From the IMG/VR virus record IMGVR_UViG_3300033485_000007, positions 12,653 to 76,652 of that record: DNA of 64,000 nt, one strand, 5' to 3'. The notes below the pieces were generated by a model that was given only the letters and a program-made list of their open reading frames with translations, searched no databases and was not told the origin of the DNA. Both the position numbers and the translations under genes were made by a program. Origin of the DNA: a virus (Duplodnaviria > Caudoviricetes). Below, in pieces: positions 1-64,000 of the stretch; the stretch's first letter is position 1, and the number at the start of each line of letters is the position of its first letter.

Positions 1-156
1 GAAATCAAGCCTGACGAGAACGCGAGAATCATCGCTCTCGGCCTCTACGGTCTCACCAACGAACTTCTGGCCAAGGAAGACGGGAAACTGTCACTTGGCG
101 CTGCACAACTCAAGGCGGACTCGTTGCTCCGCGCGGCCCGAGCGGCCATCAAGTAA
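1..156 (+). CDS. 3' end of upstream head gene (partial; possibly protease/scaffold)
   Basis: Open frame from base 1 (EIKPDENARII...ARAAIK) ending TAA at 154-156, directly before the head genes; function inferred from position only. Confidence 0.45.
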   Translation, partial: EIKPDENARIIALGLYGLTNELLAKEDGKLSLGAAQLKADSLLRAARAAIK

Positions 157-171
157 GGATCAAACAAGAAC

Positions 172-615
172 ATGGCACTCACTAACGTTCAGGTTGCCGA
201 AGCGCCCGATACCAACTCCATCGCGGTCTACAACACCTCGACCACGACCGACATCCCGGCGTATCGAGCCGTTATCGTCGACGCGTCGAACATTCTCGAT
301 AACGCGCTGACGAAGAACCAAATCGCAGTTACGCTCCCTACCGATACGACCAACCCGTCGGTTATCATCGGCTTTACCCGCACCATTATCCCAGCCAGCG
401 GAAGTGGTCGAATGATTCCAGTCGGCCCCGTTACGCTCGCGGTCTGCAAGGGCGCCGTTACTGGCGGAACGGTTGTCGATAACTCGGTAACATCCAGCTA
501 TACCGGCATGGTTGCCACGCACACCGCCGGCAAGAATCAATGCGGAATCGCGCTCGCTACCGGAGCAGACGGTGACACCATCCCGGTTGTCCTCAGTGTC
601 GCGGTGAACGCGTAA
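172..615 (+). CDS. capsid decoration/cement protein (DUF2190-like)
   Basis: 147 aa, Ala/Gly/Thr/Val-rich, C-terminal GIALATGADGDTIPVVL pattern, immediately upstream of the capsid gene. Confidence 0.6.
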   Translation: MALTNVQVAEAPDTNSIAVYNTSTTTDIPAYRAVIVDASNILDNALTKNQIAVTLPTDTTNPSVIIGFTRTIIPASGSGRMIPVGPVTLAVCKGAVTGGTVVDNSVTSSYTGMVATHTAGKNQCGIALATGADGDTIPVVLSVAVNA

Positions 616-650
616 TCGCATCCCAGACTTTTATCGGAGATTTATCACAC

Positions 651-1961
651 ATGACCGACCACAACATCGTCCCGCTTACTCACGCGGTCGTCGCTCCCGG
701 GCAGTCCCTGAGCGCCCAACCCACGCACATCGACATCACCTCGGGGCATCTATTTGACGGCGCTGGTAACTCTGCGGGTCGATGGATTCCGCGAGACGAC
801 AGCGCAACGGCTGACCAGAACAAGGCCCTTGCTGCCTATGCCGCGTCCCGGACCGCTCGAGCTACCGCATGCAGCATTGCCTCGAACGGGTTTTCAACGA
901 ATCGTGACCTCGTTCTTCAGCAGGCTCGCGACGTAATTGCGCTCTCGTCCGCCGATGAGTCCACGCGCGCTCAGGCTCTTGATATCGGCACCGCCGACGT
1001 CCACATCCCGTCCGCTCTCCCGAACTTCATCAGCGGCTACAAGAACGAAGGCCCCGTCGCCGACATTTTTAGTCCTCCGCTGATTGTCGCGAAGAACACG
1101 GACAAGTACTACCAATACGACAAGGCTGACGCGTACCAACGCGCCATCCCGATGCTCGGTGCCGGTGGGACGCAGACGATGGAAGTCGTTCCGCGGTTCG
1201 CTTCGACCCAATACACGACGGTGCAACGCGCTATTGGCGGATTCGTGACGACTGAGGTTGAGGCGAATCAAGACTCCGCGCTACGCCTCAAGCAGGGAAC
1301 GCTTCGCCGTATGGTGAATTCCGCTCTCATGGAGCGAGAGATTCGCGTCGCCTCGATGGCTCGCACGTCCGGTAACTGGAACAGCGCGACCACGCTCGCG
1401 TCTGGATACCAATGGAACGGTGGGGCGAATAGCGATCCAGTCAAGGACTTCAACACCGCGCAAGAGGCGAGTTACGGCAAGATTTCTGGCGCCATCATCC
1501 CAGAGCACATCTGGAATGCGATGCGCAGGAATCCGGCGGTGCGCTCGTACTACACGTACAGCGGCTCGGCTCCTGGTATGGTCAGTGAGGAGCAACTTGT
1601 CTCGCTCTTGCAGCTCCCGACCATCTACGTTGCTCGGATGAAGTACATCGACTCGACCGGTGCGCTCAAATACATCTGGGGTAACGACGCTGTATTGTTC
1701 CGCAGCCCGGAGCAAATTCCCCCGATGGATCAAGAGGACGTTGCGACTTCGTACACGTTCCGCTGGAGCATGGGTGGCCTCAATGTCCCCGACGTCAGCT
1801 CGAATGGTGTCAATGGTCTTGGTAACGGGTTCATTGTCCGCCAGTTCTACAATCAGTACCGCGGCCCGCTCGGTGGGTCGCAAATGGTCCTGACGCACGC
1901 AGATGCGGAGAAGATGACCTCCGCATTCATCGGTAACCTGCTCATCAACGCTTACCAGTAA
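651..1961 (+). CDS. major capsid protein (phage capsid E-like) with N-terminal extension
   Basis: 436 aa; VHIPSALPNFISGYKN...VAKNTDKYYQY, MEREIRVA, W...NSDPVKD and YIWGNDAVL segments typical of this MCP family; followed by a terminator-like hairpin. Confidence 0.8.
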   Translation: MTDHNIVPLTHAVVAPGQSLSAQPTHIDITSGHLFDGAGNSAGRWIPRDDSATADQNKALAAYAASRTARATACSIASNGFSTNRDLVLQQARDVIALSSADESTRAQALDIGTADVHIPSALPNFISGYKNEGPVADIFSPPLIVAKNTDKYYQYDKADAYQRAIPMLGAGGTQTMEVVPRFASTQYTTVQRAIGGFVTTEVEANQDSALRLKQGTLRRMVNSALMEREIRVASMARTSGNWNSATTLASGYQWNGGANSDPVKDFNTAQEASYGKISGAIIPEHIWNAMRRNPAVRSYYTYSGSAPGMVSEEQLVSLLQLPTIYVARMKYIDSTGALKYIWGNDAVLFRSPEQIPPMDQEDVATSYTFRWSMGGLNVPDVSSNGVNGLGNGFIVRQFYNQYRGPLGGSQMVLTHADAEKMTSAFIGNLLINAYQ

Positions 1962-1970
1962 TCGACAGAT

Positions 1971-2000
1971 GGGGCCGGAGTAGCGCTCGGCCCCTGTTTC
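1971..2000 (+). terminator. putative intrinsic terminator after MCP
   Basis: GGGGCCG(G)AG / CTCGGCCCC stem followed by TGTTT. Confidence 0.5.
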
Positions 2001-2042
2001 GTTAGCGAGGGCGATATCTCGCAGTCCCAGGAGAACAATTCA

Positions 2043-2468
2043 ATGGCACAGATTCAACCGCAAGAGACCGCGCGACCTAAGACGCTCAAGATTCGCATGA
2101 AGCCCGGTCAGGGCAAGATGCTCATTGGGCGCCGATGGCGGCTATCGAATGGCGAACTGACTGACAAGCTACCATCGGATTCGCAAGAGCGGATGAACCC
2201 CGAGGACGAGTGGCTCGAGGCTCGCGAGATTGACGAAAACGGGATCCCGAGCGAAGGTCCAATTGCTGAGGTAACCGAGTCCGCTGTCCGTAAGATGCTC
2301 GATGCGCGCGGGAAGCCTTCGCGCGTGATTGATGGCTATCGTATGGTCAAGTACCAAGGCCAACTCACAAATAACGAAAACGGTGAACAGGTCCGTACCA
2401 GGACCGAGTTCTCACCAGCGGCCCAACAGGGCGCATTCGACGACGCCACGTTCGAAATTGTCAACTAA
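2043..2468 (+). CDS. hypothetical head-module protein
   Basis: 141-aa ORF with GGAG RBS, in gene order. Confidence 0.6.
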   Translation: MAQIQPQETARPKTLKIRMKPGQGKMLIGRRWRLSNGELTDKLPSDSQERMNPEDEWLEAREIDENGIPSEGPIAEVTESAVRKMLDARGKPSRVIDGYRMVKYQGQLTNNENGEQVRTRTEFSPAAQQGAFDDATFEIVN

Positions 2469-2474
2469 CAGCCC

Positions 2475-2963
2475 ATGACCACCCCGCTAATAACAGCATC
2501 GGACCTGAGAAACGCGCTGTCGCCGTCAACGTACATGGCGCTTTTCGACGACGAGCAATGCGGGAGCACTGTCGAAGTTGACGCGTCTGGGCCCGTACTG
2601 CTCGTCCTGCGACGGGCCCACATCAAGTGCATAACCTGGCTTGGAGCCAATTACACCAAGATACCGGACGGCACCGACACGAACATATCGGACCTGCTTG
2701 TTGATGCGGAGCTAAACTACGCAATCGCGCTGGCTTACGACCGCCACCCGGAATACGTCAGGGCGTACGGTGAGGAACCAAAACGCAAGGCGGCTTGGGA
2801 CCAGGCCGAGCTAACGATGATGCGCGTACAAGAGGCGGTGCTTAAGTTCGTCGACCTTCCTGACATGGAAGAGCCGCAAAACGTTGGCGGTGTTGTTGTC
2901 GATGGCGGGCAGCGCGTATTCCTTACTGCAAACGACGGAACGGTGAACGGCGGGGATTTCTAA
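2475..2963 (+). CDS. head-tail adaptor (Mu gp36/DUF1320-like)
   Basis: 162 aa, helical; ITASDLRNALS...LFDD start and position after MCP resemble gp36-type adaptors. Confidence 0.6.
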   Translation: MTTPLITASDLRNALSPSTYMALFDDEQCGSTVEVDASGPVLLVLRRAHIKCITWLGANYTKIPDGTDTNISDLLVDAELNYAIALAYDRHPEYVRAYGEEPKRKAAWDQAELTMMRVQEAVLKFVDLPDMEEPQNVGGVVVDGGQRVFLTANDGTVNGGDF

Positions 2964-3689
2964 ATGGCTGACAGGCTCGGAAATCTAGCTCTACCAGTCG
3001 AGATAACCGAGCCCGCTGGCGACCCGTTAAGGGAGACGCTTGGCTCGTATCTACAGGCCGCAATACGTTATTACTGCGCCGATGCGTGGGCGGCAATTGG
3101 CGGTCGAGATAACGACCCATGCGCACGAGTTGAGACTAACGACCCGAACGACAACACGTTCCACACGAGCTCGCTTCCTTGTCTTTGCTTATACCGCGAC
3201 GACCGTAACCGCAAGGTGGTCTATCTCGGTAACGATACGTCGTATCGCGAGGCTAACATCGTTCTGCTCTGGATACCACCCACGGCCGTCCAGGAGCACA
3301 AGGCGCGTCGCGAGTCGTTCTTCAACGCGGTTGAGGGCGCCATCGTTCTCGGCCTCTCACGCGGTAGAGTTCCGACGTGGATTGCCGCTGGTGACACGGA
3401 CCCGGTTTCACAATATCGCGGCTCGCATATCGGTAACCAGCTCGGTCTGATGAAGCCAGTGCATCACGGTGACATCCGTTTCGACGACTTCACGCTCACT
3501 ATCGAAATGCTCGGCGCTCCACCGCGCAAGTACCCTGCACTTCGTGGGATGCTGACGATTCACGAGCAGCTTATCCTTGACCCGTCACTCGGTAACGTAA
3601 CGGCCGCAATTGGCCCGCTTACCGTTGGCGGCTCCACGCTTAGCGTAAATGGCGTCCCATGGTCCACCCTAATCGACCCGATACCATAA
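2964..3689 (+). CDS. neck/tail-terminator-like protein
   Basis: 241-aa ORF abutting the adaptor; assignment by position. Confidence 0.45.
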   Translation: MADRLGNLALPVEITEPAGDPLRETLGSYLQAAIRYYCADAWAAIGGRDNDPCARVETNDPNDNTFHTSSLPCLCLYRDDRNRKVVYLGNDTSYREANIVLLWIPPTAVQEHKARRESFFNAVEGAIVLGLSRGRVPTWIAAGDTDPVSQYRGSHIGNQLGLMKPVHHGDIRFDDFTLTIEMLGAPPRKYPALRGMLTIHEQLILDPSLGNVTAAIGPLTVGGSTLSVNGVPWSTLIDPIP

Positions 3690-3898
3690 TGACCAAGCGC
3701 AAAACCAACATCAAGTACGAGCGACCGTATCCGCCGCGACGCCACGAAGATTCGAACTTTCGCGGCCTCCATCTCGACGACGAGAACCAAGCGACGGTAT
3801 CGACCGTGCTCGGTATCGACCGCGCGCGCAAAATCGGCACCTCGGACGTCCTGTGTCTGATGGCGCGAGTTCATACGGCTCACAATGCTCTGGGTTGA
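3689..3898 (+). CDS. small hypothetical protein
   Basis: ATG overlaps the TAA of the previous gene (TAATG). Confidence 0.45.
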   Translation: MTKRKTNIKYERPYPPRRHEDSNFRGLHLDDENQATVSTVLGIDRARKIGTSDVLCLMARVHTAHNALG

Positions 3899-4001
3899 GT
3901 TCGATAAGTTCGCCTGGACAGGACTAAGCAGCGGGACGCCAGCTTTGGTACTGCTGTTCCTATGCGCCGGGTTCTGGTTGACCGTATTTATTTTCCGATG
4001 A
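3885..4001 (+). CDS. 38-aa hydrophobic peptide (not in ORF track)
   Basis: MLWVEFDKFAWTGLSSGTPALVLLFLCAGFWLTVFIFR; fills the gap before 4003; one TM-like stretch. Confidence 0.35.
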   Translation: MLWVEFDKFAWTGLSSGTPALVLLFLCAGFWLTVFIFR

Positions 4002-4002
4002 C

Positions 4003-4554
4003 ATGATCGACTTTAAAATCGACACAACCGAGTTGCACCGGAAGATAACCGCGTCGCTGCCAGCAATCGAGCGGGACATGATGCGAGCGGTCAATTCCGC
4101 GTCCAAGACGTATGTCGACAAGGCGAAACAGGGCGAGTTCAAAGACCAGACTGGCCAGCTTCGGAATAGCATTAGCTACGTGATGATCGGTTGGCAAAAC
4201 CGAGGCTATTACAACAAGGTGATGGCCGCGACGCCGTACGCGCTGTTTGTTGAGGAGCCTACGAAGCCGCATTGGATTTACCCCAAGGCTGGGTACAACG
4301 CTCCCGTGTCGTCACTCATGCCTGGCCAGACTAGGCGAGGTCGAGGCCCCGGGCCGCATATGCACACGGTCGGCGGAGGTCACGCCTTGCGGTGGAAAGA
4401 CGCTGGCGGCAACGAGCACTTCGCTTCACGAGTTTACCACCCCGGCACCGCTGGGTTTCACTACATGCAACGCGCCGGGGAATGGGCGCGAATCAAACTC
4501 ATACAAGAATTGCACGGTAATTTCGTTACCTTGCGCTCAGTTTGGACTCAATAA
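4003..4554 (+). CDS. virion morphogenesis protein (Mu gpG / HK97 gp10-like)
   Basis: DQTGQLRNSI, TPYALFVEEPT, VYHPGT motifs typical of gp10-like neck proteins. Confidence 0.65.
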   Translation: MIDFKIDTTELHRKITASLPAIERDMMRAVNSASKTYVDKAKQGEFKDQTGQLRNSISYVMIGWQNRGYYNKVMAATPYALFVEEPTKPHWIYPKAGYNAPVSSLMPGQTRRGRGPGPHMHTVGGGHALRWKDAGGNEHFASRVYHPGTAGFHYMQRAGEWARIKLIQELHGNFVTLRSVWTQ

Positions 4555-5051
4555 TGATTGCGCCAAAAACACTATTACTCGTCGCAAATCCCTGGGCGGC
4601 TATCGATAGCGAGGGACGCCCGTGTGGCGCCTGCCGTCGTGACCCGGTGGAAGATAATGCTGCGCTCGGCCACATCGGGGCTCGCCTTGAAGCTGATCTA
4701 ATCCGTCCGGGTTCGGTCCGTAAGATTGGCAAGCGTGAGCAAATCACCGAGCAACCTGTCTATGACAGACGATGGGTATTTGATCCAAATCCGGTCAAGC
4801 TCCCCAACACGGCGTACTACCGTGACCGCGCAGGCAAGGCTCCATACGAGCTGTTCCCGTCCGACGAAAAGACCGCGCGCTATCTCGGCTACAAGAGCTT
4901 CACGTCCGTCGCCGACCTAATCGAGGCGCATCGCAAGCTACGCGTTGCCGAGTTCGACGCACAACACGGCGCGGGCTCGTGGCAAGAGCTCGAAGACGCG
5001 CGCAACCCCAAGACTCCCACCGCACCGGCAACGGCCAAGAGCGGCAAATAA
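4554..5051 (+). CDS. hypothetical tail-module protein
   Basis: ATG overlaps the previous TAA; sits just before the sheath. Confidence 0.55.
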   Translation: MIAPKTLLLVANPWAAIDSEGRPCGACRRDPVEDNAALGHIGARLEADLIRPGSVRKIGKREQITEQPVYDRRWVFDPNPVKLPNTAYYRDRAGKAPYELFPSDEKTARYLGYKSFTSVADLIEAHRKLRVAEFDAQHGAGSWQELEDARNPKTPTAPATAKSGK

Positions 5052-5072
5052 CAACCCTTTGGAGGGCTTTAG

Positions 5073-6572
5073 ATGGCTTCCTCAATTGTCATTCTCGGCT
5101 GGACTTCCGACGATAAAGTCCCCGGCGCGTATCGTGAGACGGTATTTGGTACCGGTCGACTCAGTGTCGGCGCGTACCCCGTCAAGCTGCTGATTACAGG
5201 CACCAAGCTCGCGACTGGCTCGGCTGTTGTCGACCAGGACATCGTGCCTATTTACTCGACCGCAGATGCGAACACGAAGCTCGGCGCAAAGAGCACGGCC
5301 AAGCGTCAGGCGAACGGAGCGCTCAATATCCCAGGCGTCAACCTTTACGCCGCGCCTCCCGCTGTTGCCGGTGGAGCCGTTGCTGCTACCGCGAGCGTTG
5401 TCATCGGCGGAAGCTGGACAACCTCTGGCGCCATCAAGTTCCGAATCGGCGGCGATTACTTCGAAGTCCCTGTTGGAGCGACTCAGGTCGCCACGGATGC
5501 CGGCACAACGTTCCGCACCGAATGCAACGCGCTCCCAGATGGTCTCGTTACCGCATCCGGTTCAACTGCAACGTCGACGATTACAGCCAACAACCTTGGC
5601 ACGCAGGGGAATACGGTTCTCGTCTATTGGGACCTCTCCGAGGCTCCAGTCGGGCTAACCGTCGCTGTTACCGGCGGAACCGCTCTGCATGACCGTCTGG
5701 TGCCGCTTTCAGGTGGGACTGGCACCGAGAGCCTGGCTAACGTAATCGCGCTTCTCAAAGCCGATGTGTACGACTACATCGCGGTCGCTCAGGTCGACGC
5801 AACCAACGTTGGGCTCGTCGAAGCTCACATGGGTTCCGAGGCTGGCCCGACTATCTCGTATCTCGAGCACGCCATCGTTGCCAATACCGGGACGCTTGTC
5901 GCGGCTAGCTCTATTTCGCAGACCACGCTCAATGACTATCGGTCGTGCGTTCTCTGGTACGAAAACAGCGAGACGCACCCGTCGGAGCTCGCTGCTAGCG
6001 TCGGCGCTATCCGAGCCGTGACTGAGCCGAGCTCGCCGAATTTCAACTACGACGACTACCCGGTCCCTGGCGCAATCCCTCAGGTTTACGCCGCGGACAA
6101 GGCTCTCCATGCGACTCTCAAGTCGGCACTCAATAGCGGGCTTACGCCACTGACCGAAAAGAACGGCGTGGTCACAATCGTTCGCGGAATCGTCTCGCAC
6201 TGCCTAAACGGTTCGTCTCCCGACTACCGTTGCCTCGACTGGGGAGACGCAATCGTTCCCGACCGAATCAGTAAAGAGCTCGGCGCGGAGTGGGTCGGAA
6301 TCTTCAAGCCAGCCAACCCGTACGTCGGACCAGATGCGGTCGGTTCGGAAGCGGACCCGCCAGAAGGTGTTGGGACGCCTGGACGATGGAAGTCGTCGGT
6401 GTACGGAATTCTCAAAGAATCCGAGCGAGCCAACTGGCTCCAGGATGTTGACGCGAACCTGCCCGATGTCGAGTACGACAACGACCGAGCGGCCCTCGTG
6501 TGCGCAGTGCCTGTTGTGGTTCGTAAGCAGCAACACGCCATCGGTATCAGCGTTCGACAACAGGCCGCGTAA
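5073..6572 (+). CDS. contractile tail sheath protein (Mu gpL-like)
   Basis: 499 aa; KVPGAYRE start, LLITGTKL, SALNSGLTPL...IVRGI, CLDW motifs of Mu-like sheaths. Confidence 0.85.
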   Translation: MASSIVILGWTSDDKVPGAYRETVFGTGRLSVGAYPVKLLITGTKLATGSAVVDQDIVPIYSTADANTKLGAKSTAKRQANGALNIPGVNLYAAPPAVAGGAVAATASVVIGGSWTTSGAIKFRIGGDYFEVPVGATQVATDAGTTFRTECNALPDGLVTASGSTATSTITANNLGTQGNTVLVYWDLSEAPVGLTVAVTGGTALHDRLVPLSGGTGTESLANVIALLKADVYDYIAVAQVDATNVGLVEAHMGSEAGPTISYLEHAIVANTGTLVAASSISQTTLNDYRSCVLWYENSETHPSELAASVGAIRAVTEPSSPNFNYDDYPVPGAIPQVYAADKALHATLKSALNSGLTPLTEKNGVVTIVRGIVSHCLNGSSPDYRCLDWGDAIVPDRISKELGAEWVGIFKPANPYVGPDAVGSEADPPEGVGTPGRWKSSVYGILKESERANWLQDVDANLPDVEYDNDRAALVCAVPVVVRKQQHAIGISVRQQAA

Positions 6573-6580
6573 GGAATCAC

Positions 6581-6964
6581 ATGGCAGACATCATCAAACC
6601 AGCCAATATCTACGTCGACGGTAGCAAGGTAGCGACCGCTACCAGTATCGAGACGACGATTGACGCGCCTGGCGAGCTACAGATTACAGCCGAGGGCGTC
6701 ATCGGTCGCGCCCAGGGTGTTGCAACGAGCAAGATCACGCTCAACACCATCACCACGTTCGGCGGAAAGTCCAACACGCAAAAGTTGCTCACCGCGATGC
6801 TCAACAACACGCCAATTAAGATCACGATTGGTGTTCAAGACGGCAAGATTCGTGAGTACAAAGAAATGTACTGTCACTCGGAAAAGTTCAGCTCCGACTT
6901 TGCTACCGGCAAAGCAACGGGGTCGTACGACTTCGAGGGTGGCAAACCAACCCTAACCGGGTAA
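6581..6964 (+). CDS. tail tube protein
   Basis: 127 aa, beta-rich, directly after the sheath, ends YDFEGGKP. Confidence 0.75.
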   Translation: MADIIKPANIYVDGSKVATATSIETTIDAPGELQITAEGVIGRAQGVATSKITLNTITTFGGKSNTQKLLTAMLNNTPIKITIGVQDGKIREYKEMYCHSEKFSSDFATGKATGSYDFEGGKPTLTG

Positions 6965-7076
6965 GACTCCTGCTGGGACTGGCTTCGATTGGACGCCATA
7001 AGATGACGCGCGCTTCGTCGTCACCAATCACCTACCTGACCGCCGCTGACGGTCGCCTCTTCAAAAAGGTAATGTC

Positions 7077-7766
7077 ATGCGGTTTAATCAGATTCCGGAA
7101 CATCTCACCAGTGGCTTTCGTGCGCTCAAGATCATTGAGCTCCCGTTGACCACGCAGCCCCACGGCATCCAGGCAGACACGCCTGAGCAGCAAGAGGCAA
7201 GAGGTGGGACTGAACCGGTCAAGGTTATGGTGGGTCTTCGCGCTCTCACTCCGGGTGAGCGCGCGGACGTGCTAGCCTCTGCTCACGCTTATGCGGTGAG
7301 AAAGGGTGCTAGTGGGGACGTGGAGCAAGGCGCTGGATACAGCCAAGCATTGGCGGTCTACACAGTTGCAGCGGCCACGATCGATCCGGACTCGGACCGT
7401 CGTCGGCCGCTTCTTTTTTTTGGCGATACTCTAGAGGATGCGGCAAACACGATCCGCTCTTCGCCATTGATGACGGACGATATAGTCCTGTACCTGCGCG
7501 AAAGACAGGAATCCTGGCAAGATGAAGTGAACCCACAGGCTCTTACTGTGAAAGATAGCGAGCTGTACGACATCGCTAGGAAGGCTGCAGAAAGCGCTGA
7601 TTTTTTGCACTTTATGCGGCCGGCGCTGCTGATAGCCTTAACTCGTACTTTGGCGAGTCTGCTGTTAACATCTCTCGAGGACAGCTCTACTATCATCTCT
7701 GCCTCTCAAATGGTTGGAGAAAACTCGAGCGAGAGTCCCAAGAAAAAGCCGAAAAAAAGTGACTAG
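7077..7766 (+). CDS. tail assembly chaperone (gpG-like)
   Basis: Between tube and tape measure; carries an in-phase T TTT TTG slippery site. Confidence 0.7.
   Translation: MRFNQIPEHLTSGFRALKIIELPLTTQPHGIQADTPEQQEARGGTEPVKVMVGLRALTPGERADVLASAHAYAVRKGASGDVEQGAGYSQALAVYTVAAATIDPDSDRRRPLLFFGDTLEDAANTIRSSPLMTDDIVLYLRERQESWQDEVNPQALTVKDSELYDIARKAAESADFLHFMRPALLIALTRTLASLLLTSLEDSSTIISASQMVGENSSESPKKKPKKSD
7601..7607 (+). other. putative -1 programmed frameshift site (T TTT TTG)
   Basis: GAT TTT TTG in correct X XXY YYZ phase; the -1 frame stays open to TGA at 7760-7762 (FALYAAGAADSLNSYFGES...WRKLERESQEKAEKK). Confidence 0.7.
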
Positions 7767-7772
7767 CCCCGC

Positions 7773-8276
7773 TCAACCAAGCAGCCCTAACGACTTGTTT
7801 GTGACAGCAAACTCGCCATGAAGCTCGATAGCGGAGATGTCGTAAGCGTGGGCGGCCTCTTCTGGTGTCGAGTAGATGCCAATATACTTTCCATTTCCGT
7901 TGACACAGATGTCAGCTTGCCACCTTTTGCTAGCACCGTGCCATGACACGCCTTTGAAACCGCTCTTGTTGTCCGTTCGTACGCCGACATTTGTGTTATT
8001 CTGGCCCTGCGTGCAGATGCGTAGATTCGATTTCTGGTTGTCTAGCGTGTTGCGATTCCGGTGGTCAACCTTCTCACCCGGTTTCGCAACCATAATATAT
8101 CGGTGCATGCTAATCATGTGCCGCTTCTCGCCTTTTTTACGTGGCGACATTCTCGCGGCGTAGTAAGATTTTGCAGACTGGTTCCACATTGCGTACCACT
8201 TGTACGCATTCAGCCTCTCGAAATCCTCATCGTCTACGAGAGCAAACTGTCCCTGGGTTAGCTTGATACGTTTCAC
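7773..8276 (-). CDS. HNH-AP2 homing endonuclease (copy 1)
   Basis: IKLTQGQFALVDDED, VDHRNRNTLDNQKSNLR, SGFKGVSW...AAHAYD; likely GTG start at 8276. Confidence 0.9.
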   Translation of the reverse strand: MKRIKLTQGQFALVDDEDFERLNAYKWYAMWNQSAKSYYAARMSPRKKGEKRHMISMHRYIMVAKPGEKVDHRNRNTLDNQKSNLRICTQGQNNTNVGVRTDNKSGFKGVSWHGASKRWQADICVNGNGKYIGIYSTPEEAAHAYDISAIELHGEFAVTNKSLGLLG

Positions 8277-8282
8277 GCGCGA

Positions 8283-8311
8283 ACCATACCACGCTGCCAG
8301 CAAGTCGTCAA
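8283..8311 (-). promoter_or_regulatory. sigma70-type promoter of HNH copy 1 (leaderless)
   Basis: TTGACG-17-TATGGT, 6 nt before GTG. Confidence 0.6.
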
Positions 8312-8341
8312 GTCGCGCGCCACTCGGGCTAGATTCAGAAT

Positions 8342-8393
8342 AGATCAGTCGCGCCCAACATCACGCCTTCGTTGCCATTTGCGCGACTGATCT
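8342..8393. repeat. 13-bp perfect inverted repeat / hairpin
   Basis: AGATCAGTCGCGC (8342-8354) and GCGCGACTGATCT (8381-8393). Confidence 0.85.
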
Positions 8394-8404
8394 TCACCTT
8401 GAGA

Positions 8405-8965
8405 ATGGATTCTATGTCTGCCTTCTCTCAGTTAACTGAGCACGTCTCGGTGCCGCCCCGCAAAACAGTCGTTATCCGTGCCGAGCACTGGGCTTCGACT
8501 TTCGGTGACGCGCCCGCCAACCCGATCAAAGTGGGCCTTCGTCTCCTGTCTATCGAAGACCAGGAGACCATCCGCCAGGTCGCGAACAAGGCCGCCCTCG
8601 ACGCGATTAACGCCGACCTTGACGCCCAGATTGCGGCTCACAACGCCGTGTTAGTCACGACGGTAGCGCGCGCGATATGCAGTGCGAAAGATGCGCGGCG
8701 AGGTCACGACTTCTTCTCGTCACCCGATGATCTCCTTCCCATCGCGTTAACAGAATCGTCACTAAAGTGGCTATTTGACGAGGTTGAAAAACTAACGGTC
8801 GAATGCTCGCCAATCTTTTCCGAGGCTGACGATAACGACGTTGCGGACGTCTGTGCGGCCCTTAGCGATGGCGCGTTGAACCGCCTGACCGAATCTGACC
8901 CGGTAAAAGCCGCGAGGGTAAGACGGTACTTAGACTTTGTTTTGACAGAACTTGACGAAACTTAA
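8405..8965 (+). CDS. second tail-chaperone-like protein, paralog of 7077..7766
   Basis: KVGLRLLSIEDQ vs MVGLRALTPGER, TTVARAI...RRGHDFF vs YTVAAAT...RRPLLFF; precedes the tape measure. Confidence 0.6.
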   Translation: MDSMSAFSQLTEHVSVPPRKTVVIRAEHWASTFGDAPANPIKVGLRLLSIEDQETIRQVANKAALDAINADLDAQIAAHNAVLVTTVARAICSAKDARRGHDFFSSPDDLLPIALTESSLKWLFDEVEKLTVECSPIFSEADDNDVADVCAALSDGALNRLTESDPVKAARVRRYLDFVLTELDET

Positions 8966-8968
8966 CCC

Positions 8969-11287
8969 ATGGCCAACGATATCGTAGTTAGAGTCGGCGC
9001 GGTACTGGACCGCTCATTCGATGTCGTCATGGGCGAGGTCGAAAAGAAGGCCGAGCGGGCCCGGCGGGCAATTGGGAGAGGGGCAGCGGGGGCACAGTCT
9101 CCTATTATCGGGCTTGATAAATCGTCTCTTGATTCATTTAGGAACATCGAGACGCACGCGAGGCGCCATAGCTCTAAGCTCCGCGCTCTATTACAGGAAC
9201 AGGTAAAGGCTAACGCCGCCGCTGCCGCACAGCGTGTTATTGATAATCAGCGCGCCATGGCGGCCGAGGAGCGGGCCGAGCAGGCGCACCAGCTCAGGAT
9301 TGGTCGCGCGCGTGCACAGTCAGCTGAACGGTCGATGCGAGAGACGGTCGTCGCCGCAAGAAAAAGAGAGCGAGAAATAGACCGGTTTGCGACGCGCACA
9401 AGCCACCGCGCGACGCGATTCTTCTTCCCGCCGCCCGAAGGTGCCTTGGGCTACGCTAAGCGCACTGCGCTCGATATATCGCGCGGGGCGGGGGTCGACT
9501 TTTCGCTCTCGTCTGGCATCGGCAAGGCCCGTGAACGCGAGGCTGCCGCGGTCGCACTAAGCAACCAAGGGTGGAATCCAGACACCAAGTTCGAGGACAG
9601 AATCAGCGCAACCGAGCTTCGGGCCACCGCGAAGGCCCAAGCGGCGCGTCTTGGCCTCAAGGGCGAGGAAGACGTGATGGCGGCCATGACCAAATTCACC
9701 GATGTGACCGGTGATTTGGCGACAGCCAAGGCCGTTATCGGCGACATTGGGCTTCTGGCTCGTGCTTCGGGCACAAATCTTGAGGAAGCGGCATCGGCTG
9801 CGGCGGACATGAGCGCTCAGCTACCCGATTCGATGGACTTGGAGACCCGTCGGGCCGCGATGCAGAAACTCCTGAACGTTGCGGCGATGGGTGGCAAGCG
9901 TGGCGCGGTCGAAATGAAGGACCTTGCGCGCTATATGCCTAAAATTGTGTCGTCTGCTGGCTCATTTGCTGGTGATCCACAGGACGCAATGGTCAAATTG
10001 ATGGCCATTTCTCAGGTATCGCGCCGTTATGGCGGAGCGCCGAACGCCGCTGTGGCATCCACGTCCGTCGCGGCGATGGTTAACACGCTAAAAACCCCTG
10101 CTCGCGTCAATCAGTTCAAGGCGCACGGCGTAAACGTCTACGATGAGCAGGGAAAGCTTCGCGACATACAGGCGATCATCAAAGAATCGATTGTAGCCGC
10201 CAAAAACCCGGTCGAATTCAAGAAAATGTGGGCAAACGTGCAGGGCGCCCGCGCGGTTGAGGGCTTCCGGACGATTTATCAGAAGGCGGGCGGCGGAAAG
10301 TCTGGTCTAGAGGCGATCAACGCCGAATTTGCCAAGTTCACCGCGGCCCTAGACCCCGAAGCTCAGAAAAAGATGCTAGCCGAGGTCACCGGGACCACGG
10401 AAGCGACCGCTAACCGATTCCAGCAGAAATTGGACGAGGTTACCGAGCGTATGGGCAACACTTTGCTTCCGACGCTTGAGAAACTTGCACCAACGGTACT
10501 CCAGTTGACCGACGCGTTCGCGAAAGCGGTAGCGTGGGCCACTGAAAACCCCGGCAAGGCAATCACCGCGGCAATCGTTGCGTCAATTGCTAGGGCCGGC
10601 CTTGAATCTGGAATCCGAATGCTCATCGACCGCGCCGCGACCGCGATGCTCGGCGGCGGCGCCGGCCAGGTTGCTGGCGGCGTAATTCGCGGAGGGGCTC
10701 CCGGTGCAATAGGTCGAGCTGGCTCAGCTGTTGGCGGTGCCCTGTCTGGTGGCATGGGACCGGTTGCGAATACGATCGGTGTCATCGGTGTCGCAGCGGC
10801 ATCGTTCACCATCACGAGTGCGATTCTCAACTCGACCAACACTACCGTTCAGGAGTCACGATTTCGACAAGCCACGTCCGGTAACGACATCGTGTCCAGC
10901 TTTCAGAAGCAGTACGCGGAAGCGAAAACCGACGAGGAGCGGGCGGCAATAAAGAAGCGAGCCTTGTACAATATCGAACAAGACGAGTCTTCGCGCGGTC
11001 CAATGGACAAGTTGTTCGGTAACTCGGACATCTATTTCAAAACGGTTAAGGCCGTGGAAGACGCCGCTCGTGAATCCGATGCAGCCCGTCAACGCGGCAC
11101 CGAACAGCAGCAGTATCAGCAGTCCACTGGTCAATCTACGCTCGCTAGTGACATCTCGATAGCGGTCGCGAAGGAATTGACCGGCGTAATGCAGAAAACG
11201 CTGACCGTGCGCGTCACGAATACGGACGAGTTCAAGTTCTCGAACATTGTCGGAGGCGGGACCAGTGAAGAGCCGCCGAGGTTCTAA
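8969..11287 (+). CDS. tail tape measure protein
   Basis: 772 aa, Ala-rich helical; GKRGAVEMKDLA, GVNVYD..GKLRDI, TTEATANRFQ motifs of TP901-type TMP cores. Confidence 0.9.
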   Translation: MANDIVVRVGAVLDRSFDVVMGEVEKKAERARRAIGRGAAGAQSPIIGLDKSSLDSFRNIETHARRHSSKLRALLQEQVKANAAAAAQRVIDNQRAMAAEERAEQAHQLRIGRARAQSAERSMRETVVAARKREREIDRFATRTSHRATRFFFPPPEGALGYAKRTALDISRGAGVDFSLSSGIGKAREREAAAVALSNQGWNPDTKFEDRISATELRATAKAQAARLGLKGEEDVMAAMTKFTDVTGDLATAKAVIGDIGLLARASGTNLEEAASAAADMSAQLPDSMDLETRRAAMQKLLNVAAMGGKRGAVEMKDLARYMPKIVSSAGSFAGDPQDAMVKLMAISQVSRRYGGAPNAAVASTSVAAMVNTLKTPARVNQFKAHGVNVYDEQGKLRDIQAIIKESIVAAKNPVEFKKMWANVQGARAVEGFRTIYQKAGGGKSGLEAINAEFAKFTAALDPEAQKKMLAEVTGTTEATANRFQQKLDEVTERMGNTLLPTLEKLAPTVLQLTDAFAKAVAWATENPGKAITAAIVASIARAGLESGIRMLIDRAATAMLGGGAGQVAGGVIRGGAPGAIGRAGSAVGGALSGGMGPVANTIGVIGVAAASFTITSAILNSTNTTVQESRFRQATSGNDIVSSFQKQYAEAKTDEERAAIKKRALYNIEQDESSRGPMDKLFGNSDIYFKTVKAVEDAARESDAARQRGTEQQQYQQSTGQSTLASDISIAVAKELTGVMQKTLTVRVTNTDEFKFSNIVGGGTSEEPPRF

Positions 11288-11289
11288 CC

Positions 11290-12189
11290 ATGGCCTACGC
11301 AGCATCACGAGTAACCAAAGCGTGCTCTTTCGATGGCGTTCGATTCCCTGTCCTGTCCTGTCGGGTCAAGGGAGCAATGCGCAATCACGAGCACGTCTAC
11401 CCGCATAGTCCAGGGGCGGCAATTGAAAAGCTCGGGCGCGACCTCTACAAGATAGAGATTGTCCCGTGCTTCCAGGATAATCTAATCCCACCCGAGTACG
11501 AGGGGATTTGGCCGCAACGTCTATCGCACTTGCGCGAGAAGTTCGACGCGGGCAAGACCGCTGACCTCATCCTGCCAACGGTCGGCAAGATGCGCGCGAT
11601 GGCGACTAGCTGGGAACAGGAATTTAACCCGGCCAAGTCGCTATCGGGCGAGTCGGTAACATGGCAGTTCGTTGAGGACCAGGAAAATGCGCGACTGCTA
11701 GCGGCATCGTTCACATCTTCGAAGGGCCTATCGCAAGCGGTCACGTCCTTCAAAATTGCCGGCAACTCGCTAAACCCGAAGCCGTCGCTTTGGGACATGG
11801 CTGCCGGCGCAATTGATATCGTCCTGTCGTACAAGGGACAAATCGAGCTGTACTCCGCTCTGGTCGAGTCGAAGCTTCAGTCCGCAATATCGATGTTTGG
11901 CTCGCTATCTGACCAGGCCTCGGCTCTATCCGACCCGAGAAACGCATTCGCACTCGAAGCGTTGACAGAGCTATGGGCACAGACCATGGCGTTTTACAAG
12001 GACCAGAAGCAGACTGGACTTGTTTTCAAGTTCAAGAGAACGCCGCGGGATATGGACATCGGCCAGGTCTCGGTCTGGTTATACGGCGACAGCGAGATGG
12101 CGAGCGACCTGCTTTCTCTTAACGCATTCGTTGACCCTTACGCGATTCCTTACGGAACGAACGTTCGATACTACGAAGTCAAGTTGTAA
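11290..12189 (+). CDS. DNA-circularization/tube-initiator protein (Mu gpN-like)
   Basis: SFDGVRFPV...HEHVYPHSPGAAIEKLGR N-terminal motif; follows the TMP. Confidence 0.75.
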   Translation: MAYAASRVTKACSFDGVRFPVLSCRVKGAMRNHEHVYPHSPGAAIEKLGRDLYKIEIVPCFQDNLIPPEYEGIWPQRLSHLREKFDAGKTADLILPTVGKMRAMATSWEQEFNPAKSLSGESVTWQFVEDQENARLLAASFTSSKGLSQAVTSFKIAGNSLNPKPSLWDMAAGAIDIVLSYKGQIELYSALVESKLQSAISMFGSLSDQASALSDPRNAFALEALTELWAQTMAFYKDQKQTGLVFKFKRTPRDMDIGQVSVWLYGDSEMASDLLSLNAFVDPYAIPYGTNVRYYEVKL

Positions 12190-13517
12190 TGACCATCGTA
12201 AACGCAAATACCGAGCTCGGCAGCGATGACGATATTGTCAAGCTGTACATTAACGGTAGCATAACCAAGTACACGAAATACAACGTGACGCTTGGCATCA
12301 TGGCGCAACCGTCGACGTTCTCGGTTTCGCTCGGGTCTGGCGATGTGGCGGGTGAGTTACTCAAAAAGATGACCCCGCGTAGTCTTGTCGAGCTCTACGT
12401 GGGGCCGACTCGTGTGCAGTGGGGCATCGTCGAGGACGTGTCCGCGTCATCGGGCGGTGGCGCTACCGAGGTAACGCTATCCGGTCGCGACTGGATTACG
12501 CCGCTCGTCAAGACCTACGTCCGTGCTGAGAAATCGTTCGGGGTCGCGACGTACTACGACCTGACTCGCCAGGTGTTGGACATCTGCGGGCTCGCGGACA
12601 GGCCCCTCGACGGCAACAACGACGTTGCAAGGCAGAAGGCGACGCGCTCCGTCAAGGTCAAGGCCGAGCCCGCTACGGACGTCGTGGAGCAACTGGAGAC
12701 CAACGCCGTCACGCGCCCTGGTACCAAAATCGTATACAACCGCATCGTCGCTAAGCTCGGTCAGACCTGGTGGGATTTTCTCAAGAGCCAATACAAGCAG
12801 GTCGGTCTCTATCTCTGGGCGACACCAGACGGCGGATTCGTTCTCGCCAGGCCCACCGCAAAGCAACGTCCGCTTTACTACATCCGCCACGGCAGAGGAA
12901 TAACACGCGACCAGTGCAACATCACCTCGCTACCCTACCAAAACAAGACAAGCGGGCGCCACTCCAAGTGCACCGTTATGTCGCGGGTTGGTGGGAAGAA
13001 GGGGCGCGGGCAGGTCTACGGTGATTGGGTAGACGCTGAGATGGTTAGCTACGGTTTCGCGGACGAAATCGTAATTCACGACAATGACTGCAAGACCGTC
13101 GCTGCCTGCGAGTACTTAGCGAAACGCACGCTAGCCGAGGAGCGCCGGGCCAATTGCTCCATCACCGTCACCGTTAGCGGTCACACGACACCCAGCCTGC
13201 TCGATAGCGGGCAGATGGTCGTGTGGATGCCCGACACGATGGTGACATTACGGAGCGAGGAATACGGTTTTGAAGACGATTTCTACATCGAGGAAGTGAC
13301 GTTCTCGCGTGGTCCGCAAACGACTACGACACTCAAGCTAATGCGTAAACTCGACCTGATTTACCTCGGCGAGTCCAATCCCGACGACGAGCTGCATAAC
13401 CAAGACGCAACTCAGCGCGCTAGAGCAGTCGACCTTCGCGTCGGTAGCTCAGCGGCAACCGACTCCTCTGCCCCTGGTGATATCCCGGTAGGCGAACTTA
13501 CCCCCATATCGAGCTAG
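12189..13517 (+). CDS. baseplate hub protein (Mu gp44/gpP-like)
   Basis: 442 aa; TLSGRDW..PLV, GLYLWATPDGGFVL, WMPDTMVTL...DFYIEEVTFSR. Confidence 0.8.
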   Translation: MTIVNANTELGSDDDIVKLYINGSITKYTKYNVTLGIMAQPSTFSVSLGSGDVAGELLKKMTPRSLVELYVGPTRVQWGIVEDVSASSGGGATEVTLSGRDWITPLVKTYVRAEKSFGVATYYDLTRQVLDICGLADRPLDGNNDVARQKATRSVKVKAEPATDVVEQLETNAVTRPGTKIVYNRIVAKLGQTWWDFLKSQYKQVGLYLWATPDGGFVLARPTAKQRPLYYIRHGRGITRDQCNITSLPYQNKTSGRHSKCTVMSRVGGKKGRGQVYGDWVDAEMVSYGFADEIVIHDNDCKTVAACEYLAKRTLAEERRANCSITVTVSGHTTPSLLDSGQMVVWMPDTMVTLRSEEYGFEDDFYIEEVTFSRGPQTTTTLKLMRKLDLIYLGESNPDDELHNQDATQRARAVDLRVGSSAATDSSAPGDIPVGELTPISS

Positions 13518-13520
13518 CTC

Positions 13521-15881
13521 ATGCCCCTAAGCACCACCGAACTTAAGCAATCTCTCACCACTCTGGCGCAAGCGGCCGTTAAGGGTATCTCTACCGCGAC
13601 CGGTGGCGCACCCCCTCCCGGTGGCCCACAAGGTGTTTTCGACGTCTCCAACAACGGCTTAGAGTGGAAGCCGACCGTTCGTGTCATCGCCGGCTCAGGA
13701 ACGCTCTTCTCTGTCGTTGATGGGGAAGCTACCATCACCGCGGCCAACCTAGGCACGGTCGAGTACGCGACACAGGCCATATTCCGCGCGTCGCCAGTAC
13801 CAGCCGACGGGGCCGTGTTCCGTATCGTGTCGCCACCCGGAGAATATCGCTACTCGACATCCTCGGGCGCTGGTTGGGCTGATGATGGCGACACGATTCT
13901 AAAGCCCGATTCGATTCCACTTGGTTCAAACGGGCGCGCGTTTTCGACCCGCGCATCGGAGCACGCAGCAACGTTCACGGCCGCGCGCGCGATGAAGGGG
14001 TTGTACGGTCGCGCTAAGCACGTGCATATCGAGAGTCACACGACGTTCGGTGACGGTGGCGGTGGGGTTTTCGACGTCAAGGCCATCGGGGCTTACGTTG
14101 ACGACGATGGCACAACGCTCGTCGCGGCCAGCTCGGCTCTGATCCGACGGGACATCACCGGAGCTGTCGACCCGCGATGGTTTGGCGCAGACGGTCGATA
14201 TGTTTCTGGCGCAACACCCGACTCTACTGCGGCATTTATCGCGGCACTGGCTTATTGCGCGGCCGACCCGAATAATAGACCGCTGCGCATTCGACGCGGA
14301 ACGTATCTCATTACAGATGAGCTAGATATCGTTTCCCATATGACGATCAAGGGCGAGGGATACGGGTCTAGAATCTGGTTCAACGCGCCAACGAAAACGC
14401 TGTTCACATTCGGTCGACTTGCGGCGTGTTGGGCTGTTACGCTGCGTAACTTCGTAATTACCGGCCCAACATCATGCGGTTTTGCCGCTCTTGAGGTTGT
14501 TGATTCACTGCTCGATTTCGACATAAAAATCAAAGTGGCCGGCGGTTTCAGCTACGGATTTTATGGGCAGCAGGTAGGCGGACTTGGCGCGGCTGTTCAG
14601 TGGGGGACGCTCCACCTAGGCACGATGTTAAATTGGGGCGGCCCATGCCCAGGGAATTACATCTACCTCGATGGGTATTTCAACGCGTGTCACATTATCT
14701 CCCATACATCCCACGTTCCGGGTATTGCCGTCCACTTAATCGGCGGGACACCGGGGACTGGCCATGGGCATTACAGTTCGATCACGGGCACCGCACAAGG
14801 CTGCGGACAAGGATTCTTGCTTGATGCTTGCGATGGGACCCGCTTTATCGATTGGTATGACGAAGGTAATACTACCAATAGCAAGATTCAAAATTCTTAC
14901 CGCGTCCGACTGACAAGCGGCGCCGGTGATATAGTCCTGCAAGACACAGACGGGATCCGCGCCGAATCATGGCTCGGAGTGGTGACCTCAACCGACGGTG
15001 TGAATAAGCGCCGTGAAAATGTCTCATCGTGGATGGGGGTCAACCCGGTAATTCGCGAGAACGCTTCGGAAATTACGCTAGGTGGATATTGGCAGACGAC
15101 AACGGGTGCCACGGTAAATCCAGCAGCCTTCGCTGTTGACGACCCTCCAAATCTGTTGTTAAACGGCGACTTTTCCAGGTGGCGATCAGCCGCCGATCAG
15201 CAAATTGTAGGATTTACGGGCAACTATAAAGCTACACGTTGCGGAGATGGGCAGACCGACACGGCCCGAACATTGCTTTGTGCAAACAGTGCAATCATCG
15301 AGAACCCGACAGGGGACGTCACCTACCCGCTTGGTTTATACGGAAACGTGACCGGCCCGCTCCCGGCTCATTTGATCGGATGCAGTGCGACTGTGCTTTT
15401 CAAAGCCAAGGTGATCACAGGTCCGGGATTTGGCTTTGCGCTCTACGACACCACGTCCTCGTCGCTAGGAGCGACATCGTACGGGTCCATGCTGTGCGAA
15501 GATGGATGGACCGTCCACTCGGCGACGTGTGAAATAACATCGGCGATGATCACTAACGGCATCCGGGTTGCTGTTGGCGCGGTAAACGGCTCGCAGATCC
15601 GTCTGTCCGAGATGCACGTTTCTATTTCGTCTACTGCGCCGAGATATTTCACTAGATGCAGCGAGCGCCTTGATAAAAAGGCCCGCCTTGGTCTCAATGG
15701 GTTGCTGGATGTTCTGGTAACAGAAGTCCCAGCCGGAGCAAACGATCCAATATGGTCGCAACCGTGGCAGGTGGGTGATTTCGCCAGACTAGTGACACCA
15801 ACCGTAGAGGTAACAGGTGTCCGTATTGGGTGGATTCGCTCAACGGCATCATGGTTACCGGTTGACATGGGGACGGTATAG
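13521..15881 (+). CDS. tailspike-like protein with pectate-lyase-like beta-helix and C-terminal CBM-like domain
   Basis: DDGDTIL, GDGGGGVF, VDPRWFGADG, DSTAAFIAAL, GTYLIT motifs; NLLLNGDFSRW starts a CBM-like region. Confidence 0.75.
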   Translation: MPLSTTELKQSLTTLAQAAVKGISTATGGAPPPGGPQGVFDVSNNGLEWKPTVRVIAGSGTLFSVVDGEATITAANLGTVEYATQAIFRASPVPADGAVFRIVSPPGEYRYSTSSGAGWADDGDTILKPDSIPLGSNGRAFSTRASEHAATFTAARAMKGLYGRAKHVHIESHTTFGDGGGGVFDVKAIGAYVDDDGTTLVAASSALIRRDITGAVDPRWFGADGRYVSGATPDSTAAFIAALAYCAADPNNRPLRIRRGTYLITDELDIVSHMTIKGEGYGSRIWFNAPTKTLFTFGRLAACWAVTLRNFVITGPTSCGFAALEVVDSLLDFDIKIKVAGGFSYGFYGQQVGGLGAAVQWGTLHLGTMLNWGGPCPGNYIYLDGYFNACHIISHTSHVPGIAVHLIGGTPGTGHGHYSSITGTAQGCGQGFLLDACDGTRFIDWYDEGNTTNSKIQNSYRVRLTSGAGDIVLQDTDGIRAESWLGVVTSTDGVNKRRENVSSWMGVNPVIRENASEITLGGYWQTTTGATVNPAAFAVDDPPNLLLNGDFSRWRSAADQQIVGFTGNYKATRCGDGQTDTARTLLCANSAIIENPTGDVTYPLGLYGNVTGPLPAHLIGCSATVLFKAKVITGPGFGFALYDTTSSSLGATSYGSMLCEDGWTVHSATCEITSAMITNGIRVAVGAVNGSQIRLSEMHVSISSTAPRYFTRCSERLDKKARLGLNGLLDVLVTEVPAGANDPIWSQPWQVGDFARLVTPTVEVTGVRIGWIRSTASWLPVDMGTV

Positions 15882-16558
15882 TGATGCCAGCGATCGGATT
15901 AGGTTTGGGTCTGGGTTTATTACGGAGCGGAAGGTTTAGCACTCCGCAATTAAACGCGCGGTTACTCAATATTTACGGTGCTGGACTCACAGATCTCTGG
16001 ACGGGTGACGGTGTTGTGTTCAATGGATCGGAACAGGCAACGGGTTGGGTCGGCGGCGTAAACGCACAAGCATTTACGCTTTTCGGGACAACGTACTATA
16101 ACAAGACTTGCGTAAATGGTCGCGTTGGAATCCTGTCGCCCGCAGCGACGATAAAGGGGTTTCTACACGCTACGCTGCCCGCGTCGAAAAGTTTAGTCGT
16201 CGTTGCTGGTATGCCAGCGTTGCCGTCCGCAGCACAGCATGAACTAGCTCTGGTAGATGGAGTAACCGGCCCGGATGCGTCGCTGTTGGTCACGGCTGGA
16301 TCAAGCACCTGGTATGCGTCCGGGTGGACACAGTATCGAGACGGCGTAGCCACAAACGCGCTTGCGACAGGGATCCATGTGTACCAAGCCGATAAAGCCG
16401 CAAACACTACAGTTGGGCTCAGGGTCGGCGGGTGGACTGGAGCAGACACCGCATACCCTGGAGAGATACTGGCGGTGATGGCCTTATCTGTCGTGCCGAC
16501 AGCAGAGCAAAGGGTATTACATACCGCTAACTTTAAGTCCTACTACGCAATCCCCTAG
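15881..16558 (+). CDS. LamG/ConA-like virion protein
   Basis: Beta-rich; ends GEILAVMALS...EQRVLHTANFKSYY as in phage LamG-like domains. Confidence 0.5.
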   Translation: MMPAIGLGLGLGLLRSGRFSTPQLNARLLNIYGAGLTDLWTGDGVVFNGSEQATGWVGGVNAQAFTLFGTTYYNKTCVNGRVGILSPAATIKGFLHATLPASKSLVVVAGMPALPSAAQHELALVDGVTGPDASLLVTAGSSTWYASGWTQYRDGVATNALATGIHVYQADKAANTTVGLRVGGWTGADTAYPGEILAVMALSVVPTAEQRVLHTANFKSYYAIP

Positions 16559-16561
16559 CCC

Positions 16562-16972
16562 ATGACCGCCCCACTCCCATCAGGACGCCGCCCGTACCTT
16601 CCGGCGGCGCCCTACTATGACGGTAAAACCCGCGATTGGTTGTTGGACTCCAATGACCAGTATCGCGGGATTCACCCGAACGATGAAGGGATGGCGATGT
16701 CGTTTGCGATGGCCAAGGGCGAGTGCAGCGCGGCACCCGACGTTGGCAATTCGCTGGGCGACATCCCATACGTCACCGCTGACGATATCGCGGCGCAAAT
16801 CGAGACGCTTGTCTTGACCGCTTATCCTTGCTCCCGGTTAATCGCCGAGGGCAAGGTGAGGATAGACTCGATACAACACGAAGTGCGCAACGAAGATAAC
16901 GGCTTAGCGGTCGTCGTGAACTACACGAATCTCGATACGTCATCGCGCGGAACCGCAAACTGGTACACGTAA
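16562..16972 (+). CDS. baseplate wedge/sheath initiator (gp25 / Mu gp46-like)
   Basis: 136 aa; DVGNSL..IPY, KVRIDSI, VVVNYTNL; precedes the J-like gene. Confidence 0.65.
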   Translation: MTAPLPSGRRPYLPAAPYYDGKTRDWLLDSNDQYRGIHPNDEGMAMSFAMAKGECSAAPDVGNSLGDIPYVTADDIAAQIETLVLTAYPCSRLIAEGKVRIDSIQHEVRNEDNGLAVVVNYTNLDTSSRGTANWYT

Positions 16973-16973
16973 A

Positions 16974-18473
16974 ATGGTCGACCTAGTTGTAAAATCCAGG
17001 GAAGAGTGGCGCGATTACTGGCTGAGGTGCTATGCGAATCGCAACCCAGACGCCGACGTTGGTCCGGGTAGCTATCCGTGGCTACGCGCGTCGGTGCAAG
17101 CCGAAACGCTGACGATTCTGTCGGCGGATGCGCTAGCAATTTCCGACTCCATCCCGCTCGATAATATGACGGGCAGCCAGCTTGACGCCAAATACGGTGA
17201 CAAGTTGCCGCGTAACCTGGAGACGAATGCGTCGGGCTATATCACTGTTTCGACGGGAAGCGCAGGGTCTGCAATTGTCATCGGTGACCCACTCGTCCAT
17301 GCGTCGACGCGCAACCAGTACGAGGTCACATCCGCCAGCGCAACATTCACCAATGGCCAGCAGATTGCTGTCGAATCGGTTGACCCAGGCGTTGGTCAAA
17401 ACCTGACACCGGGCGAGGTCCTGCAATGGGTGTCGCCACGACCTGGATGCTACTCGACGGCGGTTGTTTTTCAGGCGCCAGACGGGAACGGCCTCATTGG
17501 CGGACGCGCGGTTGAGTCGGACGACGAGTACCGTGAGCGAATCCGAGACTTCAATGCGTCGCCGATTGGTCACGGTAACGAGGGCGATGTGCTCGCGCTA
17601 GTTGAGAGCAGCCGAGAGCACGGTGTACCGGTAGAGAAATGCTTCGTCTACCCAGCTGCGCTCGCTCCTGGTTCTTTATCGTACGTATTCACGGTCAAGC
17701 GTGACAACTACTGGGAGTCGCGACAGCCATCTAGCGCGCAGATTACCGACGTTTTCGCGTATCTCACCGGGAAACTCCCCGGCGATTTCTCGATAGTACC
17801 CGCCGCGCTATACACCACTGATTGCACCGTCGATATGGCCGTCACCATCGACCCGCGTTACGGTCAGTGGTCAGACTTCGCGCCTTGGCCGGCATACTAC
17901 GCGCGCACCGCTGGACAGCTAGTTGTTGGCACGGTAACGAGCGCTACGGCGTTCCAAATTGTAACCGATGACGCGGACTATACCGGTGTGACGGCGCCTG
18001 TGGTCGGAAACACGATTGCTGTGTTCGATTTCGCTCTTGGTGTTTTCCGAAAGAAAAAGTTCCTCACGGTTTCCGGCACCGGTCCGTGGACGATTACGTG
18101 CGACACGACGGCGAATCAATCGGACACGACGTACGCTCCGTACGCGAACCAAGCCATCTCACCGTGGTTCGACGCAATAAACTCGGTAGCGACAGAGGTC
18201 GGGCAACACGTTGCTAGCCTCGGGCCAAGCGAGAATGTGGTAACATCATCGCTACCAGAAGACGGGACGCGTATGGCACGCCAACCGAAGGCGTACCCGG
18301 ACCAGTGGGACAATCATCTGACCGATGCCGTTGCGTACCGAGTTAAGACAAACGTCCCGAGCGCCGCTTCGTGCTCGCTACTCGCCGCCACACCGTCCAC
18401 GCCAAATCTAGGGTCGATTACCGTTAATTCGATTCTATCACTCGTTGACCTTGCTATCTACCCAACACCATAA
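16974..18473 (+). CDS. baseplate J-like wedge protein (Mu gp47-like)
   Basis: GGRAVESDDEYRERI, GHGNEGD, KCFVYP...PGS motifs. Confidence 0.85.
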   Translation: MVDLVVKSREEWRDYWLRCYANRNPDADVGPGSYPWLRASVQAETLTILSADALAISDSIPLDNMTGSQLDAKYGDKLPRNLETNASGYITVSTGSAGSAIVIGDPLVHASTRNQYEVTSASATFTNGQQIAVESVDPGVGQNLTPGEVLQWVSPRPGCYSTAVVFQAPDGNGLIGGRAVESDDEYRERIRDFNASPIGHGNEGDVLALVESSREHGVPVEKCFVYPAALAPGSLSYVFTVKRDNYWESRQPSSAQITDVFAYLTGKLPGDFSIVPAALYTTDCTVDMAVTIDPRYGQWSDFAPWPAYYARTAGQLVVGTVTSATAFQIVTDDADYTGVTAPVVGNTIAVFDFALGVFRKKKFLTVSGTGPWTITCDTTANQSDTTYAPYANQAISPWFDAINSVATEVGQHVASLGPSENVVTSSLPEDGTRMARQPKAYPDQWDNHLTDAVAYRVKTNVPSAASCSLLAATPSTPNLGSITVNSILSLVDLAIYPTP

Positions 18474-18982
18474 TGACATCACCAGCATATCCAGTTTTTG
18501 AGGGCGACGGTGGAGCAAATACACCGAAGCGGCCCACGGCATCGGTTGACCTTGGTGGGTTAGACTTCGTGGATTCAGTGAAGAATCCACCAAAAGACCG
18601 CGAGAGATTGGCCGCGTCCGACTACATGCAGGCAACAATGAGCCTTGAGCGCGTCGCGCGGATGTTGCCTGTGCTCATCGCGGATGTCACCGGAGAAACC
18701 GGAACGCCATCCACTGATACGGTTATCTCGGTCAACGACGCATTGACCACGGTCAACGTTGTTACGACTGAGATTGGAACTGGCAAATATCGGGTCACGT
18801 ACCCGACTGGTAAATTGCCGACAGCGAACTGTTCGCCAGTTGCACAGGTGATCAAATCTAGCGGGGCAATCGCTAGCGTTGAGGTGAATGCCTACACCGC
18901 GACTACTGTCGACGTGTGGGCATATGATTTCGCTGGTTCGTTAAGCGCGAACTCGGTTCAGTTTAAATTACTGGTATACTAA
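18473..18982 (+). CDS. hypothetical baseplate-associated protein
   Basis: 169 aa, translationally coupled on both sides. Confidence 0.55.
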   Translation: MTSPAYPVFEGDGGANTPKRPTASVDLGGLDFVDSVKNPPKDRERLAASDYMQATMSLERVARMLPVLIADVTGETGTPSTDTVISVNDALTTVNVVTTEIGTGKYRVTYPTGKLPTANCSPVAQVIKSSGAIASVEVNAYTATTVDVWAYDFAGSLSANSVQFKLLVY

Positions 18983-20574
18983 TGTCCCAATGGTCAAACT
19001 TTGCTCCGTTCGGCGAGTTCGCGTTTAGCGGCACGGACTCCGAAAGCGAGAAAATCTACAACGCGCAAACCAAGGCCCTTGGCCCAGCGTTTGAGGGCGC
19101 GGTCGGAGAGGCTGAGACCTACGCGGATAGCATGTGCTTTGGCGCCGCTAGATTGCAGCTACAGGCCGCCGGAGCACAGGACGACCCAACGCAGGTTAGT
19201 TACCTAATTGACGCGCTAGAGAGCGACTGGCGCGTGTTCTCGGCCCCGGGCGCGACGATTGGGGAGAGGCGGGCCGCTCTAGCTTTCGCAATGGCGAGCG
19301 CGACCGGCTCGTTTACGGCGGCGGTAACAGCTGGGCTAACGGTTTTGCTCGGGTCGCTATTCGTCCATTTCCGCCCAATGGACCGTGATATTCTGGACGA
19401 GGTGTCATCAAACACGACGTTCCCGATTCATTCGCCGCCGGTCGGCACGGCAATCAAGTCGATAGTCATCACCACGGCGATTATGCCCGGCGTGTTAACC
19501 GTCAATTACACCCGCGTAATCGACGACGGCAACGGCATATTCCCGGGCGAACAGGTCGTGGTAAATCCGGGTGTCAATGGCATGGAGGATGTTGTCGAGG
19601 TCACCGCGTCAACACCGACGACGTTTACGGCGACCTTCACGCTGCCGCAAGACGCCAATATACCAGCGCGCACCGGTCCGTATACGCGGTGGACGTCGAA
19701 CCAACGTCACTCGCTCGTGGTTGTTGACGAGTCGGTTCTGACAAATAATACGCTGCTCGTTAGGACCCACGAGTACATGCGTCGCGTAATGCCATCCGTT
19801 TCGACGTGGATTGTCTGCGCCGAGACCATCCCGGGTGTCGTTGGGCCGTTCACCGTCGGCCAAGGCCTTATCGGCCAAACGCCGCTCGGCGAAGACCCGT
19901 CCTCAGTTTGGGCTGATACTCGCAAAACCGACTTTCTCCCGGTGCAGGACTTTGACGGGGCGTATTTGGTTATGCCGCTCACCGAAGACGGCACAAATTA
20001 CGGCGTCGCCGGCGGGTCACTGGCCACGATTGGCTCGCCAACATACACCTCGGAAGGACTTGTGTTCGATGGCGTTAACGACTTCGGAGCGATCGACCAA
20101 GCTTCAACCCCGACCACATATACTATTGTTTTTCACGCTAAGTTCCCTGTTATAACTACCGGCTTATTCCCCGTTGTATTTTACAGCACCGACCCGGAAA
20201 TTGAACCAGCCGGCGGCGTTAGCATTAGCCGCACACTGTATTGGCAATGTATCACAAACGATGGCGTAGAATCGGCCGCATCCGCTATCACGTCTGGTTC
20301 TTTGTGGCATACGTTTTCGATCGTTAAGGACGGGATGACCCGTAAATTCTATGTGGATGGTGCACTGGTCCACACCTCGACACTAGCATCTAGCGCCACC
20401 GGCTCATGGATTAAGCTCGGCGGCGGGAGTGACACAGCAACCAAAGCACAAATGACAATCCGCAATCTAGTTTCGTACTCAAGCGCCCTGAGTGATGCGA
20501 ATCGCGCACTAGTTGAGGCGTGGTCTGCAAACAACGGGATTCTCGTCGAGGTCCCACTCGCCCCAGGACCATAA
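18982..20574 (+). CDS. baseplate wedge (Mu gp48-like) fused to a C-terminal LamG domain
   Basis: N-terminal LESDW...ATIGERRAAL; C-terminal LVFDGVNDF...WHTFSIVKDG..RKFYVDG...IRNLVSYSSALS. Confidence 0.6.
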   Translation: MSQWSNFAPFGEFAFSGTDSESEKIYNAQTKALGPAFEGAVGEAETYADSMCFGAARLQLQAAGAQDDPTQVSYLIDALESDWRVFSAPGATIGERRAALAFAMASATGSFTAAVTAGLTVLLGSLFVHFRPMDRDILDEVSSNTTFPIHSPPVGTAIKSIVITTAIMPGVLTVNYTRVIDDGNGIFPGEQVVVNPGVNGMEDVVEVTASTPTTFTATFTLPQDANIPARTGPYTRWTSNQRHSLVVVDESVLTNNTLLVRTHEYMRRVMPSVSTWIVCAETIPGVVGPFTVGQGLIGQTPLGEDPSSVWADTRKTDFLPVQDFDGAYLVMPLTEDGTNYGVAGGSLATIGSPTYTSEGLVFDGVNDFGAIDQASTPTTYTIVFHAKFPVITTGLFPVVFYSTDPEIEPAGGVSISRTLYWQCITNDGVESAASAITSGSLWHTFSIVKDGMTRKFYVDGALVHTSTLASSATGSWIKLGGGSDTATKAQMTIRNLVSYSSALSDANRALVEAWSANNGILVEVPLAPGP

Positions 20575-20577
20575 AAC

Positions 20578-21615
20578 ATGTCACATTTCGCTTATATCCG
20601 AGGCTCTCTAGGTTCCTGGGCAACAGGGACCGCTGTAACTCAGGCCGAGTTCTGGCAAATGGACCAGAACATGTACCGCGCTATCAACGGTGACGCTGGA
20701 GGTAGCTGGGCCCCGTCATCCGCTATCGTTATTGGTGGAAGCGGGCTCACCGTGAGCGGTCCGTTTGCTACGTCCGGGAATACCACAATAGGTGACGCTG
20801 CTGGCGATACACTGACCGTAAATGCGGTGTCTTATTTTTCTGACGGCGTTACCATGGGCAGCGACTCGGCTGATTTGCTACGGGTAAATGCCTCCGCGAC
20901 ATTTGCGGCCGGTGTTATCGTTGGTGTATACTCATCCGATGTGCTTACCGTTAACTCAACGTCGTCATTCTCTAATGACGTGACAATTGGATCCGACTCA
21001 ACCGATACGTTAACCGTTAATTCTACGGTTGATGTGAAAAATAACGCAACCATCGGGGCTGATGGAACGGATATACTGACGGTTAATTCGGCGGCTACGT
21101 TCGTTAATGATGTCGCGATTGGGTCTAGCTCCGGAGACACACTTACTGTTACGGCTACAACGACATTTAACGAGTCTGTCACGCTTGGGTCCGGAGCTGG
21201 CGACGATATGGTCGTCAACGCTACCGCGCTGTTTAACAACGGCGTCACGCTTGGCTCGTCATCGACTGATGCTCTTACCGTTGCTGCGACGACTACATTT
21301 AACGGACCAGTAACGGCCGCCAACTCGATGTGGCGCGATACATACGAGCTGATTTCACTTGTCGACGATGCGCAGACGCGCAACGAGACGACGGCAAATT
21401 CGCTTATCGTGTCGAATCTAAACGGCGCAAATCGCGTCATAACACTGACGGCTACCGGAGGATTTTCAAACATCGTAAAGCATGTCGCGAACTCGGCTCC
21501 GGCATATCAGTTAACGGTGGTGGACAGCTCTAGCGGTAGGACATTGGGCGTGTTGGCGGTTGGACAGGGGATACGCGTGCTTATGGTAGCTGGCAGTTGG
21601 TACAGCGCCGGGTAA
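20578..21615 (+). CDS. tail fiber with about eight 22-aa repeats
   Basis: Repeat unit like TIGSDSTDTLTVNSTxxFxNxV, last gene of the tail operon. Confidence 0.7.
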   Translation: MSHFAYIRGSLGSWATGTAVTQAEFWQMDQNMYRAINGDAGGSWAPSSAIVIGGSGLTVSGPFATSGNTTIGDAAGDTLTVNAVSYFSDGVTMGSDSADLLRVNASATFAAGVIVGVYSSDVLTVNSTSSFSNDVTIGSDSTDTLTVNSTVDVKNNATIGADGTDILTVNSAATFVNDVAIGSSSGDTLTVTATTTFNESVTLGSGAGDDMVVNATALFNNGVTLGSSSTDALTVAATTTFNGPVTAANSMWRDTYELISLVDDAQTRNETTANSLIVSNLNGANRVITLTATGGFSNIVKHVANSAPAYQLTVVDSSSGRTLGVLAVGQGIRVLMVAGSWYSAG

Positions 21616-21623
21616 CCAATCGG

Positions 21624-22983
21624 TTACATGCCGGGTCTTCGCGCAATCGCTAACAGTGCGAGCTCCCATATCACAGCGAGACACACGGACACTTGGACCG
21701 GATGACTTGCGCCAGATAGACGAACGGCGACACCGATTAGCGCCGGGATTGCGATGTGAACAATAAGTCGGTTCATTTCATTTCTCCTCTTTCAATCTGC
21801 ATTCCGAGTTCGAGTTCCGTAATTCTATTCGCCTGATACAGGGAATAATTCTCCAGCTTCCGAACATCTCTCCTTAGCTCCGCAACGACCAGAATCAGCG
21901 CGTCAATGTCGCCGTCAATATCCGCAACGTCGTTGACTAGCGTGTTTATGCTTGACTCGGTTGTCATGGATGCACCAAACGCACAAGGTGGCTCCGCGCC
22001 TCCAGTAACTCGTCAATGAGGCTGTCGATAGCATCGACGTCAATCGTACACATCGCGATTCGACCGGCGTTATCGCGCACGCTGATACCGGCAACGCCCC
22101 CGCTAGCGCCGACGGATGCGCCGGGACGCGTATCCTCCTCAACGGCGCGCTCGTGGGCGGTTCGGATTTCGTGCAATAGAGCTTGATGTGTCATTCGTCC
22201 TCCAGTAGCATGTCAGCGATTGATTCGTAGTGGCGGTCACGGGCGGCGCGAAGTTCGATTACACGTTCGCGCTCGGATTCTGACATATCAACTCGGTCGT
22301 AAAATCGCGTCTTCGTCCAAGGTGGATAGTCAACCGCATCATCAACGCGATTGCGGGTGAGCATGTCCAGCGTGTCGTTGATTGTCGCTACCGGGAAGGC
22401 CAGTCCGACGATTCGACGCGTTCGCCAGCTCGATTCTTCAGCGGTCAGCCCGAATCCACGCGACGCAGACTCGGGCGTCACCGTTGACCATGTTCCAAGT
22501 TCAGAAGACCAGCTCACGGTTCCCTCAGGTCGACTACAGCAACGCTGTCAAGCGCGCCATCCAATAGGTCGAGCGAGATTTCAGCGGCCAGCCTAACGTC
22601 ACCTGGGTCGCGCAGGGACACGTCTGGCACGTTGACCTGGTGCCGTCCGTAGACGGCGTGGTAGAGTTCGACGGTTGGCAGACCGTCCATTGGGTCGGTG
22701 GATATTGTAATTTGATTCATTTGGCTGGTCCTGGTTTGGTGAGTTTCTTGAGCTCGTCGACAACGTGTCGCAACATTCCTGCGCGTCTGTTCGCAAGTAT
22801 CAGTGCACCACGAGCCTTGCGACCTTCTCCGTGCCACACGGATGCCGAGTATCCGTTCTCGCCACGTCCGCGCTTTGTCATCTCGACGGCTAGCCGCTCA
22901 AGTCCAGGTAACTCGGAGCGCTGCTTACGTAGGTCTTTGCGCGCGCGCTCAAGCATCCATTTTGCAATTACCGGGTCAAGCAT
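21624..22983 (-). CDS. six coupled small hypothetical genes (21624-21776, 21773-21967, 21964-22194, 22191-22517, 22514-22720, 22717-22983)
   Basis: Chain of ATGA start/stop overlaps on the minus strand; the first is a 50-aa hydrophobic peptide not in the ORF track. Confidence 0.6.
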
Positions 22984-23004
22984 CTGATTACCTAGCGTGA
23001 AACA

Positions 23005-23034
23005 GGCGAGCCATGTAGCTTCACATGGCTCGCC
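23005..23034 (-). terminator. 12-bp perfect hairpin downstream of the Gly-repeat gene
   Basis: GGCGAGCCATGT-agcttc-ACATGGCTCGCC; followed by TGTTTC on the minus strand. Confidence 0.65.
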
Positions 23035-23042
23035 TTAGTTGA

Positions 23043-23330
23043 TTAACCGGAACCGTAACCGTAACCGGAACCGTCACCGTAACCGGAACCGGAACCGTAA
23101 CCGGAACCGTCACCGTAACCGTAACCGGAACCGGAACCGGAACCGTCACCGTAACCGGAACCGGAACCGTAACCGGAACCGTCACCGTAACCGTAACCGG
23201 AACCGGAACCGGAACCGGAACCGTAACCGGAACCGGAACCGGAACCGTCACCGTCACCGTAACCGGAACCGGAACTAATTGCAACTTCAGTGATGGCGAA
23301 GTCGGACTGATCTAGTACTAACCAGATCAT
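23043..23330 (-). CDS. 95-aa Gly-Ser/Tyr/Asp dipeptide-repeat protein
   Basis: ATG at 23330 overlaps the upstream TGA; MIWLVLDQSDFAITEVAIS followed by (SG/YG/DG)38. Confidence 0.7.
   Translation of the reverse strand: MIWLVLDQSDFAITEVAISSGSGYGDGDGSGSGSGYGSGSGSGSGYGYGDGSGYGSGSGYGDGSGSGSGYGYGDGSGYGSGSGYGDGSGYGYGSG
23046..23273. repeat. 38 tandem hexamers (ACCGGA/ACCGTA/ACCGTC)
   Basis: Directly visible 6-bp tandem array encoding SG/YG/DG on the minus strand. Confidence 0.95.
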
Positions 23331-23701
23331 TTCCCTGGCTCCGCAGCTGGCTCCGCACGTAGAGATTGCATGGCAACTGCGGAGCAGTATAGGATTCCGC
23401 AAACCTCGGTCATTTCTGCCGGCTGCGACATTTCGGCGGAAAACTTTCGGTCGAATTTTTGGGTCAACCCAAATTCTGCGATATCTGGCAGAGTGAACCG
23501 ACTGGACCAGCTCCACATCTGTCGAGCGCGAAGCAACGTTACGTTGCGGCCATCTTTTGCCTGGATGAATCCACACATTACCCCCTGTTCTCGAGAGCGA
23601 ACGATTGCGTACTTGAGACCGTCAAGCGCAGCTGGCTTCGACACGGAATCCGCGCGAATGTAGCTGGTGTTGTTGAGTGTGATTGTCTCTAGATTTTCCA
23701 T
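23327..23701 (-). CDS. DUF6948-like protein
   Basis: KYAIVRSREQGVMCG...VTLLRARQMWSW...LPDIAEFG pattern; GGAG RBS before ATG 23701. Confidence 0.7.
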   Translation of the reverse strand: MENLETITLNNTSYIRADSVSKPAALDGLKYAIVRSREQGVMCGFIQAKDGRNVTLLRARQMWSWSSRFTLPDIAEFGLTQKFDRKFSAEMSQPAEMTEVCGILYCSAVAMQSLRAEPAAEPGK

Positions 23702-23714
23702 TTGTTCTCCATAC

Positions 23715-23910
23715 ACTGACACCCGGAAATCCCGCCACAGCGTTACCTGTGTTCGGGCTTTGGGCCTCTCTACCTCGGGGTGCGGGTTCCGCTGTCCTCT
23801 AGCGGTTTCCATTTGGTGGCGTCTTTAGGTTCCGTCTTGCCCCGCTGTTTGTATCCCGCTGCGATGCGGCCCGATTTCTATCCCGGAGGAACCGGCGTCG
23901 TGATGACAGG
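23715..23910 (-). ncRNA. candidate structured leader RNA / ncRNA
   Basis: Nested helices GGAAA/TTTCC, CCGCT/AGCGG, CCCGC/GCGGG, CACAG/CTGTG, GGTTCC/GGAACC between a promoter and the RBS. Confidence 0.4.
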
Positions 23911-23914
23911 TTTC

Positions 23915-23942
23915 AATCTATCAGAAACGCGTCACCGTGCAA
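23915..23942 (-). promoter_or_regulatory. sigma70-type promoter
   Basis: TTGCAC-16-TAGATT. Confidence 0.45.
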
Positions 23943-24076
23943 GATGATTTTGCGTTGTCGAGTACTATTTCGTAAACGCCAAGTCCTGTCGGTAACTTAG
24001 GCGACCTGAGTGCATACGCCAGCGGACTGAACTTTGGCAGGTCGACATGGTGCCGCGGCTCCGGTTTCGCATCTCA

Positions 24077-24265
24077 TCACGCCCTCGCTTTTAGGGTCGC
24101 CACCAATCGTGCCATCCGTCGCGCTGCCGCCATAGCCTGACGTTCGGCGGACTCGACCGTGAGTTGCTTGGTGAGGTTGCTGGCGTTGGCTTTTTTGGTT
24201 GTCGTGGTCATGCTAGATGCTACTGCAAGCCGCGTGCTAGACTCGACAAGAAAGTGACGGCTCAT
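24077..24265 (-). CDS. small basic hypothetical protein
   Basis: ORF track; start uncertain. Confidence 0.4.
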   Translation of the reverse strand: MSRHFLVESSTRLAVASSMTTTTKKANASNLTKQLTVESAERQAMAAARRMARLVATLKARA

Positions 24266-24427
24266 GATTACAGTAGGTTACGGAGACCGGTGGCGCTAAT
24301 GGGTGGGTAAATTCTGACTTGGATACCCGGGGCAGTTACCCATTGATAGGCTGTTCAGTGTTGAACTCGCTGGCGTGCCTATCCCAAGGTCGATTCCGAT
24401 GATGGTTTCGATGGTCATTGGTTCCTT

Positions 24428-25183
24428 TCAAAACATCGACAACTGGCGGGCATCGCTCATGGGCGGCTCTCGCGCGATCGGTTCGTCATCGTTCGTCCAA
24501 ATCGCCTCTTTGCACTCTTTGCCGCCCGAGTTACGAACAGCCGCGCATGTTGCTAGGTGGCGAAACGGCAACCAATCCGCCCCTTCCCGCTCGCAGACGA
24601 TCACCTGTCCGCGTCGCGAACGACACCATTGCGCAAGATGCGTGTAATCGGTTGGGTGTTCACGCCCAGCCCAGTAATGCTGCGCTAGGTTTTTGTACAG
24701 CGGGTCAACGAAGTGCGTGCATTCGATGTTTGGAAGTTCGGCGTATGTGCCGTTAATCACCTCCCAATGCTTAATCGAGTCGACTTGAGATGCAACCTTC
24801 TCGCGCCACTTGGCACACCAAAGGCCGTCGTTCTGGCCGTTTTTCCAGGACGTTAGAGTCTTGCGAAATGGTGACGTGTTGACGCAGCAACTAAGGAACA
24901 GTCGGGCTTCGTTGCTCACGTCAAGTGTATCGATGCTCTGTCCGGGTTCCATGAGCGGCAGACGCATGATGTCTTCAGGGCTTGACTTGATTAGATATGA
25001 CCAAATCGTTGTTACCCTTGGATCAATGTCGCAAAGAATTACCTTCAGTTCCGGGTAATTTAGCGGGTACCCGGCGCCGCCACATTGCGAGTCTTCGATC
25101 GTGTCGTAGCGCGGGTTCGGGTACAGCTTAGCCGAGCGCGCCTTCGAGCCAAAGTACTTAAAGAACGGGGATAGCGCGGTCAT
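24428..25183 (-). CDS. DNA adenine methyltransferase-like (D12/Dam-like) with atypical motifs
   Basis: FKYFGSK, YDTIEDSQCGGAG (motif I-like), VDPLY (motif IV-like). Confidence 0.7.
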   Translation of the reverse strand: MTALSPFFKYFGSKARSAKLYPNPRYDTIEDSQCGGAGYPLNYPELKVILCDIDPRVTTIWSYLIKSSPEDIMRLPLMEPGQSIDTLDVSNEARLFLSCCVNTSPFRKTLTSWKNGQNDGLWCAKWREKVASQVDSIKHWEVINGTYAELPNIECTHFVDPLYKNLAQHYWAGREHPTDYTHLAQWCRSRRGQVIVCEREGADWLPFRHLATCAAVRNSGGKECKEAIWTNDDEPIAREPPMSDARQLSMF

Positions 25184-26208
25184 CTCAACCCACGCCGCCC
25201 ACATTCCTCACGCGATAGCGGCGCAAGGTTGGCTTCGATTTCGGATTGGGTTGGCAGGGTGACTTTCGCAAACCAGCACTCGTCACAAAGGTCCGGATGC
25301 TCATCGTCTGCGCCATCGCAGTAGCCGCACTGTCGCTTGCATTCACAACAGACAAACATCGGATCATCCGCGTCCGTCCACCCGTCGCAAACCTCAACCA
25401 TCCAGGCGTGTGGACAGTCGGCCGTGGCGTCGGGGTCGCGGTTTGCGTGGTAGAGTACCTCGAATGGGTCGGTGTTGGCGGTCATACTCCACCAGTCTCA
25501 ATGAGCCTCATCGCGGCGACGTGCCGTCCGACATAAGTCTCGACTACGTTGATTGCAATTCCTCTGGTCTCGTACGAGCCATCGACAGGGTTCTTCCCAA
25601 TTCCAGGCCCGGTGATAACGGCTCGCCATGTGTCCGGGTCAACCAACGTCAGCACGGCGCAGGAATAGTCGCCGTGACTAGCATCGCTACGATACATCCC
25701 ATGAGACCAGTCGAGTTTGAGTTGCGCTGTTTTTGTCATCGTTTTATCCCTAGAACCTGCGCCGTCGTCTGCTGCTCAATCGCTGACACTCGTTCCGCCG
25801 CCACGTATTGTGCAACGATGTCGAGAAGGAATGCGGCCTTGATTGTGAATTCGTCACCTTTCGCGTTTCGCATAATTGCGTCTCCGCTGAAATCGCTGCT
25901 GATGTTGGCACAGTTTCCGTATCCGTCTCGGTAATGTTGCATGGGCCCTCTAACGTCGCAAGCCCCTGCGCTTTCGCGTGAGGGGCCGGGTGTAATTGCA
26001 CTCAGCAAACGGGAACGTAGTCGCTACTGGTCTGACGACCCCGTACTGAGTTGATGATCCAGCGGGCTCCGCCGGCGGCAACGGCCGCTTCATTTGCTAG
26101 GTCGTCGTCCTCATGTGTCGACTCGGGGCTAGCTCCCGATTTCGGCGTTGCGTTGTATCCGCCGCGGTCTACGATCACGTTCTCTGAAGTAAAAACTTGG
26201 CTGGTCAT
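25180..26208 (-). CDS. four small hypothetical genes (25180-25485 Cys-rich, 25482-25739, 25736-26008, 26002-26208)
   Basis: Coupled ORFs downstream of the 26.25-kb promoter; the first has CxxC pairs. Confidence 0.55.
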
Positions 26209-26212
26209 CTTC

Positions 26213-26263
26213 GTTTCTCCCTGCTGACAACCTAAGCATGTGCTATCAGTCTACCGAGCGCAA
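26213..26263 (-). promoter_or_regulatory. early promoter family member P26 with RBS
   Basis: TTGCGC-17-CATGCT then TAGGTTGTCAGCAGGGAGAAAC, matching the 36.6- and 38.5-kb repeats. Confidence 0.7.
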
Positions 26264-26315
26264 TCTGAAAACGCAACAAGCGAGTCGGTAGTTCCACGGT
26301 CCGGACCGCTACTGT

Positions 26316-26819
26316 TCACTTGAGCAGCCCAAGAGACGCGTTGGTGACCGCGAACTCACTGTTATACCTTAACGCTGCTGTATCGTAAGCACGCGCGGCA
26401 GATTCGATTATTGAGTAGAGACCTAGAAACTTTTGCTTCCCGTTGACCTTAATGTAAGCTCGCCATTTTTTCATTTGCTTATCCCAGCATACTCCCTTGA
26501 AACCGCTTGTGTTTTCCGGGCTTATACCGGAATTAGCGGCGTTTTGTCTTCGTGAGCACAGGCGCAAACTCGATTTCTGATTGTCGCGCGTATTGTGTTT
26601 GATGTGGTCAACGGACTCTCCGTCTTTGGCATTCATGACCTCCCGGTGCATGTAAATTCTACGCTTCTCACCTCCATCGGCTTTTTTCGAGTTCCTCACC
26701 GCGTAGTACGATTTTGTGGACGGACACCACTTCGAGTGCCACTTGTGAAGAATTAATTCATCATAATCCTCATCGTCAACAAGCGCTACTTGTCCTTGAG
26801 TCAACGGTATAGTTTTCAT
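26316..26819 (-). CDS. HNH-AP2 homing endonuclease (copy 2)
   Basis: MKTIPLTQGQVALVDDED, VDHIKHNTRDN, SGFKGVCW...AARAYD. Confidence 0.9.
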   Translation of the reverse strand: MKTIPLTQGQVALVDDEDYDELILHKWHSKWCPSTKSYYAVRNSKKADGGEKRRIYMHREVMNAKDGESVDHIKHNTRDNQKSSLRLCSRRQNAANSGISPENTSGFKGVCWDKQMKKWRAYIKVNGKQKFLGLYSIIESAARAYDTAALRYNSEFAVTNASLGLLK

Positions 26820-26827
26820 ATCGCGCG

Positions 26828-26896
26828 ATATTAGCACAGACCAGAGCGCAAGTCAATCAGGCGTGGTTTGACAGGTGGCATAGTTCGTGCTATACT
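26828..26896. promoter_or_regulatory. back-to-back sigma70 promoters
   Basis: Minus strand: TTGACT-17-TAATAT, 8 nt before ATG 26819. Plus strand: TTGACA-17-TATACT, 6 nt before ATG 26903. Confidence 0.75.
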
Positions 26897-26902
26897 CCGA
26901 CC

Positions 26903-27211
26903 ATGTTTATGAGCCCTGGCAAAATTGTCAAACGCGACGAGCTTAAGCGGCTCGCTGTTCTAAAGCGTCAAACCGGAGAAATCCTCCGCATCTCGCTCGA
27001 CCGCGCAACCGATAGCGACGGTGAGGCGTTCCATTTTGTGTCTCTCCGACCATGGCATCCGGTGGGTCCTGATCGCCACCAGCCAGCCTCGTTCACGATT
27101 GCAGTCCTCGCCGACGAGCTCCCGGCCATTCGTGACGCTATCACCGCCGCCATCGACCTTATTCCCGCCCACGAGACCGTCACCGAGCCGCCGCTCGAAA
27201 GCGCTTCCTGA
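26903..27211 (+). CDS. PC4/YdbC-like ssDNA-binding protein
   Basis: EILRISLD...FVSLRPW...FTI...DELPAI pattern of the PC4 fold. Confidence 0.5.
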   Translation: MFMSPGKIVKRDELKRLAVLKRQTGEILRISLDRATDSDGEAFHFVSLRPWHPVGPDRHQPASFTIAVLADELPAIRDAITAAIDLIPAHETVTEPPLESAS

Positions 27212-27966
27212 TGCCACCCACAACCCGCAATGGTCTACTCTTCGACATCGGCACCGTCGTGCACACGGCATACGATGATGAGGGCTGGCTCGGCGTACGA
27301 ATCGACGGGTTTGGAGAAGAAGATGCAGGACTAGGTGATTCCGAGTTGCAGACACCTTTCGGTTTCACCTCGCGACCAGTAGATCAGACCGCAGAGGGCG
27401 GATGCGACGCAACCTACGCCCATGCTGGCAACTCGGAGTCGTTCGCTTGGTTCGGAACAGATCGTCGTTACTCCGCCAAGTGCCCGCCGCTTTACCAAGG
27501 CAGCTCAGCGCACTGGGCATCCGACGGCCAATTCCTCCTGCTTGACACCGAAAAGCACACGACGACGCTGTACGTTCCGCGTGGAAATCTAGCTCACGTG
27601 GTCACAGTTGGCGAGGACGCGAATGCGCAGGCCGTTATCAATCTCCAGCACCAAAACGGGTCGTACGTCACAATCAACGATGACGGCGTTACCGTTCGCG
27701 GTATCGGCGACGGTTTTATAAACGTCAACGGCAGCAAGGTCGCGCTCAACGGTGAGGTCACGACAACTGCATCGCTAACCGTTGGCGGGGTCGCTGGACT
27801 TCCCGTAGCGATGGCAATACCGCTAGCGACGGCGATTACGGCAGCTGCCGCGGCATTCTCGGGTGGTGGCGCGCCAGCAACGCAAACACAAGTGCAGGTT
27901 GCGTTGACGGCCATCGCGCTAGCTCTCAACACCGTGGCCAAGTCCCAAATGCTGGCGACCGTCTAG
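27211..27966 (+). CDS. baseplate central spike (Mu gp45/gpV-like)
   Basis: LQTPFGFTSRP, TDRRY...LYQGSSAHW...GQFLLL OB-fold motifs followed by beta-strand repeats. Confidence 0.8.
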   Translation: MPPTTRNGLLFDIGTVVHTAYDDEGWLGVRIDGFGEEDAGLGDSELQTPFGFTSRPVDQTAEGGCDATYAHAGNSESFAWFGTDRRYSAKCPPLYQGSSAHWASDGQFLLLDTEKHTTTLYVPRGNLAHVVTVGEDANAQAVINLQHQNGSYVTINDDGVTVRGIGDGFINVNGSKVALNGEVTTTASLTVGGVAGLPVAMAIPLATAITAAAAAFSGGGAPATQTQVQVALTAIALALNTVAKSQMLATV

Positions 27967-27967
27967 C

Positions 27968-28327
27968 ATGACGACCAAGTGCCAGTTCCCGCCGGTACCG
28001 ATTCCTGGGCTAGTTCCGCCTGCGATACCGATACCGACGCTACCGACGATTCCAGGCCCGCCGCCTGTCCCTGTGATTGGCGGTTTTCCGTTGCCTGGAG
28101 TTCCGTTGCCGACCATCCCCGGTCTCGTGCCGCCGTCGATACCAATCCCAGCTCTACCGACCATCCCGTCGCCTCCACCGGTACCAACCATTGGCGGCGT
28201 TGCTCTGCCAGGGGTTCCCTCGGTGTCAATCCCTGGATTGGTTACCCCAACGATACCAATCCCAGCTCTACCGACCATCCCCATCCCGACCGCCAACATC
28301 TGCCCGCTTGACGAGACCCCCCCATAA
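27968..28327 (+). CDS. Pro-rich 38-aa repeat protein
   Basis: PIP/LPTIP repeats with a 114-nt period (31-bp exact repeat at 28137 and 28251); flanking Cys residues, ends CPLDETPP. Confidence 0.65.
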   Translation: MTTKCQFPPVPIPGLVPPAIPIPTLPTIPGPPPVPVIGGFPLPGVPLPTIPGLVPPSIPIPALPTIPSPPPVPTIGGVALPGVPSVSIPGLVTPTIPIPALPTIPIPTANICPLDETPP

Positions 28328-29040
28328 TGACGAATTCCGTTACATTTACGCAAGGCTCGACGCCATCAGCGGCATCTTTCTCGTGCGCAGCTGGTGAGGA
28401 TTTGACGATTACGATAACGATGCTGACGTCGGCTGGCGCGACTCGCGATTGCTCCGGTGGTCACATGACGTTTTCGTTTGGCCGCACCGGTCACCCTAGC
28501 ACGCCGATTACCGTCACTGTTGCTGGGCAGACGAATGGTGTCCACACCGTTTCGGTGCCATCGGCGTCCACCAGGCTGCTCGACGGTCAATACGCGTGTG
28601 ATGCATGGTTCACTCCTGCCGTGGGTGCGCCCGAGCGTGCCACCCAAAACTCTAGGCTAGAAATCACCCAGTCAATCGGCTCAGGCGACACGGAGCTAGA
28701 GGGGTGGTCTACCTGGACCGAGACCGACCAAAGCGCAGTGTCAGGCTCGTATCTTGACCTGCCACTACCGGATGAAGTTAACACATACGTATACGAAATG
28801 CAGCTCACGCTCAGGGGCGCCGTACATACCGGTTGGTATACGCGATTTCGAATGGTGGCCGGCGCTACGGTTGTGGCTGAAGCAACCGCCCCTGAATACG
28901 TCCGGACCGGTTCTCAATACTCGACGGCAACCTATACGATTGAAACAATTGGTGGATTGAAGTACCTGCGGTTTACTCTCGGTGGCGTCACTGAGACGCT
29001 CACGACCAAGATTGTCCGCTACCGAACGAGGCGCATCTAA
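28327..29040 (+). CDS. hypothetical virion protein (Ig/BppU-like N-terminus)
   Basis: Beta-rich; GEDLTITIT...GQYACDAW pattern. Confidence 0.45.
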   Translation: MTNSVTFTQGSTPSAASFSCAAGEDLTITITMLTSAGATRDCSGGHMTFSFGRTGHPSTPITVTVAGQTNGVHTVSVPSASTRLLDGQYACDAWFTPAVGAPERATQNSRLEITQSIGSGDTELEGWSTWTETDQSAVSGSYLDLPLPDEVNTYVYEMQLTLRGAVHTGWYTRFRMVAGATVVAEATAPEYVRTGSQYSTATYTIETIGGLKYLRFTLGGVTETLTTKIVRYRTRRI

Positions 29041-29609
29041 TGGCAACAATTTTCACGATAATCACCTTCATTCAGCTTAACCAAGCCGCAATCGTGGCGA
29101 TTCAGCAGGCGGTATTCTTCGCGCTGTCGTCACTGTTCCAGATCCTGAAAATGCCCAGAACTAGCAAGTTTTTCGGTACGTTCGCTGTCGATGGCGGTCG
29201 ATTGATTCGATGGGTTGGAGGACTCGGCATCGCGAGTAAGCCCAAGTCGTGGCTTGAGCTTGTCGCGAAGATGGCCAGTAAGCTCAAAGCAAACGCAGCG
29301 CTCCTACTGATTGCAATCGGGTTCGTTGCGTGCGTTGCGACAAAACCAGCCACGCCAACCACGGTCGAGATTGCCACAGCCGCCGTTAACCTAACCGACG
29401 AAGCGTTGGCTGTCGCTATCCAAGCCGACCCGACTCGCGAATGGTTGCCTGAAATTATCGCGGTCGAGCGAACCATGAATGCGATTCGATGTCGTGGCGA
29501 CGTTTGCGACACGCTCCCTGCTCTGCAACTTGTGGCGACAACGACCCAATGTGAAAAGTGCTTCGAACTCGTCGCCGCCGCAAAGGATGCCTTATCATGT
29601 CCGCAATAA
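29040..29609 (+). CDS. membrane protein of the lysis region (holin/spanin candidate) with internal lipobox
   Basis: Hydrophobic N-terminus; internal MASKLKANAALLLIAIGFVAC; upstream of the endolysin. Confidence 0.45.
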   Translation: MATIFTIITFIQLNQAAIVAIQQAVFFALSSLFQILKMPRTSKFFGTFAVDGGRLIRWVGGLGIASKPKSWLELVAKMASKLKANAALLLIAIGFVACVATKPATPTTVEIATAAVNLTDEALAVAIQADPTREWLPEIIAVERTMNAIRCRGDVCDTLPALQLVATTTQCEKCFELVAAAKDALSCPQ

Positions 29610-29773
29610 GCCACGTTACCGCCATTCTTCGCGCAATCGAAATCCTTGAGCCGCTCGTTACGCAAACGGTCGAATGGATCCAGGGTGGCGTGAAGCCCGA
29701 GTTCATGTCCACGCTGCCGCCCGTTGCGCGCTCGCGAATCGCATATAACGCGACACGAGCCGGGCTCAAGTAG
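29597..29773 (+). CDS. small hypothetical protein
   Basis: 58-aa ORF overlapping the end of the previous gene. Confidence 0.45.
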   Translation: MSAISHVTAILRAIEILEPLVTQTVEWIQGGVKPEFMSTLPPVARSRIAYNATRAGLK

Positions 29774-29857
29774 TGCCGTCTTACGATTTGGATATCGAAA
29801 TATTACGCGAGCCGACTGACGTGTTTGCTCGCGTGTTTGCGGTTGGGTTGGGAATCA

Positions 29858-30460
29858 ATGACATATCGAGAACTGCCACCGAAGCTGACGCCGCTGAGCT
29901 ATGCGGGAATAATCAATTCGATGCTCCTGGTCTGGGAGCAAACCGGAACCAATCCAGAGCGTAAAACTTGCCGTTTAGCGGCCGCCCAGATTGCCATCGA
30001 ATCCGGTCTTTCGTCTTGCCTAAACTACAACATATCAGGAATCAAGGCGCGACCTAATAACGGCAAGACTCACTGGCAGTATTTCAAGACCACCGAGCGA
30101 TTTTCACCCGTACAGGTTGTCGCCGCGGAGAAGCTTGGACCCGGTTTGGTTGAGGTAATCGGTAACGATGGCGACAAGATCAAGGTGTGGATTAAGCCTA
30201 AGCATCCGTACTGTTGTTTCCGTGCGTTCGAGACCTTGAACGACGCAATGCTCGATCATCTACTTACTCTCAAAAACAAATTCCCTAACGGATGGTTGGG
30301 TCTGCTAACCGGAGACGCTGGTAAGTTCGCTCACGGGCTGAAAATTGACGGGTATTACACAGCAAAAGAGTCCGATTACGATTCTGGTCTGGAGTGGCGA
30401 CTAAAGCAGGAGCTAGCCAGTGTTTCCGATGAGCACCTGGTTTGGGGAGACGTGATCTAA
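29858..30460 (+). CDS. endolysin, GH73 glucosaminidase-like
   Basis: AAQIAIESG, NYNISGIKA, FRAFETL..AMLDH, GYYTA motifs. Confidence 0.8.
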   Translation: MTYRELPPKLTPLSYAGIINSMLLVWEQTGTNPERKTCRLAAAQIAIESGLSSCLNYNISGIKARPNNGKTHWQYFKTTERFSPVQVVAAEKLGPGLVEVIGNDGDKIKVWIKPKHPYCCFRAFETLNDAMLDHLLTLKNKFPNGWLGLLTGDAGKFAHGLKIDGYYTAKESDYDSGLEWRLKQELASVSDEHLVWGDVI

Positions 30461-30810
30461 TGACCGACCCTATCGTTGAGCGCGAGACCGGGAAAGACCA
30501 CGACGCGGCATTTCTGGCGCGTCTCTATCTCGAGGCCGACCGCGTATCGTCCCTATTGTCGGACGTCGTGCGACACTTAAAGGGCAAGGTGGACGGTCTG
30601 GGCGTCGATATCGCCCAGTCACAAGCGTTCGAAAAGAGGGCCGCGGAAGCGTTCAATTCGATAGCCGAAACTCAAAAAGAGCACGGCCTGTTCCTGCGAA
30701 AAATTGACGCTAACCAATCGCTTATCATCCGCGAGCTCAAACTCCAGGGTCAGCGCATCACCGAGCTTGAGCGCGACAGATTTCCACCCATGTTCCCGGC
30801 GGCTGAATAA
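30460..30810 (+). CDS. coiled-coil hypothetical protein (lysis region)
   Basis: Coupled to the endolysin stop; heptad-like sequence. Confidence 0.55.
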   Translation: MTDPIVERETGKDHDAAFLARLYLEADRVSSLLSDVVRHLKGKVDGLGVDIAQSQAFEKRAAEAFNSIAETQKEHGLFLRKIDANQSLIIRELKLQGQRITELERDRFPPMFPAAE

Positions 30811-31283
30811 TGTCTATCCGCGATACTCACCGAAGCCGGTCGTCGCCCAATCTCAATGTCCACCAAACGCTTCACGACTCAGACGCGCGTGACCTAGCGC
30901 AGCTCGCGTTTGACGGGGCGGTTGAGGCACAGGTTAGAGTACGCGAGATTGAAAAGAAAGCGGAGTCAGCGGCAAAGGCGGCAGAGGAAAAGGCAAGTGC
31001 CGCGCTACTGAGCACCGCCGTCGTGCAGGGCCAATTTAAGACAATCATAGCTCTATTGTCGGCTATTAGCGTACTCCTAATTGGGGTCGGCAGTTGGCTT
31101 ATCCTTCGCGTTGACAGCCAGGCCGATCGCGCCCGTGAATCTGCCTCTGTCGCTGCCGTGCAGGCTGTGCAAGCGTCAGACAGGCGCTTCGACGCTCGGC
31201 TGGACCAGGTTGCTAGAGACGCAGCCAGAGAAGCGCTCAGGCTCCGTGACGAGCAGACGATCGGAATGGTCGTGAAGCGGTAG
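30810..31283 (+). CDS. single-TM coiled-coil protein (lysis region)
   Basis: TM FKTIIALLSAISVLLIGVGSWLIL flanked by helical segments. Confidence 0.55.
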   Translation: MSIRDTHRSRSSPNLNVHQTLHDSDARDLAQLAFDGAVEAQVRVREIEKKAESAAKAAEEKASAALLSTAVVQGQFKTIIALLSAISVLLIGVGSWLILRVDSQADRARESASVAAVQAVQASDRRFDARLDQVARDAAREALRLRDEQTIGMVVKR

Positions 31284-31299
31284 AGAAAATGTTGAACTT

Positions 31300-31332
31300 G
31301 CCCGGTGCACCTAAGGTGTTACCGGGCTTTTT
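31300..31332 (+). terminator. intrinsic terminator ending the late operon
   Basis: GCCCGGT...ACCGGGC followed by TTTTT, at a convergent gene junction. Confidence 0.8.
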
Positions 31333-31339
31333 CGTTTGC

Positions 31340-32674
31340 CTATCGTCCATTAGCCAGAATAGACAACAAGACATATCGATCGTTCAGAGATTGGTCATCA
31401 GTAACAAGCTCGAGTAATTCTCGAAGCTTTATGCCAACAGCTGGTCCAGGTCCTATCTCAAGTGTGGACATGACATCCAGACCGGTGACAGCCAACTGAG
31501 TTGTTGTCGTCACAATTGGTGTATAGGCGCCCATTGATGCGATTCGTTCTGTTAGCCAGTCTAGGTAACCATTTGGCAGCCCAGGCGCACGCGATACGCC
31601 CTTCCCGACACAATCCGCCCTGGCTAACGAGATGATGTCCGAAACATTGTCGAGTCCGACCTTTCGAGCCCATCTACGAATTGAGGCAGGTGACTTGAGC
31701 TCGGGCACCAGATGGTAGCGCACCAAATGCACAATACGTTCTCGGTCTTCATTCGAGAATTTGAGTCTTCGTAGTATCGCGTCCGCTACATCGGCCCCGG
31801 TCTTTTCGTGATCATAAAATGTTGGCTCTCCTGTGACCGGATGCGTTCCCTTCGTATCGGGCTTAGCGACATCGTGAAGCATTGCCGCGAGTCGCAAGTG
31901 CTGCTCTTTAGGAGTTGCATCCGTTACGCGCATGGTATGATCCCAAACATCAAACTCGTGATACTTGTTCTGTTCACATCCGATCATTGGCAGCATCTCT
32001 GGCAATACTTGCGCGAGCATGTCCGATCCCAGAAGGATGCCAAGGAAACGAGACGGGAGTGGGGAAAGCAATCCCTTAACAAGTTCCACCCGTACGCGTT
32101 CAGCGGCAACGCTTAATCGGCAACGCTCAATTGCCTCAAAAGTTTTTGAGCCGATACTAAACCCGAGTACCGCTGCAAATCTGACAGCTCGTAAGGCCCG
32201 CAATGTATCTTCGTTCAGCCTGGAATCTGCGTCGCCGACCGCATGTACAACTTTGCGCGCAATGTCATCGACTCCGCCAAACGGATCAACAACCTCACCG
32301 CTCAAAGGGTCGTGGGCAATTGCATTGATTGTGAAGTCGCGACGACTTAGGTCAATCTTGATGCTATCTGAAAACTGTACGCTATCCGGTCGGCGTCCGT
32401 CGGAATAGTGGCCATCAACGCGGTAGGTTGTCACCTCGAAGCTTTCTCCGTCAAGGATGACCGTAACCGTGCCGTGATCTATCCCAGTATCAACGACTCT
32501 GGCGAACAGGTTAGCTACCTGCACTGGTAGAGCGTTCGTCGCTATATCCCAATCGTTCGGGGCGCGTCCGATAATAGAATCACGGATAGCGCCACCGACT
32601 AGGTACGCTTCGAATCCAGCGTTGTTTAGCACGCGGCAGATTGATATCGCGTTTTCTGTCGGGTGGATGTTCAC
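31340..32674 (-). CDS. cca: CCA tRNA nucleotidyltransferase with HD domain
   Basis: YLVGGAIRD, DWDIAT, RRDFTINA, EDTLRALRAVRF, HEFDVWDHT, LHDVAKP. Confidence 0.9.
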   Translation of the reverse strand: MNIHPTENAISICRVLNNAGFEAYLVGGAIRDSIIGRAPNDWDIATNALPVQVANLFARVVDTGIDHGTVTVILDGESFEVTTYRVDGHYSDGRRPDSVQFSDSIKIDLSRRDFTINAIAHDPLSGEVVDPFGGVDDIARKVVHAVGDADSRLNEDTLRALRAVRFAAVLGFSIGSKTFEAIERCRLSVAAERVRVELVKGLLSPLPSRFLGILLGSDMLAQVLPEMLPMIGCEQNKYHEFDVWDHTMRVTDATPKEQHLRLAAMLHDVAKPDTKGTHPVTGEPTFYDHEKTGADVADAILRRLKFSNEDRERIVHLVRYHLVPELKSPASIRRWARKVGLDNVSDIISLARADCVGKGVSRAPGLPNGYLDWLTERIASMGAYTPIVTTTTQLAVTGLDVMSTLEIGPGPAVGIKLRELLELVTDDQSLNDRYVLLSILANGR

Positions 32675-33765
32675 GATATGGCCTCCGACATGATCTCAAC
32701 GCAATCTCTGTCGATTGCTTCGATGTCTGGTGACTTTGGCAGGGCGCTTGTCTTCGCTGCTTCCTCGAGTTTCGAATCTTCCGCAGATGCCCAGTCACGA
32801 AGCTGTTCATACGTCCAAGCTCCGCCGCGTATTGCCAGTAGCTCATCAGCGTCTGGACGCTTAACGATTACCTTACCGGTCTCGAGAATCTCACGACACA
32901 TACGGATTAGACGCACCAAATGCATCGCGTGCTTCGTGTCGTACCCGTGTTTTGCCTCTAGCTCGGCACGAGCAGGATTGCGGGTTGCTTTCCACGTTTG
33001 GTAATTGTTCCATTCGCGAAGTTTACCCGAGTAGCGCCTCTCCATATCGAGTAGATAAATGAAGTTATCGGAAAAACCAAGCGTTCGTGCTGCGCCTTGC
33101 CAGAGCTCGGAGTTGCTTGAAATCTCTAGTTCTGCTAGATGTGAGGACATTTTCTGAAGGATAGACTCACGAATGTCCCTCGGTAGGTCGTCGAGGAAGT
33201 TGGCGCTCCATGAATCCATCTTCTGGCGGATTGCTGACTCTGCCGCGGCAAGCTGATCGTGTGGGACGAGTGATCGCTCTGGTAATCCAAATTCAGTTCT
33301 GGACGGTTGTGCCAACGGTGGTGTTTTTATCCACCTGTAATGTGTGTCGATTCTCTTCAATTGAGAAGCCGCATAACCCGAAAACGTGTGCTTCACTCGA
33401 CGAGTCAAGAACATTTGTCGCATAGCCAATAGCCGTTCGCCGTATTTGGAAACTTGTAGCCTATCCGATTCGTCAACAAACAGAATCTCGATAACGTTTG
33501 GGTTGCACTGTGACGCCAGGCTGACGAACTTCTTTAGGCAGAACACAGTCAAATCGGGCGCGTTGCATACCACCTGATCGAACCGATGCAGGCCACCTAG
33601 GTAGTATTCCCGAGGTGCAATCGCTACCCCGCGAACGTCATGGTCACTAGAAGGCAGAGCGGTGCCGTACGCGTGGCTTCCGTGGGTGCACAGGAAAATT
33701 GTTCGTTCTGGAATCCACTTCAGATTTCCAGAGTATTGTGACCAGTCAAATGTGTTTTGTTGCAT
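32671..33765 (-). CDS. RlaP-family (Pol-beta superfamily) nucleotidyltransferase
   Basis: GSHAYGTALPSSDHDVRGV, CNPNVIEILF, KHAMHLVRL. Confidence 0.85.
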   Translation of the reverse strand: MQQNTFDWSQYSGNLKWIPERTIFLCTHGSHAYGTALPSSDHDVRGVAIAPREYYLGGLHRFDQVVCNAPDLTVFCLKKFVSLASQCNPNVIEILFVDESDRLQVSKYGERLLAMRQMFLTRRVKHTFSGYAASQLKRIDTHYRWIKTPPLAQPSRTEFGLPERSLVPHDQLAAAESAIRQKMDSWSANFLDDLPRDIRESILQKMSSHLAELEISSNSELWQGAARTLGFSDNFIYLLDMERRYSGKLREWNNYQTWKATRNPARAELEAKHGYDTKHAMHLVRLIRMCREILETGKVIVKRPDADELLAIRGGAWTYEQLRDWASAEDSKLEEAAKTSALPKSPDIEAIDRDCVEIMSEAIS

Positions 33766-33779
33766 TGTGTCTCAACTTA

Positions 33780-34148
33780 TCAAATACACGAAAACGGAAT
33801 CCATCTGACCGTAAACCCTTTGCGCTCCAAAAACGCGCGCATACGGCAGGCCCCAACTGGGTTAACAGAATGAATATCAATCGTTTCTGGAAGCTTGGCG
33901 ACGCGCTTCGGTTTCGCGAGCATCAACCCGCACGCATCGAGACCCGTGGCCTCTAGTCCCTGGTACAGTGACCGGCAATCGAAATCGTTCAGGTCATGGT
34001 CGAGTGACACGCCCTCGAACCGAGCGTACTTGTCGTTATCGAGCGCGTCTGTGAACTGGTCAATCGTATACACGTGCACCAGCTCACCAGGGTAGAGCGA
34101 TTCGTAGTGGTCGTGTCGGAATTTGTTGTCGTCTAGGAAAAGTCTCAT
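33780..34148 (-). CDS. cyclic-phosphate-processing receiver (cREC) domain protein
   Basis: MRLFLDD, VSLDHDL, TGLD, IHSVNPVGACRM. Confidence 0.8.
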   Translation of the reverse strand: MRLFLDDNKFRHDHYESLYPGELVHVYTIDQFTDALDNDKYARFEGVSLDHDLNDFDCRSLYQGLEATGLDACGLMLAKPKRVAKLPETIDIHSVNPVGACRMRAFLERKGFTVRWIPFSCI

Positions 34149-35605
34149 TCGAACCAATGGCCTCCATCACCGTCAACGCCAATCTCAGTCACCGCGCCAA
34201 GGTGAATACAGTTTCCGGATTCAAGAGTCAATAGACTATAAGTGCCATCAATGCGATGGAACCTCATCCAAGTCGAGCCGTCGGATAATGGCTCGAGAAG
34301 CCGAATCACGGTATTGCGCGGAACATCAAACAGTGGAATTCGTTTCATGGCTCGAATCCTGGCTGTAGCTTGTAAGGCAGCGAGACGACCTTCCAGTATC
34401 GGTCGTAGATCGGACCTGCGAGTTCGTTTAGCGGTCGCGCTATCTGTTCAAGTTTCTCCCGGTTAATTGCTACCGGTATTGGCAGAAACTTCTCAGCTGG
34501 ATAGTCGCGGCAAAAGTTGTCAGTTTCTACTATTGCGAAATTTGTCATGTCTCACCCTCAATAGCACACCCGTACGCCTTCATAACCTCGACGTACCGCT
34601 TGGTGATGAGCGCCCTAGCCTGCTGTGGCGTCATAATTACCGTCCGCTCGGACGCGACCGAGAGGTAGCCATCCGACGTGAGCATATTATATCGCTCTGG
34701 CTCTTCGCTCGAGTACTCGACCTTCCCGCACGTCGCGCACCTGACGTGACCTGGATAGTGATGAGAACTGTACGGGTCGTCGTCAGTGGACGATTTCTCG
34801 TGGTAAATGAATATATGCGGGCAGCATGACCGAACCTTGGCGGTAGCGGCACTTTTCCTGGCCGCGGATTCCTTTGACTGTGCAATCGTCATATCGTCAG
34901 TAACGACAATCGCATTCGCCGTCTCAAGCTCCAGCAACGCGTCACGGAGCTTTTCTGGTGGCCAGGAGACGATGATTGACAACTCCCGTAACGTCTCCAG
35001 CTCGCGCGCCTTACGATGCCACGCTTCGGTTGTTTCCCGTACAGCCTTATTGACCGCGACGAGGTCGCGTTCCTTGTTTTTGAGTTCGACTGATAATCCG
35101 CTGATATCAGCCGTGCAATTGTCCAATGCCTGTTCGATTGTCGTCATTTTAAATACACTAACTAATCCGCAATTGACTCGATTGATAGGTCGATCGTCTC
35201 TATCGATGACCCGCAGTCCAGTTCGGTGAATTCTGGATATTTCGCGCGAATGAACGCGGATAGGTTGCAGTCGCACGAATAGTTGCCCTCGGAGAACATG
35301 TACACGGCACTCTCGTGAGGGTACGCGTAACCGAAATCATACTCAATTTCATACACCTTACTGTCGTATTGAAGGTTTAGTCTGGCGACTGTACGCAGTC
35401 GAGTGTCGGTCCCCTCATACAGAGCGTAGGCCAGCTCGCGGGCTGACAGCTCGACCTCTAGCGCCCGGAGCCTAAACAGGTATGCAACCCGATCCTCTGC
35501 GGTATCAAACCAGTAATACCCACCGCTGAGCCCGTGTTTCGCCGCGTGTTCTGGATTGAAGAACCCGCCCCACGTGTGAATCACGTATTCGTATTTTTCA
35601 GACAT
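34145..35605 (-). CDS. four hypothetical genes (34145-34348, 34345-34548, 34545-35147 coiled-coil/Cys, 35162-35605 Cys-containing)
   Basis: Coupled ORFs upstream of cREC in the same operon. Confidence 0.6.
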
Positions 35606-35629
35606 AACAAGTCCTATCGGTAATTTGTC

Positions 35630-35672
35630 GCACTCGCCTCTCGCCTCAAGCCACCCCTAACCCGTGTGGCTT
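35630..35672 (-). repeat. hairpin + GCTTG(G/A)GGCG...AGAGG intergenic module, copy 1 of 3
   Basis: AAGCCAC/GTGGCTT stem then TTGAGGCGAGAGG; related copies at 36122-36164 and 38209-38250. Confidence 0.55.
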
Positions 35673-35683
35673 TTTCGAGTTTG

Positions 35684-36637
35684 TTAGATCGATTTACTGA
35701 CGCTCAACCCGTGTTTCTCGGCAACTTCGGACAGTACGGATTCAGCCTGCTCACTGGTCAATTCCAGCGCCTCGATCACGGCCAACATACTGCGCACTGC
35801 GCCTTTGTGTTGTATTGCTCGTGTCTTCGGGCTTGATTTTGCAACATCAGCAAGCGTTTCCTTTGATTCCATAATAGTCCTCTCTAACGACTCATGGCAT
35901 AGTCGGCTAAAATAACACGTGCATCCTCAACGGATTCGTGCGCAATCACGTCGCCCGTTGATGCGCGCCATCGGTATTCTGGGTGTAGCGCTGCCATCGT
36001 AGACGCCACTCGACAGGCAGTGTCCATGTCGCTCAAACAGAATGTTGGCAGTTCGGCGTCTACGGACCATTGTCCCGACGCTCCACTCGACATGATGTAA
36101 ATTTTGGAATTGTCCATGTGCGCCTCTCTAACGCCCCAAGCCCCGCCTTGTTTCAGAGCGGGGCGTGTGAGCGAATTGGTCAGTTGTCGATCCAGGGCGT
36201 CACGTCTCGTAGCATTGCAGCGTCACACTCGGCTTTGGCCCGGTCACGGCGCCTTCCGACCGTGAGCTCTGCGCCTTGAGCGCGAACCTTGATCGCGTAG
36301 ATAGGAGTCCCGCGGTCGTCGAAAAGCTCGACTACCTCTACGGTGGGTGGGTAGATCGGGAGCATTGGTAGGCCGCCCGAGTGTGTAGACGCCATCAGAA
36401 CGTGCATCCTTTCGCGCCGACGCCTGGCACAGTGATTTGCGCGGTGGCCTGGTGTTCGCGAGCGCCAGTCTCGGACGCTCGCCACGTGATGAGGTACGCG
36501 GCATCGCCGGGCTGTACATTGTAGTCGACCGCGCGACGGGGGTACTCCTTGGCGGCTTTTCGCAGCGCTGACGTTGCGTTGGCGGCTTCGATCGTCGCGA
36601 ACATGTTTCCGTGCTCGTAGATTTCGAAGGTCTTCAT
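35684..36637 (-). CDS. four small genes driven by P36 (36395-36637, 36180-36365, 35884-36117, 35684-35872)
   Basis: Each has an AGAGG/GGAG-type RBS; no recognizable domains. Confidence 0.6.
36122..36164 (-). repeat. hairpin + TTGGGGCGTTAGAGAGGC module, copy 2
   Basis: GCCCCGC/GCGGGGC stem; CCTCTCTAACGCCCCAAGCCCC is identical at 38209. Confidence 0.75.
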
Positions 36638-36640
36638 GAT

Positions 36641-36727
36641 GTTTCTCCCTGGCTGACACCCTAAGCATGATTCATTACGTGCCGGCACGCAACCTCATTC
36701 GACACGACTCCCTAAAATAGTTTCAAG
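36641..36727 (-). promoter_or_regulatory. early promoter repeat P36 with palindrome CGTGCCGGCACG
   Basis: TTGCGT-17-CATGCT; about 85-bp near-repeat of 38533-38615; palindrome at 36678-36689. Confidence 0.8.
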
Positions 36728-36760
36728 TAGCTGGATTCGCAGGCGGATTAGCGAGCGACC

Positions 36761-37675
36761 TCAGCCGAGCCTAATCGTCGTCCCGTCCGGGTGCTCTAGC
36801 CACAGGTCGAGCCCGCGCTTGCCGGCGTCCCACTGGACGTGGACCGCCCAATCCTCAACGTTCGGCGCGGTGTAGCGATCGAGCAGTCGCAAAAATTCCA
36901 GGCGGGCACGCTCGGCTATTCTCCGCGCAGCGTCAATGAAAACGACGCCGCATCCTCGATGCTGATCCGTGTGTTGCTCTGGCGAAAACCATCTATTCGC
37001 ACACGCGGCATTGACGTGCACCGCGACGTAACTTAGCTCGGCGAACAATAGGGCACGTTGCGCAGTAGTGGGCGTTTCGCCGAACGTCACTCGAGTAAAT
37101 GGGTCGTTGCCTAATTCAGTGAGTGGCATAAAACATCAATTCCGATCTGTCTCTTCGCTTCGTTGCCATTCAGCGCCGGTTGGCACTAGCCATGTCATCG
37201 ACAATAGGAGCAGGCCCGAGTCCGCTGAATTCTCGCGTGCACTTTTTGTTTCTCAAGTGCCGAACTTTTTTGTCCGACGAAGCGCCGGGAGGAATACTGC
37301 CGAACAGTCTACAGCGTCCTACGGATGTTAGGTAGCAACATTTGTGGGTTTCTGTTTCGCAATAGATCAACGTTCGCAGCCATTGCGGCTGGGTATATTT
37401 GACTGGATCGCTCACTTCTCCAACGCCTCCCGTCCCGCCTTCGATTCGATGTACAAAACGTACCGAAAGTACCGCGTTTTCAGCGATTCGAGCCACTCGT
37501 AACCGGGTGATTTGTGTATTCCGCAAGTAAAGCCGACGTCATTCTCGCATTCGCACGTATGTTTGGCCCTGACGCGGTTTCTGCAATAAGCTTCAATTGC
37601 AGCTCGGCGCGACAGAAATCTTCTGTTGACCAATGGGACCGAGTACACTGTGGCAGTAGATTTGGTCACGAGCAT
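36761..37675 (-). CDS. three hypothetical genes (36761-37129, 37170-37415 GTG start, 37412-37675)
   Basis: ORF track with adjusted starts from overlap patterns. Confidence 0.55.
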
Positions 37676-37739
37676 TTTAGAGCCTCCCGTCCCGCCCTCA
37701 GCATCGCGGCAAAGACGGCTGCCCACTCGCGCTCGGTTA

Positions 37740-37842
37740 TGTCGGTCATGATTCTCCTATTGGTGCGTCAGTCTGTAGCACACTAGGAATCCCCACCGCG
37801 GGACTCACTCGAGTTCGACACCGCGGTAAGTGGGCGGGTTCG
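37740..37842 (-). repeat. about 103-bp element, copy 1 (copy 2 at 39605-39705)
   Basis: Direct alignment, 13 differences over the 81-nt core; both copies run into ATG ACC GAC A. Confidence 0.85.
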
Positions 37843-38527
37843 TTACCAGCGCTCGCCACTGCCACGAGCAACGATCGTGTCACCGAATTCATCGCGCATC
37901 CCCTGTAGCGCGGACGCAGCATCGGGGTATCGTCGGTGTAGCCCATTGCGCAGCGGAACCGTGTGATATCCCTTGCGCAAAGCGCAAACTGCCGCGTATG
38001 CAATACGCGCCTGAAGCGCGTCCGCCAATAGGCGTCGCTCGGTGCGACGATACGAGAGGTCCTGATCGTGGCGCTCTCGCGTACCAAGCGGGTGCCACGC
38101 CTTCGCTTCACGGTGTCCGCGCTGAAACGCGGACACCGTAGCAACAGCTGCGTCATATGCGTCACGTCTCGCGATTTCGATTTCCTTGAGTGTTACCATT
38201 TTCTCCTGCCTCTCTAACGCCCCAAGCCCCTCGGCTCTCGCGGAGGGGCGGGTGGATTCACGCTAAATCATCCTCGGTCAGCTCGTACGTGGGAGCCCCG
38301 ACGTACCTCTCCGTCTCGCTCTCAGCGACATGCGCATACAGGTGCTGACCCACCTCGTACCCGTCAGCCGCGCTAAGACCCGCTGCTAGAATCTCCATGC
38401 GGTCGCGAACCTCGGCGAGTGCCTCCTCGTCGGAGTCGGCCTCAAATTCCTCGTCGTCGTGGTCGGGCCACGCATCGGCGGCGCTAGCTGGGTTTCCGTC
38501 GTAGATAGTGTATTTGTACGTCGTCAT
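37843..38527 (-). CDS. two genes driven by P38 (38258-38527 very acidic 89 aa; 37843-38199)
   Basis: RBS GGGAGA / GGAGA; the first protein is D/E-rich. Confidence 0.65.
38209..38250 (-). repeat. hairpin + TTGGGGCGTTAGAGAGGC module, copy 3
   Basis: GCCCCTC/GAGGGGC stem plus the shared 22-mer. Confidence 0.75.
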
Positions 38528-38532
38528 GATTT

Positions 38533-38615
38533 GTTTCTCCCTGACAACCTAAGCATGATGTATCCCGTGCCGGCACGCAACTGTTATCGACACGACTCCA
38601 GAAAATAGTTTCAAG
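38533..38615 (-). promoter_or_regulatory. early promoter repeat P38 with palindrome CGTGCCGGCACG
   Basis: TTGCGT-17-CATGCT; palindrome at 38566-38577. Confidence 0.8.
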
Positions 38616-38907
38616 CGGCGGGATTTGCTTGGGTTTTTGCTATCGCCTCAAGGATCACGTCCACCGCGTCACCGTCCGCCATCCGTCGCCATCTCCTATC
38701 CTCCAGCACGGCGCACAGTTCGCACGGCGCGAGTCCGCCGCGCTCGTGGAGCCGCTCTAGCGTCTGTCCGTGGTTGCGCTGCGCCTGAGCCTCGTGAGGC
38801 GCCACCAGTGACCACGGGACTGACCGGGGGCAGCCAAGCGACTCGAGGGCGTCGACTTCTTGACGGGTGTAGGGCCAGAGGATTTGGAATTGACTGGGTG
38901 TGCTCAT
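38611..38907 (-). CDS. hypothetical protein
   Basis: 98 aa; HEAQAQRNHGQTLERLHERGGL..CEL is a recurrent phage small-protein pattern. Confidence 0.6.
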   Translation of the reverse strand: MSTPSQFQILWPYTRQEVDALESLGCPRSVPWSLVAPHEAQAQRNHGQTLERLHERGGLAPCELCAVLEDRRWRRMADGDAVDVILEAIAKTQANPAA

Positions 38908-39146
38908 TTGACCGGCGCCTCCTGTCCCACCATCAGCATCTCGGCAACAACGGCCCGTCCGCGGTCGGTGATGTTGACCGGAGACGTAGAGCGGCCCTCG
39001 TCCTCGCTGTGCTCGATGGTTACGATCTTTGCGCGTTCGAGGCGCGTCATACTCTGGAATGGCTGTCCGCTCGGGCAGTCACTGAGGTGGCATTGAGGCA
39101 CCGCAACGAGTGTCACGAGTCGCGATAGGTCTGCGTCGGTTAGCAT
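38904..39146 (-). CDS. MarR-like winged-helix protein
   Basis: MTRLERAKIV...RSTSPVNITDRGRAVVAE wing motif. Confidence 0.5.
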   Translation of the reverse strand: MLTDADLSRLVTLVAVPQCHLSDCPSGQPFQSMTRLERAKIVTIEHSEDEGRSTSPVNITDRGRAVVAEMLMVGQEAPVK

Positions 39147-41028
39147 TTCTCTCCGCCTTTCAACTGGGCCTTGACACCGGCCCTAATCGTCGCGCTGAAC
39201 AAATCGAACAGTTCCCGCTTGGCTTCGTCTGGATCAAACGGGCTAAGCTTGTTCCACAAGTCGTCCGGGATAGCGTAGTAGCTTTTTACCTTGAACATTC
39301 GGCACACGACACGCATTAGCTTCCTGAATAGCTTGTGCGGGTACATGATCGGGAACGCTGCCGGCTGCTTCAACGCCAGCTCTTGAATGTAATCGAGTTC
39401 GATGTTTTTTGCTTTTTCTCGGTCGAAATGCTCGATAATTACCCCAGCCGGCGTTTCGCAATCCTCGCACGGGGTAGCTAGCGTTAGTACGTATTTGCCT
39501 TTGTTCGGGGCCGGAATCCAGAACTGAATATCATTAATCGTGCATCCGCACTCACACATTTTGCACGTCCTTTGATGTAAAGCGAGACAGGTCGTCGTCG
39601 GTTGTGTCGGTCATGTTTCGCCTTGGCGCGTCAGTCTGTAGTATCCTAGGTATCTCCACCGCTGGATTCGCTCGAATCCGACACCGCGGCAAGTGTGCGG
39701 GTTCGCATCCGTTGCGGTTGCGTCGGCGCTCAAAGGCACGCACATCGTCAGCCGTGGCCAGCGTGTAGGTTTTGCCATGGCACCGTGGACACCTCTCACG
39801 GTAGCGCTCATACGGCCCGCACGGAGCGTCCCAGTACCCGGTCGAGCAGCATGGCAGCTTGTCGCCTATGTTCATAGTTCCCTCACATTGCCTGAGGTGC
39901 AATACCCACACGGTGGGCTAATGAAACACGTGCATTTATCAGGGTCGAAATCCTCTTTTCCGTCGTCTTCCTCTTCCTTTTTCTCAAGCTCTCGCATGCG
40001 GTCGCTGGCCTCCGATTCCGATGACCCATCATCGATATCCCACCACGACGATCGGGCCACAAGTCCGTCGCTACGGGTCATGACGGCCTGTAGCGATTTG
40101 CCGTTCCGGCTCCGATTGGTGACCATTTCGTATGTGAGTGACGCCGGTTTCTCGCCGATATGATTCGTTGCGCTCAGTCTCGCAATCTCCGCCCCTGCCG
40201 CCGCAAGCTTCGCCTTTAACCCATCAATCGTTTCGCGCGTCATCGCCTCACTGCCCTGCGTCGTGGTCTCGGTTGGCTGTTTGACGTTGAGCGCCCGGAG
40301 CCGACAGACCTCCTCGATCGCTTCAGACGTAGCGCGGCGAGAGCCGGTCAGGTCGCGTTCTAGGGACTCGATTCGGTAGACTGATGCCTTTTTGAAAGCC
40401 CGCAAAACCTCATCAAGTTCCTTGGAGTGCTGCTGCTCACCGAGGATTCGTTCGCGCGCCCACGCCCACCGCTCGTCGCCGAGGAAGCGCTCGAGGTCGA
40501 GGTCTTTAGCGAGAGTGTCAATAATACCATCACACTGTGACTTAATTCCCCGGTAATCGCGCCAGTCCGCGTCGCTTCTCTCTTTCAGTTCTTGGATTCT
40601 ATTCGTTAGTCGTTCCCGCTCCAGGCGAGCGTTATTACGCAACTCCTCAATCGTCCTGCGCTGCGCCTCAAGCTTTTCCTCGAGGCCGCTTCGGTGTTTA
40701 TCCGTCCGACACTGCGCGTAAAGCCTCGCCCTCTCGCTAACCCGCGCGTCGTCAGCCTCCTGCGCTAGCGTGTGAATCGACGGCAGGGCGCGAATACCCG
40801 CGAGCGTTTCGGTTGCTAGGTTGAGTAGTCTTTTCACTTCGTCTTATCTCCTTTGTCGATGGCCTCAAGTGCCACCCTGACCAACTCGCATTTCGTCACC
40901 GCTGGCAGCTCGACCACGTGACGCAAACCGGCGCGATACGCCTCCGCCCGTCGCATGTGCCGCCGTTTCGATTTCAGCGCGCGGTCTAGTTTTGTCTCGA
41001 GGGATTGAATGATTTCGGTGACGGTCAT
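39140..41028 (-). CDS. four hypothetical genes (39140-39559 Cys-rich, 39552-39911, 39872-40837 coiled-coil ending CTCFISPPCGYC, 40834-41028)
   Basis: Overlapping coupled ORFs. Confidence 0.55.
39605..39705 (-). repeat. about 101-bp element, copy 2
   Basis: Aligns with 37740-37842. Confidence 0.85.
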
Positions 41029-41441
41029 AAATATTCCAACTCAATATCCCGCTCAAACATGCCCTGTTGCCCGACGATTGGCACGGGTCGCACTCGTCGC
41101 GGATTGGTGACGCACCAGTGGTAGTAGCCGGGCATTGCCCACCGTGACGGGCTGTCGCGTACGCAATCAACAACGTCGACCACGCCGATAACGTGACCGC
41201 GGAGAGCTGCGTCCCGCGGCGGAATCGAGACCGGCGAAAACAGGCTACCAACGGCACACGCAATGAACTCGTCAATCTCGTCCAGCTTGACCGCCTTGAG
41301 CTGTTTGCGCGACACGTGGACGGCGAGCGGACCGCGGTGTTTCGTGGCTCGCGAACGGTTTTCGATGTCCTTGCATTCGGAGGCGAAATCGAAGAACGAC
41401 CAAGCCCAAGGCTCGTGAACTGTGAGGATTTTCATTACCAC
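41025..41441 (-). CDS. ASCH domain protein
   Basis: LTVHEPWAW...KDIENRS...RGPLAVH, GHVIGVVDVVD, WAMPGYYHW. Confidence 0.85.
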   Translation of the reverse strand: MVMKILTVHEPWAWSFFDFASECKDIENRSRATKHRGPLAVHVSRKQLKAVKLDEIDEFIACAVGSLFSPVSIPPRDAALRGHVIGVVDVVDCVRDSPSRWAMPGYYHWCVTNPRRVRPVPIVGQQGMFERDIELEYL

Positions 41442-42442
41442 TTATCCCCCGGCATCATCCGCACATTCAGCCGCGCTGGCCATCCACCGCATTCGGTCGT
41501 GTCCTTCGAAACGCGCGTCTTGCCATTGCCGCTATCGACTTCGATTTGTTTCACGAAAACCGGCACGTTCGCCGATTTGCACTGGTCGATAATCGAGTCG
41601 AACCAGGCGACATCCGACGGTCGGCGACCGGGGCCTGACTCCGTTCCGACAACGATCCAATCGAGCCCCCATTCCCATGTTCCTCCGGTCGAAGGAACCT
41701 TAGGATCAGGATGCTGCAACCGCTCGCCGTTATTCGCAACAAGCGTTGGCTTGAGATACTTGCGGATATCGAGCCCCGAAAGCAACGGCTCAGCACTGAT
41801 CCACCGTACGGCAGCCGGGCAGCGGAGTAGGTACGGAATTCGCTCGTCTGCGGCCGCCTGGTTTTCGACGGAGACGCCGACGTGGACGTTTGGTAGGGGC
41901 CACTTGAGACCGTCGACCATGTTTCGAAGTTTCCAGAACTTCGCATCATGGTCCTCGTCGCTGCCGTCGGCGAGTTCCGCGGAAGACAGCGAGCAAAGCG
42001 TGTCGCCGATGAAGTCTCCGTGTTCGGCTGTCTCCGACCGAATCCACTCGTAAAACTCCACCATGCGCTCGGCGCGCTTGGTCAAGATCTGGAAAGTATG
42101 CTGCGGACACGATGCGATTACACCGTAGACTGCGGCGATTTGTTCGAATGAAAGCGACTCGTGGAATAAATCCGACATCGAATTTACGAAGACGAGCGAC
42201 GGTTTTTTCCAGTGCAACGGGGCCGCGAGCATCTCCGGAATGAAGCGGACCTCACCGGACCATTTACCGTCGCGAATCAATCCGTGATACGGCTGACCTT
42301 CGCCACAGAACCGCGCCGCCATGCGTTCGGCAAAGCAATTTTTACAGCCGCTCGAAACCTTCGAGCATCCGCGGATCGCGTTCCACGTGTAGCCAGGCGT
42401 CCCAGCTTCGGATCTCGTCCATTCAATCGATGTTTTAGCCAT
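41435..42442 (-). CDS. DUF5131 (phage Gp37/Gp68) family protein
   Basis: SIEWT, WN..RGCSKVSSGCKNCFAE, FVNSMSDLFHE, HTFQILTKR, RWISAEPLL, GLDWIVVG.ESG, FVKQ. Confidence 0.9.
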   Translation of the reverse strand: MAKTSIEWTRSEAGTPGYTWNAIRGCSKVSSGCKNCFAERMAARFCGEGQPYHGLIRDGKWSGEVRFIPEMLAAPLHWKKPSLVFVNSMSDLFHESLSFEQIAAVYGVIASCPQHTFQILTKRAERMVEFYEWIRSETAEHGDFIGDTLCSLSSAELADGSDEDHDAKFWKLRNMVDGLKWPLPNVHVGVSVENQAAADERIPYLLRCPAAVRWISAEPLLSGLDIRKYLKPTLVANNGERLQHPDPKVPSTGGTWEWGLDWIVVGTESGPGRRPSDVAWFDSIIDQCKSANVPVFVKQIEVDSGNGKTRVSKDTTECGGWPARLNVRMMPGDKW

Positions 42443-44417
42443 TTGCTGTCACCTCCGTGTTGCGCTTCTTGATTTCATCAGCCCGATACAGTGACCACAT
42501 GAGACACGATATGAAGTCGGTAATTTCGTCGGTCATTGCCGATCCGGCGGGCGCCATGTGATAAAAGTCGACAAGTAAAACGCGCTCGCCATCTGACGAA
42601 ACACCAACGGTTGACGTCCATTTGCCAGGAGGCTTCTCGCGTGCCGATGCGGTCGCTTGGTGGCGGCCTAGTTTTCCATTCACTCGGCCCGAATCGTCGA
42701 GCGTGAATACCACCGACGGCGTTGCCCCATCCGGGTTTGCGCACGTCCAGGTTCCGACAACTTTCGGGAACGAAAACATGTTGTATTTCATGAAGCTCAT
42801 ATTAGTAAACCACTGGTTTGTGTGCTGAGCAGAATCCGGAACCGTCACTAGGCAACCCTCCATACGCGGCAAGTTCGCATTGAGTGGACGATCCCTCGTC
42901 AGGGTCACCTGGGAACCACGAGCACGTCTTGCACCGCTTGACCACCGCCACCTCGACGAACCCGTCACGCGGCACACCAGAAATCTTGGCGGTCTCGAGA
43001 TGGCCGGCAACGTCCATGCGTAGCGAGTTTCGGTGGAGTCTGTCTAGCGCGGATTGTTGGATGTAGATGGTCATTTTGACAGCTCCTCAAGCAACCTCTG
43101 TGATTGTAGCCTGATGCTTGGGCTAATTTCAAAGTCGTCGGCCGTGGAAATGCGCTCAACGAACGCGCGAAGCTTCTGCTCCGCTTCAGTCCGCTTGCCA
43201 AGCAATGCCGACAATTCCGTGACCGCTTGCGACAGGCTGGCACTCAACGCCTCCGCCGCAATCCGTCGCGCGGTTTCGGATTGGAGATGATCGAGCGGAG
43301 CGAAACGTTTGTGCTCCACTGTAGCAAGCAGACTGTCAAAATTAAGCACCTGAGACGGGACCACGCGTGTCTTTTCTGTCTTTACTGACCCGGAAAACTG
43401 TAGGCAATTTACAGATTCGAAACTCACCCAAACATCCCGCGACTCGTCACGCTTCTCGCTCGCAACCGGCAAGAGCTCATAGTCGCACGTGTGGTCACAT
43501 CCAAGTCCTTTCCACCGTTCACGCTCGAAATCATCATCGGGCTCGTCGCGCCTGTCACATTCAGTGGCGCGCTTGAGCGGGACGAGGGCCCCGTACTCAA
43601 TCCGATCGGTACTTTCCGCCCAGGTGTCATCAAGCGCCAGGTCAATCCATTCCTGAGCCGACGACTCCGCCTCCGTCAGCGTATCGTGCTCCTCGAATTC
43701 GCCGTCGATTCCTAGGCTGTAGTATCTATTGGTCATCGTCTTCCTCTTCGTTTCTTCCGTACCCGTAGTCGCGCTCTTCCTCGCGCTCACGTTCCATTTC
43801 CGCGTCAATACAACCTGGTGCGCACCTCTCAGGAGCCACCGCGTGGCATCCGGGACAGACACGAGCAAGCATGTCGGTGTCGCGCTTCTCGAGTAGCGCG
43901 CGCATTAATTCGTAATCGGACTCGCGGAGTTCAACGGTCGCACCGGCTATCTCGACCTGTCCAATTGTCGGGTTTTCGGCGGTATAGGTCACGCCGCCAC
44001 CAGCAGCCTTTGCGACCTTGTTCGCCTCATTGGCCATCAGTCGATACCAAAGACGCGTGCCCATGGTATCGGCCTGCTTCGCGAATTCGTTGTAACCAAC
44101 GACAAGGGCCGTTAGAGCTATCGCGTTGTGTTGCTCTTCGCTCATGACTTTTCCTTAACCACCGCATACGGATTCCGCTGCGGTTTGCCTTCTTTTATCG
44201 CCGCTTGCCCAGCGACGTAGCCTTCGGACCAGATGTCGGCGAGCTTCGCCTTCAACTCGAGATACGCCGCGGCGGGCACGAATTCTTCGAGGCCATCATC
44301 GGGATCCGTATCGACCTCGACGTGCAGGTAGGAGCCCATTTCGCGCACCTCTTCAAGGTCGTCGCTGTCAACGAAGATGGACTCCGGATGCGCTTTCATA
44401 GCAGGGTCAGTCGACAT
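42435..44417 (-). CDS. five hypothetical genes (42435-42800, 42802-43074, 43071-43736, 43726-44145, 44142-44417)
   Basis: Coupled ORFs; several have CxxC pairs. Confidence 0.55.
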
Positions 44418-45003
44418 ATTGCACCTCGCTATCGGCTAGCGACGGGTTTGCCACAACTGCCTTTAAGATCGAATCAATGCATCCGCTGCAAACCGTGAAG
44501 CCTTGTTTGCCGTACTTTAGTAGACGACGCACGGTCGATTTAGCATGCGTTACCTTATGAATAGCTAGTCTTTTGCGCCCGAGGTCGTAGAGCGTGAAAT
44601 CGCCAAAAATAAGACGCTCCGAGTCGTAAGCGGTCTGACATATCGTGAAATCGAACGAATCGATCACGTCAGCCGCTGAACCGTAGGCTACCTTGAGAAA
44701 CTGGATTACCCGAGCCTTTCCGTTGATTTCGAACGTGAACCCTCGGTAGAAATCAGTGTCAGCTGTTTGTTTAGCGCCTTTACCGAGCAGCGTCGCGGTC
44801 GACTCGTCCAATTGCGAGAAACTCGCAAAGCCGACGTCAAAATCTGAGTCCTGCGGTTGGCCGATAATGAGCCGACGAACCGAACCGCCAACAAGGAACG
44901 GGCCATTGGGAGTGACACCAATACGGGTAGCCACTGATGAAAGTTCCTCTAGGGAGAGTCCGTATCTGTCGGTAAATTCAACCGCGTTTATCGCCTGTGT
45001 CAT
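44407..45003 (-). CDS. minimal class II nucleotidyltransferase (CCA/poly(A) polymerase head-like)
   Basis: FLVGGSVRR, DSDFDV (DxD), SFDFTICQ, RRLLKYGKQGF. Confidence 0.75.
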   Translation of the reverse strand: MTQAINAVEFTDRYGLSLEELSSVATRIGVTPNGPFLVGGSVRRLIIGQPQDSDFDVGFASFSQLDESTATLLGKGAKQTADTDFYRGFTFEINGKARVIQFLKVAYGSAADVIDSFDFTICQTAYDSERLIFGDFTLYDLGRKRLAIHKVTHAKSTVRRLLKYGKQGFTVCSGCIDSILKAVVANPSLADSEVQYVD

Positions 45004-45795
45004 AGAAGATCAATCAGCTTTCCGAACAGCTCAAGCGTCTCTCTCGAGAAATCCTGGCCTTCGTCATTGTTGGCGATTGACTCGCATAGCTCCCTCGCCG
45101 CAACGCGTACCGGATCGAGTCCAGCACGGTCGATGACGGCTAGTAGGTCTGCGCTAAACGCAACGACACCGGTTCCACTTGGTGCGGTAATAGCTATTAC
45201 GTTGCCGTGTGTATTTGTAACGCGAAAACCGTCATCCTCAACGACTGCTCCATCGTCAGCCCACGCACTTCCAGGCGCTAACTGTTGCATCTCAACTTCT
45301 CCTGTCACCATATCTAGCGCGAATCGTCATCCGGCGCAACCGAAATCGTCAATGCACTCTTGAAGCCGAACTTGCCGCCTATCGACCACCAATACGACCT
45401 CGGCCAGGTACCCGCACCACGTCATCGGCGCCTTGCGGTCGTCTTCTCGTCCTGGCTCGCGGCACAGGCTTCGGCACCGTCGATGGGCTCCAGGCGTGAC
45501 GCAGTGCTGGCCGAGTTCGCTTGGATGTACCAACGTTAGCGAGTGGCGACCATTCCGACCTTTGCCGCCAATCGTCGCCGTGCCGTCTGTTTTATGAAAG
45601 CTCGCCATAGAAATTCGCCGCTCCGATTGGGTCAGATATCTCAACGATTCGCCTAGCCAGTTCACGACGACGCATCTTGGTCGGTTTGTCTATACCGCAC
45701 CACCTGGCGAGTCGTAACAGCTCACGGTACGGACAATTCGACAAGCGGTAGGCAACCGAGTCAGCCAGCCGCCTGTCGATTCCGCTCGAGTTCAT
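45000..45795 (-). CDS. three hypothetical genes (45000-45311, 45327-45608, 45592-45795)
   Basis: ORF track with adjusted starts. Confidence 0.5.
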
Positions 45796-46442
45796 CCGGG
45801 TTGTTTTAGCGCGGCGGTCAATTGGGCGCGCTCGTCGGTAGTCCATGAGAACTTTGAGAGCGTCGACGCTGGATATGTAGCGCGTCCTTCATCGTTAAGT
45901 TTCCCAATGGCTTCCAGATGATCAGCGAGATTCCCGGCCGGTCTCTCGATTGCCGCCTGAGCCTGGCTCGTTTGCTTGGGCTGTTTAGTGTCTGCGGTCT
46001 TAACGAGTCTACGCTCTTTCGGCTTCCGCTTCGGCAATTTGATGGTAACGGACATGTCGCCGTCAATGTCTGGCGAACCGAGAACGCGAACCGCGTCGCA
46101 CATCGCTCCCTTTGCGCCGCCCGGGTCTCGGTCGCGCTCGATGCACCAGGACACGCGCTTTCCAATCCATGCCTTCAGGACCTTGCCGAACATAGCCTTG
46201 AGGCAATCCCCGTTGGTCTTGTTGAGTTTGAACTGCATCGGCGTCTCGACAAATGTCAGGATACCGGCGGGCTTATCAACTCCGTCGTCATCTGGAAGCG
46301 CTTCTAGGTCGTAATCCTTGATCGTTAGCGTTGGCTTATCAGTGCCAAACAACGGCACGAATAGTCCAGATTTCAAGAATCGACCTGGGAACATTTCGTC
46401 CCAACACGTCGGTTTCGGTAGCATTTTTCGTTCAATCGCCAT
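45792..46442 (-). CDS. putative ssDNA-binding/recombination-associated protein
   Basis: WDEMFPGRFLK, LNKTN..CLKAMFG...WIGKRV pattern; adjacent to an exonuclease. Confidence 0.5.
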   Translation of the reverse strand: MAIERKMLPKPTCWDEMFPGRFLKSGLFVPLFGTDKPTLTIKDYDLEALPDDDGVDKPAGILTFVETPMQFKLNKTNGDCLKAMFGKVLKAWIGKRVSWCIERDRDPGGAKGAMCDAVRVLGSPDIDGDMSVTIKLPKRKPKERRLVKTADTKQPKQTSQAQAAIERPAGNLADHLEAIGKLNDEGRATYPASTLSKFSWTTDERAQLTAALKQPG

Positions 46443-47370
46443 CGGTATTGTCCTTTGAGAAGTCCAGCTCCTCGTCTAATCCGTCTTCTGAATCGTGTCT
46501 AGCGAACTTGGGGATTTGGTACTTTAGTCGAACCTCGTTTGCCATTCCGGGGAAATCGTTATGAGCAATCGCGACCTTCAACTTCATCAGCCATTCCTGG
46601 TAATTGATCCGCCCCTCCTGAAGGTCCTCCTCGTCGAGCTCAAAAACGATCGAATCGTGGATGTCACAAGACTCAACGGCGAGCACCAGCGTTTCCGGGT
46701 CGTCTTCGATATCGAATAGCGTGCGAAGTGCGTCGGCGTACCATGCCATCCTGGAGTGGTACTGGAGCTTGGCAGCCTCGTGAAAGAATTTACCTGGTGA
46801 GATATCGCGAGCCGTTTTCAGGTCGCCGAATGACGGACGCCATCCGTCAGGAAGTTTGTCACCTGGCTTGACACGCTTCCCGTTGAGTCTACGAAGCCAG
46901 TCTATACGGCCCTTGCATAGGATGCCTGTTTCTCGGTCGACCCAAACGAGTACCACTTCCGTTTCGACGTCGCTGATTGCCTCGCGTGACCGTGGCTCCG
47001 CGTGAATCTCGTGCCGAATAGCGACCGCTTTGTTGTAGTCGTCGAGCTGGACGATTGTTTTACCAGGATTCGCCGCAACAAACGCGTTCCAATCGTCCCC
47101 GCGACGCGGCGACATCTTTGTCTTGCCGTCCTCGTCTGGCTTTGAGCGCTTGGTCCAGGGCACAAACTCGCGCGCGAACCGGTCTGGCTCGAGAACCGCG
47201 GCGTGTCCAGTCGTTCCGAGCGCGAGCGCCTTAGTGGCTCGCTTTGGGCACCGCTTATAGTGTTTTAGCGACTTGTTGATAAACGACAGTCTCGACACGT
47301 TCACCGCGTCGATTTGCTCGTACGCGTCAGGCGCTATCTCGTCTCTGTAGTACAGACCGATTCCAATCAT
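46432..47370 (-). CDS. exonuclease VIII/RecE-like PD-(D/E)XK nuclease (DUF3799-like)
   Basis: LGTTGHAAVLEP, CKGRIDW, DLKT, YHSRMAWY. Confidence 0.85.
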   Translation of the reverse strand: MIGIGLYYRDEIAPDAYEQIDAVNVSRLSFINKSLKHYKRCPKRATKALALGTTGHAAVLEPDRFAREFVPWTKRSKPDEDGKTKMSPRRGDDWNAFVAANPGKTIVQLDDYNKAVAIRHEIHAEPRSREAISDVETEVVLVWVDRETGILCKGRIDWLRRLNGKRVKPGDKLPDGWRPSFGDLKTARDISPGKFFHEAAKLQYHSRMAWYADALRTLFDIEDDPETLVLAVESCDIHDSIVFELDEEDLQEGRINYQEWLMKLKVAIAHNDFPGMANEVRLKYQIPKFARHDSEDGLDEELDFSKDNTDGD

Positions 47371-47371
47371 G

Positions 47372-47527
47372 CTACAATCTCCTTAAATCGTCACTTCCGC
47401 AACTAGGACACGTCACCTGATAGCACTCACAGCGCGCCGTGTCGAGTTCAGCAAACTCGGCAAAGCACGTCTGACATTCGAGCGTTAGATCATCCTCTGG
47501 CGGGTCGTAGTCGCCAGCGCCACGCAT
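47372..47527 (-). CDS. 51-aa zinc-ribbon protein (not in ORF track)
   Basis: ECQTCFAEF...VTCPSCGSDDLRRL, two CxxC pairs. Confidence 0.6.
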   Translation of the reverse strand: MRGAGDYDPPEDDLTLECQTCFAEFAELDTARCECYQVTCPSCGSDDLRRL

Positions 47528-47528
47528 T

Positions 47529-47729
47529 CTATCGGTGCGCACTGCCGACCGCCTCCTGAGCGTCTAGGGCGAGCTTCCCGATGGCTTGGGCGCGCGGTAT
47601 GTCGCCGCTATCGAGAGCCAGCAGAGCCGCCGTGGCGAGTCCGCGAGCAATGCACTCGGCCTGGAAAAGATCTGTGTGAATCAGGGCAAGCATTTGTTCG
47701 TATGCTATTTGGGCTTGGGATGGAGTCAT
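47529..47729 (-). CDS. small hypothetical protein
   Basis: 66 aa with AGAGG RBS. Confidence 0.55.
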   Translation of the reverse strand: MTPSQAQIAYEQMLALIHTDLFQAECIARGLATAALLALDSGDIPRAQAIGKLALDAQEAVGSAHR

Positions 47730-47759
47730 AATCCTCTACTCAGGAATCGTCTTTTGTTT

Positions 47760-48233
47760 GTGCCCAGTCACGGAGTCTAACCGTGTCAGTACGTCTGGGC
47801 TGGACCGGGCTTATCGCGCCCTTGCGTTACCGCTCTGACGCCAATCGTGGCCCCGGTACACGGCGGATGCGCCTCACGATTGGTTGTCTTAGTGTTACTG
47901 GCATAGCATTTGGTCCGTTTGGTTTTGGTCTGCTACCGGCGGGCGCAACCCGCGCGCAATACCCAGCGTTACTCGATGCTGGTCATAAATCCTCTAGTGG
48001 TTCTTCCGGGCCATACCGCAGTCATCTCAGTCATCGCAATCCGTTGCCGATTGGACACCCGCCGGCACAATTGCCACGTGGTTGGCTTCGATTAATTTGG
48101 TTGGTATGTCAATGTTGGCGCAACCCTAAGGCATGGTTCCTCGCTTTCGTCTGGCAGCCTGTCACATTACAGGGCCCGGGAGAATGAACAATCAGCGTGG
48201 CCGATTACTCACTCTATCGGGCTCTGTATGGGC
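47760..48233 (-). ncRNA. candidate about 470-nt structured RNA
   Basis: Downstream of a promoter, no sense ORF longer than about 35 codons, at least ten helices found by eye including a 9-bp perfect stem and GNRA loops. Confidence 0.5.
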
Positions 48234-48237
48234 AATT

Positions 48238-48265
48238 ACTATAGCGCAATCATGGCGGACGTCAA
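48238..48265 (-). promoter_or_regulatory. sigma70-type promoter
   Basis: TTGACG-16-TATAGT. Confidence 0.65.
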
Positions 48266-48883
48266 CCTAAACTTGCTACGTCAACCTCTGATCCAATATC
48301 GAAGTCAGCCGATTCTTGTGTGACATCTCCGTCTGAGTCGCAAATAATATTCGTCATTACCTCGATCGTACAATCGTACGTAGCGAAAATTCTGCAACCA
48401 GGGTATCTACCAATAAGCTCGGCTAGGTCACGTTTGAATTCGAGTTCGACCTGTTCCCTGGTTTTCATTTTGCCTCCGTAATCACACACTCGTCGATTCC
48501 CTCGCGAATTGAGAAGATATCGTACCCGAGTCGGGTCATCCTCAGAAATACCTGAGCCGGCGTCAACAGCGTCTCCACTGGTCGCGTTGGCCGAACTCGT
48601 CGATAGGTGGACACGTCGCCAAGCATCCTATCGAACGACACCACGCGATTCACGCGAGCACCACGCAAGCCTGAGCGAACACGTCCCGCGCGCTTGCACC
48701 AGACACGACAACGCGCTCGGTAGTGTCGTCGGTCTCTCGGTCGTACTCGGTTACGCGGATGTGTTTGCGACCGTTCTCGCCGGCCGAGAACGTGATCGTT
48801 TGACCTGGCCGTAGCGAGTCCAGGATCGCGAAGATTTGTTCGGCTTGCTGCGCCTTGAGTTCCGATAGTTGCTTGGTCAACAT
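48262..48883 (-). CDS. three small genes (48262-48489, 48465-48668, 48650-48883)
   Basis: Downstream of the promoter at 48.9 kb. Confidence 0.55.
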
Positions 48884-48889
48884 CTGTGT

Positions 48890-48936
48890 CTCCTTGCTGA
48901 TAGATACAGCGTGAAGCATTTCGCGTCGCGGCGCAA
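48890..48936 (-). promoter_or_regulatory. early promoter family member P48
   Basis: TTGCGC-17-CACGCT then TCAGCAAGGAGA, like TCAGCAGGGAGA in P26. Confidence 0.55.
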
Positions 48937-49028
48937 GGAGATTTTAACTGGTGCGCGGATATAATCTCAACCTGTCGTATTTATTGGACTATCAGCGCTC
49001 CATTCTCAATTCGCGAATCCGGAACGCG

Positions 49029-49517
49029 TCACAGCTCCCGGGCTAACCGCCTCGCATCCCGCGCTCGCTTACGTGCCCATTCCGCTCCGCACGACACACC
49101 GCGTCCGCCAAGTGCCGCGTACGAGCACTCAAGCGAACTGGCGCGGTAGTATCGCGACAGCCACCGAAACGCGATGGTCTGCGATTCGACGGACGTGCCG
49201 CAGACCGAAGCCCATACCTCGGGATGTTCTGGCGCGCTGTGCAGTTGAACAAGGCCCCTCGCGCGATGAGTTTTAGTCCGCTTGTCCCAGTCGCATTGAC
49301 CAACTGGGCATCGACACTCTTGGACATCGCGCCGGAATGCGCTCTCGTGTTTCGCGTCGACCAAGAGAAACGCAGCAAGACCCGTATTCTCGCCCGCTAT
49401 CGACTCGATAGCGGTCGCGATGTTGTCGAGCCGCGCGAATCTGTTCCTGTTGGATTCGTCGGAATCGTATGGCGACACCGGTTGCGAAATGAGCCAAAGT
49501 AGAATTGCGAGTTTCAT
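49029..49517 (-). CDS. lytic-transglycosylase (SLT)-like protein with N-terminal hydrophobic signal
   Basis: MKLAILLWLIS; KHESAF (catalytic Glu) and ARGLVQL motifs. Confidence 0.6.
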   Translation of the reverse strand: MKLAILLWLISQPVSPYDSDESNRNRFARLDNIATAIESIAGENTGLAAFLLVDAKHESAFRRDVQECRCPVGQCDWDKRTKTHRARGLVQLHSAPEHPEVWASVCGTSVESQTIAFRWLSRYYRASSLECSYAALGGRGVSCGAEWARKRARDARRLAREL

Positions 49518-49909
49518 CGTTTTGCCACCACATGGTTATGGGTTAGCCGCGCCATTGTCGGCCAATCGCCGCGCTCCCAGATTTCTTTCGCCTCACCCGT
49601 TAGAACTCTATCCGGAACATAGACACCAGTCCGTCGCATTGCGCCTGATTTTGACTCACCGATATCGGTATAGCACACGCAATAATCGACGACTCTGGAC
49701 AACTCGTCGCGCAGTTTGAGCCCAATCTCGCGACCTGTCCGGCCGCCATACGATTCACAGTGCTCTGGTAGAGCCAACGGGTAAAGAGCATGGCTAGCTA
49801 GCGGGGCTTCACCGCGGAGAATTGAGTCTAGTAGGCAACACGCAAGATACCGTAACGCGTCTTCATTCCCCGCGTACGGACTCTCGATTAGAACCATATC
49901 GATTGTCAT
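49514..49909 (-). CDS. small Rossmannoid phage protein (DUF4406/DUF7768-like)
   Basis: VLIESPYAG, RGEAPLASHALYP, VCYTDIGES..MR. Confidence 0.6.
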   Translation of the reverse strand: MTIDMVLIESPYAGNEDALRYLACCLLDSILRGEAPLASHALYPLALPEHCESYGGRTGREIGLKLRDELSRVVDYCVCYTDIGESKSGAMRRTGVYVPDRVLTGEAKEIWERGDWPTMARLTHNHVVAKR

Positions 49910-50654
49910 GCCGCACCTACTACCGCACTTCGCCACCCGCCGCAACCGGGCGCGCCAATCGCACACGGTCGCCACTGTCCATCGACGTGAATCTCGAAAT
50001 GCCCACCAGTCGGGGACACGCGAGCCTGAATCCAACTACCATCGGAGCACGAGCGAATTTCGACCGTAGCTCCTCCAGATAGCACACGTAACATGTCAAG
50101 AAAACTTTCGCGTGTCATAATGTAGAAATTCTCCTTGCCGCGTCGAATACAAAGAACAGGACGGTTGCGGCTGCTATAGCCGACCCGATTATCGTTTCGG
50201 TCATTCGTCGTAGTCCATTCCGTAATCTGGTAGCTCGCTCGGCTTTATCGTACCATCCTCAACGATGGCGATTAGGCAATCGAAAGAGCGACCTGGCCGA
50301 ATGTTACGGCCTGGTGATATTCGTTTTGGGTTACGCCGCCTTGAATTCGCCAATCTGCTCGAACTTGCTGCCGTTCGAAGCCTTCCAAACGGACACATTA
50401 GCACACCCCTTGCCGACCGCAACCTCGACGTCCGCCTTGAGTTGCGCCGCTGCCATCGCTACGAGCTCCGGAACCGCATCGCCATCGAACGGTATGACCC
50501 AGCTGAAGGTGCCCCCGTGTCGATATTGCCGCTCGGGTGCGATGGCTGCCAGTTTCTTGACACGTCGCTGATACGTTAGCGCGCATACGCCGACGTCTCC
50601 ATCGTCGTCAGATTGCTCAACCTTGGCGTGTACCTTGATGTAGTTATTAGCCAT
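49906..50654 (-). CDS. small hypothetical genes (49906-50118, 50331-50654 and short ORFs between)
   Basis: ORF track. Confidence 0.45.
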
Positions 50655-51428
50655 TTATTCCTCCGTAGCCTCTTTCGCGACCGGGATATAGTAGCGCGTT
50701 CCACGCTTCTGTCCAATGGAATTTGCGCCAATTCGACGCAATGACTTACTTGTCACCTCGGTCGAAAGGTCGCAATCTTTCGCAAGCTTACCAACCGTGA
50801 GCGCGGAATCCTCGTCGTCGATTCCTGATAGCGCACGGCGGACGATGACGTCAATGGTCGCGTCGTCGTACGGCTGCTCCACGATTGCGTCGGGGCAAAC
50901 CGGCGCGTTGTCTTCCGCTGGCTCGACCCGTACATCGTCGATGAGTTCCGGATTGAGTTCCGGTTCCGCGTTGCCGATCGCCACATTGAATGCGTTCATC
51001 GCATCAATGTACGCCACCCACTCTGCACTTTGCGTGAGCTCAAACTTGGCAAGGCTGAGGCGTTTTGCGGCGTTAGAAATTTCGGATGCTGTTACTTGAT
51101 TTTGGTTGGTCATGTTGTCTTCTATTCTCCAGTTGTTTACGATTCCAATAGCATCGGCGACGCTGCGCGCCACTTCCACTCGTACGTTGTTTTTCTTTGC
51201 TTTTGCGTGCCAAGTGAGTTGCTCTTGGCTCAACTCCGTTTTGTCTTTAATCTCGATGAATCCGAGACCAGTCCATACGTCCGGCGTTCCAGCGCTAGCG
51301 GCGTGGAGAAAACCACCGTGACGAAGTGGAACAATTCCAGACTGAATCCGTTCCAGCATAATACCGATCTTGGCCAATGCATCGCGGATTTCCTTGGAAA
51401 GTTTCGTTTCTTGGCTGCTTTTACTCAT
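50655..51428 (-). CDS. VRR-NUC nuclease with C-terminal extension (possible HTH)
   Basis: ETKLSKEIRDAL, GTPDV, FIEIK, LSQEQLTW, VARSVADA. Confidence 0.75.
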   Translation of the reverse strand: MSKSSQETKLSKEIRDALAKIGIMLERIQSGIVPLRHGGFLHAASAGTPDVWTGLGFIEIKDKTELSQEQLTWHAKAKKNNVRVEVARSVADAIGIVNNWRIEDNMTNQNQVTASEISNAAKRLSLAKFELTQSAEWVAYIDAMNAFNVAIGNAEPELNPELIDDVRVEPAEDNAPVCPDAIVEQPYDDATIDVIVRRALSGIDDEDSALTVGKLAKDCDLSTEVTSKSLRRIGANSIGQKRGTRYYIPVAKEATEE

Positions 51429-51927
51429 TGAGTAATCCTAACGATTTGTTCGTCACGGCAAATTCTCCGTGATACCCAAGAGCTGCCTTATCGTATACAA
51501 CGGCAGCTTCTTCTGGTGTTGAGTAGTAGCCAAGATTCTTGACCTTCCCGTTGACACTAATCCGAGCGTACCATTTTTGGTCACGCTTGTGCCAGCCCAC
51601 GCCTTTGAAACCGCTAGTGTTGTTCGTTTGAGCCCCACGGTTCGCACCATTCTGGTTTACCGTGCAGAGACGTAGATTCGCTTTCTGGTTATCGCACGTC
51701 TCGTGATAGAGATGGTCTACGCACTCACCGGGCTTCGCTTGCATCACCTCTCTGTGCATGAGAATCGTGGTCCGCTTCTCGCCTTTTTTTCTCGGAGAGC
51801 TACGCAAGGCATAGTACGACTTCGTACGCGAGCTCCACTGCGCTCGCCACTTGTGAACGTTAAGGCGCTCGTAATCCTCATCGTCCACGAGCGCGACCTG
51901 GCCTTGGGTTAAAGGTATCTTTTTCAT
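51421..51927 (-). CDS. HNH-AP2 homing endonuclease (copy 3)
   Basis: KIPLTQGQVALVDDED, VDHLYHETCDNQKANLR, SGFKGVGW...AAVVYD. Confidence 0.9.
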   Translation of the reverse strand: MKKIPLTQGQVALVDDEDYERLNVHKWRAQWSSRTKSYYALRSSPRKKGEKRTTILMHREVMQAKPGECVDHLYHETCDNQKANLRLCTVNQNGANRGAQTNNTSGFKGVGWHKRDQKWYARISVNGKVKNLGYYSTPEEAAVVYDKAALGYHGEFAVTNKSLGLLNE

Positions 51928-51928
51928 C

Positions 51929-53032
51929 TCAAACCCTCATCGGCATGACGATGCACGTCACTCTCGCTTTCGATTCCTTTTCCTTCGGCACGACTACAAT
52001 CGGGTCGAGCTCTCCACCAAACCGCAGCTCAACATCATCGCTCGTAATAGACGATAGCGCATCCAAAAGATATTTAGGAGCCGCCCCTGTCACAGTATCG
52101 CCAACGGTTGCAGCGTTAAGATTGTCCTCGAATTCTCCATCATCGCCACCCATCGCCTCTATCGCGATCATGTCGCACCCCACGGTGAGTTTTACGCCAC
52201 GTTCCTTTCCGACGACGCCAGACGCCGAACGGAGAGAGTCGGCTAGACCAGCACGGTCAACGGTTGCAGACACGGTGAATCCGGTTGGAATGACCTGCTC
52301 ATACGGCGGGAACTGCGCGTCTGAGATACGCACGCCAATCCGAACTCCTTCCGCATCCCAAAATGCCCAACTCCCGGATGTCCTCAGCTCAATGTAGCCA
52401 TCGTGACCGGATGCCATCGCCTTGATTTGACGCACAGCTTGGAGCGGGACAAGGATACTGGCTCGTTTGGTCACGTCGCAATCTACATCGCACTTATGAA
52501 GCCGATGACCATCGGTAGATACTGCCCGAATCATCCCGTTCTCGAACTCGATTAGTAGCGAGTTGAGCGCAATTCTCGTGTCGTCCGTGCTAATCGCGAG
52601 CATCGTGGCATCCAATAACGAACTCAATACCGACGACGGAATCGTCACAGCAACGCTATCGTCGCCGGGCTTTGCGAATTTCGGGTAGTCGTCAGATGGA
52701 ATCGTCGCAAGCACGAACTTTCGCGAATGCTTGTCGCCTTTGATGGTGAGCGCGTACTTCTCTTGCTCTAGACGCACCTCATCGCTTGGCATCGACTTCA
52801 CTCGGTCGAGCAACTTTCGAGCATCTACCAGGAACGAGCCCTTCTTGTTGACATCGGCCTCGACAACGCCGCTCACCGATTGCTGGAGGCTTTGCGCGGA
52901 CAGGTGGAGCCCGTTCGTGTCCGCGACGAGCAACACGTTTGTGAGAATTGGCACTGGCGAGCGCTGGTCGATTGCGGCGACGCATCGCTCAAGGAGTTTG
53001 ATGAGTGGCTTTCGTTGGACTTTTACTTGCAT
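51929..53032 (-). CDS. dnaN: DNA polymerase III beta sliding clamp
   Basis: 367 aa; PILTNVLL, DDYPKF, AISTDDTRIALN, AVSTDGHRL, FPPYEQVIP, CIVMPMRV. Confidence 0.95.
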   Translation of the reverse strand: MQVKVQRKPLIKLLERCVAAIDQRSPVPILTNVLLVADTNGLHLSAQSLQQSVSGVVEADVNKKGSFLVDARKLLDRVKSMPSDEVRLEQEKYALTIKGDKHSRKFVLATIPSDDYPKFAKPGDDSVAVTIPSSVLSSLLDATMLAISTDDTRIALNSLLIEFENGMIRAVSTDGHRLHKCDVDCDVTKRASILVPLQAVRQIKAMASGHDGYIELRTSGSWAFWDAEGVRIGVRISDAQFPPYEQVIPTGFTVSATVDRAGLADSLRSASGVVGKERGVKLTVGCDMIAIEAMGGDDGEFEDNLNAATVGDTVTGAAPKYLLDALSSITSDDVELRFGGELDPIVVVPKEKESKARVTCIVMPMRV

Positions 53033-53868
53033 TACTTACCGAACCTTTCAGATAAATCCCAACACCGGTACAGACGACCGTGCTTTTCCGCAGCTCTCGC
53101 TGTAGTTCCAGAGCCAGCGCACGGGTCGACGACTAGTTCGCCTGGGTTCGTGTACGTTAGCACCATGTTTTCAAAAAGCGAGTCTGGTTTTTGCTGAGGG
53201 TGAACGCGGCACTTTGCGTTCGCTCCGATGCTGTGATGTCTCAGCACCGAAGTTGGGTACCGGTCGGTCTTGCCGGCGCGAGACGGACCCAGCTTGCGAA
53301 TACCGTAGTTCTCGTCGTGGAACGAGTCGATGTATTCCTGGCCAGGTTTAGTGTTCGCTGTAATGGGAACCCCGGTTTCGATCATTTGCGGATTGTACGT
53401 TGGACTTGGTTGTCCTTTCTTTTGGGGCCGCCAAAAGACCATCATGAACTCGTGTGACCGCAGCGGACGTTTCTTCGAGTTGAAGAACCCGGTGGGACGC
53501 GTCTTAGCCCACACGTAATCGTACCGGTAAGTTTTACCGCCGTGTTCCATTAGCTTTGCGGCAAACTTTAGCGAGCTAGCCATAACGCAGATGACACCGC
53601 TCGGTTTCAGGCAATGCCAGCTAGCCTCGAAAAACTTAGGCAAACTCACCGGTTTATCGAATTTTGCTGCCGTCTCTCCCGACGGCAAGTCAGTGAGCAC
53701 CAGGTCGACGCTTCCGGCCTCTAGCGCGAGCATCCCATCTAGCCCATCGCCGAGCGTTATCACCTCATTCGACAATGGAATTGACCTCCGCGCGAGTAAA
53801 CCCGCACTTTGCCTCGATGTCGACAAGCTCAGATCGAATCTCGATGGTCGACCGAACCTGGTAACCAC
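53032..53868 (-). CDS. N4/N6 DNA methyltransferase (beta class), atypical motif IV
   Basis: VLTDLPSG, YRYDYVWAK, PLRSHE, HPQQKP, YTNPGELVVDPCAGSGTT; true start probably near 53770. Confidence 0.85.
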   Translation of the reverse strand: MVTRFGRPSRFDLSLSTSRQSAGLLARRSIPLSNEVITLGDGLDGMLALEAGSVDLVLTDLPSGETAAKFDKPVSLPKFFEASWHCLKPSGVICVMASSLKFAAKLMEHGGKTYRYDYVWAKTRPTGFFNSKKRPLRSHEFMMVFWRPQKKGQPSPTYNPQMIETGVPITANTKPGQEYIDSFHDENYGIRKLGPSRAGKTDRYPTSVLRHHSIGANAKCRVHPQQKPDSLFENMVLTYTNPGELVVDPCAGSGTTARAAEKHGRLYRCWDLSERFGK

Positions 53869-54175
53869 CTGGCGCTCCGTAACTTTCGTCGCGAGCCTTG
53901 GTTGCGATTTCGATTATACGTTCCCAATTTTGAATGCAGCTCATATTAGTTTCCAATATCACAAGGCTTAGCGTCTCGCCATGCTCAACCGTTCTTTTCT
54001 CGACCTTGCCCTCGATAAGTAGCGCCTCCAGGACAGTCTCGGCCCACCTGGTCCCGGCTTTACCGCACCGCCACCCTACCGAGACCGCGGGCAATCCAAC
54101 GTCATGGCTCGGTGCCGAGTCAATCGCTTGTATAACGCGCCGCTTGTCTTCGCTTGTGACGGTCGATATTGCCAT
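53765..54175 (-). CDS. hypothetical protein (possible winged helix)
   Basis: 136 aa behind its own promoter. Confidence 0.5.
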   Translation of the reverse strand: MAISTVTSEDKRRVIQAIDSAPSHDVGLPAVSVGWRCGKAGTRWAETVLEALLIEGKVEKRTVEHGETLSLVILETNMSCIQNWERIIEIATKARDESYGAPGGYQVRSTIEIRSELVDIEAKCGFTRAEVNSIVE

Positions 54176-54184
54176 TGAGGCGTG

Positions 54185-54253
54185 TCTCTAGCATGGGGTA
54201 GATTGTGGCGCAAGGAATAAATAGGTTGACTTGTTCGCGGCCGGTGCTATCTA
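54185..54253. promoter_or_regulatory. divergent promoters at the strand switch
   Basis: Minus strand: TTGCGC-17-TAGAGA. Plus strand: TTGACT-16-TATCTA with TGn extension. Confidence 0.5.
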
Positions 54254-54274
54254 TCGTTTCGGAGGAAAATCCAA

Positions 54275-55087
54275 GTGAGTTTAGACATCCTAACAGAAGA
54301 AGGCGCCACGTTTCGTGTTGCAGTGGCAACGTATCCCGACACCACGCCGCTGGTCGACTTCATCGCGCCGACCAAAGCCATGCTGTCCAGACCTGAGAGC
54401 TTCGCGGAATTCTGTGCAACACTGCTCTATATCGACGCGATGCGGTACCGAGGTTTCCCTGCGCCTCGCCTCATTATCCCGATGTTTCCGGGTCAGCGCC
54501 AGGACCGTATCAACCATTCCGGTGATGTGCTATTCACCGCGCGCTCGATGGCTGAGATGGTTAACGCGCGTAACCTACCCAGTGTCACAATCCTGGACCC
54601 GCATTCGGACGTCACGCCGGCTCTCATCGACCGATGCGTTACGGTTGACGCCGCAAGTTGCATTAAGCCGCCTCCCGGTAAATACGCTGCCGTTGTCGCC
54701 CCCGATGCTGGAGCCGACAAGCGAGCCGGGAAGGTGGCGGATAACCTAGGTGTCCCGCTGCTGCGCGCGTGGAAAAAGCGCGACGTTGACACAGGTAGAG
54801 TCGCGGGCTTCGGTATGCAACCCCACGACCTGGCTCCCGGAGCACTGGTGTTAGTTGTTGACGATATCTGCGACGGAGGGGCCACGTTCTTGGGGCTAGC
54901 CGACGCGCTCGATGGTGCCGGGCTAAAAGCTCACCTGTGGGTCACCCATGGGCTATTTACTAAAGGGACAGGCGCGTTACTGTCCAGGTACGGTCACGCT
55001 TACTGCACAGATTCCGCTCACGGACCGCGCGACGGAATCATCCAAATTGACGTTTGTAAGAAACTACTCACGGGAGGACACGAGTAA
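54275..55087 (+). CDS. prs: ribose-phosphate pyrophosphokinase-like (Prs/Adps)
   Basis: QRQDR, ILDPHS, APDAGA, KKRDVDTG, VVDDICDGGATF, THGLF. Confidence 0.9.
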   Translation: MSLDILTEEGATFRVAVATYPDTTPLVDFIAPTKAMLSRPESFAEFCATLLYIDAMRYRGFPAPRLIIPMFPGQRQDRINHSGDVLFTARSMAEMVNARNLPSVTILDPHSDVTPALIDRCVTVDAASCIKPPPGKYAAVVAPDAGADKRAGKVADNLGVPLLRAWKKRDVDTGRVAGFGMQPHDLAPGALVLVVDDICDGGATFLGLADALDGAGLKAHLWVTHGLFTKGTGALLSRYGHAYCTDSAHGPRDGIIQIDVCKKLLTGGHE

Positions 55088-55308
55088 TGACTCAGTTTAA
55101 AAAGTATCGCAGAAGCCAAATAGCAGAGCTTCGACAATTTACCGTCGGTGAAGTTCTAGATGATCGCGTATCGGTGTCAAAAGCAGACCGAGAATCTGGT
55201 TCGCCTAAGACTGGTGACATGATCGCAAGAAACCCCAAAAATCACGATGACCAGTGGCTTGTGGCTGCCCAATATTTTGCGGATAACTTTGAAGAGGTGC
55301 CACAATGA
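55087..55308 (+). CDS. conserved small phage protein of unknown function
   Basis: GSPKTGDMIARNPKNHDDQWLVAAQYFADNFE; coupled to both neighbours. Confidence 0.7.
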   Translation: MTQFKKYRRSQIAELRQFTVGEVLDDRVSVSKADRESGSPKTGDMIARNPKNHDDQWLVAAQYFADNFEEVPQ

Positions 55309-56777
55309 GAACGATGAAAAACAGAAGCGCATTTCACATCTGTGACGGGTACAAACTCGACCATCGCCGCCAATTGCCGGAAGGAATCACCGGAACCCAA
55401 TCGAATTGGACTCCGCGTGCCACGCGAATCGACGGCGTAACGCATGTCGTATGGTTCGGCGGTCAAGCATTTCTTGATAAACTAGCCGAGCTATGGTACG
55501 GGTTCTTCAGTGGTGACATCGACAAAATCTGCGCTCGGTTCGAGCGGCGCGTCAACGGTTACCTTGGCCCAAACGGAATAGGTACAGACCACCTTCGTGC
55601 ACTGCACAAGCTCGGGTATCTCCCGCTCGAATTCCGCGCATTACCCGAGGGCACCCAGTGTCCGCTACGTGTCCCGATGATGACCGTCGAGTCCACTCAC
55701 GACGACTTCGCGTGGCTCCCCAATTATGGTGAGTCGCTCATGTCCTGCGAACTCTGGGGCCCGTGCACGACTGCTACGTTGGCGTTTCGGATGCGCAAAA
55801 TGCTCAATCATCACGCAGAAGAAACCGGGAGTTCGGTCCAGCTTGTCGACTGGCAGGGACACGACTTCTCGATGCGCGGTATGTACGGGCTTGATGCGGC
55901 CGAGATGTCCGGGTCTGCGCATTTGCTGTCGTTCACCGGCACCGATACGGTCCCGGCCCTCGACTACATTGAGGATCACTACGGGCCGATTCCAGACGAT
56001 TATCTGCTGGGCGGCAGCGTCCCAGCCACCGAACATTACGTAATGTGCGCAGGTGGTGAGCTAACGGAATTCGACACGTTCTCTAAACTTCTCGACCTGT
56101 ATCCGTCTGGAATCGTATCGGTCGTATCGGACACTTGGGATTTGTGGAAGGTTATCACCGAGACGCTCCCGGCTCTTAAAGACCGCATCATGTCACGCGA
56201 CGGGAAGCTCGTTATCCGTCCAGACTCCGGAAACCCAGCGGACATCCTATGTGGTGACCCGAAAGCACCAGCGGGCAGTCCGGCAAGCAAAGGCGTGATT
56301 GAGCTGCTCTGGGACATCTTCGGTGGTACCGAAACGGACAAGGGGTACCGACTTCTCGACAGCCACATCGGCGCAATCTATGGTGACGCTATCACCTACG
56401 AGCGCGCTGACGAAATCCTCACCCGGCTCAAAGCGAAGGGATTCGCTAGCGGATGCGTAGTGTTCGGCGTTGGCTCGTTCACCTACCAGTACGTCACGCG
56501 CGACACCTTCGGGTTCGCGATGAAAGCCACATGGGCGAAAGTCAACGGTGAATCCCGTGACCTGTTCAAGCGACCAGTCACTGACGACGGCACGAAAATT
56601 TCGGCGAAAGGTCGACTAGCTGTACTCCGTGACGCAACCGGCGAACTGTATCTCGTCAACCAGGCCACTCCGGAACAGGAGACGCTCAGCGAACTCAAGT
56701 TGATTTGGAGAAATGGGGAATTCGTGAAGCGAGAGAGTTTCGTCACTATTCGCGAGCGCGTTATGTCTCAACTGTAA
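55305..56777 (+). CDS. nadV: nicotinamide phosphoribosyltransferase-like (NadV/Namat)
   Basis: DGYKLDH, HDFSMRG, HLLSF.GTDT, SVPATEH, SVVSDTWD, VIRPDSG, IYGDAIT, FGVGSFTYQY..RDT.GFAMKAT. Confidence 0.95.
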   Translation: MRTMKNRSAFHICDGYKLDHRRQLPEGITGTQSNWTPRATRIDGVTHVVWFGGQAFLDKLAELWYGFFSGDIDKICARFERRVNGYLGPNGIGTDHLRALHKLGYLPLEFRALPEGTQCPLRVPMMTVESTHDDFAWLPNYGESLMSCELWGPCTTATLAFRMRKMLNHHAEETGSSVQLVDWQGHDFSMRGMYGLDAAEMSGSAHLLSFTGTDTVPALDYIEDHYGPIPDDYLLGGSVPATEHYVMCAGGELTEFDTFSKLLDLYPSGIVSVVSDTWDLWKVITETLPALKDRIMSRDGKLVIRPDSGNPADILCGDPKAPAGSPASKGVIELLWDIFGGTETDKGYRLLDSHIGAIYGDAITYERADEILTRLKAKGFASGCVVFGVGSFTYQYVTRDTFGFAMKATWAKVNGESRDLFKRPVTDDGTKISAKGRLAVLRDATGELYLVNQATPEQETLSELKLIWRNGEFVKRESFVTIRERVMSQL

Positions 56778-56800
56778 TACGTTGACGTATAGAGCATATT

Positions 56801-56837
56801 GGCCGGTTCCGTTAATTCGGCACCGGCCTTTCTTTTT
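56801..56837 (+). terminator. intrinsic terminator after the NAMPT-like gene
   Basis: GGCCGGT/ACCGGCC stem followed by TTTCTTTTT. Confidence 0.85.
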
Positions 56838-56859
56838 CGTTGCGCGGCGAAAATAGGCC

Positions 56860-56888
56860 TTGACCGAAGGCTCGCGACGGTGTATTGT
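56860..56888 (+). promoter_or_regulatory. sigma70-type promoter
   Basis: TTGACC-17-TATTGT, 6 nt before an ATG. Confidence 0.65.
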
Positions 56889-57049
56889 TTGCGCATGAGC
56901 TTGCGCCGATATTGGAGGATAGATGCCTGCATTTGAAGTTTCCGAAACCGTATCAATCACTGTCGACTTCGAGGTTTTCTGTGCGACGTGCGGATATGTC
57001 TTATGCGACTAGAGAACATAAAGCGAGAACTGTTTGACGAAAGGAACGG

Positions 57050-57364
57050 ATGATGTCCAGACCAGATGATGCTAAGTACTACCTGACGCCGGCCGAAGTG
57101 AGCGCCCGCCTTGACCGCGGAGACGCCGTGCTGTTTTATGACCATGATGTATTGACTAGAATCCAATTCTGGAGACACCAAGGACTGGTCGCTCAACAGT
57201 ATTCATCACGACACACGGGAGACGGCTGGGGCCACGAGTTTCCTATGCATCTAGAGCCGCCTCTATACAGATGCTTCGAGCCTCTGGTTACCTGTAGCGA
57301 AGGGCACCGGATAAACAACCGGTCGGATGGGCTTTGTGATATTTGCGATTCGCAAGATTCCTAA
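57050..57364 (+). CDS. hypothetical protein with C-terminal Cys/His cluster
   Basis: CSEGH...CDIC. Confidence 0.55.
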   Translation: MMSRPDDAKYYLTPAEVSARLDRGDAVLFYDHDVLTRIQFWRHQGLVAQQYSSRHTGDGWGHEFPMHLEPPLYRCFEPLVTCSEGHRINNRSDGLCDICDSQDS

Positions 57365-57377
57365 AGGAGCATAGCAC

Positions 57378-57884
57378 ATGTTTCTGTCAATGTTTGAAGA
57401 ATCACGTTACCATCGCCAGCTCGCTCTGTACAAAGAGAAGCATTCACCGAGTTCTGTAACCGGCGAAACCAAATGCAATCAGTGCGGCACATGCTGCTGG
57501 ACTAGACCTCCGCGACTTAGCCAAACTGAGCTGTCGAATATCGCTCGCAGTCTCGGGAAAACAGACCGCGAGTTTTTTCTGGAATGCTGCGTCATCGACA
57601 ACCCGGGCGGTTCAAGTCTTTGCCCTGTACTAATCAGGTCGCATCAGCAACACCACGCTGGTTATTACCTACCAGCGCAAGAGACGTATTCCTTCGATTC
57701 TCCGTGCGCGTTTTTGGACCAGGAAAACGGAAACGCCTGCAAATTTCACTCAACGAAGCCGTTCGAATGCTCGTCTCACGACTGCTGGAATGATAGCTCC
57801 ATTGAGTTGAAGTATAACTGGTCAAATGAAGAGCTAATCGCGCTAGGTTGGAGCGGTTACGTGGGCAATGGCGGTGATGAATGA
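57378..57884 (+). CDS. YkgJ-family CxxCxxCC Fe-S/Zn cluster protein
   Basis: CNQCGTCC, CAFLD...CKFH..KPFEC. Confidence 0.8.
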   Translation: MFLSMFEESRYHRQLALYKEKHSPSSVTGETKCNQCGTCCWTRPPRLSQTELSNIARSLGKTDREFFLECCVIDNPGGSSLCPVLIRSHQQHHAGYYLPAQETYSFDSPCAFLDQENGNACKFHSTKPFECSSHDCWNDSSIELKYNWSNEELIALGWSGYVGNGGDE

Positions 57885-58423
57885 CTACCGCTCGAATCCC
57901 ACCGCCAATATTCTTGACCGCGGACTGGCACGTTGGTCACGCTAACGTAATCGCTTACGACCGGCGGCCGTTTCGTGACGTGGGTGAGATGCTGGATGCT
58001 CTCGTCCGAAACTATCGCGAAGTTGTCACGGTGTCCGATTCTGTACTATTCCTCGGTGACATGTTTTTCAAGGCTTCGAAGTCCGAAGCGCTATCAATAA
58101 TGTCGTCACTACCTGGTCAGAAGTCTCTCATCCTCGGGAACCACGATCGGCACTCGAAAACCTGGTATCGCGATGTTGGGTTCGACGTCGTGCTCGATTA
58201 CGCGATTGCCACCGATGCCAGAATCGGAGACGTGCTGTTCGTCCACGATCCGCTCCACGCCGTCCGATGCCGCGAGCCGTACCAAGCCGTAGTCCACGGC
58301 CACAAGCACTCGGTTGGTCCACAGATGCGCGGGGCAGGGTCGGGTTTGGTAGAGGTTAGCGTGACGGCCTGGGACTATCGACCGGCGATGTTCGACGATG
58401 TGGTTGATTTGCTTGTTGCGTAA
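57881..58423 (+). CDS. calcineurin-like metallophosphoesterase
   Basis: ADWHVGH, FLGD, GNHD, HGHKH. Confidence 0.9.
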   Translation: MTTARIPPPIFLTADWHVGHANVIAYDRRPFRDVGEMLDALVRNYREVVTVSDSVLFLGDMFFKASKSEALSIMSSLPGQKSLILGNHDRHSKTWYRDVGFDVVLDYAIATDARIGDVLFVHDPLHAVRCREPYQAVVHGHKHSVGPQMRGAGSGLVEVSVTAWDYRPAMFDDVVDLLVA

Positions 58424-58443
58424 ACCGTAGAAATTGCTAGGAT
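58416..58443 (+). promoter_or_regulatory. promoter of the sigma gene (leaderless)
   Basis: TTGCGT-16-TAGGAT, 6 nt before ATG 58450. Confidence 0.45.
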
Positions 58444-58449
58444 ATAAAT

Positions 58450-59004
58450 ATGACGCCCGCAGAACTCTTTGAAAGTAACCTAGACCTCGTTCCAAAAATC
58501 GTAAGCCGCTGGAACTACGACACTCCAACGCTAGGTGATGACGATAGGCGCTCAATCGCCAGAATAGAGCTCTGGAACGCGTCGAACCGATATGGTGGCT
58601 CTAGACCATTCCGCGGTTACGCCGCCGTGCGAATCGCCAACGCGCTAAGAAACGCCATGCGGGACGATGGCCGGTCTCGACGGGTCGAGAACGAGTCCGT
58701 GTCACTTGACCAACTGGCCGATAACGATAGCGATGTGATGACCGGTAACGACTATTGTGACGCTATCACGGACAGCTCAGACTTGGCCGAGGACGCGTTG
58801 AGCCACCATGACGAGCTACGTACCGTCAAGGCCGCCTGCGACGCGCTACAGCCAGCCCAGCGCGCCGTAATCGAGCGGCGCTACCTGGGAGACGAACAGG
58901 AGCTACTTTCGGACATCGGCAAGTCCCGCGGGGTCAGCCGGGAACGAATTCGTCAGATCGAATCGGACGCGCTCGTGACGCTGCGGAAACGCCTGGTTGC
59001 GTAG
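58450..59004 (+). CDS. sigma70-family RNA polymerase sigma factor
   Basis: Region 2 (LWNASNRY...FRGYA.VRI..ALR) and region 4 (QRAVIERRY...IG..RGVSRERIRQIE). Confidence 0.9.
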   Translation: MTPAELFESNLDLVPKIVSRWNYDTPTLGDDDRRSIARIELWNASNRYGGSRPFRGYAAVRIANALRNAMRDDGRSRRVENESVSLDQLADNDSDVMTGNDYCDAITDSSDLAEDALSHHDELRTVKAACDALQPAQRAVIERRYLGDEQELLSDIGKSRGVSRERIRQIESDALVTLRKRLVA

Positions 59005-59027
59005 ACTGGTGCGGTACTTATAGTGAG

Positions 59028-59053
59028 AGCCGGCCTTGATATGGTCGGCTTTT
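59028..59053 (+). terminator. intrinsic terminator after sigma
   Basis: AGCCGGCC/GGTCGGCT stem followed by TTTT. Confidence 0.7.
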
Positions 59054-59073
59054 CGCGTTTTGTGGCATGTTGC

Positions 59074-59119
59074 TTGACATTGAGAGATGTAATGCTATGT
59101 AACGTTACAGGCATTACAT
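59074..59119 (+). promoter_or_regulatory. replication-gene promoter overlapped by a compound palindrome
   Basis: TTGACA at 59074; ATGTAATGC-TA-TGTAACGTTACA-G-GCATTACAT at 59087-59119. Confidence 0.7.
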
Positions 59120-59993
59120 GGCAGGATACACGCCGATTTTTAGGTCTATTTTACAATCAACGATTTGGGAGGAGGAGGCCCACGTAAAGGTGGTATGGCT
59201 AACCATGCTGCTAATGTGCGACAGAAATGGGTTCGTCGATACGACCATATCTGGCCTGGCAAGGGCGGCTGTCGTAACGCGAGAACAGTGTATCAATGCG
59301 ATAGGGAGACTCTCGTCTCCAGATAAAGAAAGCAAGTCAAAGGCACTGGAGGGTCGTCGGGTCATCCAGGTTGACGACGGGTACCAACTTGTCAATCATC
59401 AAAAGTACAAGGACAAGATGGGACTGTCGTCTCGGCAGAACCGAGAACGAGTAGCTTCGTTTCGAAGAAATAAGTCGCCAGTTGCAAAAAAAACGACCGA
59501 AAATTCTCCAGAAGATTCAAACACTTCAGTGCCTTGTAATGGGTGTAATGGAAATACAATAGGTATAGATCTAGGTTTAGGTCTCGATCTTGGTTTAAAA
59601 TCTTCTTCTGAGACGAAGAAGTTACCGCGAGTCAAGAAAACCAAGTCACCATCGGTCTGCTCTCCGGCTCCTGAGTCGATAACCGCCACCGAAGCGACAC
59701 TTAAAATCGCAAAGGAGTTCAATAGGGATTGGCAGTCCGACTGGGAGGCGTGTCGCGATTGGGCGTGGAGCAAGGGCGAAACACGAGCCGATTGGCAGGC
59801 TACACTTCGGACTTGGATGAAAAAGGCGACGACATTCCAAGCCGGCAAGACTCGCGCGTATTCACGGCCACCAGTCGAAAAATGGGGCCTTGGTCGCGGC
59901 AATGGCCCGCAGCCTAATGACCCGTTGAACCCAATCATACCGAATCGAGTCGAACTCACCGAAGAGGACTACGCGAATGCATCGAATTCCTGA
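59118..59993 (+). CDS. replication initiator (lambda O/DnaT-like architecture)
   Basis: N-terminal STIWEE...VWLTMLLMCDRNG wHTH-like region, low-complexity linker, C-terminal DWQATLRTWM; upstream of loader and DnaB. Confidence 0.75.
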   Translation: MAGYTPIFRSILQSTIWEEEAHVKVVWLTMLLMCDRNGFVDTTISGLARAAVVTREQCINAIGRLSSPDKESKSKALEGRRVIQVDDGYQLVNHQKYKDKMGLSSRQNRERVASFRRNKSPVAKKTTENSPEDSNTSVPCNGCNGNTIGIDLGLGLDLGLKSSSETKKLPRVKKTKSPSVCSPAPESITATEATLKIAKEFNRDWQSDWEACRDWAWSKGETRADWQATLRTWMKKATTFQAGKTRAYSRPPVEKWGLGRGNGPQPNDPLNPIIPNRVELTEEDYANASNS

Positions 59994-60708
59994 TTCACAT
60001 CTGGACGCAAAGGCGCGCGCCGCGTTCTCCGGAGACGACCCCAAGGTCTCAATCGACCCGCGTCTCGTGAAGTGGTTCTCGACATGGAGCGGGTCAGTTT
60101 CAACGCTTCTGCTCGGACCCAGCGGCTGTGGAAAGACGTTGACTGCTGCATTTGCTGCGTCGACGGTCTACCAGTTTGCTATTCGAGAGCCAGGTAAGCT
60201 GGCGAGGCTCGTCGTGTCCAGGGCAAGACCGCATGGCGGCTTCGTTCGAAACGTTCAAACCGCTCGATGGGTTAGAGCTGACCACCTTTCGCGTATCCTA
60301 TCGGACAAGAATACGGCCGATGAAATGAAAGCTTTCATCTCCGCGCCGCTGCTTGTCATCGACGAAGTTGGCTTCGAGCGTTTTTCTGAGACGTTTCTCG
60401 AGCTGATCGGAACGCGAGCCGAACTCGGACGCCCGATGGTTGTGACTAGCGGCCTAACGTACGATGCGATGGTCAAACGATATTCCGATTCCACTGTACG
60501 GCGCCTAGCCAACCACGGTGGGTCGTTGCTCGTTGACTGCCATGGCCCGGCGCCCAAGGTCAAGATTGCCCCGCGCTGGCCCGTATTGGCACATGTGACG
60601 CGCTCTGGATGCGTGGTCGGTACCAGTGAGCCAAATGATCCGTTAGCACCCCACGTGGCCAACCCAGGCGCCGCAAACCTTATACGCGAATTCACTCGGG
60701 GGTTTTGA
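59977..60708 (+). CDS. DnaC/IstB-like helicase loader ATPase
   Basis: Walker A GPSGCGKT, Walker B LLVIDEVG, MVVTS, YSDSTVRRL. Confidence 0.85.
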   Translation: MHRIPDSHLDAKARAAFSGDDPKVSIDPRLVKWFSTWSGSVSTLLLGPSGCGKTLTAAFAASTVYQFAIREPGKLARLVVSRARPHGGFVRNVQTARWVRADHLSRILSDKNTADEMKAFISAPLLVIDEVGFERFSETFLELIGTRAELGRPMVVTSGLTYDAMVKRYSDSTVRRLANHGGSLLVDCHGPAPKVKIAPRWPVLAHVTRSGCVVGTSEPNDPLAPHVANPGAANLIREFTRGF

Positions 60709-60709
60709 C

Positions 60710-61207
60710 ATGAAGACGATACCGCTAACGCAAGGTCAGGTTGCACTCGTGGATGATGAGGATTACGAACGTCTCAGTGTTAATAAGTGGCGTGCGCGGT
60801 TGGACCCGCACACGAAATCGTACTATGCTGTGCGGACATCGTACGATAACGGCGAGAAGCGTCTGATTTACATGCACCGAGAAGTTATGAACGCGAAAGA
60901 CGGTGAGCATGTGGACCATATCGCACACGAGACGTGCGACAACCAGAAATTGAGTCTGCGCATCTGCACGCAAAGCCAGAATAACGCGAATGTCGGTGTT
61001 CGAGCGGACAACTCGAGCGGGTTCAAGGGTGTATGTTGGCATAAACAGGCACAAAAGTGGGAGGCCCGGATTCGCGTCAACGGGAAGAAGAAGTATATCG
61101 GCCTCTACTCTACTCCAGAAGAAGCCGCTGTTGCCTACGACCTAGCCGCTCTAAAGTACCACGGCGAGTTCGCCGTTACCAACGCCTCACTTGGACTATT
61201 GAAATGA
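60710..61207 (+). CDS. HNH-AP2 homing endonuclease (copy 4)
   Basis: Same motifs as the other copies. Confidence 0.9.
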   Translation: MKTIPLTQGQVALVDDEDYERLSVNKWRARLDPHTKSYYAVRTSYDNGEKRLIYMHREVMNAKDGEHVDHIAHETCDNQKLSLRICTQSQNNANVGVRADNSSGFKGVCWHKQAQKWEARIRVNGKKKYIGLYSTPEEAAVAYDLAALKYHGEFAVTNASLGLLK

Positions 61208-62637
61208 ACGATCAAAACCAACAGTTCGACCTTTCCGCCGAAAAGGCCGTCATTGCCGCGTGCCTCCTATCGCCGGATTCGCTATCGGTAATTCGCGACT
61301 CGGTAAAACCACCGCATTTCTTCGATTTCGCGTGCCGAGCAATCTACGAAGCCGCCTGCGCCGTCGACGATAGCGGATCAAAAATCGACGCCATCACGAT
61401 TGCGTGCGCTATGCGGTCTCGTGGCACCCTTGATTCGATTGGCGGGCCCCCAGCATTGCGCGCTCTTTTCGGCGCTAGTCCCGATCTATCACACGTCGCC
61501 GATCACTGTGCCATTGTATCCGCGAGGGCCCGCCAGCGTGCGATAGGTGATGTCTGTCGCAAGCACCTAGCGACGTCTTCCGGCGAGATCAAATCGATCA
61601 CCGAGTACTGTGAACAAGTCGAAGCCGACATCCTCGCGGCAACCGACCCGGGAGAAACCAGCGACGCGCCGCAGATGATTAGTGAGATTATCCAAGACAT
61701 CTTACCGGGCATCACCGAGCGTCAGGACCGCACCCGTGACGATCAACCGGTTGGCATCAGCACTGGAATCTACGAGCTCAACGTCGCGCTGGGCGGCGGG
61801 CTAGACCCGATGGTATACTACGTTGGGGCGCGGCCCGGGATGGGAAAGACGGCCTTCATTGGTTCGATGATTCTTTCGATCGCAAAAGGAGGAGTCGATA
61901 ATTACGGCAACCCACTTCATGACGGTAAGGCTGGCGTGCTATGCTCGTTCGAGATGCCGAAAGACCAGCTTGCTATGCGGCTATTAGCGGCCGAGTCCGG
62001 TGTTCCGTTCCAGTCGATACGGGCCGAATGCATGCGCCAGGAGCAATGGCAGTCGGTGCTCGATGCGATAGAGCGTCTTTCGAACATGCCAATTTCGATC
62101 GCGTACATGCCAGGCGCGCATATGACTCGGATTCGCTCTACGATGAAGCGGGAGTTTCGTCGACTGAATCTAAAGTACGGGTCGGCACCGGGCATCGGTG
62201 CAGTGGATTACATCGGTCTGGTCAAGGGTGACCGTTCTAAGGGGGACAGCCGAGAAAACGAAATAGCATCGATATCGCGTTTTCTAACTACGCTACCGAA
62301 GGAGTTCGGTTGCCCAATCTTTGGTTTATCTCAACTCAATAGAGACCTAGAGAAGCGACCCGATAAGCGCCCGCAAATGTCAGACCTTCGCGAGTCCGGC
62401 GCGCTCGAACAAGACGCGTATGGTCTATGGTTCCTTTATCGCGATTGGGTGTACAATCCGGAAACCGCCGACGAGACCGACGTCGAGATCATCATCGAAA
62501 AGAATCGCAACGGCAAACCCGGTACCGTTCATGCCAAATTCGAGGGCGACAAGATGCGCTTCGTTTCTGTCAACCAAGCGCTGTACGACCAGTGCGACTC
62601 AATCAGCGACGGAATTCCGGTGAGCGATTTCCTGTGA
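61204..62637 (+). CDS. dnaB: replicative DNA helicase
   Basis: AEKAVI, GARPGMGKT, SFEMP..QL..R, VDYIGL, SRENEIASISR, LSQLNR, RPQMSDLRESGALEQDA, IIEKNRNG. Confidence 0.95.
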   Translation: MNDQNQQFDLSAEKAVIAACLLSPDSLSVIRDSVKPPHFFDFACRAIYEAACAVDDSGSKIDAITIACAMRSRGTLDSIGGPPALRALFGASPDLSHVADHCAIVSARARQRAIGDVCRKHLATSSGEIKSITEYCEQVEADILAATDPGETSDAPQMISEIIQDILPGITERQDRTRDDQPVGISTGIYELNVALGGGLDPMVYYVGARPGMGKTAFIGSMILSIAKGGVDNYGNPLHDGKAGVLCSFEMPKDQLAMRLLAAESGVPFQSIRAECMRQEQWQSVLDAIERLSNMPISIAYMPGAHMTRIRSTMKREFRRLNLKYGSAPGIGAVDYIGLVKGDRSKGDSRENEIASISRFLTTLPKEFGCPIFGLSQLNRDLEKRPDKRPQMSDLRESGALEQDAYGLWFLYRDWVYNPETADETDVEIIIEKNRNGKPGTVHAKFEGDKMRFVSVNQALYDQCDSISDGIPVSDFL

Positions 62638-63752
62638 CCAACCACGCAATAGAGGTTCGCTATCTGCTCAGCGACGCGCGACAACTTTGCGCGGCACTGG
62701 GCTGGATGGGTGGAGCCAAGAAGGCCGGCACCGACGGCATTCTGATCAGATGCCCAGTCCACAACGAGCGGCACGCCTCGTGTTGGGTTAGGCGTCGTGG
62801 CGATGGCACACTTTCGATGACGTGTCAAAGTTGTGGCGCAAATGGCGACGCGCTGACTATGGTGGCGCTCGCTTACGGGCTGGATATTCGATCGAACTTT
62901 CACGAGGTCCTTATCGCAGGCGCGGAACTCGGCGGTAATCTGGCGCTCGCCGACGAAATCAGAAACGGTAGATCATGCGCCGATGCCCCGCGCCGCCAAC
63001 CGGTACCGCAACCGCCACCAGTTCCTGACTCTCCGATGATGAGTGCGTCCGAGATTGACTCCGTTTTCGGCCTGTGCGTACAGTGCTCGAGTGACCCTGA
63101 CGCTAACCGTGTGCTATCGTCTCGAGCTATCAATCCGGCTGTCGTCGATTCGCTTGGACTGGCGGCCGTCATACCTCGTGGAGTAACGCTCCCTGGTTGG
63201 GCTTCGATTGAAACAGATGACGAGCGCGTCGTGTATTGGACCGAAACGGGACATCGCCTAATCGTGAAATTGTACAATAGCGATGGGGTCGCGCGAGGGG
63301 TGCGCGGTTGGCAGGTGGACCGAGCGAACGGCATCAAGCGTTTGCCGGCGCGTGGACGTCGCGGAGTTGGGTTAGTGCTAGCGAACGCGGCTGGTGTCGG
63401 GTTACTCTCGTGGACGTCTAGCCCCGATGCGGTTATCTTCGTGGAAGGCGAGCCAGACTTCATCACGTGGGCGACGCGTGTACCCGACTCGGTTGCTGTC
63501 ATCGGAGTAGGGTCTGGGTGGTGGACAAAGGGACACGCCGATAAGGTCTTACCAGGGACACCGGTTGCGATTCGCGCGCATTGCGATTCGGCTGGAGAGA
63601 GGTATGCAAATCAAATCGCTAGCTCGCTACCATCTGGCGTTAACGTGTGGAGACTCAGGCAAGATGGTGCGGATGATGAGAATGACAAAGCGTCGGCTGG
63701 CGTATTGGCTGATAATCCGTTTGATAGCTGTGTCAAAATAAATTCGATTTGA
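62634..63752 (+). CDS. DNA primase-like protein (Zn finger + TOPRIM)
   Basis: CPVHNE..ASC...CQSCG..GD; FVEGEPDF; HCDSAGE; GTG start overlaps the dnaB stop. Confidence 0.8.
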   Translation: MTNHAIEVRYLLSDARQLCAALGWMGGAKKAGTDGILIRCPVHNERHASCWVRRRGDGTLSMTCQSCGANGDALTMVALAYGLDIRSNFHEVLIAGAELGGNLALADEIRNGRSCADAPRRQPVPQPPPVPDSPMMSASEIDSVFGLCVQCSSDPDANRVLSSRAINPAVVDSLGLAAVIPRGVTLPGWASIETDDERVVYWTETGHRLIVKLYNSDGVARGVRGWQVDRANGIKRLPARGRRGVGLVLANAAGVGLLSWTSSPDAVIFVEGEPDFITWATRVPDSVAVIGVGSGWWTKGHADKVLPGTPVAIRAHCDSAGERYANQIASSLPSGVNVWRLRQDGADDENDKASAGVLADNPFDSCVKINSI

Positions 63753-63777
63753 CTCTTGATCGGTCTTGTGCTAAGGT
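63749..63777 (+). promoter_or_regulatory. promoter of HNH copy 5 (leaderless)
   Basis: TTGACT-17-TAAGGT, 8 nt before ATG. Confidence 0.6.
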
Positions 63778-63785
63778 CGCGCGGC

Positions 63786-64000
63786 ATGAAAACGATACCG
63801 CTGACCAAAGGACAAGTTGCTCTCGTAGACGATGAGGATTACGAGCGACTCAGTGTGCACAAGTGGCGCGCAACGTTGAACCCGCACACGAAATCGTACT
63901 ATGCTGTGCGGACATCGTACGATAACGGCGAGAAGCGTCTGATTTACATGCACCGAGAAGTTATGAACGCGAAAGACGGTGAGCATGTGGACCATATCGC
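63786..64000 (+). CDS. HNH-AP2 homing endonuclease (copy 5, truncated by window end)
   Basis: MKTIPLTKGQVALVDDEDYERL...; last 121 bp identical to copy 4. Confidence 0.85.
   Translation, partial: MKTIPLTKGQVALVDDEDYERLSVHKWRATLNPHTKSYYAVRTSYDNGEKRLIYMHREVMNAKDGEHVDHI

Follow-up and report, generated by a model that had tools for sequence, protein, structure and literature searches.

A possible tRNA-island-derived leader ending in a tRNA-like minihelix upstream of phage recombination genes

The locus and its neighboring genes

The window analyzed here is a 64-kb stretch of DNA, bases 12653-76652 of a 76.6-kb IMG/VR record rated 55% complete. It belongs to a phage with a contractile tail, in which major head, sheath, tape-measure, and baseplate genes were found, and which also encodes a tRNA nucleotidyltransferase (31340-32674), a second nucleotidyltransferase, a clamp-like protein, and NAMPT. 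Within 31340-33765 on the minus strand, the CCA-adding tRNA nucleotidyltransferase (phrog_2244) overlaps the second nucleotidyltransferase (phrog_388). The whole record holds a single tRNA gene, a tRNA-Ser(GCT) that lies outside the window. Because this is the only canonical tRNA in the record, host tRNAs or tRNA-like RNAs may be among the substrates of the CCA-adding enzyme.

On the minus strand, a gap of ≈530 nt (47730-48261) lies between the stop codon of a 68-75-aa ORF (48262) and the start of a 66-aa ORF (47729), which is followed by a Zn-ribbon ORF and a DUF3799 exonuclease gene (Table 1). The gap adjoins the recombination and replication genes of the phage, with the exonuclease, SSB, and clamp genes following shortly downstream. 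Relatives of the 66-aa ORF were searched for, and none was found. Every minus-strand frame of the gap is interrupted by 9-10 stops, open stretches do not exceed 51 codons, and gene callers leave the same ≈530-nt gap empty in near-identical contigs. An earlier note on this DNA had remarked on an ORF-poor stretch here; a noncoding minus-strand gap is indeed present, and it is a genuine gene-free one that is probably transcribed. Its sense strand is A-rich and T-poor, the antisense strand correspondingly A-poor; neither an AT-rich segment nor a GC-skew turn was seen in the region, and there is no terminator-like site in 47000-49000.

Table 1 Features of the gene-free gap and of the genes downstream, in minus-strand order
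Feature	Position	Strand	Remarks
Sigma-70-type promoter, TTGACG-16-TATAGT	48238-48265	-	Predicted start ≈48231-48233
Extended 66-nt hairpin	48165-48230	-	At the predicted transcript 5' end; ≈26 pairs, including 4 G-U
Stretch in the position of the L003 tRNA-Arg	48122-48164	-	Possible tRNA relic
Conserved noncoding body	47801-48126	-	Corresponds to L003:3861-4131; blastn and exact-word matches collinear
Shared block GCGCCAACA	48121-48113	-	Exact in L003
Shared block AACCAAAT	48102-48095	-	Exact in L003
Shine-Dalgarno (SD) word, ATG, and 5-codon ORF (MTSIE)	47969-47996	-	Inside the leader
Shared hairpin GCGGGTTGCGCCCGC	47953-47939	-	Collinear block in L003
Shared block ACGGACCAA	47918-47910	-	Exact in L003
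Shared 21-mer CGCGATAAGCCCGGTCCAGCC	47818-47798	-	21/21 identical in L003; last 3 nt enter the minihelix
tRNA-like minihelix, 40 nt	47761-47800	-	Lacks D and anticodon arms; ends 31 nt ahead of the start codon
66-aa ORF	47529-47729	-	First gene downstream of the leader
Zn-ribbon ORF	47372-47542	-	After the 66-aa ORF
DUF3799 exonuclease	46432-47370	-	After the Zn-ribbon ORF

The same slot in related phages

To place the gap in context, we turned to the DUF3799 exonuclease, which has 20 relatives in metagenomes; on four contigs, the DNA extends upstream of the gene. In the contig L003, whose exonuclease is 59% identical to that of the window, the same place is taken by a gene-free gap of 621 nt that contains a tRNA-Arg(CCT). 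The corresponding gap of L010 measures 460 nt and contains a tRNA-Trp and a tRNA-Ile(TAT), and L006 carries one tRNA in the slot; all of these tRNAs are on the strand of the exonuclease gene. Because the gaps of L003, L010, and L006 hold tRNAs, the slot is, as read from these contigs, a promoter-driven tRNA island in this phage group, oriented in the same direction as the recombination genes. L010 (484-520) and L006 (196-232) also have a common leader after the tRNA, TGCTGACACATGGG...TGTTCAT.GG, which is unrelated to the leader of the window and is a second, different conserved noncoding element in the same slot.

Outside these contigs, the searches returned little. More distant exonuclease contigs show no such gap near the exonuclease gene, L049 covering only ≈700 nt upstream. 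Among INPHARED phages, blastn with the region found nothing, and tblastn with the exonuclease found only relatives of at most 31% identity. The best INPHARED match, MW202476.1, seemed to have a 783-nt gap (3200-3983), which we discarded as an annotation omission, back-to-back ORFs of 133, 62, and 67 aa filling it. Exonuclease relatives were absent from IMG/VR and from the species genomes, by protein or by alignment, and the JGI metagenomes gave one short contig that does not reach the region. Conserved words (a 20-mer and a 16-mer in IMG/VR, an 18-mer in the species genomes) produced chance or coding matches only, two gapped patterns found nothing in IMG/VR, and four conserved words disclosed no further family member in IMG/VR and 185,579 species genomes.

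Promoter and 5' hairpin

The promoter proposed in the earlier note is upheld. TTGACG-16-TATAGT matches 10 of 12 promoter positions and is among three promoter-like sites in 2 kb, and the extended word GGTTGACG-N-TAWRNT occurs once in the 64-kb window. The site has the -35 and -10 hexamers of a sigma-70 promoter at a spacing of 16 nt, within the 16-18 nt usual for this type, and it is kept in relatives: the tRNA gap of L010 opens with GGTTGACG-16-TATGAT (TTGACG-16-TATGAT), and G(G/A)TTGACG heads the tRNA gaps of both L010 and L003, the latter retaining the -35 element with a weak -10. In the window, AGGTTGACGT is present in two copies on the minus strand, 19 nt apart (48287-48278 and 48268-48259); one copy is the -35 region and the other lies within the end of the upstream ORF (48259-48287). 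The duplication may represent tandem promoters or an operator pair. L003 has at 3600-3669 an imperfect inverted repeat with 28-nt arms, 79% complementary, that overlaps its gap-head TTGACG and has no counterpart in the window.

The 66-nt hairpin at the predicted 5' end is exceptionally stable, with an MFE of -35.9 kcal/mol and z = -8.0 on the minus strand, a value that 0 of 200 shuffles reach. On the plus strand, z is -4.9; the sense strand scores more strongly because four of the pairs are G-U. An analogous hairpin in L003 (3744-3788), 6 nt 5' of the tRNA, has z = -4.3. The two have the closing GCCCG/CGGGC pairs in common and differ in their interiors, and sequence homology to L003 upstream of 48126, the part that holds the hairpin, is not significant.

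A noncoding body conserved with L003

A homolog, which the earlier note had called for as a check, was found in part: ≈385 nt of the noncoding stretch are kept in L003, where 3861-4225 is collinear with window positions 48126-47740 and runs from the last bases of the tRNA to the next start codon. When the two are aligned locally, the score of the first half stands at z = 6.3 relative to shuffles; that of the second half, in which the minihelix lies, stands at z = 12.6. Besides the blocks in Table 1, an exact shared word, GCGCCCGC, lies within the hairpin GCGGGTKGCGCCCGC. The 3' half of the 21-mer can pair with the conserved ACGGACC (GGACC/GGTCC), and both strands of this pairing are invariant between the two phages. 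Larger differences consist of a 90-nt insertion in the window, inside which lies the 9-bp hairpin listed in the earlier note (47883-47841), and a 38-nt middle arm of L003 that is absent from the window. The small ORFs flanking the gap are unrelated between the two phages. Because the body and the 3' element are shared while the flanking ORFs are unrelated, the noncoding part is what was kept, and the 21-mer and the other shared blocks appear to mark a small functional element.

Several weaker features lie in or beside the body. The start region of the five-codon ORF, TAGAGGATT-T-ATGAC, is nearly the same as that of the 66-aa gene (47725-47738, minus strand); TAGAGGATT(T)ATG has only two copies in the record, one in the leader (47984-47996) and the other at the start of the 66-aa ORF, both on the minus strand. 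At the aligned position, L003 has AGAGGCATTATG and then an unrelated 11-codon ORF. The stretch at 48122-48164 may be a relic of the tRNA-Arg found in that position in L003: the alignment covers 15 nt with 12 identities, a score equaled by 47 of 500 shuffles, and neither ARAGORN nor Rfam calls a tRNA there. Weak internal repeats are present in both phages: GGGTTGCGCC has two copies in the window, GGGTGGCGCC has two in L003, each with a genome-specific variant, and (G)GGTGGCGCC occurs two to three times in L003. Paralogous similarity among the repeats is weak (z = 2.4); they could be old duplications of tRNA-like units, products of gene conversion, or sites for a co-evolving protein.

A tRNA-like minihelix at the 3' end

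The leader sequence ends in a segment that resembles the acceptor/T-arm half of a tRNA. Its acceptor stem, GCCCAG/CTGGGC, is joined by a 9-nt linker to a T arm, CACGG-TTAGACT-CCGTG, and a bulged A and a discriminator A complete the layout, which is also the MFE fold of the isolated segment. The neighboring 3' bases are CAA, not CCA. The earlier note had listed GCCCAG/CTGGGC and CACGG/CCGTG as ordinary helices; both stems exist, but jointly they form this minihelix. L003 has a related element at 4132-4210, with an acceptor stem GCCACC/GGTGGC, a long middle arm, a T arm CCTGG-TGCGACT-CCAGG, a discriminator G, and an encoded CCA, which neither ARAGORN nor Rfam calls a tRNA. In this single comparison of two sequences, 5 of the 11 pairs are changed on both sides and none is broken. 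A MAFFT alignment of the two minihelices mis-registers the acceptor strand and was not used for counting pairs. The comparison supports a putative conserved tRNA mimic at the end of the leader.

The minihelix has an acceptor stacked on a T arm and a 7-nt loop, the structural marks of a t-element, and like the loop of L003 its T-loop has U at position 1 and A at position 5. Its z taken alone is -1.1, with 6 + 5 pairs and a T-loop that has no C in the usual position 3. An acceptor-plus-T-arm descriptor applied to the 76.6-kb record has the minihelix as its sole match on the minus strand, against 0.27 matches per genome in shuffles. On the other strand, the descriptor finds the true tRNA-Ser and one site that is probably a chance match (4165-4210, AATAGC...TCGGT-TGGCAAA-ACCGA-G-GCTATT, inside ORF 4003-4554). 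The tRNA-Ser locus of the same phage shows no similarity to the region.

The earlier note had seen no match to GOLLD, ROOL, tmRNA, RNase P, SRP, or intron cores, and our searches likewise return no known RNA. In the window, ARAGORN finds 0 tRNA and 0 tmRNA genes and Rfam has no match at gathering score; in 47400-48600, cmscan gives none at E ≤ 10. The Rfam models for GOLLD, ROOL, and other large RNAs are likewise without a match, in the window at gathering score and in 47400-48600 at E ≤ 10. The same tools do detect the tRNAs of L003, L006, and L010. We considered a canonical tRNA (RF00005) and rejected it, the element having no D arm, anticodon arm, or anticodon and being negative with ARAGORN and cmscan. 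We also rejected a tmRNA, for which ARAGORN and Rfam give no match; moreover, the acceptor stem backed by compensatory changes is local, not end-to-end. Pairing of the two ends, TGCCCA with TGGGCA, had been suggested in the earlier note; it appears in the MFE fold but competes with the local GCCCAG/CTGGGC, and it is the local stem that the relative supports. The minihelix and the 5' hairpin are the only well-supported parts of the leader, and the minihelix is its best-supported structural feature.

A possible leader derived from a tRNA island

We tentatively favor an interpretation in which the gap is the leader of the recombination operon and arose from a tRNA island, and the minihelix is a cut site for tRNA-processing enzymes; we regard this as plausible, if short of probable. 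The operon would comprise the 66-aa ORF, the Zn-ribbon ORF, the DUF3799 exonuclease, and later genes, preceded by a transcribed leader of ≈500 nt. The promoter at 48265-48238 would start the RNA, whose first 66 nt would fold into the very stable hairpin that, we infer, protects the 5' end. The next 330 nt would act as a spacer, partly conserved and loosely folded, and the leader would terminate in the 40-nt element that copies the acceptor/T-arm half of a tRNA. Cleavage by host RNase P would fall on the 5' side of the minihelix (A47801|G47800), and cleavage by a 3' tRNA-processing nuclease just behind the discriminator A47761, which would part the leader from the mRNA. The freed minihelix, with no encoded CCA, would be a substrate for the CCA-adding enzyme of the phage. 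Transcription, all of the cleavages, and any role of the 21-mer are steps that we infer from the arrangement of the locus.

Several observations argue for this leader: the gap is noncoding and has a promoter, no terminator stands between it and the genes, the relatives have tRNAs in the slot, the noncoding part is what the window and L003 have kept, the 5' hairpin is highly stable, the minihelix differs from that of L003 by compensatory pairs, the phage has its own CCA-adding enzyme, and t-elements set a precedent for cleavage. Against it, processing leaves the identity of the 21-mer, between phages whose exonucleases are only 59% identical, and the other blocks unaccounted for. The compensatory pairs come from a single comparison, the fold of the minihelix alone is thermodynamically ordinary, the tRNA relic is non-significant, and the -10 of L003 is weak. 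The fallback offered in the earlier note, a giant regulatory leader of the recombination genes, comes nearer to the evidence than the single large RNA that it put first.

Alternative explanations

An unlikely, though not negligible, alternative is that the gap is a decaying tRNA island without present function, the minihelix and the shared blocks being leftovers. The slot holds intact tRNAs in the relatives and none in the window, the window version of the L003 tRNA-like element has lost the middle arm, and the weak repeats GGGTTGCGCC and GGGTGGCGCC suggest old tandem duplications. Neutral DNA, however, should be saturated at 59% protein identity, yet the 21-mer and several 8-9-mers are identical and collinear. 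Both minihelix stems are perfect, with differences that are compensatory rather than random, and the paralogous similarity is weak.

The earlier note had proposed a single helix-dense RNA of 470 nt. In the form of a discrete, trans-acting, structured ncRNA of ≈385-470 nt, a stable species with a tRNA-like 3' end, this explanation appears to us quite doubtful. It would account for the conserved blocks, including 21 of 21 nt at 59% exonuclease identity between phages whose neighboring ORFs are unrelated, and for the A-rich, T-poor sense strand; the tRNA-like ends mean that RNase P could release a defined RNA. Precedents can be cited in GOLLD, which is often near tRNAs and in prophages (PMC5737381), and in T4 RNAC and RNAD, whose function is unknown (PMC9697503). 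The folding statistics point the other way. Although the helices that the earlier note listed by eye do exist, close to where it had placed them, the 17 perfect local stems of at least 5 bp compare with 14.6 ± 3.7 in dinucleotide shuffles, 83 of 300 of which equal or exceed that count, and a 9-bp stem is present in 16 of the 300. For the MFE of the whole region, z is -1.67 when the minus strand is folded and -0.88 for the plus strand, sliding windows of 150 nt have z > 0 over 48200-47850, and the ≈350 nt in the middle are no more stably folded than shuffled sequence. A two-sequence alifold consensus of the window and L003, based on an anchored alignment, scores z = -1.5, a value equaled or bettered by 18 of 200 column shuffles.

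By the general standard for a structured ncRNA, a fold beyond shuffles and/or molecule-wide covariation, the region has just two noteworthy parts, the 5' hairpin and the 3' minihelix. The description as helix-dense is thus not confirmed, with the hairpin at 48230-48165 as the exception, and the single 470-nt RNA is not supported: both whole-molecule tests are at chance, a 90-nt insertion and a 38-nt deletion separate its sole two members, and the slot of the relatives carries ordinary tRNA genes. The lack of an Rfam match, even at E = 10, and of any further member in IMG/VR or the 185,579 species genomes also weighs against it. The lesson is that helix density seen by eye in a gap of 57% GC is not evidence for a large structured RNA.

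We give little credence to a further variant, in which RNase P and the phage CCA-adding enzyme mature the body and minihelix into a stable, anticodon-less tRNA mimic, alone or joined to the body. Such a mimic would serve, with the RNA-repair genes of the phage, as a decoy or sponge against host defenses that attack tRNA acceptor ends, and the 21-mer would be the site of a partner protein.

There is similarly only a slim chance that the gap works at the DNA level, holding sites for a phage regulator or replication initiator, with words that co-evolve with the binding protein. Such an element would fit the genome-specific repeat variants (GGGTTGCGCC twice in the window, (G)GGTGGCGCC in L003), the duplication of AGGTTGACGT at the promoter, the 21-mer, for which there is no structural explanation, and the position shortly before the exonuclease, SSB, and clamp genes. 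The repeats are few, however, and 175-200 nt apart, the words occur nowhere else in the record, and the AT-rich segment and GC-skew turn are missing. In addition, its G-U pairs make the 5' hairpin strand-specific, and the same-orientation tRNAs of the relatives indicate a unit that acts at the RNA level.

A protein gene on the opposite strand (plus-strand ORF 47783-48187, 134 aa), which the earlier note had singled out for checking, is extremely improbable: its frame is open for 151 codons, L003 also has a long antisense frame (116 codons), and a tblastn comparison restricted to the 1.1-kb L003 gap stretch returns a match of 27% identity across 113 aa (E = 0.001), but this match passes through a stop, and we reject the ORF because the two frames read the 21-mer differently (the L003 frame that reads it as GWTGLIA is open for 75 codons only, leaving the equivalent frame closed, and the long L003 frame reads AGPGLSR), because it has no Pfam match, no relative in 5.8 billion proteins, and was never called by gene callers, and because an A-poor strand by itself removes stop codons.

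Comparison with known systems

Set beside the large phage RNAs, the region resembles GOLLD and ROOL in its size and its association with a phage, and GOLLD often adjoins tRNA genes. Unlike those RNAs, which have many covarying multistem junctions, it has no Rfam match or significant global fold. T4 RNAC and RNAD (species 1 and 2 RNAs) sit in the T4 tRNA cluster, and the leader resembles them as a phage noncoding RNA alongside tRNAs. They are, however, ≈120-140 nt long and were detected experimentally. The ompA leader carries a 5'-terminal stabilizing stem-loop of a bacterial mRNA, and in the window a strong hairpin likewise follows the predicted transcript start almost at once. Unlike that of ompA, the window hairpin is much longer; with 26 pairs, it could equally be an RNase III site.

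The closest parallels to the minihelix are tRNAs and their derivatives. It shares with canonical phage tRNA genes (RF00005) the slot and orientation that these occupy in the relatives and the acceptor/T-arm geometry, and the L003 version ends in an encoded G-CCA. Unlike them, it cannot decode, because it has no D arm, anticodon arm, or anticodon, and ARAGORN and the Rfam tRNA model do not recognize it.

In plant mitochondria, tRNAs and t-elements define mRNA ends (PMC1920247), and RNase P and RNase Z are documented to cut mRNAs at the tRNA-like t-elements (Forner et al. 2007, PMC1920247). Like them, the minihelix is a non-decoding, tRNA-like structure with acceptor and T arms that would lie in a polycistronic transcript beside an mRNA 5' end; true tRNAs have the same role at other sites of that mitochondrial genome. 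Unlike the minihelix, t-elements keep a recognizable T arm of the form GGTTCRANYCC, and experiments have mapped where they are cleaved (PMC1920247). The minihelix has the T-loop TTAGACT, is only 40 nt long, comes from a phage, and has predicted cleavage sites. To our knowledge, stripped-down tRNA copies that serve as transcript punctuation are well documented in organelles only. If the minihelix is a processing signal, it would be a phage case of such copies punctuating multi-gene transcripts, and it would illustrate how processing can become all that is left of a phage tRNA island.
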